DNA of 63,660 nucleotides, counting the filler, from Albugo candida (Eukaryota): assembly GCA_040437565.1 (NCBI GenBank). It is 34 parts of 34 records of this genome, joined end to end, with 100 filler letters (N's around TTAATTAATTAA, not from the genome) between each part and the next. Parts side by side here need not be neighbours in the genome. Positions count along the whole stretch, not along the records: positions 5,820 to 7,652 come from JBDOQK010000404.1; 33 more parts are not named here. One strand, written 5' to 3'. The translations under genes and the position numbers were made by a program. Position 1 is the stretch's first letter. Every line of letters starts with the position of its first letter. Below, piece by piece: positions 1 through 63,660 of this stretch. The notes beneath the pieces are model-generated. The model did no database searches. It was not told where the DNA came from and worked only from the letters and a program-made list of their open reading frames with translations.

Positions 1-736
1 AGATTTTACAGAGGAAACACCTAACTACAATAAACGCATACAATTCTACAAGCTTTCCTCGTTGGATTTTACCAGAGATGATGGTGTCGTAACCGGATCT
101 GAAGAACTATATCACAATCCTGGAGGCAAGAATACTGTGTTCAAAGGCCCTGTTAATATGGATGCTGCTCATAATGGTTTTCTCGTGAACTTTTACAATA
201 GATGCTATGCTGGCCGGTACCATTTTACCTCTAATTTCGCAGAGTCAAGCTCTACTGATTCAAACTTGTCCGTGAATAACAGTCTCCCCTGCGTCTTTGT
301 CAAAAATCAAATTCACAAATCCTCTTCCTTCGAGTCCGATACTCATTACAGTAGTGTCAGTGCTGCTTCGTCAAAAGGTGCATATATCCAAGCATTCTTT
401 GAAATTGGTGATAGTGATGAATACGCTGCTTATGTTGGTGAAATCCAATATTTTTTTGTTAGCTCTGTTGTAATTGATGGTGAAGATATTTTACATAAAT
501 TCTGTTTCGTTAGGTGGTTTCTTCAAGGCTTTAACACAAAAAACAAGTCCAACGAAGAAGGTATAGAATACAACTGGAAACGTGAATTTGAGCCAGCCTC
601 GTATCAATGCATATTGCCCGTCCATAGAATCTATTCTCAAGTCGCGGTAGCATGCCAATACAGTAATACAAGCAACCCCAATATCCACCCTGACTATATT
701 GTTGTTATTCCTTATGGAAGACGAGAAATCGTATAA
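1..736 (+). mobile_element. C-terminal part of a CACTA/EnSpm-type fungal transposase (5' partial)
   Basis: Motifs YVGEIQYFF, HKFCFVRWF and CILPVHRIYSQV resemble the C-terminal domain of Mucorales CACTA (tnp2-type) transposases. Confidence 0.6.
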
Positions 737-915
737 CTATCACCATCATTATTATTATCGTCATTATCGTTATCCTTATTATTGTTATTATCGTTATTAT
801 TATAGTTATCGTCATTATCATTGTTATCGTTATTTTTATTGTTATCGTTATTATTATTATCATCATCGTCATTATCGTTATCGTTATAGTTATTATTATC
901 GTTATTATTATTATG
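735..915. repeat. Degenerate (TAT/TTATCG)n low-complexity repeat
   Basis: Directly visible. It produces the spurious Tyr-rich and Ile-rich ORFs at 699-974. Confidence 0.9.
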
Positions 916-1156
916 TATCTAAATAAAAAAAAATTAGAATAATCGGAAATAAAAGTTTTGTATTTAATAATCACCCTCGTTCATTTTTTTTTATTGTTGT
1001 TACTAACATCGCAATTAGTTACAGGTACTGTCGTTATGAGTGAGGAGATTTGTTATTTTAAAAGGAAATGAGTTTTAGATTATTTGTTAATGTCGCGAAA
1101 AAAAAAAAGAAAGGAAAAGAAAGAGCGAAAAAAACTTTTTATTTTAGTAAGTATTT

Positions 1157-1842
1157 CTAATTATTACAAGCCCAAACCGGAATTTTAGAAATTTCATTCT
1201 CAGATAAGGTAATGAGAACAGGACTTCCTGTTGTTTTGAGGGCTCTTTCTCCTAAAGCATTTTTTCTAATGAGAATGTCTTGCTCATCAAGATCCTTAAA
1301 AAATTGAATAGCCTAAAGAAAAGGAAAGAATGAGTTACAGAAAAAAAAAGTGCCGTAGTCCTAATTTATATTATACCTTTTCTGTTCTATAAGTGGGAGG
1401 TCGAATAATGCGACGACCACCTTTAGTAGTGGGGTGATCAGGCTCATCTTCTTCATCACTCATGTATGCAACATCAAGAAGAAGAAGACCTTCGTTACCA
1501 TACTTTAAAGTCATATTGCTTCGGATTGAAATATAGGCTGCCCTTCTATTTTTCATTTTCTATTTTATTATGCAATTATAATTAATCGACTGTGATTATT
1601 AATTGGATTGATTGATTATTACCTGTTCTCTTCTTTTACGCAATTTTCCTATATTATTTCTAGCAGCAACAGCTTCATCTGGAAGGCCTTCATCTGCTTT
1701 TCTTCTGTTGAATTTTCTTCCAATTTTGTTATATAAGGCTGCGTCGCTTATATATCCCCTGTAGCCATCACCTTCGATAGGGGAAGGATGGTCCTTATTA
1801 ATGCATTCGGTGACGACGTACTGCTTTACTTTACGGATAAAA
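1157..1842 (-). CDS. Spliced transposon accessory ORF convergent with the CACTA transposase (5' partial)
   Basis: Exons 1842-1623, 1559-1377 and 1312-1157 join in frame through GT-AG introns (...RKRREQ|KMKNRR...YMSDEED...RPPTYRTEK|AIQFFKDLD...PVWACNN*). The MSDEE...R.P.[YW]R motif is typical of CACTA second ORFs. Confidence 0.65.
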
Positions 1843-1942
1843 NNNNNNNNNNNNNNNNNNNNNNNNNNNNNNNNNNNNNNNNNNNNTTAATTAATTAANN
1901 NNNNNNNNNNNNNNNNNNNNNNNNNNNNNNNNNNNNNNNNNN
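1843..1942. other. Artificial contig-joining linker N44-TTAATTAATTAA-N44 (first of 33)
   Basis: Identical 100-bp spacer with stops in all six frames. Starts at 1843, 3782, 5720, 7653, 9585, 11507, 13427, 15346, 17261, 19175, 21084, 22993, 24896, 26790, 28682, 30573, 32461, 34333, 36202, 38061, 39915, 41769, 43623, 45475, 47324, 49152, 50976, 52798, 54618, 56431, 58240, 60048 and 61855. Contig lengths fall steadily along the window. Confidence 0.99.
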
Positions 1943-3781
1943 TTTGGTAGATAGAAGCGATTGACCATCCAAGAAGAATTTGGTAGATAGAAGCGATTGA
2001 CCATCCAAGAAGAAAATAGCTTGTATAAAGACATGAATTGCACTTGAAAGCAACATAAATAAATAAAATTTATATTATTAGGTTTTTTTGGTTTTTTTTT
2101 TTTTCTTTTTTTCTTTTTTACCTTGTTGTTTTTGAATTCTTTGTGCTTCATGAGAAAATGAATACCAAAGTAGTATAGCAGCACAATATACAGAAGCAGA
2201 AAACTGTAAAATAAAAAAGGTAGTTAGGCAGTGACAAAAAGTGAAATATAAAACGTGCTGATACCTTTTGTTGTCTTTTGCTTGATAGAACCTATAAACA
2301 GAGCTTAAATTTCGGCTAAAAATAGTGTTTTCGTGGGTGAAAATTGGTGCATTTTTTGATGGTGGCTGTGATTATTTAAAAGAAATGAAGAGATCAGAGT
2401 GGAGTGAGGATCGTTATTATCAAGCAGACCAGTATCTATTTTTAACTTGAACCACCAAAAGAAAGGTGTGTGTTACAAACAAGTATAAAATAACTAAAAC
2501 AACGTTCAGCAAAGACGCTCTAAATAAAGACACAAATCGTGCAGGAATTGTATTTTTAGATGTTATTTCTTTACTTGATGTTTTGTTTATTTGTTTGTTA
2601 TGTAACACCCCTGTTGAAACGCGTGAAGCCTTGAATTTCGGTACAGATCTATGTCAACATGCATAAGAAAGATTCATAGGAATTAGCCCATTCAAAAGAA
2701 GAGTCGCCAGCTTGACCAGAGTAAACATAAAGAAACAATATAAAAATAGTTAGTAAAGCTGTTCAATTATTTACTTTGCTTAGGTTCATCATCAAAGAAG
2801 CTCCAAATAAAAATACAAAAGTGTGCAGGCAGTTGTATCTTTATCTGTTATTTCTTTACTTGATGTTTGTTGTAACATACCCCTGTGGAAATGCGTGAAG
2901 TTTTGAATTTCGGTACAGATCTACGCCAACATGTATAAGAAGGATTCCCAGGAATTAGCCCATTCAAAAGAAGAGTCGCCAGCTTGACCAGTGTAAACAT
3001 AAAGAAACAATATAAAAGTAGTTAGTAAAGCTGTTCAATTATTTACTTTGTTACCTTTTTGCGATGACTAGGTTGATGATGACTAGTGAGAGAAAAAGTT
3101 TTTTTGTGAGTAAAAAAAAAATTTCAGTAGCGGTATTTACTTTAAAACTCATACCAGCAGCTTGCGTCAGCTATTTTATTGCCGCAGAAAGTTACGTTGC
3201 ACAAGAGTAGTTTGGTAGATAGAAGCGATTGACCATCCAAGAAGAATTTGGTAGATAGAAGCGATTGACCATCCAAGAAGAAAATAGCTTGTATAAAGAC
3301 ATGAATTGCACTTGAAAGCAACATAAATAAATAAAATTTATATTATTAGTCTTTTTTCCTTTTTTTTTTTTTTCTTTTTTTCTTTTTTTCTTTTTTACCT
3401 TGTTGTTTTTGAATTCTTTGTGCTTCATGAGAAAATGAATACCAATGTAGTGTAGCAGCACAATGTACAGAAGCAGAAGACTGTAAAATTAAAAAGGTAG
3501 TTAGACAGTGACGAAAAGTGAAATATAAAACGTGTTGATACCTTTTGTTGTCTTTTGCTTGATAGAACCCCATAAACAGAGTTTAAATTTCGGCTAAAAA
3601 TACTGTTTTCGTGGTGAAAATTGGTGCATTTTTTGATGGCTGGCTGTGATTATTTAAAAGAAATGAAGAGATCAGAGTGGAGTGAGGATCGTTATTATCA
3701 AGCAGACCAGTAGCTATTTTTAACTTGAAACACCAAAAGAAAGGTGTGTGTTACAAACAAGTATAAAATAACTAAAACAAC
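1943..3781. repeat. About 1.27-kb tandem repeat unit with nested 36-bp and about 285-bp duplications
   Basis: 1943-2503 recurs at 3211-3781. TTTGGTAGATAGAAGCGATTGACCATCCAAGAAGAA occurs twice in tandem at 1943 and again at 3211. 2561-2778 recurs at 2846-3050. Confidence 0.92.
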
Positions 3782-4615
3782 NNNNNNNNNNNNNNNNNNN
3801 NNNNNNNNNNNNNNNNNNNNNNNNNTTAATTAATTAANNNNNNNNNNNNNNNNNNNNNNNNNNNNNNNNNNNNNNNNNNNNAAGTGCACCTAAGAAGCAT
3901 TTGCTATTGATACAATAAGCTGTGAAAATAACGTTGGCGAATGGGAAGAAAATGAAGCCGATATTGATGGTTGGAAGATAAACGATGAAGCCGAACCAAA
4001 AGAGCTAGACGAAGAAAAAGAGTTTTTTACTTTATTTAGATAATGATGCTGCTTTTATTCCAGAAGAAAGTTATGTTGATAAATGTAAAATGTAAAGAAT
4101 TCATATTTCACCATCATGCTCTATAATATATAGCAAAAAGATCTGCGCCTCCTCTACACACGTAAAGTATTTTATGGTTCCCTCATAATCGCTTAGTTAA
4201 ATACTCAAAGTGCCTAACTTGTGAAGCAAAAAGACCTGTGAAAGGATTAAATACAAAGCAAAGAGCTAAAAGGATTATCGATTTGAATGAGTGCTATATT
4301 AAGAGAAGTTACCTCTGACCTTCTCCATTCCTTGTTATGATTTTTTTTTTCTTGGGAAATATAAACAACTTGCTTAAATACATGTTGTTGCCAGTTGTGT
4401 AGTTATCATTACCATTCTTCCTTCTATCATTCAAAAGCTTTGTTTTTTATTGTCACTCCCACACCCCATAGTAGTTTGGGTAAAAGTCATTAAGACTATT
4501 GGTTATTTTTTATTTCCAAATATTATAAAGGGTAATGAAATTATTACTACTAAAACTAACAAACATTTGTTTATTTTCAACAGTTTAAATAAAGCCAATG
4601 ATAGCTCCACGCCAT

Positions 4616-5572
4616 CTAAACATATTGGGGTACCTCTGAAATGTAGAAGCCTCCTATCGCCAAGAGCTCTACAAAACCACAATAGATCGAAAGTTCATAG
4701 TATGTATTTGATCCCATATATGATAATGATTTTATTTTTGCTACTGGATGTTGATATACTTCAATGCTTCCAAGGCCGTACGCACAGTTATCGATGCTGA
4801 GGTGGTTGTGAATAAATATGTCCCCAGATGTAATGCATATTTCAACATCGTCGAACTTCACAACAGAATCAATAAAAAATGTCGCAATTGTTTTTGCTTT
4901 TTCTTCCAAGTCTTCTTTCTTCAATGTCATAAATGCAAATTCCTCCAAAATCAACATGTCTATACCTAAGAGTTTATAAGGTGCATTTTTGTAGTTCATT
5001 ATAATTTTGACACCAGAGGAAACAGCAAAAGAACTAGAAGCATTAGAGGCAATAGGGGCAGTTATGTCACATTTGGCTAATTTGCTTGCTTCCACCAAGA
5101 AAAAGTTAAGTCTTTCGACAGGATCTGTAGGTGCCTCTACCAACATAGTATCCTCTCTTTTTCTTTTTTGAGGTATCTGTGGTAATGCGCTGTTTCTGCT
5201 GGCGTATTCTGTGAATTTTTTATTGTAAAGCTGATTGTATTTCTCAACAATTCCTACAAAATCAATCAATTGAGGACCAGTATAATCTAAATCCACGTTC
5301 TTTTTCGCGAGAAGCTTGCAGAACTTGGTAATCTCTTCGAGGTGAAAGCAAAGGTCTGTGCTAATTACAATACAATTTAAGAAAGCGTTCCTATTGATGA
5401 TTGACAGGTAAGAAGCGGTATTATTAATGTTGAACATGCTAGAAAATGTTATTGTTGTTGCAGTATTCAAAGGAAGGTTGAAATTTGAACAAATCATATT
5501 ATCATCCGTTTTCAAGTGATAAACTAAATTGCTTTTTGTACTGAAAGCAATTTTTAGCGTTTTGCTATTCAA
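4616..5572 (-). CDS. Hypothetical fungal protein, possibly frameshifted near the 3' end; weak PD-(D/E)XK-like motif
   Basis: 318-codon ORF in AT-rich DNA with SGDIFI...LGSIEV. A protein-like continuation (LDGVELSLALFKLL) follows the stop in another frame. Confidence 0.5.
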   Translation of the reverse strand: MNSKTLKIAFSTKSNLVYHLKTDDNMICSNFNLPLNTATTITFSSMFNINNTASYLSIINRNAFLNCIVISTDLCFHLEEITKFCKLLAKKNVDLDYTGPQLIDFVGIVEKYNQLYNKKFTEYASRNSALPQIPQKRKREDTMLVEAPTDPVERLNFFLVEASKLAKCDITAPIASNASSSFAVSSGVKIIMNYKNAPYKLLGIDMLILEEFAFMTLKKEDLEEKAKTIATFFIDSVVKFDDVEICITSGDIFIHNHLSIDNCAYGLGSIEVYQHPVAKIKSLSYMGSNTYYELSIYCGFVELLAIGGFYISEVPQYV

Positions 5573-5819
5573 TGACGCGAATTTAAGCTTAGAATTCCAG
5601 TTTTGACAGTGGTATCAATTCAGAGTGAAAATCTATATTGAGTTGAAGAAAAATCCTGATCATTTCTGTTGCTGAACACGATTTCACATGTTTTCCTGTT
5701 TAATTAGGCAAACCCCCCCNNNNNNNNNNNNNNNNNNNNNNNNNNNNNNNNNNNNNNNNNNNNTTAATTAATTAANNNNNNNNNNNNNNNNNNNNNNNNN
5801 NNNNNNNNNNNNNNNNNNN

Positions 5820-6000
5820 CCAGCGAGGTGAAAGGTTCTCGTGTGTAAAAGCGCCTGGTCACATACTTTTTTCGCTCCCAACAGGGATAATTTTATTATT
5901 ATTCTTAGAGAAAGGTATGATAGATATAAGAGTGTTGGAGATGGAGAGGAGCTTTAAAAGCTTGGTGCGAAGGCTTTTATAGGATGTGATCCTTCAATGC
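5820..6000 (-). mobile_element. Possible LTR-like segment
   Basis: On the minus strand, TATAAAA near 5980 is followed by a CT-rich tract and AATAAA near 5895, the U3-R-U5 order. No termini were found. Confidence 0.25.
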
Positions 6001-7129
6001 ACCCTTTCTTTAAAGCTATAAGTGTACGTTGGTTGGCTTGTAGTGGAGAGGAAAGGATGGATGGACAAGGTTGTGTTTGTACTTGTGCAAGCATAACATT
6101 TTACCCTTTTGGGATCAGATGTACTTTTACCTTCTCGTGGTTGATCCTGTTAGTACCCTTTATGGGGAACTAAAAGAAGTACTTTTATTATTATTATAGT
6201 CTCTCTTAAATAAAAATATCTTTTACATAAACTAAATAACTTTTGACTACTATTAAGCCTTCCTTAAAATGTTGTTGCAATAAATAATGTTCTCCTTATT
6301 AGCTCTAATAATTACTTGAATAACAGAATATTTAACATTAACTAAAACGTGTTATGAAATGACTAACTTTTTAAACAAAGGCCGATGAGAGTATTCTAAT
6401 GCGCACATAAATAAACCTGGTCACCTTTATATAAAACTGAAGGTCTATGTATTCTCCTTCTATCACTTGCAAAAAAAAAGGGAACGACAAGTGCAACTTG
6501 TGCATCAAATAACCCACATTTAAAAACATATGAAACTATTCCAACAATCAGATCTAATGTGAAGGCAGAAGAACATGAATCTCCTGAATCTAATTGACAT
6601 TGTGTAATAAAACAAAAAAAGCGTGCTATGTCTAACTAGGTAGTTTTATTGCCATTTTTTTTTAAAAAAATCTTAAAGATGATTTTAGGCATAAAATTGC
6701 TTTTTTTCGAAAAATGAAAAAATAGCCAAAATTTGTGAATGACACCCTTTGGGTTTGAACTCCATTTTTTTTTGATGTCTCTCTCAAGATTGAGCCATTT
6801 TTTACATAGACGTTTATAAGCGAAATATATGTAGTTTTTTATGCTCTATTTAATGAATGTATTTTTGTCGAAAGCTGACTATAAAAAGTGTCCCCTACAG
6901 CAGTAAAAACTGTATTCTAAATTTGTGCGGAAAAGTCCACATTTTAATTATAAACCAAAATTATGGTTTACATAGGTAGATAGAGAAAAAAATTCTGGAT
7001 AGAACCATCTTAGAAATATTCCATCAAAGTCTTTTATTTTGGGTAACTTACTTTGAGGTAAATGTTAAAGATCATGAAAAATGCTTCCCAAATCAAAAAA
7101 AAAAAAAAGCGCATTGTGTTGCTGCGGAA

Positions 7130-7320
7130 GGCTAAATAATTTGATTGGCTAAAAATTGCCTCAATCAACTCTGGGAACTATTTTTATTGGCTCGTTGAAA
7201 CGCGCTAAAGTTTTAGTACATATTCTCCCACTTTTTTTCTTCAACCCTTCTTTCCTTTTTTTTTTTCTTCTTTATAACTTTCTTAACATTGGAAATTTTG
7301 CAATCGTTTAATGATTCAAG
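7130..7320 (+). promoter_or_regulatory. Putative promoter and first exon
   Basis: ATTGG (CCAAT) boxes near 7144 and 7186, GAAACGCG at 7197, a pyrimidine tract at 7230-7285, then ATGATTCAAG|GTGAGT. Confidence 0.45.
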
Positions 7321-7639
7321 GTGAGTTATTATAGCTTACTCAGTGAAACGGTCGGCAGAGGTGTGCGGAGTTAGTAGGTGAACGGACACGCAAAGTCTTC
7401 GTGCTTTGCCCAAGCCTTGTAGCTGAACCTCCAAGTCATACCAAAATGTGCTGAGTCAGTAGGTGAACGGACACGCAAAGTCTTCGTGCTTTGCCCAAGC
7501 CTTGTAGCTGAACCTCCACCACGTTTTTTTTAAGCTTTGAACCGACACGTATAGTCTTCGTGCTATGCCCAACTCCAGTAGAAGCTTGATGCTGTTGACA
7601 CTAGAAATAGACGGTTTACTGATCTTTTTTTAATTCTAG
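7321..7639 (+). other. 319-nt spliceosomal intron carrying a triplicated hairpin motif
   Basis: AAG|GTGAGT donor, TACTGAT branch site at 7617, then a U-tract and CTAG acceptor. A 61-bp perfect repeat lies at 7373-7433 and 7458-7518, with a diverged copy at 7538-7572. Confidence 0.6.
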
Positions 7640-7752
7640 GTATATTATTTTTNNNNNNNNNNNNNNNNNNNNNNNNNNNNNNNNNNNNNNNNNNNNTTAA
7701 TTAATTAANNNNNNNNNNNNNNNNNNNNNNNNNNNNNNNNNNNNNNNNNNNN

Positions 7753-9079
7753 AAACGCTTTGCAAAGCGTTTTCTGGTTATATCATCACCGAGCGCGAGA
7801 AGAACCCTGTCGCTAGAACTTAAAGCGCCAACGAATGACTCACGTGATATTATACCAGTCTTGTATATATCCAATTCATCAAAGACGGCCCGAACAGCTT
7901 TTTGTAAGCCATGTCGGATCTGCTGGGTTTTACTCCCAGGTCGTTGCCTCTTTTCAATGTTATTATCATCACAAGGGGGTCTCGGCGAAGGTGAGATTAA
8001 GGTTTGCCGATTGAGAATCCTCCGTTTCATTTCGGTGGCTGCTTCATTATTCCGATACCAAGCATGACGATGACTCAGTAAGAGCGAAGCAACTTTAATT
8101 CGATCTTGAAGCGAATGAACTCGTATTTCGTATGATTGTAATTTCGAGGTAGCATCGTGTATGCGATCAATTGAGGTAATCACTGGTCCAAGCCGCTACA
8201 AAGGATTGCGTTTGCAAAAGCAAATTAAGATGATGAGTAAGCACTTACCGAGCAAAAATTCGCGACAGAGTGTGCGATAATTTCAGCTTTGGCTTTTTCA
8301 GAGGCCAATGCTCGAACTGTTCGAGTAAGCTTATGCTTTGTTCTTTCTTCCTCTTTTTGAAAGTCGCGAAGCTGCAATTTATCCAATTCGTTTTTTGCAG
8401 AATGATCCAGCAGTTTTTGCTTCCACGTCTTTATCTGCTCTTGTAGTGAGATACGTTCGTTCTGGAGTAAATTGATGAAGTCAGAGTATTTATATCATTC
8501 TCACAATCATGTTTCCTTTTGATTTCTTGCCTGCAGCGTGTAGAGCTCTTTGTTGCGTTGATCTTCCGCAACATCCACTTGTAGCTCGCATTGTTTCGCC
8601 TGCACTAGCAATTCGAAAACCTTACGTCGCCATGCAGCCAGTAGTTGCGCATAATGAGATTTCTCGAGCTGGATATCATCATGTCTTCGATCTTCTGATG
8701 TTGCTGTAGTACCGGCCAACTCATTGGAAACATGCTGTTCTTGGATTGAGAGCATCGACTCGAGTGCGGCAATTCGACATTGTAAAAGCTGTGTAGACGT
8801 GTCTGGCTGGTTGAATGAGAGCAATTCTGGTTCCTTGTAATAATCAGAACTTCGAGATTCATTCCGAATCTCGTTATTGCGTGTTCTTTGTAAGTCACTT
8901 TTCCATGGATCGTCTGGAGGTAGCGATGATACCAAATTATCAGATCCAAGATAGCTTGAACGAGTAAGCAATCCACGTTCGGTATCTTCGAATGCAGCCG
9001 TTTTGAATCTTATCCCTTGCCGACGGAAATCTGACTCTGTTGTGCCCGTCCAGCGCATTTTTTTGCATCGCATGAACAA
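7753..9079 (-). CDS. CCHCR1/HCR-like coiled-coil protein with an EF-hand (3' partial)
   Basis: LLAAWRRKVFELLVQAKQCE resembles CCHCR1 LLNRWREKVFALMVQLKAQE. Exons ~9079-8531, 8461-8249 and 8195-7753 splice in frame. EF-hand-like VFDELDIYKTGIISRESF follows. The start codon is uncertain. Confidence 0.65.
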
Positions 9080-9353
9080 AGCTTCTCTTCATCCCGCTAT
9101 CTCGATGCTGCATCGGTTTAGCATCCAGGGATGACATAGTCAAAACCTTTCCTTGCTTTCTTGGTCCAGCAAATACACTTCCCGTTCGCGCGGGTGGTGG
9201 TGGTACAGGCGAGCCAACGCTCCGCTCGTTTTCGATCTTGTCCAATCTATTTCCGAGTGTCTCCAGAAGCAGCATCATTCGGACCATTTTCGACTCATCT
9301 GATCCGTCGGATTCTTCCATTGTCTTCGCTGGTGGAATCTTGATTGGAAACAT
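8940..9353 (-). CDS. Short ORF resembling the N-terminus of an oomycete retrotransposon gag, out of frame with the downstream gene
   Basis: LETLGNRLDKIENE...SVFAG...LTMSSLD. Similarity is recalled from memory only. Confidence 0.25.
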   Translation of the reverse strand: MFPIKIPPAKTMEESDGSDESKMVRMMLLLETLGNRLDKIENERSVGSPVPPPPARTGSVFAGPRKQGKVLTMSSLDAKPMQHRDSGMKRSFVHAMQKNALDGHNRVRFPSARDKIQNGCIRRYRTWIAYSFKLSWI

Positions 9354-9684
9354 AACCTGGTGGCAGGTGAGCGAAGACGGGTGCGTTGGAAAAATTGCCG
9401 AAACTGAAGTTTTATTCTTAGAAAATTAAAATCCTAACCAATCGTTTAGACTAAGTACCAAGTGCGACTAGAAATCTAAAGCACATTCTTAAGTCCTTTC
9501 AGCACATAGCCCAATTGTCAGTCGATGAAAGCGTGTCATTATCTTTTCCATTGACTGTACAATTTGTTTTAATTCACTTAGAAANNNNNNNNNNNNNNNN
9601 NNNNNNNNNNNNNNNNNNNNNNNNNNNNTTAATTAATTAANNNNNNNNNNNNNNNNNNNNNNNNNNNNNNNNNNNNNNNNNNNN

Positions 9685-9859
9685 GAATCGCTTGTCTCTG
9701 ATGATACTGTTCGACTTGTCTTCCATCATTCACATCACCGTTGTTCAAAGGTTGTTTGCTAGATTGTACTCGTTGCACATAATGCCCCTCACAAACATTT
9801 CCTGTAAGGAGTATCAAAGCTGCCGCTGTGATCGAATGTGTTGCGGTCTGGAACTTCAT
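9685..9859 (-). CDS. Secreted protein N-terminus (3' partial)
   Basis: MKFQTATHSITAAALILLTGNVCEG has signal-peptide character. The ORF runs off the contig end. Confidence 0.55.
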
Positions 9860-11323
9860 GTTGTAGTTTTCAGTCGAGTGTTCTTTGTAACGTGCTTCAA
9901 GTTATCAAGATCCTAATAGGTTGATCACAAAATGAAGATATGCTGTAGTCGCATTTCTCAAGTTTGCCATGCATGAAAGGTATAGTCTGCGTGAGATTCT
10001 ATCCCGCTAAAGCACCCAAAATAGACTCTACCGCCTAAACCGAGGAATGGAGTGATACATCTGATTGAAGGTATTAGATTTCTACTTTCTGTGACTTTCC
10101 GCTCTTCTAGATCTTGTCAGTAGGAGCAGAAAGAGAACAAGCTACAGAGGATGCTTGAAAGGAATATGTACCCTACCAGAATCTAGGTAGCATACACAAT
10201 AGACAAAAAGTGGTGAAAATGATATGTAGAAGCAACAAGACCTTCGTAGCTATCATTTCGTGATTAGTCGTAACTTTGGTCTGGCTTGCATACGGCAGCG
10301 CTCTCTCAGTGACCACGGTATTGGGACGCAAATTTGATTCTGCGGAAGTATTCGTGGAACCAACTGTAGCTGTTATGCAAATGTATGCGATATCCATCGA
10401 GCTTTCAGGGATGAGCCGTCTCTTTTGACGATAGGATATTTCGATCATACTTTCGATCTGACTCACATTTATTGTATTCCCGTTTTTCTTATAGTCGAGC
10501 TGGATTGTGGTATTCAATGCACATACGGCTCTTATATCTAGATGAGTCAAACATATTGTGAATGCATACAGGTCCTTAATCTAATCGATATTCCTCGCTC
10601 AATAGGTCGCAATTACAGCTATAATGCTACTAAGTTTATCCCGCGATATCCTTTATTTCCCGGAGAAAAGGTTTTCTTTTGTACACTGTATCCTTGGCTA
10701 CAGATTCGTCACGTGATCGTCATTCAAATTTTGCGTTATCCAATGCTTCACATTTATCGTTTTTAAACCCGACAAATCTTTGATTTGAGTTTCATTAATG
10801 ATGTATATTTCAATGGAAATTATGTCTTCGAAAAATCACATGGTCTGTAAAGCCATGACCCGTCCATCAGATTGTCAGACACATGTGTGATCGTATCATC
10901 TGATTTTATATCTTAAACATGTCACTCACGGTTAATGTCGCGTGATACTATTTTACTCAGTGAATACACGCGACTACATGACTCATTATTCGCTTTCGGG
11001 CCAAAACCTACGATATCTGAAAAGCTAAAACTAAAATATCAAAGTCACGTAGTGGAAAACACTTCAGTGTGATTTTCGGACGCGAATATTCCAAGATATT
11101 AGCAAGTGTACGGCGTGCAGAAGCACAAAATGTTTTCTCGATATGTACATATATTTGACGTACAGCTACCAAAAACCAGACACATACACGGTAGACGTGA
11201 TGGACCATTTCCATTGTCTCGACATGAACTTCTAAACGTAAATCTATCAAGCTATCACAAACAAAGAGTGCGAAAAGAAGCGCTGGGCTCAGCACAAATT
11301 CCGTCACGACATCAACCTCCACC

Positions 11324-11506
11324 TCAAACGCCTCCTCCATGACCACCTCCATGGCCACCTCCACGACTACCTCCATGACCCCCTCCACCTCCACCTCCTC
11401 CGCCTCCGCCACCACCACCACCTCCAAGTCCACCTCCAATACCACCGCCAATGCCCCCTCCAAAACCACCGCCAATGCCCCCTCCAAGACCACCCCCTGC
11501 TCCTCC
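11324..11506 (-). CDS. Glycine-rich protein C-terminus (5' partial)
   Basis: A frame absent from the ORF track reads GGAGGGLGGGIGGGFGGGIGGGIGGGLGGG...GGHGGSRGGGHGGGHGGGV*. Confidence 0.7.
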   Translation of the reverse strand, partial: GGAGGGLGGGIGGGFGGGIGGGIGGGLGGGGGGGGGGGGGGGGHGGSRGGGHGGGHGGGV

Positions 11507-12554
11507 NNNNNNNNNNNNNNNNNNNNNNNNNNNNNNNNNNNNNNNNNNNNTTAATTAATTAANNNNNNNNNNNNNNNNNNNNNNNNNNNNNNNNNNNNNN
11601 NNNNNNGCAAAAAAAAGGTATGAAAGTAAACCTAATAACAACTTGAATATCTCAAGTAGAAAGTGCGTGAAAAATCCTCATGGCAATCTTACGAAACAAG
11701 GTTGATTTCTTTATTTTTATTTTTTTTACTTTTGAATTTAGCTACTATACCAATGTGCCTGAGATGTTTTATTGGAGTATTTTAATCGGAAATCTTGGGA
11801 CTTGCAATTTTGAGGGCGGTATGAGCATTTCGCGGGTTACACAGATTGTAAGTCCGTTCGTTTAAGCTGTAAGATTTTTTGAATTTATTGCCTTATCCTC
11901 CAATTTATTGCCTTATACGCCAATTTATTTCCTTTTCAATCCGTTGTCTCACTATGTTATAGCTCAGCTTGCTGCTATTACAGTGCTATATAGCTTAACG
12001 ATAGCAAATGTCAAAATGTCGACAATTGACTTAAGTCTTTCAAATTACCTGAGTAACAAGACCAAAATGATATTATAATAGATACATCTAGTGTAACACT
12101 CACAAATATTAAAAATAATTTTTTTTTCAATAAAAATGAAAGCGTTCCTGAATCTGTATACTACAAATAAAGATATAGACACAGACATTTAGTTATGTTG
12201 CACCGAATGACAGATCGAAACAGCTAATGCGTATGCTTGCTTAGTTAACAAACAATACTTTATTCTATATAATATATAGGCAAACTGAGCAGCTTAAGTT
12301 TAATCAAATCAGAAAGAGTCGGTGATGGTAACTGTTGCACACTACTATATAGTAATTTAAAAGCAAGAACAAAAAAAAAAAAAAAAGTATAAATACCAGG
12401 GTGATTATCTTATCTTTTTTGAAAAAACTGTACTTCTAAATACTCATAATTTCGGCTTCATTGGCAAATTTACAAACAACCGTTATTGAATACAACTTTA
12501 TTACTACTATACTAACATTTCGTCTAAGACTACTTTAAGTTTCTTACTACAGCC

Positions 12555-13362
12555 ATGACTAAACCTACATATGTTGGACGTGGACGTAAACAAGGCGTCA
12601 AAAACATAATTGTGCCTGATCCAAGACAACGTCGTTTGGAATTTTCATCTTCTAGCGCTCCCACACAAGACCGTCAAACAGATGATGATGTTCCTGTAAT
12701 TGAAGAACAAGAAAACGAAGAGATTGTGACTGCATCTCCTGTTGTTGAGCAGCAGTTAATGATCAATGTTGATAATGTTTCATCTTCCACTTCTACAACT
12801 ACATTGCTTCCAAACATTGAACAAATAGATTTTAATCATGTATGTTATGTATTTTTAAAATATTATTATTGACAACCTCCATCAAAAAATTGTGCTAACG
12901 CTCTCGATTTTGATTTCAATATAGGATGAGTTGACCGGCCTTTCACAAAATGCTATTAACAACGATGATGAAAATTTATTTGATTCTGATGAAGATGATA
13001 TTTCTTCTCAATTCTCAGACGATGATGTTGACCAGGAAAATGGTGAAGACATAACTGAAGACAGCTTCGTAAACAAATATCTTGCAAATATTCAGGAACA
13101 ATTGCTGAAGAGAAAAGGAGAAGCTCCTCACTGTTACGGTCAAGGTACTTTCTGGTATCCTAGAAAAATGCCGTCGTTTGCATTGAGTGACAGCAAGAAT
13201 AGTTTATCTCCTGATGTCTTGTATAGCCCTAGAGTTTTTATTTGGTTACCTCACTTTTTGATCCCATCAAAATTGCGCTGTCCCAAATGTCAAAGTGATA
13301 TGAACGCTGATGGATATACTAAAGATCCTAGAGCCAGAAGAATTGTAGATCAAAATGAGTAA
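12555..13362 (+). mobile_element. DUF6729-type putative DNA-transposon protein, N-terminal exons
   Basis: Phase-0 intron at 12840-12924. GTFWY, LYSPRVFIWLPH, LRCPKC and GY..DPRARRIVD match the DUF6729 pattern. The superfamily is not assigned. Confidence 0.6.
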
Positions 13363-15089
13363 GTAGTAGGCAAAAAATATTGCATTAGCTGATATTTCAT
13401 GCATTCCGTATTAACTTTTGCCCATANNNNNNNNNNNNNNNNNNNNNNNNNNNNNNNNNNNNNNNNNNNNTTAATTAATTAANNNNNNNNNNNNNNNNNN
13501 NNNNNNNNNNNNNNNNNNNNNNNNNNCGAGTTATTTATTATTATATATTGAGGTGCACGTTCCGGATTGAACGGGTTTTGTACAGATTATGGTCACATGA
13601 AAAAAGAAGACTTGGTTTAAGTGATAAGTGAAAGAGTATGTCCTTTATATGACCTACCATTTTGCTGAGCTCCTGCGATAGCTTCACTCTTGGTATTTCT
13701 CTTCCGTGACTTGGGGCAGCCTGCAAACAACGACAATGAACAACTTCTTAACACATAACGCGTCCGCTCTTCTTGCGAGATGTGGCTTGATGGCTTCACT
13801 GTTCTAAATCGATAATACATTGCATGCCGCATCAATGCTTTGTGCCTCATCCGCGACTTTTACTAGACGATTCGGGTTGAATGAGGTATTGAATGTCATT
13901 CTTCCCGGATTTCTTACTCTGCGCCATTGCGTCTTACTCACAAGCGGCTTTCATCATTGCCTATGTCTTTCGTTTGGTAATTCGTTCACTTGTGAATGAT
14001 GTGATTGCCTTTGTTACTTTCCTTTCGAAGGGGTATCACTTCTTCCCACGGTATCACCGCTTCTTTCTGCTCTTTAGCTTTTCATTTCCGATTGGATGAC
14101 TTATCTTCTTCGATTAAATGCTCTTCGAGAGCTTCCAGACGTTGGCATTTAGCTCCCACCGCCACGATTTCATGTCACTTTCACTCCTCTTATTTTGTAA
14201 CTTTTTCGCACGTGTAAGAGCATTGGACGTTTTGACCATTTCTTCTTTTATTGCTTTTTGACTTCGCGGCTTTTTGTGCGTACTTCACGGTTTTGTAAGA
14301 CGATGTGCGAGCATTCGATCACAAAATGTCGATGGAAAGGTCAAATATGTAATTGACTATAGAGATATAGTATCGTATAAGTGATTGAAAAAACATTTGT
14401 ACGATGTACTCACTCATGAATGAGATTGCTGAGATAGTGTCCATGTGTTTGAGTGATCGACCCATTTATTGAGGATTGCTGATATACTTGACAATCGTAG
14501 CCAAAGGGTTAAGAACCAGCATGCAGAACGAGAGCTTACCTACTGACCTTCCATTCTACAATACATTGAGGCAATATTTCGTGGGAGAATCCGCATTCTG
14601 AGAAGCGACTTCCAACCACAATGATTACCCACGGTAGGGTTTTAACGTTTGCTTCTCTTTGCCCTGAAATGAAGTGGAAACATTGAGTAGGTGGATTCTG
14701 TCCAAAAATATTGCCATTTGAGTCCAGAATCTGATAGCTAGTTCCAGTTGAAGTGTCCACACCACCTTTTGGAATGTCCAATAAAATCACTAAATTGAAT
14801 TGTAAGCAGATGACAACCATTCCCTCTAACAAAGCGAAACCAAAATGTTTGCGTCCTTATATTTTCATCGTTACAAAGTATTTCCAAAAGTTTCCATCGT
14901 CGACGGAATGTTTACATTAAAATCCAAATGTTCATCCAATCCAAATACAACTCGTCATGGAACTACACAACGGAAATGCGAACAATCCAGCGGCTTGATG
15001 TCACAACGGTGAACGCAAGTATACGCAAGACGTGCCCACAAGAACCTTTGCACCATCAGCACTCCCAGCTGGTGTAAATAATAATATTG

Positions 15090-15345
15090 AAGGTTAGTCG
15101 GAATCATTGGTCTCGTTTGATTTCGCAGCCTCAGCAACCTTGTTGCAGAAGTGTTAGGAATGAAGGTCGTACTTTATGATCCAGTGCAACGTCTTCCAGT
15201 AGGAATTGAACTCAATCGAACAGCTTGGGAAAAGTTTTATCAATTTCGGACGCTATAACTCTTCATATTTCGGCAACCAAAATGAATAAGAGCACGATCA
15301 ATGTGGCAACGATTTCGCAGAGAAAGGATGAAGCAATACTGGTAA
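15090..15345 (+). pseudogene. D-3-phosphoglycerate dehydrogenase (SerA-like 2-hydroxyacid dehydrogenase) remnant
   Basis: GIIGLV*...VAEVLGMKVVLYDPVQRLPVG, then after a frameshift ISDAITLHISATKMNKSTINVATISQRKDEAILV. This parallels SerA GIIGYG...LAESLGMYVYFYDIENKLPLG...SDVVSLHVP. Confidence 0.7.
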
Positions 15346-18099
15346 NNNNNNNNNNNNNNNNNNNNNNNNNNNNNNNNNNNNNNNNNNNNTTAATTAATTA
15401 ANNNNNNNNNNNNNNNNNNNNNNNNNNNNNNNNNNNNNNNNNNNNGACGTTGGTGAATATGATGATGCTGCTTCGCACAATGATGAAAGCACCTTTTCTG
15501 TATTTCTTTAAATGTATGTAAATATCATCATAAAAGATTATATTTTTCGTATACATGCCTTACGTTGAACGGCGTACTAATGTGAACGAGTAGTGGCAAA
15601 CGATCAGGAGGACTTATAACTTTTCTTTGAATGAAAAAAGATTTTTTTAAATTTATTTACCCTCTTTTTTTCCTTTCCCCTCCTCATCAATCACTAAATA
15701 TGCTTGAATTATCTGGCCTTCATTGTTATAATTTTATTCATTGTGAGTGTGAAAGACGTTCTTATTTGCTTTGTTCCACCACTACAGCGGATAAACTTTG
15801 ATATGTGTCATGATTTACAGGTACCTTAAAGATTATGAGCAAACTGTCCGGTTTATTTTCTAGGCAAAGCAACACACAAATATATAATAGATTAAAGTAG
15901 GTTTGGCGAATTTTTGTAAACACCTTTTCTTTTTCTTCTTTTAAACAAAGAAAGTTGATGATTTTCCAGCAGTTTTACTCATGTTAACTTTGAATTTTGA
16001 AAGAGAAATGACCAAAATTGGATTGGATTCATAAAACGTTACTCGACCAGCAGAAAGTGGAATGGGCAACATGTTGAAGCGAATTAACAACAACAATTTT
16101 TTTTTGTTTCTTCCTTCTTGTATAATGCTACAGTTGGAATGCAAGGGCCGTGCTTAGAAAAAAAACATTTTTTTTTTTTCAGTTCGACTACAGCATAGAA
16201 GCTGCCAATGTCAGAGACCAACTTTCTTTGGCCGCCGTTGTGCTTTTATAATAAGAAGGTGCAAATTTTACCAGAAAAAAATTGGGTTACTTTCAGCTGG
16301 AATTCTTTAGGTGGCGATACTCAGGTGATATAAGAGATTATGTTTAAGTACTTAGCTAAGCAAATGTCATTGATGTATTTCGAAAGAAGTAGCTCTTCTT
16401 CCATTGTATAGCTGCTTAGAAAGCAGGGCTTTGTCACATCTATGTCCAGCCTGTTGTATACTGAACTTGGTGCAGGTATTATTGGTTGCATGATTACATA
16501 ATCATATTAATGCATTTGGACGAATTTAGGTTATAAATCAAGAATAATGTAAACCAAAACAGACACTGGTAAATACACTGTTATTATGTCTTGTTGATAT
16601 GGATTATGATGATATGATATCACTTCGCTTGATGATCCATGCGGTATTATAAGGACTGTTAAGATTTTCAATATGGAACCTTGATTCCAAAATGAGACAA
16701 TGGATTCCATGAATCTATAGGTCTACTTAATAATAGAAACGCATGTTAATTTGTCATAAATTGTGTATACTTATTTCTTTGCTTAATGTATTGACTATAA
16801 ATACAACCTACTTTTTAATAATACAATAAACGATATCTCATTTTTCTGGCAGATTAATTATTTAGTCTATTTCTTTTACTCTCTACTGATATTATCGAAT
16901 TTAACACAGCCATCATCAACAGTATTACTAAACCTCACAAGCTTGTAAGTGATACATAAAATTACATTAACCGTGCTTTGTTTTTATAGAGAGGCTCCAT
17001 AGCTGGTAATGGTACCGGCGGAAATCCACCTACCAATGAACAGAGTTTGGTGGATGGAAATCAACTTGTAGTGGATGCAGAAAACCGAAGTATTATATAA
17101 AAAGTCGAAGAGTAATGCCGCTGTTGCCATCGAAATAAATCGTTTTAATTTGAACATTGTCCACCAAAGAAGTATTGTCAATTGCATTGTTGCTATCGCT
17201 GACCAGTATGCGAGTCCAAAAAGAGATTGAGGTGATTATAAGTAGGTGCTCTTTTTACACNNNNNNNNNNNNNNNNNNNNNNNNNNNNNNNNNNNNNNNN
17301 NNNNTTAATTAATTAANNNNNNNNNNNNNNNNNNNNNNNNNNNNNNNNNNNNNNNNNNNNTATAACAATGCAATGATTATTTTTCTAAATTATGGCGATT
17401 TGCACCGAACAGAGTGCATTCACTGATATGTACCGGCTTATAACCACCAACACAGTATATCTGGGCCGATTTTCAGCAACTCTAGTTCCACCATGCTTCC
17501 ACCATCATCAGTAACGTGTGTCAAGATGTGGCTATTCGTGTTACGCGAACAGCGGTGTAGACGACTTGTGTGAAGTAAAAACTTGATCAAAACAAGGATT
17601 TCGTGAATAAGTGGCAGCAATCAGCCGGCACGATTCGGCTTCATGAATATTTACTCAAATTATCATTCAGATGAGCATGATCGTGTTCAAGCAAAACAAT
17701 CAGAAAGAAAAAGTGCGGCGCCAACACGTCTAAATTTTTTGAGTGTCAAAACTCTCGATAAATCATTTATCCTGTGATCTCCTTGAGTTTAACACCATCT
17801 AGATATTGGCATCAAATGAGTTGCAGTATCGTATTGGTCGTACTTTGATTGAAGAGTGCTGCGTACGATGGCTTCAACGTGCAGTACCCTCCGAAAAGGA
17901 TTGTCTCCCCCCCAATTTTTTACCAAATTAAGAAACGAAGACTTTGACTTTCGAAACACGGTACACACACCTGATGAGTCATCTGCCCATGAAATCTGGT
18001 ACAAAACCTCTACAGTATTCAGAGCTGCAATCCAGCAGAGAATTTTTTTGGATGATAATTAATGGTGAAAATAACCTATATAGAGAAAAATACATGCTG

Positions 18100-19160
18100 C
18101 CAGCCAATAGAACCCCCTTTTACTTCAATTTCTGCTTTGATCCTCTCTGTTATGAATTTAACAAGATGCTGTCGCCACTCTGGAGATCATAGCAGACCAT
18201 TCCTGTTTAGGCTGGAGCCATATTTCATCGCTGTTTTTGGCTTTGGTGAGCTTTGGACGGCTGCTTCCATCTTTGCCCATACATTCTCATTGGCATTGAG
18301 ACCAGAAGAGTTTGCAGGCCATTCCGTCTTACCAATGCTGTGCTCTTCACACCATTTTTCGGGCGCTTTTGCGCGATAGATAGGCGCACCATCGTCCGTG
18401 AGTATGGCACTTCCGGCATTGTAAAGGCCTTCTCAGAAACCAGCCAACTCACCATGGTACATTTGTGCGACAAAGTCAGTTGCCTTTCGACGATTGGTGT
18501 CATACACACAAGCTGGATTTTGTTGCTATCTTGAAAGGCATCCCAGACCATCACTGAAAAACGCCCCGACTTGTAAGAAGGTACTAGACAGTCTGATTGG
18601 TACCTCTCATTGGTGGATTTCCAGACCAAAGACCGGCGAAAATGCTTCCCACTTTCAAAACTGGCCTCATCAGGCCAGCAGATTGATTTCCAAAACTCCA
18701 TGGTGGTATTCTGGTATCTTTTTGCAAAGTCCAGCCTCTTAGCAGTGCGTGGCTTCTTTAAAAAGGATATTTAACCCCCACTCGAGCAAAGATACCAGCG
18801 GCATGTAAAGTCTCTCTCACTGGAGTCTCACCAGCTTCAGTTGGCAGGTTGGTGTGGATAATTTCGGCAAAGGTTGAATGTCTTGCACCCTTGGTGCTGC
18901 GGACTAGAGTTCTGACGTCCCTTCCTGGAAGTATTTTTGGCCTTCAGGGCTTTTCTTTGGCATTACTGTGTTTTCTTTATACCTCCTCTCCATGATGCGT
19001 CGTACCTGTCGCTCATTTGTGCTGGATTTGCAGGCGATTTCTGCAACTTTGGTGCCAGCCTGCCTCATTCCAACAATGCGCAAACGTTCCTCGGCTATCA
19101 AAGTATGCTTTTGTGCAGTTTCAGCTATATTTCAAGACTTTTAGGGGTGCGGCAGTGGTG
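18100..19160 (-). mobile_element. Decayed Tc1/mariner (IS630-Tc1) element
   Basis: HTH start MIAEERLRIVGMRQAG, then WPDEASF, KSGRFSVMVW, DDGAPI and WPANSSGLNANENVW spread across frameshifts. Putative 5' end TA|CACCACTG at 19160. Confidence 0.85.
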
Positions 19161-19274
19161 TATACAAATGCAACNNNNNNNNNNNNNNNNNNNNNNNNNN
19201 NNNNNNNNNNNNNNNNNNTTAATTAATTAANNNNNNNNNNNNNNNNNNNNNNNNNNNNNNNNNNNNNNNNNNNN

Positions 19275-21083
19275 CTTCCTTGGTCGAACCAGAAGAATGA
19301 CTTGGATGATAAAGACTGTAAAGAAATATTCTTATCGAATTTGGATGTCATAACCAGCAATATGAAAGAGTTTTCTAAAATTTCTGACGAAAGTATTCTC
19401 AGTTTTATGGAAGAGGCAGATAAAAGACGTGAGGAGGAAGATAGCTCTTTAGATAATGAAGAAAACGCTGATGACCAGCAGCCACCATTAGATGGCAATG
19501 ATCCAGATGACTTCAGAATGTACTCTTTAGATGAGGAAGATAATGCGATATTAAACATTTCAGATAGAAGAGAAACAAATACATCGTCTTCTTCAACAGC
19601 AACGGGTACAGGTGTAAGAACAGCAAGAAACAATCAAATCGAAGACGTTGAATATCACCGTTGAATATCTAAATTAAATATGGAACAGCGAAAATGTTTC
19701 AACCATATTTTAGATTATGTCAGACATGAAAATTGCGATGAATATCCGTTACGTTTGTTTGTTACAGGAGGAGCTGGAACCGGAAAGAGTCTTCTGATCA
19801 AAGCTCTTTATCAGTCTTTAATTCGCCATTACGATATTGATATGACGAGAGACTTGATTAAATCATCTGTTGCGTTATGCGCATTCACAGGCAAAGCAGC
19901 TTACAATATTAATGGACAAACTATTCATTCGCTGTTTCACTTGCCCGTTAATAGAGATGACATACAAAACTTATCGTCTGATATCTCAAATACTCTATCT
20001 GTTGAAATGTCTGAACTGAAAGTTATTATTCTTGATGAAATCAGTATGATAAGCTCCAGACAACTTCTTTGGATTGATAAAAGGCTGCGAGATATTTTCA
20101 ATATCCAAAAAACTTTTGGTGGCAAGCATGTCTTGGTATTCGGTGACTTTTTACAATTGCCTCCAGTTCATGATAGCGCTATTTATTCTGGCTTTCCAAA
20201 AGATCCTCTGAGACATTTACGTGTACTTGAACTTTGGCATGGATTCAAGGTCCACCGCTTAACAGAAATTATGAGGCAGCGAGACGACGCCAAATTTGCT
20301 GTTGCATTGAACAACATGGCTCGGGGGACAATGTCTTCTGATGATATTGAGCTCTTTCAAAGAAGAACCTTTAAAAACATACCAGCAGAGGCAACCTTGG
20401 AAGGAAACTTGGTGAGATTGTTTGTCACAAATAAATTGGTCGATCAATGCAATATCGAAACTATAAGTGTTATGAACACAGAAAGGTATACTTCAAGATG
20501 TTATGATACTATTGTTGGACAAGGAGGTAATGCAATTGCAAGACAAAAGCTATTAGAGTACGCCGCAGATACTAGCTTACCATACAGTAAGACTGGATCT
20601 TTATCTACCGAATTACAGCTACAGCTGGGGGCTAGATATATGATCACTAGCAATTTGGATACATCTGATGGTCTCGCGAATGGTTCTACTGGTTATTTGA
20701 TGAAAGTAGATCTGGGAATAAATAACAGAGCTAGTGCATCAAGTAGTAATGATGATAGTAGTAATCAAAGCACAAACAATGATAAGAAACCTTTGCGTGT
20801 TTGGATAAAAATGGAAAGTGAAACAGCAGGACAAAAGAAAAGAGCTGAATATAGAAATGTGATAAATGCTAATGATAACATATCTAACGACTGGACTCCA
20901 TTAGAACCTATAAGTAATAAGTTTCAAGTTGGAAGAGCAAATAGACAGCTGTTCGTCAACCGTGTTCAATTTCCTATCGTCTTGGCAGAGGCAATTACAA
21001 TTCATAAGAGCCAAGGTGCAACATACAAGAAAGTTGTTCTTGATTTATCCAAAGGAAGTTCGCCTAGCCGATCTTCGCTGTAT
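19275..21083 (+). mobile_element. Helitron-type PIF1 helicase domain with one in-frame stop (19662-19664)
   Basis: PIF1 motifs TGGAGTGKS, AFTGKAA, GQTIHSLF, ILDEISM, FGDFLQLPPV, IMRQRDD, NLDTSDGLANGSTG and QFPIVLAEAITIHKSQG. The upstream ORF at 19302 is in the same frame. Confidence 0.88.
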
Positions 21084-21183
21084 NNNNNNNNNNNNNNNNN
21101 NNNNNNNNNNNNNNNNNNNNNNNNNNNTTAATTAATTAANNNNNNNNNNNNNNNNNNNNNNNNNNNNNNNNNNNNNNNNNNNN

Positions 21184-21280
21184 ACTTAATCTTTCTTAAT
21201 AAAAATCTTAAGTTCGACCTCGTTATTTATAAGCCTATAATATAATCATATTTCATAATCAAGAATCACGAAATATCACA
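21184..21280 (+). mobile_element. 3' end of a 5' LTR
   Basis: AATAAA near 21198. Ends ...TATCACA, followed by a T8 run, 22 nt before the gag ATG. Confidence 0.5.
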
Positions 21281-21302
21281 TTTTTTTTAACGAAGACTGA
21301 AA

Positions 21303-22992
21303 ATGACTAAACAAGATAATACTACCCCTCTTAACCCTGGACAACCCCCTGCCAAGACAGCCGCCTTGGATCCCAAGTACGATATCTTGGATGAAGGACT
21401 TGAAGATGAGGAAATGGAAGAAAACGAACTTCCTGGTACTTCTGGTTCTAAGGCTCAAACCAAACTTGATAAACAAGTATTGGATGACGACGTTACTGAA
21501 AGTAACGATCGTATACTTAGTAAGTCTCAGCAAAAAGCTGTTGAGCATAAGTCTGCTGTTCAACTTGTTCAGTTTCAGGAAAAGCTTGCTTCTTGGGAAA
21601 GTAAGCTTCTATCTGATGATTACTCAGAGGTTGAGAAAGCCGACAAGATGATCCCTATAATCCAGAAACAAATTGATAAATTAACTGGTAAAGGAACTAA
21701 TGTCTCTAACGGGTCTAATGACACCATAAAGGGTAGTCAACCTGTTAACAAAATTAAGGCCATCCCTTCCAATGAGATGCCTTTTTTTCAGCTTGAGGAT
21801 GATCTTCCTGAGGAGAAGACTGATAATAAGCACAGTTATAAAGATGCTGATGCTTTCATTGGCTCATTCGAGTCAACTATCAAGGATGTCTATGAAATGG
21901 ACATCAACAAAGTTTGGAAAAAGTATATTTCCAATGCTTTCATGAAAAGCAAAAATAATAATTATCGTCGCTGGTATAATATTCATATCAAAGATGTAGA
22001 GAACGATGATGTAAAATGGTCAACTATTAAAGATATGATCAAGCATCGATTCAACGAGAATACTGAAATGACAAATATCGACAGATATTTATTCATTAAA
22101 CAAAAAACAAATGAATCATTGCGTGTATATGTTGACAGATTTATGGAATACGGTCAAACATTGCCCGAGGCTGCTAAAAATGGAAGTGAAATGTTTCATG
22201 CGGCTAAATTTATTAACTCATTGACTAATGAATACAGAGATGTAGTTAAGTTATCTTTAAAGAATAACAAAAAAGATGGCGAGGAAAACTATTATCCTCG
22301 AAGCATGTCAGTGTTGTATAATTACATCCAAAAGAACATGGGTGATCTTCAAGAAAGCTTGCACCTCATGAAAAAGAGCTCAAACTCTTCCAACGGTAAG
22401 GGTTTTAAAAGAGACTCTAAGGATGATGAAACTACTGAGGCTAAAAAGTCTAAGTATGATACTACCGACAAAGGTAAGAAAACAGGACAAGGCTCCACTT
22501 GTACCTACTGCAATAACGCCCCCTACTCTCCTGACCACTTGAAGGGTTGTATTGTCTATCTTCAAAGTGATGCATACAAAAACCGTATCATCAAACAAGA
22601 GAAGAATGAGAAGTACAAAAATAATAATAATCCCAAATATGGAAACAAAAAATGGGAAAAGAAGGTACCTATTTTATTTTTACAAATTGATAATGTTCAT
22701 GAAACTAATTCAGTAAATAATTATAGTAAAACCCTGGATGAAATTGAAGAAGATATGAATGATGTCTTTGAAGAAATTGGTGATAAATTAAATTTTGATA
22801 GCAAAAAGTATCATCAAAAATTTAATCCTATTTTAAATAAAAAAATGATTTTAAATCATAACTCAGATGAAAAAATTTTATGTTACTCAGTCAAAATAGA
22901 CGAATTGAGATCCGAGGATCTTTCCCCATATTCTCCGCTTATTACTATTAACAATGAGAATCTAGTAACTTTTATGGATACTGGAGCAACTA
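21303..22992 (+). mobile_element. Ty3/Gypsy gag-protease (3' partial)
   Basis: Gag motif IKQKTNESLRVYVDRF, zinc-knuckle-like CTYC-x8-H-x3-C, and aspartic protease FMDTGAT at the contig end. Confidence 0.85.
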
Positions 22993-23092
22993 NNNNNNNN
23001 NNNNNNNNNNNNNNNNNNNNNNNNNNNNNNNNNNNNTTAATTAATTAANNNNNNNNNNNNNNNNNNNNNNNNNNNNNNNNNNNNNNNNNNNN

Positions 23093-23375
23093 CTTCTTAA
23101 TAGAAAACTTCTTTATAAGCAACTTCTTTACAAGCATTTTCTTATTTACAGGCATCTTCTTCACTATAAGTAACTTCTTTACAAACATCTTCTTCACTAT
23201 AAGCAACTTCTTTAAAAGCATCTTCTTATTTACAAGCATCTTCTTCACTATAAGCAACTTCTTTACAAACATCTTCATTACGAACATCTTTAGAAGCATC
23301 TTCTTCATTATAAGCATCTTCTCTTTTAAAAGCAACTTCTTTACAAACATTTTCTTTACAAGCATTTTCTTTCAA
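23093..23375 (-). repeat. 15/18-nt minisatellite encoding stop-interrupted EEDACK/EVAYS repeats
   Basis: Repeated GAAGATG(C/T)TTGTAAA and GAAGTTGCTTAT units, with TAA codons in the acidic frame. Confidence 0.75.
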
Positions 23376-24631
23376 TAGACTTCGTTACTTTGGTTAAACA
23401 GACAAGGTGACTATGGCATACTATTTTATATTAATAGAAACATTACTACCGACGTTCAATAAATGCGTAATGTTAATTACCTTTTTGTATATAAATAAAA
23501 AAAGCAGAATATAATTCCTAAAAAGAAATTAGAATCAAATCATATTATGCTTCCTACTAATAAAGACTCACCATTGTATGTTTTAGTTTGATATAAACAT
23601 CTAAAAAAATAAAAATACAAGTTAGAGAAACATCGTTTGAACATTAAAGAAAAAGAATACCTTGTTACGCTTCAATATATTCTTCATGCGAAATGTAACA
23701 ATTGAAAATAGAAAACAAAAAGAGAGGCCGAATAAGAAGCAAGAGAAACAAAATACAATAGGAATATCATACCAGCTACAAAAAGAAAGACGAGTAAAAA
23801 TACAAAGCAAAGCGTACCAATTTAACATTCTTCTTTTTGATTAATTAAAAAAAAGGAGTAATCCAAAGAACAATCTACACGTAGAAAGACCAAAAAGAAA
23901 GCACAGGGTCAAGTAAGAGAGTTCCAGTAGCAACTACACAAAGAAACAGATAATACTGAGTAGCTAATTAGTTGAACGATGAGTTGAAAAATGTACCAAA
24001 AGTGTAGTTTTTTTTTTCTTTCCATCAACCATCTATAAAAAAATAAAGTCCTTGTACACTCTCACATTAACTTGTATTTGAAAACCAACATAAACATTAT
24101 ACCTGTTAAAAGAAATAAATAAATATGTGAACAAAAGAAAAAAGTGCAAACCAAAGAACTGTATAATCAACCCTTGGAAACCCATTAAAAAAAATGAAAA
24201 GCTAGGTGAGCACATCTGTAGCAAAGAGCAGCAATCAACTTGAAGTAAACATAAAACTTACGCTAGTTAAAAGAAAGAGAGATATTAGAAACAGTTTGGT
24301 AATAGAAAATAGAAAATATTGTGCACAACCGAAAATCGTTTTAAGAACTGCGAAAAAAAAAACTTGTTAATGACTGAAACATCTGTCGTAAAGAGTGTCA
24401 AACTTTAGTCAAATATATTACAAAGCTATACCAGGTGCATCAAGAGGGAGGTTATTTATAAAGTGAATAGTTGTGTGTTGTGTGTTTTATCAAGCTATTT
24501 TAAAAGAGTGTTTAAACAAAAATGAAAGAAAGAGAAAAAAAAACTGTCATACAAGGGTATTTTTACTGGTATTAGGAAGTCACTTATATTTTTATTGGCT
24601 GTACATATTGGGTTTTTATTGTCAAAAAAAA

Positions 24632-24895
24632 TTATTTATTTTTTTTCTTTATTTGACGTTTCTTATTAACTTTAGAAGCAACTGGTTTTCTAGTTACTTT
24701 CTTTTTTACCTGTTTGACAGGAGCTGCTTCTACTACTACTTCTTGTTCTTCTTCTTCAATTCGAGCCCTTTTTCTATTTTTAATTGATTCTTTTTTATTT
24801 TCACGAATCGTTTCTTCTTCATCGTCTTCTTCTTCTTCGTCAACATCTTTTTCAATTACTCTTTTTTTTCTTGTTATTTGTACTTCTTCTTCTTC
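24632..24895 (-). CDS. Acidic/basic C-terminus of an unknown protein (5' partial)
   Basis: EEEEVQITRKKRVIEKDVDEEEEDD...VNKKRQIKKKNK*. Confidence 0.45.
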   Translation of the reverse strand, partial: EEEEVQITRKKRVIEKDVDEEEEDDEEETIRENKKESIKNRKRARIEEEEQEVVVEAAPVKQVKKKVTRKPVASKVNKKRQIKKKNK

Positions 24896-25098
24896 NNNNN
24901 NNNNNNNNNNNNNNNNNNNNNNNNNNNNNNNNNNNNNNNTTAATTAATTAANNNNNNNNNNNNNNNNNNNNNNNNNNNNNNNNNNNNNNNNNNNNTTAAT
25001 CTCAGTTAGGGACCGCAAGTGTGACGCATGCATTACACTATATCGAGATAGCTATGGCGTGAAGAGAATAAACCTTTTTAACAACACAATTAACAGAA

Positions 25099-26300
25099 AT
25101 GAACACTTCAAACGATAACATTACTTTCTTACCTTCCGAGATTGAGAACACGCCAGATTTGAAAAAATTGTTTGGTGATGTGCACAAGCTGATTGATAAA
25201 TATTTGGAGGAACATCCCGAAGCAGATGACAAGTCCACTCGACGTTTTGTGGCCGGTGATGTCTGCTACGAAGATCTTGATGAATTGAAGAATAGTTTCA
25301 TCATACCGCCAAAAAAGGAACAAAGGGCACCGACGACCTGGAATCTCTACGTTTCCGAACAACTCTTGTTGAAGAAGAACATGAATGAAATCTCTGAGAA
25401 GTATAATTCTATGAAGAGAGATAGAACGGAAGACTTTCTTCGGTTGGAAAACGAATGCCAATTAAAAAAGCAGAGAATGGTTGAAAAACAAGAAGAAGAA
25501 AAGGAGTCCCCAACCATAAGAATGAAGCAGTATTTAGATGATGTGACTTCTTTGACCATGTTTTGTGATGCCATGTACGAAAACTACAAGACCTCCATAT
25601 TGGTTTATGGAGCCACAGACACTGTGTATTCCAAGGTCTATTGTCCTTTCCAGCACTCTAATTCAGGCAAGTATTGCATATCATACAAAAAAAACTAAAG
25701 AATTCTGTCTAACGCCTAGCAAATGTCTATACATAGCGCTGGCTAAGCGTGCCGAGCATATATTGTTAGATTACACCGAAAGAAAAGATTTGCAGTTTAT
25801 ACTAAATGACATTATCAGCGTATATGGCGAAAAAGCTTCGTATTACAGAAGAGGTTTGTGCAGGGAAGAGTAAGAGAAAATGCAACTCTAATTAAAAGTT
25901 ATTCTTAATTGTAGGCTATGTTTCTGCTTCTTCAAATACTGCCTCCAAAAGTAATAAAGATGACTTGGTTAATCAATTCTTGCAACAAGCAAGGCTAGCA
26001 TTGAAAGGTAAATTTGCGTGTCAAATAATTATGTAAGTATGTGTTTATGCTCAAACGATTTTAATAGAGGCGACGGGTAAGGAAAAAGTAACTCGTGTCC
26101 CTTGGACCAAAATCATTGGTAATACTGAGAGCGACTATGCTATCACAGGCTGGCCAGAAACTATTACGATGCCTATCGAAAAGAAGAAGTTTGAACCTTA
26201 CAATCTTTCGATTGAAGAATTACAACAATTGACACAATTGTTTAAGGAAAAGAAGCTGAAAATTGTGCGCAATGTAGTTCGTAACACTCGACCCGAATAA
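25099..26300 (+). CDS. Four-exon protein with an HMG-box-like segment, probably transposon-associated
   Basis: RAPTTWNLYVSE...NEISEKYNSM. Introns at 25667-25736 (GC-AG), ~25854-25914 and ~26009-26067 splice in frame. The C-terminus has VPWTK...AITGWP. Confidence 0.65.
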
Positions 26301-26889
26301 AAATGAAGAATATGCTTCATTTAAAAGCACAGTTGTGAGCGGTAAACAAAAATATTCATGTAACAAGAAAGTTAAAAAATGCAAGAAGACGGCATACGAT
26401 TTTATTAAAGCTTTCTATTAAGTTAAAATACTTCTAAAAGATTTAGTGAACAATATAACAAATTGAGTGAAATTACAATCACATTTGTTTAAAAGCTAAT
26501 CTCCATAAATCAATGCACAATGTGACCTGCCATTTATAACAACAGATAGCCAAGATAATATTCGTAAACATCTTTTAAGGCTTCCGAAAGTAACAGTAAA
26601 TCACGACCTTGAAAACTTCTACAACCTGGATAAGTAATACATGCTTGACGGAAGCAACTGAGATTCGTTTGTGGTTAATGGCAACCTGTAGGCAGATGAC
26701 GATAAAATGACATACGACAGCAGTTATATAAGTTATTGATAAGAGGCCAATTAGATGAAATGCGGTAGCAGTTATAAGTTGTTAATGAGNNNNNNNNNNN
26801 NNNNNNNNNNNNNNNNNNNNNNNNNNNNNNNNNTTAATTAATTAANNNNNNNNNNNNNNNNNNNNNNNNNNNNNNNNNNNNNNNNNNNN

Positions 26890-27211
26890 CAAATCCTTCT
26901 TCAGTTAAAATGTTATTATTAATAATTTCATTTTCTTCAGCGCTATTATTATGATCATCATCTTCTTCAACGTTATTATTATGATCCTCATTTTCATCAT
27001 CGGGTGTGTCATCTGGGATAATACTGCTTAATTGAAAACCGTCGGATATATCTTCATTTATATACGTTTCGAATTCTTTGTTTGCATTTACTTTGTCTTC
27101 GATGGTTTCTAAATGAGGTGCGCCAGGAACAGATATTCTTTTATTTTTTTCTTTTGCTTCAAAATAAGCTTTTCTTTTGCTGCTAATAAATAACCCAGTA
27201 GTAGTAGTAGC

Positions 27212-27252
<41 letters not shown>

Positions 27253-28681
27253 GTGTTGTAGTAGAAATAGTAGTGTTGGTATTTTCTTCGGGAGCAGTAG
27301 TAGCGTCATGTGATGATGGAGAAATCAAACTGGCCCTGCAAGTTCAACAAAAAAGGGAAGATTACGTTAGTTGATATTTATATTCGCACATATTAAAAAA
27401 ATGTATGAAGTTTATGTACTTACAAATTGTTGTCATGTTGCTGTAATCTAATAATAGTAGCTTCTTGTTCTTTTGTATAATAATCATACAAGTAACTTTT
27501 CCAACTTTCTTCTACCACATTCTTTTGTTCTTCAATCACATGTTCTTCCCAATTTTCTATTTCCCAGTTTACATACTTTAATTCTGGATCCAGGGCAGTG
27601 GCACACGAGTAAACATTGGTAAAATCAGTCTTACCATAATACTTAGATAATTTGCTATAAGCAAGAGTGGCAGCATACTTCAGATCATCATTGACTGGGT
27701 TATCGCCATTCATATATTTATCAAGAGTATCAAAGAGGGTGTTGTACAAACAGACAGTTCTACTTATAGTTGTATATCTATTGTAAAAAATTGCATTTAA
27801 TAAAAACAAAAAGTACTTTCACGGTATGTAAATATCATATATTAAATAAAATATTTACCTTTGGGCACAAAGCCATAATGTACCAGTATAAAACACATTT
27901 AATAAATCACATAATCGACGTAAAAATTGAGATTCGTCATTACTTATAACATATTGAATAGTATTATGCTTTATAGCAGCAGGAGAAGAAGACTGAAGAG
28001 CATGGTTGTAAGCACCGTGTAAAAGAAGATATCTTTGAATCATATCGTAGGTAGAATTCCAGCGGGTACAACAGTCAAATTTCAACACTAATTTTGGTTG
28101 CTTTAAATAACCATCACGGTATCTAACAAACTTATCATTCAATTCATTTACAGATCTATATAAACAATTAAGAATGTATACTTGCGATTTGATTTACTCT
28201 TTTACTTACTTAATTTTTATACATCCCTTTCGTAACCTATTTACGATATTTGATTGAGATAAATTTGCTTCATTTGCTTCATTTGCTTCTTGATTTAGTA
28301 GATCATTTGCAACGTCAAATAAACTGGCTTCAGGATGGGGCGCGTCAGACTTGATACCTTTTACGATAAGATCTTGACAGGATAAATTCAAAACATGTGC
28401 AGTACATGATATAATATTATTTTTAGAGTTGAAATTGAAAGTCTTTCTTTCATTAGCTATCTTTTCTATATATTCTCCCATTGTTGTGTTGTTGCTTGCG
28501 TTATCACAAGTGATAGTAAAAAGTAAATGGGTAATTTGATAATCGTCTAACATACGAAGTAAAGTGACGCCCAAAGTCTCACCTATTTCAAATTGAAACT
28601 GTTAGTCATTAAATGAAGTAAAATGTAAAGATATAGTCATACCAGAATGAGCTTGTCCATTAAGACTCTCAAAGCCAATAG
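26890..28681 (-). mobile_element. hAT transposase, multi-exon, partial at both ends
   Basis: ITCDNASNN, CTAHVLNL, DCCTRWNSTYDM and ATALDPELK, with GT-AG introns. An (ACT)n tract at 27197-27251 encodes poly-Thr. Confidence 0.92.
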
Positions 28682-28990
28682 NNNNNNNNNNNNNNNNNNN
28701 NNNNNNNNNNNNNNNNNNNNNNNNNTTAATTAATTAANNNNNNNNNNNNNNNNNNNNNNNNNNNNNNNNNNNNNNNNNNNNAAATCAGTTCATTTTTTAT
28801 GAAACCAAGTTACTGGTACATACCCAAAAAGTAAATGTACGGAAGTCCGTGCTTCAGTTGCCACACTAAAAATAATAACAAACAGCAAAAAGCGACAAAT
28901 AAAGAAGCAAATGTGTATATAATGGATACAATAATAATTAAGAAACAAATTTATAATTTTATTCAACGAAAATCTCTAAATACACCCAAT

Positions 28991-29597
28991 TTATTGTAAA
29001 CATTCTAATCTTTCAAATCTTTCTTTTTGCAGTAAAGTACGACGTAAAACGTGTACTTCTGATTCCAGATCTTTAATAAGCATTTCTTTGTCAACAAAAG
29101 ACTTGCAATCTATAACTCTATCGACATTAAACGAACCTGGATATAGTATCTCTTGTTGCTTTGCTCTCATATTATCCAAGCTCCACTCCATTATCCTTAA
29201 CGTCAATGCCTTACTATCTTCTTCAGCTTTTCTTGACCTATCACCCTTATTGTAGGAATAGTGCTGATAGTAAACCGTTGCTTTATACAAGGTGTAGAAT
29301 TTCTCTTGTAGTTCTTTAATTTGTTCCTCATATTTAATATATTCGAGTATTTCAGCTGCCTGGTTTTCTTCTTCTGTAGTAGCAGACACATCATTTTTTC
29401 CTCTTTTCTTTCTTCATGATCATTATCTTCTTCTTTGACAGTAGTACCTCTTTTTTTGGTTTTTTTTTAATTGTTGACGAGGCAGTTGATTTGTTATCGT
29501 CATCGTTATCACTGGTTAAATCAATTGCGATAGGAGGAGTTTTGTCTTCATTTGATTGCATCAAATTAGGATCGCCATCATACATTATGAGAGACAT
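28991..29597 (-). pseudogene. Hypothetical gene broken by frameshifts at A-runs (could be sequencing error)
   Basis: Three protein-like segments in successive frames, joined at homopolymers near 29451 and 29394. Confidence 0.4.
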
Positions 29598-31503
29598 GAT
29601 TGTTATTTGTATAAAAAAAAATTTAAAGACTTTTTGATTGAAAAGAAAAATAATACTCTAAAAGTGGCATCTTTCTAATTATAAGATTTTTTGCTCTATC
29701 AAAAGCATTCGATTTTTGAAAAATCATACGTTACAAATCTTCTATGACAATATTTTTTTTTCAAAGTCCCTTCTGATTTCTGTTTGTAAAAAAAAAGGTA
29801 TCACCCGATTGCTTTATTTGCTTTTATAATACAAATATACAGAAGCCAAATCTATAAAAAGGGAAAAAAAATTGTCATTTATTTCCGCTTCTCTTTTTTT
29901 CACTCTTACTTATTTTTCACTTTGATTTTGTTCCAAAAAATTATCGTAAGTATAATGCATATTGTATATGTATTAAGATGATGCTAATTTTAAATATTCT
30001 TTAGATTTCTTAGGCGTGTAACAAATTCTCTTGATCAAGCTAACAATGACTTGAGACTTGATGCTATTTTAAAGTAAAATTTTATGTCATCATTTACTAA
30101 TGTTGTTTTATTTCTAAACCATATCTTTTAATATTTAGGTCATTATGTTACATATGGGCTAAAGTAGTACTTGCATGATGTGGATGGAAAAAGAGTTCTG
30201 TAAAAGATATAATGGGTAACGTATTAAATACTATGCAGATGTCTATATATACGTAAACTAATTTATTATATACGGTTTTAAGGGATGTGTCAAGCCTTTT
30301 TTCTATATATATGTTTTCCATTGGGTTCTTTGTAAATGTAAACAGTTAGTGATAAAGAGGAAGTCAAGTGGATAGAGGTAAGTTGCTGGTATATATGTGT
30401 GATTTATATTGCTAAACAGGAGATGCATATGTGTGGCATGCATGTTGTTTGATATTACCTTACACTCTATATCAATACGTTTTATATCTTTCGTACCTGT
30501 TATTTTACATATATTATTGTCATTATTATAAATTATAAACCTAATAAAAAAAATATTATTACAAACATATATNNNNNNNNNNNNNNNNNNNNNNNNNNNN
30601 NNNNNNNNNNNNNNNNTTAATTAATTAANNNNNNNNNNNNNNNNNNNNNNNNNNNNNNNNNNNNNNNNNNNNATTGTGTCAAAATAAGGACTATTTTACA
30701 CTGAAACAAAAAATTGAATAAAAAAACGAAATATTTTAAACTTCCTTTTTACTATTAAGAATAGAATAATCGTTATCAAGTTAACTTTTTGATCTTGTAT
30801 TTATATTTGAGCTTCGACTGTTTTTCCCTATATGAGAAGTATTGATTTGTATGACGCTTAATTTGTTCGATGTTTCTATTTTGTTATTCGTATGATGGTA
30901 GCGCAAGAGAAATCCACATTGATTCGGTGTGACCACGAATTCATCGTATTGACGAATATTATATATTTGGAATCAATCGCACTGTTTTTCTCTGTAATAT
31001 TATCAGTAATACATAGAAGAATAATAAGGTCGTCGCTACAACAATATCGTGTTTGATGAAGGACGTGATGCGGTAATAAGAGATGGCGCAGAAGGTAGTG
31101 GTGTCCAACAATACCAGTCTCGTACAACATTTAAAGCCGCATTTAAAGCAAGAAGCGTCAACTATTGCCGGATCAAACGGGCTTTACTTTTTTCAAAAAA
31201 GTTGGAATGAGTTGATAGGTTCTGTAATAGTGATGAAAGACTGGCAATACCCAGATATATTTTTCAGTTTTTACGGACTCGTGGTGGGCAGCGTTTTAGA
31301 GTAAATATTAAGTGAACATAAATAAAAATATCTTGTCATCAAATGGTTGGTATTTTATATCTTATAAAAAAAAGACGGTAGTAGTAAAATTGATATATAA
31401 TGAAGAAAAGGGGAAGATCTGAAAAAAAAAAGCAATGATATAGTTTATTTATTATTACATAGTAGGACCAGAAGGAATTTGAAAACTTAAAAATTATTGT
31501 AAT

Positions 31504-32400
31504 TTATTGACAACAATGATGCTTGTCATTATACTCTTTACTGTAAATATTAAAAAAACGATCACCTTTCTTAAACCAACCAAATTCACAAATGTCGTGA
31601 ATACTTAAACCAATAAGGTCTTCATCATCAGTCAAATATGATGCTTTTATAAGTCGGTCGGTGAGGCTGGCAGGAGGAGTAATACCATTTAGGTTATGAG
31701 GAATTTTGGAAAGGTGATTGTGAGGGGGGGTGTAATATGTTGGGCGTACCCAGTATTGCATTTCAGAAATGCTGTTGTAGTTGCTGTTGTTATTGCTATT
31801 GTTGCTATTGTTGTTGTTGTTGTTGTTGTTGTTCATTCTTCCAAGGGAAGAGACAGAATTTAACTTTTGATTTATTTTATATTTCAAATTTTCTGTTGTA
31901 TCAATAATATAACTCTATTGTTCGTTTGAAAAGTTAGTTACAGCATTTAATGGCAAGGAATCAATAGAAGTCAATAGTACTTACTCTAAACGTTAACAAA
32001 TTACAAACTAAGTTAGGTACTTCATTTTCAAGTTCATTTATAGTTGCTGGAAGAGAAGTGCTAAATCTTGGGATATTGACGTAGAGACCAGGAGAAGAAA
32101 GATGGAGGGTGCTTACGTCCATTGAATGACCAATCAACTGTATCAACCAGGGGAAACTTTGTCCACAATTCGATTTTACAAAGAAGTCTACTATATCTTT
32201 TCCTTCTCTGGTTATTTTGCCTTCATCATTAATTACTTTCTTATCACCAGCATGGCAAGCAGCTTCACCACATACAATATCATAATCATTTCCTTTATAG
32301 TTAAGAACAACTCTTACATCAATCTTAAAACCGATGACTTTATCAGCTTCATTATATAGATAACTTTTGTTTTCAGTAGTATATTTGTTACAAGATTCGG
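31504..32400 (-). pseudogene. Frameshifted Mucorales-type PD-(D/E)XK-like family gene
   Basis: VIGFKIDVR...DIVCGEAA...DEGKITREGK / DIVDFF / LIQLIGHSMDVSTLHLSSPGLYV...SLPATINEL...LLTFR, with frameshifts between the blocks. Confidence 0.55.
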
Positions 32401-34432
32401 AACTATAATTGAAGTTAGTTTTGTGTAATTTATAACATTATATATATAATAAATTGCTTGNNNNNNNNNNNNNNNNNNNNNNNNNNNNNNNNNNNNNNNN
32501 NNNNTTAATTAATTAANNNNNNNNNNNNNNNNNNNNNNNNNNNNNNNNNNNNNNNNNNNNAGATATATAGGTTTACTGAGATTGCTTCGTTAGATTCCGA
32601 ATCGCAACGCCCTCGCAAATAAAATTTTCTCATCGTCCGTGTAAGCTATTCTGGTAGAATTTGACATATCACTTTCCGATACGCTATCGACTACACATCT
32701 CAAATTGGACGAATTGGTACGAATGATTCGTATTGCTGCTCAGTGGCTGGTCATTATCGCGTTCATGATGATCAAATAAAGTCATCAACAACGAGAAGTG
32801 GCTCGCAATCTTGAACTATTAAGGCAGAAGCTTCCCGATGACCGCTAAGGACCTTAATAAATATATACTTTGCATTTTACCATCAAGTGCTCAAGCGACC
32901 CTTTCTTTGCTACTATTCTCGGATCTGCGCTGACCTAGTCTTGAAAAAATCGTCAAGTACGTGTATTAAGATCTTTTACTGCTAGTTACGTTAGGTACGT
33001 AGCTGTTGTCCGTAACAGATACAATAACACACATCACGCATCATCACTCGCGTTTGGATCAAGAATTTTGTGTTCAAGTACGGTAAAACGTCAACCTCGT
33101 AGCAGAAGCCAAAACGGTTCGCAACGTTTTACTTCGAATGGCCATACAAAATCTAACAAAGTCGTCGAATCACATTGACGTGGGATCCTTGCATGTATAT
33201 CTGATTTGACCTTTTCAACTCGCTGGGGAATGCGAGACTTATTTCAACCGTTTGCGTAATGCCCGCGGAGCTCTTACAGCACTTGAATCCTCTGATTGAG
33301 AAGCAAGCACCGGGCGATCAAAATCATAGCTGTATCACAAAATAGCTGCTAGCTCTCCGTTTATTGACATACGAAAGAAATTCGGTACGTTTGACATAGA
33401 ACACGACCATCATATTCAAATTAGCGGAACGTACTAGCGAACTGTACTAGCGATCAATTAGTCGTAGACCTCATTGTCAAGCTCACGACGAACAGTAATA
33501 ATCAGAATCAAATCCGCTTCTTCTTCTCGTGCTTTGGGCACTCAACAATATGGATGGACGAATGTGATTGAGCGAAACGTCTGTCAACACATTGCGGGTC
33601 TACACACTCAATTGACTTGGAGTAAGAATCAAACAGCGACGATAATATAGGCCGCAACATGCTCGTACCAAATGTCATAGTTGCTAATGAAGATTCAAGC
33701 ATCCTATTCGATGGATTGTCGTGTGTATCTGCAGGCTTTCCTTCAGTTGTATTAGAAAATACTAAAGCTGGTATTGTTGCCGTCCAGTTCTCCCATATGT
33801 ATTTGATTTTGAGCTGTACAAAACCAAACACGGCTCAGATTCTTACAAAGCGATGCAAAGGTCCTGAATACCAACGGTCAAGTAGAACTTCATCATGAGA
33901 GAATTGGTAAGGCTCAATGTGCGATATCTCACTTTCTCAGCTGCAAGAGAGATAGGGTGACAATCGGCAGGCACTTGGAAGCATGGAGCGAAGCTTTTGA
34001 GCCTTTCTTTCACGTCTCAAAAACCCTCGCTTTCGAAGAACCCATTCGTGTCGATGCTGAGAATCTGTTTCTGACCATGCTATAGCAATGTTCAACAAAT
34101 TCCATTTTGGCACCTTATCCTCTACATGAAGGAATATTCGTACTTCCTTGAAGCTAATTTCCCTGCGCCCTTGCTATTCTCCAGCTATTATGAGCGTTGT
34201 CTGATCATGCTTGAAAAGGTTAAGGACATCTCATGCTGAATGACACTCAATGATTCTGGAGCGTCTATCATGCTCCCAATCTAAGCCTTCATCACAAGAA
34301 CGACCGCTAATGCGAAAAGCTGAGATCGCATCNNNNNNNNNNNNNNNNNNNNNNNNNNNNNNNNNNNNNNNNNNNNTTAATTAATTAANNNNNNNNNNNN
34401 NNNNNNNNNNNNNNNNNNNNNNNNNNNNNNNN

Positions 34433-35272
34433 TTGTACCGCGGGAGGTGCGGAAGGCGGAGGAGCGACGCCTTGACCGCCAAGCGGCCCACTCGCCACGC
34501 CCGCTGTTTGTTTGCTATCGCCATTCGGAGTGAGCCGATCAGCCAGCGCGCCAATGCGTCGCAAGCGCTGCCAGCGCAGGAACAGCATCGTTCCCAGCGC
34601 GGCTGCCAGGATCAGCATTGCGGCGACGTGGAGCCATGAAAGATCGCGAAAGCCGCCGTCCATTATCATGTCTCCGTTGGGGGCTATGGCGGTCTCGTTC
34701 TTGAACCAGGTCAATGCGATCCGTCGTGGCGGCCACGACTGGTTGAGCGCCTGCAATGCGCTTATGCCACTCTCGGCCAGCGATAGACCTTCGCGGGTTG
34801 TAGCGACCGCGCTTTGCGCGCCGGCGAGGTCGTTCTTCGATTGGGCATGATGCAGGTCGAGTTGCCCTGCCGAAAGCATCTGACCGCCGGAACCTAAACG
34901 CGCGATTGCCTCAGTACGAATGGCCTGTCGGGCTTCGCGCGTGAGTGCCGGCAAGTCCATCATCGCTGGATAGAATGGCTTGCCGCCCCTGGCACCGCAG
35001 CATCCTCCAACCGTCGCCGGTGCGCCAATCGCCGCCGGCGACGGCTTCATCATGTCCATCATTCCGGCAGGACCAGCAGGCGGCGCGGATGCAGCCGACA
35101 TAGGGGCATTGCTGGCCGGGCCGGGGCTCGCGGCGCCGGGATGGTGCGACGCGTGCTCCGACGGCGCCACTTGCGCCAACGCCGCCGACGACCCGGTGGT
35201 CATCAGCAGCGCAGCTAATCCCAGCAGAAAAGAACTTTTCGCTCGGTTTATCGGAGCCCTACCGGTCTTCAT
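34433..35272 (-). CDS. Bacterial exported and membrane-anchored His/Met/Cys-rich protein (3' partial); probably the N-terminus of a 2Fe-2S/FAD oxidoreductase
   Basis: AGGA RBS, signal peptide ending ALA-Q, EHASHHP, GMMDMM, GGCCG and a TM helix WLHVAAMLILAAALGTMLFL. The C-terminal domain is inferred, not seen. Confidence 0.7.
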
Positions 35273-35288
35273 GCCAGTCCTACTAGGA

Positions 35289-35639
35289 TCACATGTCGTC
35301 GGACATCGGCTTTGCCATCGGCGCCTTCGGAGCGGGCTTCGCCGCTGTCGGCTTCGCCTTGGCACGATGGCTATGCGGCTTAGCCTTCATCGGCATCGGC
35401 ATCGGCGCTGGCTTGGCGGCCATGCCTCCCATGCCGCAACAACCGGGCTTCTTCGCGGGCATCTTCATGCCACCCTCCATCTGTCCGTCGCCCATCGGCA
35501 TCATCTTGTCATCACCCATCGGTGCAGGGGTCGATGACGGTGCCGGCGCCATTTGCGCAGCGGCAAGCGCTGGAGTGAACAACATCGCGGTAAATGCTAG
35601 GCCGATGGTCGATGCGCGAGCGCTGAAGTGTTGTTTCAT
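35289..35639 (-). CDS. Bacterial Met-rich periplasmic protein, putative Cu/Ag binding
   Basis: AAGGA RBS and a signal peptide, then MGDDKMMPMGDGQMEGGMKM, GCCGMGGM and HSH. Its stop lies 16 nt before the next gene. Confidence 0.75.
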   Translation of the reverse strand: MKQHFSARASTIGLAFTAMLFTPALAAAQMAPAPSSTPAPMGDDKMMPMGDGQMEGGMKMPAKKPGCCGMGGMAAKPAPMPMPMKAKPHSHRAKAKPTAAKPAPKAPMAKPMSDDM

Positions 35640-35977
35640 TGCGATATCCTTAGTCTCGAGGAGCCCAGTGCGGCGGCAACTACATGCTCCGCCAAAAGGC
35701 GGGGCTGCGGGTCGCGAACCAAACTCCATCAAAGATGGACCGCTAGGAATGACACCGCCATCATCGGATAATACGCAGGCCACGCACCGACCCCTCGTTG
35801 AGTGCGACATTTATTCGGCATCCGGAGAGCTTGCCGCCTGGTAGGGGATTAAGTGGCCTAGCCTGTGATTTGCGCTTAGTGTCGGATAGGCCGGAGCTGA
35901 ACGGCGACCTTCAAGACCATCGGAGGTGCGGCGTTGATCGACTTTGCCTACGCATTGAATTGGGCTGCGCGCCTCGC

Positions 35978-36138
35978 ATGACGGAGGCGCTGCCCCCGAA
36001 TGACGCGAACGCCGTTGCGGCAATGGCGCGGAGCAACTCCGCCATGGCCGAGGAACTTGGCCTGCTCATCGACGGCGCGACCGGCTACGCGATCTATATG
36101 CTAGACCCGCAGGGTCGCGTGACGATCTGGAATCTTGG
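35978..36138 (+). pseudogene. PAS-domain sensor histidine kinase (FixL-like) N-terminus interrupted by an IS
   Basis: ELGLLIDGATGYAIYMLDPQGRVTIWN is a typical PAS start. The similarity ends at the IS terminus. Confidence 0.8.
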
Positions 36139-36201
36139 TGTTGATTTGCGCTGAGAACTGACCCGGGATTTTCATCGAGAACTGACCCGGGTGGGTATGG
36201 G
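36139..36201. mobile_element. IS21-family insertion sequence terminus
   Basis: TGTTGATTTGCGCTGAGAACTGACCC resembles IS1326-type ends. The internal repeat GAGAACTGACCCGG occurs at 36153 and 36177. Confidence 0.8.
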
Positions 36202-38160
36202 NNNNNNNNNNNNNNNNNNNNNNNNNNNNNNNNNNNNNNNNNNNNTTAATTAATTAANNNNNNNNNNNNNNNNNNNNNNNNNNNNNNNNNNNNNNNNNNN
36301 NTTAAAGACGTTTCTAGTAGCTTCTTTGCATTTTAGTTATACGCATAAACATTTTGTGAATGTCAAATGGTAGAGAATTAGCCGAAGACATAAAAAAATT
36401 TGAAACAAAAAAATGTCTTCCTCAAAGATGAGTGAAATTTATTGAGGAGACCAATTAAATATTTGTTTATTTGTAATAAAATATCGTAATCAAAAATCAA
36501 TTTTCAAGTGATTCTTTAGCCACACTCTTGTTCGCTGCTCTCGATCTCGTTCAGCATTTTTGCCATGTGCACTCCAGTAGTTCAATTAAATGAGGGCTGT
36601 TAAAGAAAAAAGTAATGAGTTCACATGTAAAATTGCGATTCCGAATTTTCAAAAATTGAGACAAAATTAAGGTTTCGGCGTTTTAAGATTTAAGGCACTT
36701 TATTTCATTAAAGGTGGTCAAATTTTCAGAAAGGTTGAGCTGATTTTATTAAAAGTGACCAAATTTCTAGTTTAAACGATAAGAAAACAAAACATTAACA
36801 TTTTATTTGGTTTGAATGATTTTTTTTTATAAATCTGACCTGAAATTCGGTTTGGCTCACTAAAAATTCATTTTTCCACCGAAAAAAAAACAATGGATTT
36901 TATGTAAATATGTAAGCCCAACCGTAATTACGGTTTCATTAATTAAAAATGAGTTGTTTAGCCTATTACTTGGTTTTATCTATTATTTTTGTCAATCCAA
37001 ACCAAAATCAATGCGAAAAAAATTAAGTAGAACAAACAGAAAGCCACTCGACGAGAGTACCGGTTTTTACATATAAATTCACCTTTTTTCTTTCTCTTTT
37101 TTTCTTCTTCTTTTTTTTTTTTTTTTTTTGTCTCTTTTTTTTCTTTACACATAATAAATATAAACGGCACTAAAGAAATTGACACGACACAAGACTGTAA
37201 CAATTTTATGGTATATTTATTAAAACTACCACAATAAGCTATTTCAACTAACGAGTTTACTCTTTTACGCTACTAAGATACACTTCTATTACATGTGAAG
37301 AACACTGGTATGCCGTTTTTATTGTAATCTTAGTACAATATTAAGAAGTTGCCATCCTTAGTGCGCCCTAGGTTAACAAATATCTTTTTTATATGAATTG
37401 TTCATGTTCATGATAATCATCATTTCTTTTCTGCTTGGATTATTCAGTTATAAATAGAGGTTGTAAATGTAAAGCCGCTGCAGTTGTATAGTATTAGTAA
37501 ACATTATATGACTTTCTACAACATAATTATTCCTTTCTCTTTTATTTTTTCCTATACTATGATATTTAATTCATCTCAATAAAAAAAATCTTGCTATTGC
37601 TATATACATAATTTTTACACATCGTCTTATTTTTTAAATGATAAAACCAGTTTTAAATGAATAAGAGCAATAATACCACGGACGCAATGGTATTTGAAAT
37701 TGATTTCAACATTGTGGGAAGCATTTACCAGGTTAAAACCATTAGAATTTATTATAATGAGATATGCACCAAATAAACGGTCGAATAAATAAACATGAGA
37801 ATGATAGACCAGATACCAGATAAAAGGTTCATTTTATCTTCTTTCTACAGCTTTCAACCAAATTTAAGGTCAAAGAACGCAAATATCTCATACAAACCAA
37901 TTTTTCGGTTTGAGAAATCAAAAATCAATTATTCATCAAACTTTATTAGGTGAGCTAAACCAAAAATCAATTTCTCGTCAATTTCTTGGTAAAAATGCTA
38001 CAATTTTCGGTGGGCTCAACCGGCAATTAATTGCCTTGGTGTAAAAAGAGCACCTACTTANNNNNNNNNNNNNNNNNNNNNNNNNNNNNNNNNNNNNNNN
38101 NNNNTTAATTAATTAANNNNNNNNNNNNNNNNNNNNNNNNNNNNNNNNNNNNNNNNNNNN

Positions 38161-38253
38161 ATAATTTCTATTTGCAGTTTTTGCGGAGATAATTTTGTGA
38201 AGTCTATTTTATTATGTGTGAGGACGTGCTCGGACACATCATTGCCCCCCACC
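38161..38253 (-). mobile_element. Polypurine tract and start of the 3' LTR
   Basis: GGTGGGGGGCAA|TGATGTG lies downstream of the integrase. The LTR begins at 38241. Confidence 0.75.
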
Positions 38254-38555
38254 AGACTGAACAATAGTTATGTTTTACAAAGTAAGTAGTGTGCATTGAA
38301 TAAAGTATAAGGTCGTGTATGATACATTTGTAGAATGTGCGAATCCATTTATTAGTTAATACTTAGAGTGCATAAATGTTAATGACTTTATTGAGTTTGA
38401 CATGTATATAAAATTATATGTATGTGTAAGTGATCGTAGTAATAATTTTTGCCAGTAAAAGTTTCTCCCTGTGTAAGTTGTTCTGGTAATTGTTTGTATA
38501 TGTAAAAAAATAAAAAAAATAAAAAAAAGGAAGAGTATAAAAAGGTTGTATATTA

Positions 38556-39914
38556 TTACTTGGAATTGTTCTTTTTCTTTGAAGAAGTAGTAGAACGCGT
38601 TTTCCTTGATCTTGAAGAAGCGATGACTTTAGCATTTTTATTGCTGTGTTTATTGCGATCAGCTTTCTTTCTATTTGCGTTATTAATAGAAGGTACAAAC
38701 TTATTATTAGAAGTCTGTGCGTTTCTTCTTTTCCAATATAATTCAATATGGTACTTTGAATCAAATTGTGATTCTTTTTCCCATGTATTCTCCTTAGGAT
38801 CATCATAGCCTTTCCAGTGAACTAAATATTCATATTCACCATATTCACCACGATGTGCGACAATAGCTTGAACTTCATAAACATCATCATCGAGAACGTT
38901 TTCTGTTGTAGAATTTGAAGTTTTATCTTCACGGATCAATTTTATATGATGTGTAGGTACGTCTCGAGATAATAAGTTATTAGCAGGATCTACTAAGATG
39001 TATGAGTTGTTACTACTGTATCCCGAAATGATAAAAGGACCACTAAATTTGGTGTCGACTTTTCTGTTTTTATCAATATTTTTAATCATGACTTTTCTTC
39101 CAATAGGATACTTTTCATCAAGAACACGATGGTTCTTTTTGAATCTAGCATGATCCTGTTCTTGGGTTTCCTTTATTAATTTAGAAATTTGAGGAATTAC
39201 AACTTCTTGAGCATATTTCAATCGTTGTGCAAGTAATGATGTATCAGCTTTTTCGGTACTTAAAGTAGGTTTTACTTTTGAATAGTCAGTGAAGCCATTT
39301 GGCTGTTTATTAAATAGAATGGAATAAGGTCTAGACTTATGAATTTTGGAATACTTTAAGTTCATGGCTAGCTGAATACCGTTGAGATAAAGATCCCAAT
39401 CGTCATGCTTACCACGTAACATTTTCACAATAGCTGCTTTAGCAGTACCAACAAATCTTTCTGTAACACTGTTACCGAGAGGATTATAGGGTAGTGATAA
39501 TCGTCTATCAATCCCTGATAACAAGATAAGTTTAGATACGACTTCGTTAACAAACTCAGAACCGAGATCACTTGTAAGTACTTTTGGAAATGAAAATAAA
39601 CAAAATATACTAAGTAATTCTTTAGCTACAGACAGAGCAGTTTTATCAGGAAGTGCGCGTAATATGGTAAAACGTGAAAAGTGATCTACTAAAACTAAGA
39701 TATAATTGTTTCCTGAAGCAGAGGTAATATCGAATGTACCTAAGTCCATACTCCAGTGATCCAATGGTTCTTCTGGTAAGATACTTCTAAAAGGATGATA
39801 ACCCACTTTAGAAATGTTATGATGAGCACAAGCGTCACAATTAGAAATAACTGTGGTTATTTGTTCTCTCATATTCTTCCAGTGCATTTTGTAGTCGTGA
39901 TGAATAGTATTCTC
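38556..39914 (-). mobile_element. Ty3/Gypsy chromovirus integrase with chromodomain (5' partial)
   Basis: Cx2C of the zinc finger, DDE core (SMDL, TSDLGSEF, TERF), GPF motif, and chromodomain YEVQAIVAHRG..YEYLVHWKGY...NTWE. Confidence 0.95.
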
Positions 39915-40064
39915 NNNNNNNNNNNNNNNNNNNNNNNNNNNNNNNNNNNNNNNNNNNNTTAATTAATTAANNNNNNNNNNNNNNNNNNNNNNNNNNNNNN
40001 NNNNNNNNNNNNNNATGTGTTTGAATGTATTGTGTTGTTGGGTAGCGCATTTTGACGCATCTGA

Positions 40065-40137
40065 GCGCGGCTGGCGCAATAGATAGCGTATCAGACTTCG
40101 AATCTGGGGGTTGCGGGTTCGAGTCCCGCGTCGCGTA
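40065..40137 (+). tRNA. tRNA-Arg(TCG), possibly a pseudogene
   Basis: Acceptor GCGCGGC/GTCGCGT, anticodon arm TCAGA-CTTCGAA-TCTGG, T arm GCGGG-TTCGAGT-CCCGC. The D-loop has AG where GG is normally conserved. Confidence 0.85.
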
Positions 40138-40798
40138 GTCACTTTGTCGAAATCACACCATGTCTGCGGAAGACACCATGCGGCAAACCTGACTGGACGA
40201 CAACGTCTCGAACGCATTGCTGCATGTACTATCCACATACAGAAGAACTGCTTTGTACCACTTCCCACAAGCGCAACTTGAATAACACCAATCCGTCTTC
40301 ACGGCGATGCGCATACACTCGCTTCCCACATCTGACGCTCCGATCAATTTTCTCACTTTACACACTATATCATACAGATCGCACAGATCACGTATGTGAG
40401 AGGTGGATATCACACCTATTGAATGCAAGTGTGGCTTGGCACAGGACCTCTGTTTTGCGTCAATATGTAGCTTTGCAACACACGACCCACGATTGCTCGG
40501 ACAATTCCAGGCGCCAAACTTCTCGCCTCCAAAGGCTATTTCGAGCTCGCAAATATGAGTACGTCGTTTATAATGAGTCCAATACAGGCTGGTAGAAACG
40601 ATCAATGCTCAGATAGCGCATCAGTTGCGTTGCGCGCCGCCTCACAGATTATGTGTGTCAGGGTGTGAGCCAAGTGTTGCTGGCGTGAACGATCGAAATA
40701 GGTGAGAGGAGATGTCGCCGTCCGATCGGCTCTGTGCGCGTATTAAATGATGTTCTTGTTGTTAAAACGTAGCGATCAGGCAAGGTGTGTAAGGTGTA

Positions 40799-40880
40799 TG
40801 TTGCGAGTTACAAGCAGCAGCCGTAGTGACGTAGTGTTGCAAGTTACCAGTAGCAGCCGTAGTGATATAGTGTTGCGAGT
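40799..40880. repeat. 36-bp tandem repeat, about 2.3 copies
   Basis: TGTTGCGAGTTACAAGCAGCAGCCGTAGTGACGTAG-like units at 40799, 40835 and 40871. Confidence 0.8.
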
Positions 40881-40949
40881 AGTTTGAAGCGATGATATCG
40901 TAGATGAAGTGTTGTGGTGGAGCAATGAATACCGTACTTAATCGAATCA

Positions 40950-41020
40950 GCAGATTGGCGCAGTTGTTTAGCATGTCGAACGCCACTCAGTGGGTGTGGG
41001 TTCGATTCCCGCTGGGTCAA
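40950..41020 (+). pseudogene. Degenerate tRNA (Gly-GCC-like) or tRNA-derived SINE head
   Basis: A-box-like TGGCGCAGTTG, ACGCCAC loop and intact T arm GTGGG-TTCGATT-CCCGC. The acceptor and anticodon stems are broken. Confidence 0.55.
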
Positions 41021-41893
41021 ATTGATTGTTGTTGTCCCCTGCGACCTGGTCTTTCGGATGCACCGGAGCTTCGAGCACCCGAAGCTCATCTACCAATGTA
41101 GCAGCACCTTCATTCCACAAAAACATAGCGGAACGTTTACCGAAACGAATTTCCTACCCTTTCGCTCGCCTCTTCCTTTCGGTCGATTGTAGAGATAGCG
41201 TCAAAAACAATACTACGCGCATACGTCACGACTATCTCTTGCAGTGCTTTTGAAAACAATCCTCGCTTTGTTCGTCATGTCGCGTATGTAGATGAAAAGT
41301 TGCGCTTTGACCGATCAAGCCTACATTCACCACGAGGTCATCGGTGCGTAACGCTACAAAGCTCATATCAGTGCCGAATACGTGAAGGATGCTGAAGGTG
41401 TGCGATGTAGTGAGTGCGGAGAGAAGTGGAGGGCAGTGTCGGAAAGTGACATTTCGTATCTATCTGGATACAAGATATAGACCGGTTTGGTCTTCTTGAG
41501 TAGTGCTCTTTTGTTCAGTAGATGAGGTCGTTCCAGAATGTTCTGGGCATAGGTGAACGTGTGGCAGTGTCATAGGCTGCAGCACTGAAAAAGCTCACTT
41601 CGCGATCAGAAAGACACTGATGAGGCCAGCGGCGGGGGATGAAACGTGTCTGGCACGCGTGCGTACGCAACGTCTTTTTGTGCTTGTTGGTTAGTTTGGT
41701 GCAGGCAATGTGTAGCGTTCGTGTTTGTGTTTGTGTTTGTGTGTAGTTTGTGTTTTGGTAGGGCTAATNNNNNNNNNNNNNNNNNNNNNNNNNNNNNNNN
41801 NNNNNNNNNNNNTTAATTAATTAANNNNNNNNNNNNNNNNNNNNNNNNNNNNNNNNNNNNNNNNNNNNAAAAAAAAAAAAACTTTTTTTTTAG

Positions 41894-43441
41894 TGCATCA
41901 CCCAACAAAACTCGTTTCTTTTTCGAACATTGCGAAGACTTTGGCCTCAAAAATTGCATTTAATTTTGGATGTTTGTACTCGATGGAACTCGATTTACGA
42001 TATGTTGGAGAGAGCACTTCTTTTGTTGATGGCCTATAATAAAACTTGTGACGAATCCGAACCCAGTGATGTTTTGCGTACTTTGAGGATTAGTGAAGAG
42101 GAAAAAATGTTTATTATTAAGGTGAAAAAGATCTTAAAGCCATTTAAGACAAACACAACTTGGATCAGTGGTGAAAAGTAAGTACTATTTTGAAATAAAT
42201 ATTTATCAGTCAGTTAAACAAATTTCTTATATACTTTATTTTCCATTTGACCCTGTAGGTATCCCACTATAAATTTTTCAGTTTTAATTTACAACAATTT
42301 AATCGACAAGCTTGATGAGAATATTTTGTTGAATTATTCAAAAAGAACAACTAGCATCACCATTGAAAATGTCTTGGATGATGAAGACGTAATGAACGTA
42401 GTAACTACGGAAAATACGATCGTAAAAAGTTGTATTTTAGCCAGAAAGAAGCTTGTCCAGTACTATACTAAAACCGACCAATCCAACGTTTTTGCGATTG
42501 CCACCGCTATGGGCCCAACTTTGAAGTATCAATATTGGAAGGTACAAGGATGGGATGATTTTGCCGACGATGCCGAAATGGTGGTGAATGATGAATGGAT
42601 AACTAAGTACAAGAGTTATTCTTCTGGCCAGTACTCCGGACAACAACAACAACAACAACAGGATGATCATTGCGAAGATGACAGTGACAGTGATGATGAT
42701 GCTTTCGATGATTCTCAACAAAAAATTCAAAAGACAGCACCTAGTTCTGGAGGAAATGATAATGATGAGTTGACTTACTATGTTGCAGCAAGTACAATGG
42801 TTGCATCAAGAAATAAAAAAACCAGCAAGGGTAAACATAGAGCTCCTTTATCTGAACCGTTGAATGCTGAAACCCCTGTCCCCTCTCCAGTGCCGAACGA
42901 TATGCAAGATGAGAATGACGACGACACAACTATTGATGAACTTTTCCTTCTTGCTGCTGGTAACCAATTCGAACAAGAAGAGCCTGTAAAGGGGTCAAGT
43001 GGGAGTGTTTTATAAACTAGAAAGTAATAAACGCGAAAATACGATAAGACAAAGATATGGTTTTTATTAAGAAATGTGGAGGGTTTATATAGACGTTTTG
43101 ACATTTAAGTAACGCTAAATGGTGTAACTGTATATCATAGCGGTGAAATTATTGACATTATTATGTCCGTGAGCGCGGTAATAGATTTTGACAGATAAAA
43201 TTTATTTTATGTTGTGTATACAACAGGGAGAACGGATGTTATTAATTTTTGGATGAAAGAATCTGGTGATCTTGTTCAGGGTGGCCAGTATCCACATTTG
43301 TCAAAAATGGCTAAGGACTATTTACAGATACCAGCTACCTCAACTTATTTGGAAAGATTGTTTAGCAGAGCTAAAAGGGTGATTATTACCAGCTCCCGAC
43401 CAAGACTTACTTTTGAAAATGTAAAAATAATTATGCTATGA
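41894..43441 (+). mobile_element. hAT transposase, 3' half with dimerization domain
   Basis: LDVCTRWNSIYDMLER, ILKPF, YPT, and YPHLSKMAKDYLQIPATSTYLERLFS. Introns at ~42178-42258 and 42831-43226. Confidence 0.9.
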
Positions 43442-43722
43442 AGTTTTTGGATTATTCCCCTTGAAGAAGAAAGAAGAAGATCTTAAACAAGAATAATTCT
43501 TTACCATCTCGCCTCTTTCCTTCGGTTCTCTCGTTCACTTTTTCTTTCGTTTCCTTTTCTAGTTGTCTTTGGCTTTTTATCTTTTTTCCCTCTCCTATCC
43601 TCTATGAAACGATTTTTTTTTTNNNNNNNNNNNNNNNNNNNNNNNNNNNNNNNNNNNNNNNNNNNNTTAATTAATTAANNNNNNNNNNNNNNNNNNNNNN
43701 NNNNNNNNNNNNNNNNNNNNNN

Positions 43723-44440
43723 GAAACCGTGTGTATGATATTGTACTGTGCCAGCATAATGACGTATCTCAAAATCTCGACCACGCTTCGCAAAGTGAGG
43801 ATGATTTTGATGAGTACTGGTGACCTTATCCAAGAATGTTTTGTCGATGGCTTCGCCTTCCTGTGAATGCATCGTCTTAACTGTATCATCCAGAACCAGA
43901 AAATTCCGGGAGCTTCAGCTACTATTTGTGTTGTTTGCTTTGCATAGTTTGCATCCATCAAATTACAAGCTACCTTATCATTAAAGAATGGGATGAAAGT
44001 CTATTCAATGCCTTCTGAAGCATATTCATCTTGTTCTGACCCCGCAACGTTGATAAACGATTGCTGCAATTTTTCGTCCACGTAATTGATACAGAACTGT
44101 TCGAAACGATATAGATCGAACACTTTGAATCCGTAAATATCTAAAATATCAAGTTTAGGCATCTCATCCAGGTTCAGCTAACGGTGGGAGGCATTGGTAT
44201 TTCCTATTAAATATCGACCTTGCATGTCCAATGCGTGGTTGATGCGCTCAATCAAGAAATCAAATGTCTCCGACATATAGTACATGCGAGTGAATCACGT
44301 GGAGCACATGCTTGGCTGGGATTTTGTGGTACTTGTTACTTCTCTATTTTGCCACCGGGAGACATTGTTTTTGAAAGATTAGAGGCAGAAGTTGAAGGTG
44401 TACTCATCGAAACTGACTCCGGATTATTTACAGCATATAA
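43723..44440 (-). pseudogene. Class I-like myosin motor-domain pseudogene
   Basis: [58 protein letters not shown], and DFEIRHYAGTVQYHTHGF, with stops and frameshifts. Confidence 0.88.
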
Positions 44441-44653
44441 TCACTGATAAAATAGATTCCTTAGAACCATGAGTGGTCTGGTATGCCCGTAGTTCAAACT
44501 CACCGCACTGCTTTTGTGCGAAATTTTCATCTATTTGAAGGGACTGTTTAGTATAGGCACGATTACGAGTGACATTACTTAATGAAAACAAGTTACTCGA
44601 ACCCGTTTTTTGACCTGACCCATGTCTTCTTCCTTTATACAAAGCTGTTGACA

Positions 44654-45474
44654 ATGATGCAAGCCGCTCGGTCATGGGATGATCTTAAACAAACAGCGCG
44701 ATCTTTGGAACGTCAGTTGGAAGTAAACATCACCGCCTTGAATGAAATGAGCAAGAGGATGAACAAGTGCACTTCTACATACTTTGATGAAGGTGTACGC
44801 CTGCTTTCTCGTTGAATAGCATTCAAACCACTATGACAAACTCTATAGAGAATCCCACCCTCGGGAGACAAGAAGAAAGAATTCTGATATGTAATATTGA
44901 GACCAATTTGGGAAGAGTTTGTGATATCTTTAGTTTGTTTATATCGAAGGAGTGACTGTAACAGCAGCAATTTTGTGACTTGCAGCTTTCAGAAACAATT
45001 GATGACATGAACTCGTATATACAAAATTCCTCGAGTAAAGTGCAAGAAGCTTTGTTGCAACGCTATCGAGAGATTTATTTTGATCTCAAATCGGACTTTC
45101 GAAGGAGCACGGTGCCGTTCAACATCAATTTCATACAGGATCTCATTTCACGTGTCGTCATTACTGATAGGCCGTCATTCAGGAGAAACGGGATGCAGCA
45201 AATTTATTTGGAAATAGGTTTGTGAACGCAGGATTTGTGATACATTCATTTGTTTTCTAAAAGTGTTCTCGAGGTGAAGATCAAGTTTTGCTGCTGGAAA
45301 CGATTCAGATGTTGAAGGATTATTACATGAACGATCAAAGGTGGAATCTTCCCGATCACTTGCGAGCACGATTCTTCAGTAATCTCTTGCACAATTTATC
45401 TCCAACAATGCAAAGACTCACGTGTTTTAGGCAGGCTATGGCAGCAAAGAATGCTTTGGAGAATCAACGATCTC
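44654..45474 (+). CDS. GOS1: Golgi SNARE GOS1/GOSR1, multi-exon (3' partial)
   Basis: SWDDLKQTARSLERQLE, LLQRYREIYFDLKSDFRR, LLHERSKVESS and QAMAAKNALENQRS, separated by short GT-AG introns. Confidence 0.88.
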
Positions 45475-45611
45475 NNNNNNNNNNNNNNNNNNNNNNNNNN
45501 NNNNNNNNNNNNNNNNNNTTAATTAATTAANNNNNNNNNNNNNNNNNNNNNNNNNNNNNNNNNNNNNNNNNNNNTTACCTATTTTTGAAAAAAAAAAATA
45601 TAATAAAAAAC

Positions 45612-47117
45612 ATGTCTACAAACCCTAATAACAATATGGCTATCATTCAAATGTTCAATCATATTCAGAATATAAACCGCAACAACGCTCAAATTTACAA
45701 GATGATTTTAGAAAAGCGTATGATCATGATGAATTTCTTGAATACCTTGGGTCTTTCAGTCCATGAAAATTATTTCAGATTGTTCCCACTCGATGCTTTC
45801 GCATCCACAGAATTCGAAGTAGAAACAGAGGAAGGAGAAGTTGTCCGACAAAAGTTTGACAAGTATATCAGATGGCACCTTTCTTTAAATGACAGCCGAG
45901 GAGGTAGCTATAGTAGCTTCCAACGTCATTATCGCGTTGATAGAGATACTTTTGAGTATATAGTAGAAAGATTGGAACAACACCCATTGTTTGTATCTTC
46001 AGCACACAATTTTACTCCATGCTGGCTCCAATGTGCCTTTGTTATTTGGAGATTGGCTAATACCCATATTAGCTACAGAATGGCATTCACTAACTTTGGA
46101 GTATCAGATGGAAGTTTTATAAACTTTACAAGACGCGTTTGCCAAGCATTAATTGAAGTTTTCAAGCAGGAAAGAATTGTATGGCCCACTACACCAGAAA
46201 GAGCTGAACAAATCAGACAAGGATTTGCTTCACCTGCAAATGTATATAGAAGAAACAGTAACAGACGCCAAATAAGATTGCAAAATGTTATTGGAGCTCT
46301 TGATGGTAAAAATGTAGTCATCCATGCTCCTACACCTCAAGAGTACGGAGCTCAGTTCATGGACAGAAAGAGTCAGTATAGTGTCAAACTAACTGCTGTC
46401 TGTGATCATCTTTGTAGGTTTACCTATATTCGTGTTGGTGACTCAGGTAATATAAATGATGAAAAAGAGAGAAAAATAGTTTAGTACCGTATCGTTAATA
46501 AATAGTACAACACTCACATCACTTATTATACAGGTCGCAGTCATGATGCAGCTGCCTTTGCTCTAAGTATGATTCCTACCTTTATTAATAATCGTCAAAG
46601 ATTCTTCCCTTTGCCCAATTCGTACATAGTTGGGGGTACGTACACAATTCCATATTCCTATTCCACAAATCATCCATCATTACCATTATGAAATACCCTA
46701 CTGATTAAAAAACTAAATTAATTTTTTATAGATTCTGCGTACCCTATGAATGTACACTTACTCATCCCCTTCCCGCAATCAGAAAGCAGAGTCAACTCAA
46801 AGAAGAAATTCAATAAAGCTCTTTCTTCTACTAGAATGGCAATTGAGCGTGCTTTTGGTCTTCTTGTTGCTCGTTGGAGATTTTTGGGGAAAGAAGTATT
46901 TATGATCGATATTCAAGACATTTGTATGGTCATTACATCTGCATGTATTCTTCACAATATTTGCATTGACATGGATGACAGCACTAGTTTCCTGGAAAGC
47001 GAAATTTTTCCAAGACGAGAAGATGAAGATGAAGAAGAAGATGAAGCCAACGTGACGTCAAGAAGAGCCGTCGCTGCTGCAATCTCAAGACGCAACGCAG
47101 AAATGAATTCTTTATAA
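45612..47117 (+). mobile_element. PIF/Harbinger transposase (DDE_Tnp_4), apparently intact, three exons
   Basis: Exons 45612-46446, 46534-46635 and 46732-47117 give VIGALDG, GRSHDA, GDSAYP and RMAIERAFGLLVARWRFL. Confidence 0.93.
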
Positions 47118-47199
47118 TTGTTTTGTATAATAAAAAGTTATTCTATTTATTGTCATTAATAAAAAAAACTTTCTTTTTAATTATCACTATTATTATTAC

Positions 47200-47239
47200 C
47201 GCTGTTGTTGTTGTCGTTGTTGTTGTCGTTGTTGTTGTC

Positions 47240-47293
<54 letters not shown>

Positions 47294-47317
47294 GCTGTTG
47301 CTGTTGTTGTTGCTGTT
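47200..47317. repeat. (GTT)n/(AAC)n microsatellite
   Basis: Directly visible. On the minus strand it could encode the poly-Asn tail of a convergent ORF. Confidence 0.9.
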
Positions 47318-47423
47318 AGGCATNNNNNNNNNNNNNNNNNNNNNNNNNNNNNNNNNNNNNNNNNNNNTTAATTAATTAANNNNNNNNNNNNNNNNNNNNN
47401 NNNNNNNNNNNNNNNNNNNNNNN

Positions 47424-47601
47424 ATTAGTCCACATGAGTGGCAACCTGTTTCGCTTGAGGCTGTAAAAAAAAGAGTTAGATCGTCAATTTATGTTCTTTA
47501 CAATGTTTAAAGCTACTATTATTACCATTGCTATCCTCTGCTACTGAATCAGATGGGGGTTGTCGATCTAAAGATCCGTTAGATGAGTTGATTTCAGACA
47601 T
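47424..47601 (-). CDS. Start of a small spliced gene (3' partial)
   Basis: MSEINSSNGSLDRQPPSDSVAEDSN|ASSETGCHSCGL, with a GT-AG intron near 47461-47525. Confidence 0.4.
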
Positions 47602-47812
47602 TAAGAAAAGTGTTTAGATTTTGAAAAAGAAGTACGATCTCGAGAATATTTAAAAAGTTTTATTAAGGTACGCTTTTTTACACTCAGATTTCTAGAGCCT
47701 TCCCGCAATTTTTATTTTGAAGTGTGACAGCTTATTTAAATTTGTGACCGTAAACTAACTTTTAAAAACACCATATCATTTTAATAATATTGGGATACAA
47801 CATAACAAATAG

Positions 47813-48981
47813 TTACCTAAGTACAGGTGACAAAGAATAACACACGACTTGAAAAAGGGTGAAAGAATGGGATTCATTCAAATTGACATGGCTGTTGTAA
47901 CCATCTTGCATGATGCCAACGTACAAGATGTAATTGTTCGGGTTGGCTTGAAGCTGGGTATCTTTGTTTAAAATTGATTTAATGTCTTTACCATCAAAAA
48001 TGTCAGTGTAAGTTCCATCAGTTGGTATATAATTACGACTGTAATTTAACGATTGTCTGAAACTGTTGCTGACAAACATCGACTTGATTTGCTCCTTCAA
48101 GTGAACATAATAAACCTTTTGTTTTTTTGTGGGATTTATCTTCTTTTTTAAGTTGAATTTCTTTAATGATTCAGAAAGACAATTTTGACAAGGCTCGCAT
48201 TCAGAGTCAGAAAGCTTGAAGAGGGTACAGCCTCGCATACAAGCCTTGTATTCAGTTACTTTCAGGAAATCTTTTACCAGTTTTGCTACGACTGTTGCAG
48301 AACGGTCAAAAGAAGAGGATTTGACTTTTTCTACTTCGCTATCAATATATTTATTTATATCGTCCGTAGTCCACCCCTTAATAACACCTTGATTTCCTAT
48401 AAAAAAAAATATAAGCCACTGCATATTATAAACTCTTGTTTAACACGTTTACTTTTGTTGGCAAGATCAATAGTGAGATCCTCTCTCTTGCGGAGTTGTG
48501 AGGAATACTCATCGACTTGAAATTGTCCTTTGCATTCTTGGACAGTTATACCGGTTGTGATATACGAAAAGTATATACGAACGCCAGTGCTAATATAAGC
48601 AGGGATAGTAGAACAGTCGTTTAAACTACGGAGCAAATCTTCAGATTCTGCTAAGCACTCCCTGGCAATAGCATCTGAATTGACCTGTCAAATGAAATTT
48701 ATATTAGCTTTCACAAATTTCGATCAGTTTATATTTTTAGTTATTGTTACCATGTCTTCAATAGCGACATTTTCGTCTACTTCGAAAGACTCGACGGGTT
48801 CAACTGTATCTTCAATTCTTTGTAAAGGCTCGTTGATTGTATAAGCAGTTGTTGCAGCTCCTAAGCATTTCTGGGCAACACATTTTTTGACATGACCCTT
48901 TGATTCCTTTTTGTAAACAGGTTTTTTACAATGTTGGCATACGAAAGCAATAGGATTTTTAGAAGAATTTTTAGCGGGCAT
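47813..48981 (-). mobile_element. CACTA/EnSpm (Transposase_21-like) transposase, N-terminal exons, truncated
   Basis: N-terminal CQHC, YKACMRGCTLF..C..C, YTDIFDG, VGIMQDGY and CYSLSPVLR. Confidence 0.8.
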
Positions 48982-50432
48982 GGCGATAATAATTAAATAT
49001 TTTTTTAAGAAAGAGAAAGAACAGGAAGGAGGGAAACTTTTTTTTTTTTTTGAATTACAATTATTTTTAAAGAACACGTAAAAAAAACACGTAAAACACG
49101 ACTGTCCAAAAAATTTATCAAATATATAGTAACTCAGCTTTATCCTTCTATNNNNNNNNNNNNNNNNNNNNNNNNNNNNNNNNNNNNNNNNNNNNTTAAT
49201 TAATTAANNNNNNNNNNNNNNNNNNNNNNNNNNNNNNNNNNNNNNNNNNNNTGTTTATCTTGATATTTGAAAGATGCAGCACAAGTAAGTGCTTGATTTT
49301 ACAGCCGGCTGATTCTACTTGTCTGAAAGTAGTAGTTATGTAGAATAATTGAAGACCTTTTCCTAGTTACAGATTGATGCGTTATTAGTAGATAATATCA
49401 TGGTCAAATTTTGACTAATTGATTCGAAAAAACTCTTTTTTTTTTTAGAAGAAATGCTGTCGTTTGTAACATGACTCCAGATGGTAAAAAATAACTGGTT
49501 TTTCATGTGAAGAAATCTTTTTTAGTTTGTAAGTACTGCTTTATACTACATATACAGTATCATATAGTAAACAAAAAACTAGTTTTTAAATACGATATCA
49601 CGATGATTATTGCTTTTTGGTATAAAACAATAAACAAAAAAATTGGTTTTTTTCATAAGGACTGTTATTGTTGTGGTATCGTTTGTAATATGGCGCTAAA
49701 TGATAAGAAAAAAGAGCTCATTTGTCATATGATAAATATTTTTATTGGTTTGTAAATAAATGTGATATCGTTATCGTTATCGTTTTATGGTAATATGGTT
49801 ATTATATAATGTTATATTGTTGTATGTATCATCGATGTGAAACACATTTGATTATTAAATAAATTTTGACAATAAAGGGACGAAAACTTCTTCAACAGAA
49901 GAAGTATCTATCTATCAAAGAAGCTTGAAAGAAAATAGAAACGAATTCTGTTCTCACATATGTCGTTCTTATCAATTCTTTATTAGAAAAATCACTCATT
50001 TTATTGTTTGGAACAATAGTGTTTTATTTTTTAACTGTTGTCAAAAAATAAAAATATAAAGTATTATTATTATCATCATTGTAATTCACTTCCAGCAGTG
50101 GCGTATATAAAAGACCATCAGATCGGTACGAGTGCGCAGTTAGTCTTTCTTTTTTTGGCGTTTTATACGGAGTTTAAATAAGCCTTAGGAATTAAAGAAA
50201 AAAAAAAGTAACCCAGAAAATTACCATATATGGACCACTAAAGAGTAATATGAGTATCCAGTATACTACTCATTGAGCAAGTGATTCCTTTGTGCATTAG
50301 TGGGAAACACTTTAAAAACAATAATAAACTATTTAATAAATTAAGTGAGGTGATTTTTTTTGGAGTTTTGCTTCCTTGTGTTCTTGAGATTTTGACTTCT
50401 TCCCTTTCCAAAATTCTAATCTGAAATTTATA

Positions 50433-50975
50433 ATGCCTGCTCAAAAGCGAAGTAGAGAAGAAAAAGGAAAAGGTAGAGCAAGTGATATAAGTTCTAGTAC
50501 TGCAGTTAACAATGAAAGAGAAAAAATATATATAAGATTTCCTGCATCGTTATTGAAAAATATTGCTGTACCTGATGTTGCAACATCTACTACGATCCAA
50601 GTAGACAATGCAAACACCGCAGTTGATCTTGAGGTTATAGAACCTGCCCAAACTTCAGTACCAGTTTTACAACAAAGAATTCGTTTGACAATAGACGCGA
50701 ATGCTGCTAATCGCCAACCAAGAGCCAGGATGTCAAATGCGGAAAAACAAGCTCGGTATAGATTAGCTCATCCTGAAGAAGTGGCTGCATTTCAAAGCGC
50801 GTACCGAGCTGAACATACCAATGAAGCACGCCAATACAGAGCTGAACATGCTAATGAAGCACGTCAATATAGAGAAAATCGTCGTGCTCAGCTTGAAAAC
50901 CAAGTGCCTGAAGTGAGTATTTTTTTGCTGTTGTAAAATATATATAATTGTGTTAATTTATGTCAACGTAGGTCA
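50433..50975 (+). CDS. First exon of a protein with 11-aa YRAEH.NEARQ repeats, resembling Helitron RepHel N-termini
   Basis: RMSNAEKQARYR plus tandem 33-nt repeats. GTGAGT donor near 50913 and an acceptor near 50971. Confidence 0.5.
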
Positions 50976-53900
50976 NNNNNNNNNNNNNNNNNNNNNNNNN
51001 NNNNNNNNNNNNNNNNNNNTTAATTAATTAANNNNNNNNNNNNNNNNNNNNNNNNNNNNNNNNNNNNNNNNNNNNAAAAAGAAAAAAAAAAAAAAAAAAA
51101 AAAAAAAGAGTGAAAAAATAAGAGGATCCTCTTTTTACATGTGTTTATTTTGATTTATTAATAATATATGCTATATCCCTACATCGTTATGTACCCTCTC
51201 CTTTGTAAAACAAGGAAAAACAATCATCTAATATATATTATACATATTATATTTTTTTTGTTTAAAAACGTTCACATCTACGCTCGTTACTACATCACAG
51301 AAATAACAATAATAAATGACAATACAGACATCGTTTATACCAAAAAACTTCTCTGTTGTATGTAGTATATAGAGATGCAAGAAGACAAAAAGATTTTTTT
51401 TTAAAGTGCGTAAATTATTTTATTAAAAGTGTATATTTTAAAATATATAAAAAAATAACCATACTTAACAACCGCGACGACGAGGAAGCAGATTGAATGA
51501 TGGGATCTAAAAACTAAGTAAAATGTACAAAGCAGGATCAGAAAATAGTGACGTTTCATCAATCACAAAATAGTGACATTAATCATTCATCACTTCTTGG
51601 GTATTATCATCATTTCCCGCAAGCTAAGAGACCGATAGACAAACTTCTTACAGAATGAAGAAGCTCCAGCATGCCCGCTGAGGCACGATGCCAGTTCAAA
51701 CCCTAGGGTGGGTCTAAAGCCTATCGAGATAGTTCATCACAACCCGCCGAATCAACACTGCGTTTCAAAGTCCTTCCACAGAAGAACGACTGTACAACGA
51801 GATGCGCAAGTACAACTTTTCTCCTACAAACAAAGAAGTATCAGTCATCCCGGCCTACCAGTTGTGACCTCATAATAGCTAAGAAAATTTCTATATTTCA
51901 AAAACATGACAATCTTGGTAATAAGCAACGGGCTTCAACAGACGGACTCCCAGCACAGCATCCGCTAATCTGCAGGCGATCAACCCCAGGACGAGTTTCT
52001 TGCTTACCAAGACTGTTTACAATCGCGCTATTTCACTGTGTTACAAAGCCCTTACCACAGGAAAAACAGCTGTAAAACAAGAGGCACTAGTCCTCCCGGC
52101 TAACCGATTGTGTTTTGCAGCCCATGCTTTCGAGAGTAAGAAAGTAAAAAAATAATAAAGAAAAAAGAAAAAGGAGAAAAAAAAAATTTTTATTGCTATT
52201 TAACTGTTTGATCATTACCTACATCATCATACAAACAAATACACAAAAGGTTGTTCTTGCTTGCTTATGAAATTATGTCATATGATAATTAATTAATAAA
52301 CTTTATTTTTTTCCTGCACTAGTAGGTATTGGTTAATTAATGTTTTGTAATCACTGCTTTGCTCATCAAGAAGTGGAGCAGTAGGGAAGAGGTATAAGCT
52401 CACCTAGATAATTTTAGTTGAAAAAATATGTACAAAAAAAAATGGAGAAGAAAAGGGGGAGAAAAAGGACAGTTGTCGTTGAGAAGGAAGAGTAAAGGAA
52501 AATAAAGGAAGTTAGTAAAAGATAAGCTGCTGGATTCAAAAATAATTGCTAGCCTTATCATGCGATGACATGAAAAAAACAAACTATTATTATGAAATCA
52601 AAAATCATTCCCACTTACCCTCTTATCACTACTGTTTCAGCTGCACTTACCAAACTAGCGGGTCCTGCGTTTTAATCATGTACATAATAAAACCCTCAAT
52701 TATTATCACTTTTATCTTTGGAAAAGTATATAAGAAAAAGTTGACAAGGACATATGCATGTAGACTCACACATACAAATTATACACAAAAGACGATGNNN
52801 NNNNNNNNNNNNNNNNNNNNNNNNNNNNNNNNNNNNNNNNNTTAATTAATTAANNNNNNNNNNNNNNNNNNNNNNNNNNNNNNNNNNNNNNNNNNNNAAT
52901 ATAATGCAAAATAAAATTACAAACAAGTTTACAGTTTAAAATTTTTTGATACAGCAAGAACTGCACGAGCTGTGTTGATTTCAAATTTATAGATTTTCAT
53001 TTTCAAAATCAAATAAAATAAGTTCTACAAGCAGTAGGGCTTTCAGCCAATCAGGTCCGACCTTTATTTTTTTATATTTTTTTGTGATATTTTTTTCAAA
53101 ATGTTGTCCGGCAGAAGGTCGAAAAGTCACGTGAATTTCACTAGTGGTCCGGTAAATTTTCCAGGAAAACGTTATGCAAGAGTAATTTAAGAGGTATTTC
53201 ATATTTTTTTTATGGGTTGCATAGAGCAGTTCATTTAATCGTAATTAAACTTTAAAGTTCAGTATTCAAAGTGAATTATGTAAAGAACAACAGTTTTACC
53301 CATTAAACTACTGATTTTTACCGTCCGTATCACTACTAATAAAGGTATAATTATTGTTTAATTTGTTGACAACTTGCTGTTAAAGTTTTTTTATTCACAA
53401 AGTAAAAGTACATTGTTTTATCAAGTAGTGGTTTATCTATATGTTTTACTCTTTAATGGAAAATACAAAATGCTTGAACATTTTAATGTCAAGTGTAATT
53501 GTAAGTAGTTTTTTTTTTTTTTAATTATTCTTTGTCATATAAAGGCTGCAGTCGCATAGTTATTATTAATGTAGCTCTTTTTTAGGCAGCAAACCAAACT
53601 AACAATTTGCATGGCGGTGTATTGTTTATAAATGTGTAATGCGTAATAGAAAAAGTTAACTAATGAGAGTTTAAATCTTAATTAATCTGTTAAATTTTAT
53701 TAGTCGATAATAACTTGTAGTGTAATATTATATAACAGCACGACAAGTCAATTATGTGGTTTATTTCACACAGTTGTTACTCTTTTACGATTACAAGAAT
53801 TTAAATTAATGAGACACTAGTAAAGAATGCTGAATTCCTTTTGCAAACAATTAATCTTTTTATTTATTTTCAAGTTGTTTATTCAAGTAGTTGCACAATT

Positions 53901-55256
53901 ATGTCACGAATGAGCAGAGAACAGCCTTTTCAGTTGCTAATTCAAATGAATTAAAGTCTGTGACTCTATTTAAAGAAAACAATACTCTATGTGCCTCTTG
54001 GTTATATTCATTGTACTCGTAAAGTTGGTATAGGACGATTCTAATTACTACAACAAATCTCGTTTTATTTAGTGAAGAAATAATGTTTAAAAAGGGTTGT
54101 GTCCAAGGCAGATGTGATCGTTTTCATTAATATATAATGCAGTATTGTTGAAGCTGTTCAATTTAACTATAAAGAATGAGATCCACTTCGTATTCACTTT
54201 CATGTACGAGTCATGTAAACGAAGACTGAGATTAACATGCAGGTCCAACAAAATCGAGTGCTGTAAAGTTAATAAACGTTGACGCAAAGCAGAAATCCAT
54301 CTGCATTGGTGTAGAAGAATGCATCAGATTTTAACAACGTACTCCATCTATAACTTTAGTTCGTGTTGAAAAGTCTACTTGGGTCAATAAATAAATAAAA
54401 AGATGAAAAGGTACTTAGAAAAAAAATTCCTAAGTAGAAATTATAAACGCGTCACAAAGCGCGTACATATTAATTCTCCCACTCAATTCTTTTTTTTGAA
54501 AAACTACCTCCTTTTCCTTTTTATTTTAAATCTCTTTCAAAATGAACAGTAATAATCTGTTTCTCCAGTCGAATCAGGTGCAAGCAAACAACACTCAAAA
54601 GACGATGCCACACAGAANNNNNNNNNNNNNNNNNNNNNNNNNNNNNNNNNNNNNNNNNNNNTTAATTAATTAANNNNNNNNNNNNNNNNNNNNNNNNNNN
54701 NNNNNNNNNNNNNNNNNGGTCTTGTTTGTCGAAAAGCTTTTGGATAACAGGATTTAAGCTCATTTTGTAGAAAGTTAAAATATAAAAGTATTTATTTTTT
54801 TAATTGAAAAAAAAAAAGGGAAAAGATTGTCTACCACCTTTTTATATAGAATTTGAATTTCATAATAAAAAAAAAAAAAATGAAGACGTTTTTAATTATA
54901 AAATCTTTAAGGATACTATGCTCTAGTATAAGCTGTTCCTGTATTTTTTCCATTTATGCAAAATCTTTTTTAATTTAATTCTTTGGATATGCAATAAATT
55001 AAAAACGAACAATTTTTATTTTAATTTAATTCAGTAGCAAAGTAATATACATATAAAATTTAATAAATCAATCACAAGGAATTCATGTCAATAGATTCGT
55101 ATAGTGAATCAATAGTCTTTTGAGTGGTTCATTACATTATTTATTTTATTTTCAAAAAAAAAAAAAATACATAAGCATCACATCCCAAACAAAACTCCTT
55201 TGTTCTTTTTACTTTTATTTTATTCCAAATTATAACACTTACCTAAATTATTCATT

Positions 55257-56430
55257 ATGCCTACTCCTCGTATATTCAATAGATATGTCTGTGCTCAGTG
55301 CAATTACCCTCTTTCAAGTTTAAAGAAAGCTATTTATCATCGTACCAAATACAACCATCAAGTTAACGAAATAGAAGAAGCTGAAGTTGACTATGATCTT
55401 GACGTAGAAATGCAAAGTGATTTGAATGACACTGATATGGAAGATCTTGTAGATGAACGTAAGCATTATGTACATGTAATAGTCATAAAGTTAAAATACT
55501 TACAAATTTATTTATCTTTATAACAGTTCCTTCCGTTGAATCTTTACCATATTATTCTTTTTTTGACTTTGATCCTAGTCACGGTCAAACAAGAGTTTAT
55601 AACTTGCATACCAATACTAGCTTTGATGAAACTGAATTAAACAGTATCCAATTTAGAGAAATTATCGATGCTTATTCCATTCCAAGAGAAGCTTCAAGAG
55701 AATTAGTTTACTTGTTTCGTACTATTTTGAAAAACAATCTTGAAGGTGCTACATTCAAAAATGGTAATAAAACTAGAATGAAAATAAAGAGTTATTTTAA
55801 TAATTGAATACTAATGCAATATACAATAGGAAAAATACCTTCAAATCTCTTGTTTTTAGACACTCTTGAGAATAGATTAAAAGCCAAATTACCAGTAAAA
55901 AGTTATTTGTACGATGTCTGCAGTGGAAAGGGATGTCGACTTTTTGGAAAGAACGATGAAGAAACTCTCGAATGTAGCAAGTGTGACGCTAAACGATTTT
56001 CTGACGACAATACGTTTAGACCATTAAAGCAAATGAAGTTAATGTCTGTTGGTGACCAAGTAGCTCGTTTACTTGCTAACGATGAAATTAGAAGCCTAAT
56101 GAAGTATAGACACAATTTTAAACATGAAGCTGGTGTTTATAGAGATTACTTTGATGGTGAAGAGCACCAAAACTTGAAAGCCAATACCGATCTTTTCTCT
56201 GGTGAAGACGATGTAGCGTTGGCACTTTTCGTTGACGGTTTTAGACCTGGTAGAGCAAATAAAGGTGATAAGTTGGCAATTCTCCACTTGCTAAACATGA
56301 ATATTCCACCTGAATTTCGGTAAGTCATTTAAATGTTGTAAACTATGATCATGTGTAAACTAATGTATTTAAATTGATTAGCTATAAAAAGGAACATATG
56401 TTACAGTTAGGTGTATTACCAGGTCCTCGA
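55257..56430 (+). mobile_element. CACTA/EnSpm (Transposase_21) transposase with N-terminal C2H2-like finger, multi-exon (3' partial)
   Basis: CAQC..H..H, YDVCSGKGCRLF..C..C, YRDYFDG, LALFVDGF and NMNIPPEFR|YKKEHMLQLGVLPGP. Confidence 0.9.
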
Positions 56431-58862
56431 NNNNNNNNNNNNNNNNNNNNNNNNNNNNNNNNNNNNNNNNNNNNTTAATTAATTAANNNNNNNNNNNNNN
56501 NNNNNNNNNNNNNNNNNNNNNNNNNNNNNNTTTCATTGTGGAGCTACTTCGAAGCTCTACATTCCAGCTTTGGCACTAAAAAAAGTATACACCCGCTGGT
56601 GGAAAAACTCGTCCATGTGTGATGTGAATCCCCCGCGTGGTTTGGCCAGCAAAGTTTGCTGGAATCTATGATGTGTGTGAAGCTGTATGTCGAGGCCCTA
56701 CAAGAATTGGTGCAGAAATCTTGATTTGCTGGCTGTACTCGAACGCAGAGCGACCACTGTCGAATATCACTAATCAAGAATTCTCAGCGTCATTCTCGTA
56801 ACGTTCAGTTGCAACTTTTCCATCCAGCAAACGAAGATGACTTGCGGAGATACCAAATCAAAAGTCGGTAATAAGTCTGCCTGTAGATTGATATCCGCGA
56901 AAAATCCGAGTTATGCACTCACCCGGCTGTCATCATACTTGGTCACTGAGTGATTATATGACAGCTCAAAGTGACGGGAGTTTCAACGGATCGCTTTTAT
57001 TCACTGTGTATTGACTTCTTAGAATATCTACAGACGAATCGATGAGGAGACGGTTTGGATAAGCAGTCAGGAATCGATTCTCAAAATTTTAAGAAATTCC
57101 ATTTTTGAACGTTCAGTGCCGGCACTTGTGCTTTGGTGTCGCCATAGTCGCACAATTTTATCGCCCTGCTTTATTCTTGAAGCTATATCAGTTCTTCTTT
57201 CTGCTCACCTGTCCGCTCGATTTATCGTACCTTTGATCACATACCAAAACACAAGTCCATGTTTGAATCTACAGTGTATGATTTTAATTTTGTGAACATC
57301 TATGGTGTGTATCTATAAACGTAAAGATGCAGCTTCCAAAGAGGGGCAACTGCTGACCACGAAACACCTTATACCGTAATTTCTTCCTGTTTACATCATC
57401 TAAACAGGTATAATGTTCTTAACGTGCTTTTAGTATTCTACACGGTACAATCTTCAAAATCATCCTTACGAGGCGAAATTCGTTATATTGCGTGCAGGAG
57501 CACCTTATCATGATAAATTTTGAACGTCGTTGCTGGACGGGTCAGTAAAAGCAGGACAAGACTTCTGGTGTTTATTTGCAGTCTGTATCTTCATTGGATT
57601 TGTGTTCTACAGACAACATAAAATCTTCGTTCCATCGTGACTGCATCAGGTAAAGAAGTACCAGACTGAAAGAGTGCACTGATCACAGTGTGGCTAATCG
57701 TGTATCAGTATGTAGGAATATGCCCAAGGGCAGGGGCGATCGGAAAGAAGATCCCAATTCCGGTTCAAACGGATTTATTGGCCCCGTACAGATGCAATTG
57801 AGGCTTACGAATGGAAGGTATTTTCAATCTGGCTGACTCCTATACCTGGACAGACGGCATACGTAAAATTTTGGCGATAATGTACTTTGTTTGAGCCAGA
57901 GTGCACAATATATTGAAAAGCGGATTACCAGCCAAGAATTTTGGCATTCGTCATTCCACGGCACCGCATCGCAAAAAAAAAACATATTGTAGCTAGAAGA
58001 GGTAGTTAGTAGCGAGACGAGGTTTTGACGGCTGCAATGGCCCCGGACATGGAACTCATCCCATTTGCATTCAAGAGAGTGCAAAATGTTCATAAGATCG
58101 CCTGCTCGATTCACACTATCTGCATCAGCCAATACAAAAAGTGTTTTTTGTCTGGCGCCGATCACGTGGTGGACAAAATCGTAAAACTCTTTGATGGCTG
58201 TAGACCCTCTCGTGATCATCGGCATCGTGTAAACAGGTANNNNNNNNNNNNNNNNNNNNNNNNNNNNNNNNNNNNNNNNNNNNTTAATTAATTAANNNNN
58301 NNNNNNNNNNNNNNNNNNNNNNNNNNNNNNNNNNNNNNNCACTTTGTCTGACGCTTTTTTCAGACGACTAAAGGGATGCGCTGCTGTTGCTTTATCTAAA
58401 TGATGATACGCATCGTCGCTACGGAATTCACTTGCTCGTGAGATGAGTGGTCAGAGAAATATAATTCACTATAGATTTGTACACATAATACACGAAGATT
58501 TACTTCCATTATGTTGTCAGCTGTGAGTCACAATCACTATTCGTGTATAAAGAAATGGACTGCTGTGGATCGGCCTGTGATCTGTTTGTGAAACTTAATT
58601 TGATGTGAAAGACGATACTCTCAATATTTCGATTATTGTGAGGCTAGTAGAGCTAGCCACGTTGTACGCCCGTCCAAGTCATGTTTCAGCGTTGCGACGC
58701 CCTCCATAACATGGTTGCTTTCAGTCAAACTATCACTCATACACTAAACCAAAGTGAGGAAATGTCGAATCTTCTCTGTACTCTAAATCAATTTATAGCG
58801 GCGAAGTCGTTCCATGACTATAGACGTATAGTCGACTGCTCGATACACCTTGTCTGGATCTA

Positions 58863-60047
58863 TCAATGTGGCCTCGCAATAGCGATAGACACTGCTCCAC
58901 CCGCACGAATGCTTTTGACCGTCAAACTTTGATCTTGAAAATATCGAATCTTGAAAGGAACATTTGTGTTTGTGGTGGTGCCATGACCTATAATAGTATA
59001 ATTCCAATAAGTAGGGATTCTTGAACTACGCAAAGTCAAAGCTGACCTAAATTGCCGTGTTCTCCCCATCCACAGGAATACACGTTTCCTTCACAGGTAA
59101 GCAGTAATGTGTGCTCACTACCACAAGCAACTCCTGATATCGTTGTATGCTCAACCGAATCAAGCAACACGCTTGTCGGTGTAGAGACATTATCATCGAG
59201 TCCAATGCCTGAGAGAGTGATGAAAATTGTATCACGTATGTGTGGCGCAAATCATAGCGCAAATTACCCAGCTGACCGTGACTCCCTTTTCCCCAAGACA
59301 AGACTTCATTTTCCAATGTTATACAGACGCAATGGTGCCACCCAACGCTGATTTGTTTGATAGTTAACAATTCTTTCACTCCATTCGCTTCCGTCGTTGT
59401 TACTGATTGTGGTGAATAAAACGCACTTGAGTTGGCTTTTGTGCCTAGTTGACCATGCTTGTTTGATCCACACGAGCTCACCTAGATAGGCAGTTTAAAC
59501 TATTTCCTTCGGTTTATCTGAGTAGTACGCATAACTTTCCCATCGACTGAAACAAACAGAGAATGATGCCAGCCACAATGAACTTGTCGGTACTTGTGTT
59601 TTGTCTCAATTTGTGTGGGATGGAACACATTCAAAGTTGATATACCGAGACCCAACTCCCCATGTCGGCCACTTCCCCAAGCGAAAGCCTGCATAAAGAC
59701 ACTTCTTCCACATCCCCATTTCCAATAAGAACCGTATTTCATACCTCTCCTGTTGCCGTTGCAAGCAATGAATGCTTCCATCCACATGAGACACTCCGTA
59801 CTCTGTACGGCTGAGTGAGCGAGGATAGGTTGATTTGAGTTGGACAGTGTACAATTGCACTGTCAGATAGTATGCCAAGTTGACCAAATTTGTTATCTCC
59901 CCAGCAAAATGCCTTGCTCTCATGATGTGTTGTAAGATTATCAGTCAGATTTATCGGGTCAGCAATAGCAATCGTATGTTGCCACCCACAAGCTACCGCA
60001 ACAACATTGCGTACTTTCGGATTGACAGAAGGCACAAGGATGCTCAT
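58863..60047 (-). CDS. RCC1-repeat protein, multi-exon (5' partial)
   Basis: Repeated VACGWQHT, WGDNKFGQLG, SCGWKHS, WGSGRHGELG, CGSNKHGQLG, WGKGSHGQLG, ACGSEHT and WGWGEHGNLG. Confidence 0.92.
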
Positions 60048-60751
60048 NNNNNNNNNNNNNNNNNNNNNNNNNNNNNNNNNNNNNNNNNNNNTTAATTAAT
60101 TAANNNNNNNNNNNNNNNNNNNNNNNNNNNNNNNNNNNNNNNNNNNNCGTCATGTTTGCACCGTATTGAAAGCCAACGTTTCTCAAAGTTTGAAGGTGTG
60201 GAGTTGTGAAACGGAATACGATACCAATGACAGTTTGAACAATCTTGAACAAGATGTACTTTTTTCGATTCAAAACTATTACATGAGAGAAAACTTGCCA
60301 GGACCCGTTACAAGGAGTTTACGGTGGTCACTTTATTCTTCCCCGCATCATGTTCCTTTCACTGATTGAAAGTAAGCGCATTCGCTGTGCAATCATTTCC
60401 ATGTATTACTCTAGAAAAAGATTCTCTTTGTTATTAATAGTGATGAATTACCGGGCTTAAATATCAGTTAACACGGAAGACCAATTCTCTGTTGAGGAAG
60501 CGTAATATATAAATTTTTATTGATCACGAAACATAATCATGGTGATATCTATCCCGAGCAGAGTTCATTTTTCTCCTCCGTCCCGTTTGTACAAAAACAT
60601 TGCATGTTATGCACTCCACGACATAAACATAGGGACAGGACTCAATGTGCTGAATTGTGCTTAATTATCCTTAGTGTTGAGCACTGGTTTAATACATATT
60701 TGCCTTTTGGCGCAGAGGTATAACGAGCCTGCGCGACATATTGATGGTGTA

Positions 60752-61854
60752 CACCACTAAAACGCGATCATAAAGGTAGATAACACACTGTATTTGCCTC
60801 CGGGCAACACGGCTGCATGCTCTTCAATGTTTTTGTGTGCTTATGGTCGAATTTCGTGTTTCTTAGATTGAATTCATGGGGCGAAAATCGGCTCTAACCG
60901 AGTACGAGAAAGGGCAAATTGACGCCATCCACTCGAACAAAGAAACTCTCCAGGCGATTACTGCGAGCCTACAGCTCTTCACGAACGTTTTCCACGCGTA
61001 CTTGAGCAATATAGATTGCTAAGGAATGAATAAGATGCCTGGAATGAAGCCAAACTTGGTCCGCGTGATATGCGGTGCATCATTGAGGTCGCACTCAGCG
61101 GTGATTTGTCCCCTGCTGCTATCGTCAACACTGTGGCACCATAGGTGAGAAAGGAGACCCTTCAGCGCTTGCTCCAGCGAGCGCCTCATCTATTCTAAGA
61201 AAAAATGAAGCCTACGCCCAAACTTACGAAGCGTAACCACACGGCACGGCTTGCATGGGCATAAAAGAAGCTCAAGGATTGCACTGACGGGGACCTAATC
61301 ATCTTTTTGAACGAGAAGCGAGTCACGCTTGATTGTCCAGATGGTTGCAAATATTATTGGCACGACTTTCGGCTTGAATCAATGACATTTTATAGCCGTA
61401 AAAGTGGAGGAAGTGGCATCATGGCCTGGGCGGTTTCTCCGCAAAAGATTGAAGTCCTTGGCCACGTTGAGTGGTCGTCAGAACTCATTTGACTACCAGG
61501 AGACGCTAGCCAGCCATCTTTTTTTTCGCGGATCGTGAACACCAAGATGGCCACGAAATTCAGCAGGATAATGCTAGTATCCATGAGTCTAAATCGACCA
61601 GTGCGTTTCTCAAACACCTCAACATCAAGGGGATAAAGTAGTGGTCTGTTTCTCCGGACCTAAATCCGATAGAGAATCTCTGGGGCGACATTGCGCGTGA
61701 TGTTTACGGTAATGAGCTCTATTATCACTCGGTTCACGAGCTTGAAGTGACAGTCAGGAAACGTGGTCAGAAATCAGTCAAGAACGGCTATATGCGCTCT
61801 TGAAAGTGATGAGCTATCGCGGCTTCAAGGTGATAGAGCTGAAGGGGTTCAAGA
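60752..61854 (+). mobile_element. Decayed Tc3-like (Tc1/mariner) element
   Basis: Putative end TA|CACCACT at 60752. ATG at 60876 gives MGRKSALTEYEKGQID, followed by NEKRVTLDCPDGCKYYWHD, FQQDNASIH and SPDLNPIENLWG, with many stops. Confidence 0.9.
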
Positions 61855-62646
61855 NNNNNNNNNNNNNNNNNNNNNNNNNNNNNNNNNNNNNNNNNNNNTT
61901 AATTAATTAANNNNNNNNNNNNNNNNNNNNNNNNNNNNNNNNNNNNNNNNNNNNATGCTTTGATATCTGTAAGTTTAAAATGGTTGATTTTTTGCAGTTT
62001 TCTGTTGATTTTTTCTACTTTTAGACATTGTTGAGGGAATGACTTTTATCTTCCCTTTATAAATTTTCTTTTGCTTTTCCCGCTTTCAATTGACGAATAT
62101 AAATAACTGTCAAAATCGATGATAAATATTTATTTTTTACTACGCTTACTTTACTTTAGGTTTTTACTGATCCTTTATTTAATCTCTCTTAAAACATTTA
62201 TTATAAAAGCTCACTTATAATTATAAATCATGTTTTGTTTTATCTTTTTACTTTTATTTCTTTACTTGATATATTTATGATATATCTATTCTATAGTTCG
62301 TTACTTTAGAACGTGGTGCTCATTTATTCTTACAACTAGATTTTGGTTGTGCCTATTCTCTTTACTTTTTTTATTTACTTTATTCTTTTAAACCAAACTT
62401 ACTCTTGTAGCAACATTTGAATCAATAAATGAATATCATTTTTACTTTTTTATATAGTTTATTTTGAATTGTACATGCTTCTCTTTCTTAAATACATTTA
62501 TTTAATGTTTGTACAGATCAAAATGTAGGAATTTTTTACTCGTGACTTATTCAAAAATAATCACAATTTGTATGCGTAATGCATGATATTATACTTAATA
62601 TAAAAGTGTTTAAATACTATAAATTATGTGAAAAAATTGAGTTTAT

Positions 62647-63660
62647 TTATTGATTTTCTTCTATATTTTCATCTGGTTGAGTATTGGGAACACTACTGAA
62701 ATCAGTGAGCCAAGCAGGGTTAGAATCACTTCTACTGAAACTAACTTCTTTAAGAGTGTTCATAACACCTCCCCACAAATCACCGTGGTGCTTTCTTCTC
62801 CAAATGAACTCAATAAGTAACCAAGGAACCATTTTTTTGGTGCGAAGTCTTGGAGTTACATTCACTTTTATTCCATTCCAAGTACCTAAAACATACAATT
62901 AATAAGTTATGTATCAGTCAAAAATCACGAAATATAAAGCATTATTTAAATACAATTACCTTCAATAGTATTGGTATGTACATCACCATCTCTAAAAGTG
63001 ACACTATGGTTTACTCTTTGGTGCGTTAAATGCATACCTAATTCGGTCATTCGATTATAGGCCGCCCAACAATCCGTTCTAACGATTGATCCAGGAAGAA
63101 CAAACCTTTCGATAATGCTCAGTAAAGTAACCTGGTTGCGGTTTTCAACGACAATCATAAAACATTTACGTTCAGTAGTTAGCTCAACACCACCAACAAC
63201 CCAAACTCCTAATATATATAACAATAAATGTTAATAAATGATAATAAACAAATTATCAAAAGTGGATTATTATATATGAATACCTTCAACACGATGTCCT
63301 CTATGATATTTTCTTTTACCAAACTTTGATTCGTCAATTTCAACAATAACATTGGGCCCTCCAATTCTTACATCGTCATTTTTCAAATCTTCTTGTAATA
63401 TTTGGTACCATTTATCCAAAGTCAATCTAACTGTTGCAGGACTTACACCAACCATTCCTTTAATTGCAGTTCTTCTTAATTTCCATAACCAGAGGTATAT
63501 GATTGTCATTGTTTCAGATAATTTAATATTAATACCATAAAATAAAGTATCTGTTCTAATAGAACGAGAGGTCCCTGAGCAACAACGTTCACGAGTGTCA
63601 CGGTTGATTATACGGCCATTACATCTCCAACGAGCACCTCTTGAATTTCTATTATTCTCC
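62647..63660 (-). mobile_element. Merlin (IS1595/ISXO2-like) DDE transposase, spliced (5' partial)
   Basis: VEIDESKFGKRKYHRG, VRTDCWAAY, VNHS..F..VHTNTIEG|TW and EFIWRR. Introns at 63209-63283 and 62886-62959 restore the frame. Confidence 0.93.

Follow-up and report, generated by a model that had tools for sequence, protein, structure and literature searches.

What is a hairpin present in three copies doing inside a putative first intron on a short contig of the Albugo candida assembly GCA_040437565.1? The window that we analysed, a stretch of 63,660 nucleotides, consists of 34 short contigs joined by spacers, and the feature is located on one of them, C404 (JBDOQK010000404.1, window positions 5820-7652). 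A first-pass annotation had taken the hairpins for a splicing element that binds a protein or senses a ligand, located in a protein gene's first intron, and had counted a single covarying base pair as the evidence for selection. The analysis below suggests a different setting: the hairpins seem to belong to a three-armed domain in a repeated, non-protein-coding fungal unit, of a family that ends in a self-cutting ribozyme, rather than to an ordinary gene.

The hairpins are found at 7390-7409, 7475-7494 and 7549-7568, and a check on the sequence confirmed these positions and their letters. They lie within a 44-nt unit that occurs three times (identity 100%, 100% and 82%; spacing 85 and 74 nt). 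Over a longer stretch of 72 nt, copies 1 and 2 remain alike (97% identity), and copy 3 is changed at 8 of the 44 positions. Both stem changes previously described for copy 3, A-U to U-A and C-G to U-G, are present. Since the loop is closed by a U-G pair, the hairpin is better drawn with a 7-bp stem and a 6-nt loop; the alternative register, CACG with CGUG, was unfavourable (+3.1 vs -7.6 and -6.2 kcal/mol). In simulations of 8 random substitutions (400,000 trials), an intact 6-bp stem with at least one double change arose by chance at a frequency of 0.020-0.028, so that the single covarying pair is by itself weak and at best suggestive. The near-identity of copies 1 and 2 effectively leaves two distinct sequences.

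The predicted fold is considerably larger than the reported hairpin. According to the pair probabilities, three arms with linkers of 0-2 nt sit on one closing helix (7351-7358/7592-7599, p 0.98), and a second closing helix (7340-7347/7615-7622, p 0.71) covers the putative branch point. A further hairpin at 7320-7340 (7320-7328/7332-7340, p 0.88) pairs the putative 5' splice site. Each arm carries one of the repeated hairpins at its apex and has a basal stem of its own: 7360-7365/7437-7442 in arm 1 (7360-7442, p 0.99), 7443-7450/7520-7527 in arm 2 (7443-7527, p 0.95; interior as in arm 1) and 7530-7538/7581-7589 in arm 3 (7530-7589, p 0.97). When the three copies are set in their common register, none of the 10 pairs is lost and there are 3 double changes; 23 of 500 column shuffles match this result, and relatedness inflates counts of this kind. 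The basal stems of arms 1 and 2 were compared by hand owing to a 2-nt indel; both have UGUG at the 5' side, which is paired to CAUA in one and CACG in the other, and two outer G-C pairs are replaced by A-U. Among the confident pairs of the fold, 18 of 100 are G-U.

The arms may also contain a recurrent internal motif. The signature of the loop E (sarcin-ricin) motif is AGUA opposite GAA between flanking helices. Within the intron, all five GAAC words and all five AGUA/UGUA words could be matched one-to-one in nested partner positions, giving three AGUA/GAA and two UGUA/GAA placements, and the flanking pairs are kept with 2 double changes. The words lie towards the ends of each copy; the candidate motifs fall at 7373-7376/7425-7427 and 7418-7421/7380-7382 in arm 1, whose interior recurs in arm 2, and at 7577-7580/7539-7541 in arm 3. 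Energy models do not score such motifs, and in arms 1 and 2 the proposed loop E drawing competes with Watson-Crick helices. Taken together, the arm-specific basal stems, the two further double changes and the 18 G-U pairs make selection for RNA structure on the plus strand likely. The covarying pair of the first-pass annotation is real, and it is no longer the whole of the evidence, as further double changes and the basal stems add support.

Could the arms instead have arisen by neutral tandem duplication in a mobile repeat, the stems being generated or repaired at the DNA level by template switching at quasi-palindromes, without any RNA function? The folding energies are compatible with this. 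Folding was more favourable on the plus than on the minus strand (-90.3 vs -75.9 kcal/mol; z -1.64 vs +1.06), and the plus-strand value was not significant for the intron (7 of 100 shuffles as good), nor was it in a second test (z -1.17; 27 of 200 shuffles as good). The single arms were unremarkable (z -0.30, -0.20 and -1.73), and when the repeats were held fixed and the spacers shuffled, 61 of 300, 20 of 300 and 17 of 250 sequences folded equally well. The double-change frequency of 0.02-0.03 was moreover obtained before allowing for case selection, and C404 is itself a repeat. Finally, an identical palindromic hexamer occurs at 7532-7537 and at 7582-7587, one on each side of copy 3; the two hexamers form the basal stem of arm 3 and could be a duplication footprint too. 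Other observations do not fit neutral duplication. Repair at the DNA level would be expected to leave inverted repeats that match perfectly, whereas the fold has 18 G-U pairs on a single strand, and four different closing stems tile the region with linkers of only 0-2 nt. The ensemble was also far better defined than the null, with a diversity of 16.7 vs 66.7 +/- 19.4 and 71 vs 23.6 pairs at p>0.9, and neither value was reached by any of 250 spacer shuffles, although both measures were picked after the fold had been seen. We therefore consider neutral duplication rather unlikely.

The domain nearly fills a putative spliceosomal intron at 7321-7639 on the plus strand. Its signals are well formed, with AG/GTGAGT at the donor (7321), TACTGAT at the branch point (7617-7623), a T-tract and TAG at the acceptor (7639), and they show the hallmarks of U2-type introns, namely a GT donor, a CTRAY branch point, a pyrimidine tract and YAG. 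Comparable signals in the 23 AT-rich contigs of the window occur at 0.04 donors and 0.28 acceptors per kb. The intron core has a GC content of 48% vs 32% upstream. For the other introns of the window, the first-pass annotation had given a typical length of 55-95 nt; on another AT-rich contig of the assembly, C268, the nearest acceptors to 7 candidate donors were found at 51-78 nt. The putative first exon ends with an ATG and the following bases at 7311-7320, whose coding status is doubtful, and the putative second exon is represented by the last 13 bases of the contig (7640-7652), which ends there.

These signals, with an ATG 10 nt before the donor, would suit a protein gene starting MIQGILF whose first intron contains a cis-regulatory splicing element, bound by the gene's own product or by a ligand. 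The pairing of both donor and branch point in the predicted fold fits such regulation, intronic autoregulatory structures are known from fungal genes (PMC8216456, PMC12311795), and a repeat amplified tenfold could encode a transposon protein. Only 7 codons are visible, however, and no overlapping contig was found among those of the assembly that would extend C404 in the 3' direction; an extension in the 5' direction gained 294 nt.

At 6111-6182 on the plus strand, C404 contains an HDV-like ribozyme, with P1 at 6111-6117/6142-6148, P3 at 6129-6131/6139-6141, L3 at 6132-6138 and the catalytic C at 6170. P4 has a loop E at its base, and an offset base separates P2 from P3. The predicted cut falls between 6110 and 6111. 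Including C404, we parsed 15 members of this ribozyme family, the others being located on C5776, C1508, C3978, C4109, C1811, C6439, C5382, C2077, C2031, C3851, C2920, C4585, C979 and C6115. Counted on the 13 members with an intact 5' part (thus leaving out C6439 and C6115), P1 has 7 of 7 pairs in 10 members and 6 of 7 in the remaining 3, while a G-U pair at the first position of P1, all three P3 pairs and the catalytic C are present in every one. Double changes occur across the members in P1, P2 and P3. The loop-E word in P4 is AGUA in 7 of the 13, UGUA in 1 and another word in 5. Of 11 further contigs examined for the L3 word, 2 belonged to the family and the other 9 were chance matches.

The sequences around the ribozyme are also shared. 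A U-tract precedes the cut in 13 of the 15 members, and a 14-nt motif, at 6029-6042 on C404, is found 96-105 nt before P3 in 5 of the 15, from two subfamilies; a search with this motif returned 8 matches, 7 of which were on small AT-rich contigs, compared with 2 for a control. AATAAA follows P3 at a distance of 77-88 nt in 8 of 8 members examined, in AT-rich sequence and with no control. On C404, the region 5820-6110, on the plus strand, has a U-tract where it meets the predicted cleavage site, holds no ATG-ORF longer than 38 aa, continues in C2639, and corresponds to the 3' part of the body of an upstream member. Downstream of the ribozyme, an AT-rich tail (6183-6620, plus strand) recurs on C1508 and C5072 as far as the AATAAA near 6606.

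It is followed on the plus strand by a promoter-like module at 6689-7263. Its elements are a pyrimidine tract and two CCAAT boxes, the latter as ATTGG near 7144 and 7186. The module is shared with C836 (82% identity) and with C560 (76% identity; different upstream flank), and it probably acts as a promoter. C404 can thus be read as parts of two members in a row, the first represented by its 3' end and the second by its promoter and 5' end; by analogy with its relatives the second, downstream member would likewise end in a ribozyme. The paralogue on C836 has neither the ATG exon nor the hairpin units, and no ATG-ORF longer than 33 aa. It could be tiled through C1219 (97% overlap) and C3851 (99% overlap) to a ribozyme, which gives the order promoter, about 1 kb of structured non-coding sequence, motif, U-tract and ribozyme. 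The same order is found within 500-850 nt on C2854, C2920 and C979, and in 13 of 13 stretches examined the longest ATG-ORF was 12-70 aa.

The bodies of other members contain structured modules of their own. The C1219 region folds at z -3.5 (20 shuffles), and C1219, C2854 and C2920 each have a tandemly duplicated module that is unrelated to the three-arm unit. On C1219 (284-361) the module consists of tandem 40-nt bulged hairpins with 12 of 12 pairs kept, one double and two single changes, a test on two rows in which significance is unreachable. The C2920 module has, by eye, one C-G to U-A change; the C2854 module has single changes only, with 2 broken cells. Short members with a CCAAT and CRE-like promoter (C2854, positions 1-523, C2920, C1288 and C4585) have a module of 40-60 nt, one- or two-fold, around a conserved UCGUAGAA word, and on C2854 an acceptor-like TAG is immediately followed by a perfect donor. 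No similarity was detected between the C404 intron and the bodies of other members (z at most 1.2 in 8 comparisons), and a model search gave nothing under E 2.5.

The family context argues against an ordinary protein gene with the start MIQGILF: C404 is a multi-copy repeat with an HDV-like ribozyme upstream, and a paralogue with the same promoter lacks the exon, the intron and any long ORF over about 1 kb. A similar TTTAATG in C2854 and C1288 opens a frame of 2 codons only. The gene model proposed at first is accordingly not supported, and nothing points to ligand sensing. A protein gene with a regulatory first intron, as set out above, is in our judgement an improbable though not negligible explanation.

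From which organism does the unit come? The large contigs of the assembly have a GC content of about 43% and contain three complete RNA polymerase second subunits, and the small contigs contain one further fragment. A second-subunit fragment on C2938 is very AT-rich and intron-free, and possibly comes from a fungal linear plasmid or DNA virus, not from a nuclear gene. Transposon pieces make up most of the AT-rich small contigs; of 14 frames, 4 pass the Pfam cut-off or carry clear transposon domains, and the pieces include a PIF1-like helicase (19665-21080), a retrotransposon gag (21291-22988), an integrase with chromodomain (38559-39914) and a sub-threshold DDE endonuclease fragment (45576-46481). 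C404 is probably derived from a poorly covered, AT-rich fungal passenger in a mixed assembly, a fungus that we tentatively take to be Mucorales-like. The contig at 34433-36201 has a GC content of 62% and bacterial-type frames (a His/Met-rich protein and, by eye, the start of a PAS sensor), and would on this basis represent a third organism in the assembly. A stretch about 97% identical to window positions 5820-6067 is present in two sequencing runs of a second organism (X2 and X3), which indicates that the ribozyme family is not confined to this sample.

In run X1, from which the assembly may have been made, the read depth of contigs identical to C404 was 50-53 vs 4-15 for 6 diverged relatives among the pieces listed, so that the C404 unit appears to be amplified roughly tenfold. 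Along C404, filtered depth records gave 30-72 over the arms, 3-4 at 7556-7652 and 0 at 7246-7369; the zero is not probative, and the low value at 7556-7652 weighs against the reading preferred below. Both this amplification and the head-to-tail order of ribozyme, spacer and next promoter recall retrozyme- or satellite-like elements, for which tandem repeats combining promoter and ribozyme provide precedents as reviewed in PMC6765202 and PMC7229834. Tandem units would then be cut ribozyme-to-ribozyme into monomers, possibly circles, and be copied by a foreign reverse transcriptase, the arms doing no more than compacting the RNA or binding the enzyme. Three observations make such a life cycle unlikely here: other members (C560, C1288) start at the promoter, not at the ribozyme, and have unrelated upstream flanks; a joint from 7652 back to 5820 was not seen in run X1; and an intact intron is unexpected after reverse transcription.

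Searches for relatives of the domain itself gave no homologues. In agreement with the initial view that the element does not resemble the TPP riboswitch, snoRNA boxes or familiar ribozymes, none of the 10 Rfam 15 matches at E up to 10 overlapped 7321-7639, and the only RNA identified by Rfam in the whole window was a tRNA-Arg(TCG) at 40065-40137. Rfam also misses the HDV-like ribozyme at 6111-6182, and its silence on the intron is therefore weak evidence. For the hairpin unit, a metagenome scan gave at least 120 stretches, the best of those listed with 28 of 44 identical positions and none of them homologous; a prokaryote scan gave 3 matches with different spacing, at chance level, and of four viral scans three gave no match and one gave 7 chance matches. 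The unit occurs only on C404 in the assembly, whose fungal part is incomplete, and no long inverted repeat was found within 6800-8300, neither of which supports a subterminal repeat of a transposable element or an introner.

Several candidate identities were rejected. A look-alike on C4639, considered as a fourth copy, was not significant for the size of the genome (blastn E 28, nhmmer E 60), and its match to profile R1 is by construction, as the profile was built with it; a looser one on C6620 had an E value of 9.4. The C4639 segment (240-369) is a 130-nt GC-rich indel relative to the large contig C31; on the minus strand it is closed by a 9-bp stem. U6, 5S rRNA, tRNA, the twister, twister-sister, hairpin and hammerhead ribozymes and group II domain V had no Rfam support, and the Helenus and Ajax elements, as characterised in PMC10886601, do not fit.

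A related question is whether the excised intron could be the product itself, an undescribed snoRNA-like or catalytic small RNA with the transcript as mere host. In favour of this, the host appears to be non-coding and the fold takes up the whole of the intron between donor and branch point. Against it, Rfam gave no match at E up to 10 inside the intron. By eye, the three copies have neither an H box nor C/D boxes in common (copy 3 lacks CUGA), and the arms do not allow a complete HDV-like fold: the strand expected to form the 3' side of P1 pairs locally and there is no fitting partner for P2. We regard this as very improbable.

The reading that we prefer, at a probability of roughly 0.4, is that 7340-7622 is a selected, tandem-duplicated RNA domain near the 5' end of a Pol II non-coding transcript that ends in a ribozyme, in which the arms are docking sites for one protein and the closing helices mask the donor and the branch point. 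Such a unit would run from a promoter through a structured body and the conserved motif to a U-tract and an HDV-like ribozyme. One module would have been multiplied by tandem duplication, with selection keeping the fold; each arm would be locked by its own basal stem and present the same apical hairpin and loop-E-type internal motif, and the arm-specific stems would insulate the near-identical copies against cross-pairing. The arms might serve as repeated docking sites for a host RNA-binding protein or for the protein of a partner element, with the number of arms setting the avidity. The closing helices would fold 280 nt out and thereby shorten the intron, and the donor and branch point would stay masked until the fold is opened or remodelled.

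More speculatively, the family could represent a class of Pol II non-coding RNAs in fungi that has not been described before. An HDV-like ribozyme would cut their 3' end, leaving a U-tract that bears a cyclic phosphate, and their bodies would be fitted with protein-binding modules that are interchangeable and multiplied in tandem; on C404 the intronic array would gate its own splicing. A U-tract with a cyclic phosphate is a U6-like end, suited to binding by Lsm2-8. We hold this broader proposal to be doubtful.

How does the unit compare with known systems? HDV-like ribozymes from fungi cleave and have widely variable gene associations according to Li and Breaker (2017, PMC5640933). The ribozyme at 6111-6182 resembles the fungal variants presented there in its nested HDV layout, the loop E at the base of P4 and the offset base between P2 and P3, but the pair at the cleavage site is G-U in 13 of 13 members whereas C-G is typical of those variants, and its place is a fixed one, at the 3' terminus of non-coding bodies and preceded by a U-tract. 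The triple hairpin itself is not such a ribozyme. The main text and three supplementary files of PMC5640933 name no Mucorales genus, and the alignments that list species may bear on novelty; in the mostly open-access literature covered, no paper joined HDV-like ribozymes with Mucor, Rhizopus or Mucoromycota genomes.

Like retrozymes, the SINE-like repeats of Schistosoma and newt satellite transcripts, as reviewed in PMC6765202 and PMC7229834, the units are non-coding, multi-copy, structured and ribozyme-bearing, with a promoter inside the unit and a head-to-tail arrangement on C404. They differ from these hammerhead-bearing repeats in having an HDV-like ribozyme, conserved sequence upstream of it, a start at a CCAAT promoter and a probable intron. 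Many dispersed copies of an HDV-like ribozyme are also a feature of R2, L1Tc and RTE, where, as summarised in PMC6765202, the ribozyme is at the 5' end and heads a conserved ORF-bearing element; here there is no ATG-ORF longer than 40 aa within 1150 nt downstream. The intronic autoregulatory structures of RPL7B and RPS13 share with C404 a structured first intron that could mask or join splice sites; they are located in single-copy protein genes and conserved across species (PMC8216456, PMC12311795), in contrast to C404, for which no homologue or host protein was found.

The three-arm module, known so far from the sequence of one locus with effectively two distinct copies and no homologues found, is undescribed, whereas fungal HDV-like ribozymes and ribozyme-bearing non-coding repeats are kinds already known. 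The fixed place of the ribozyme, at the point where a promoter-led non-coding body finishes in a U-tract, suggests that it is used naturally to form 3' ends, and the fixed layout offers a direct test of what fungal HDV-like ribozymes do. Within this family the three-arm domain would be one module, a candidate for an RNA that binds protein multivalently or gates splicing.
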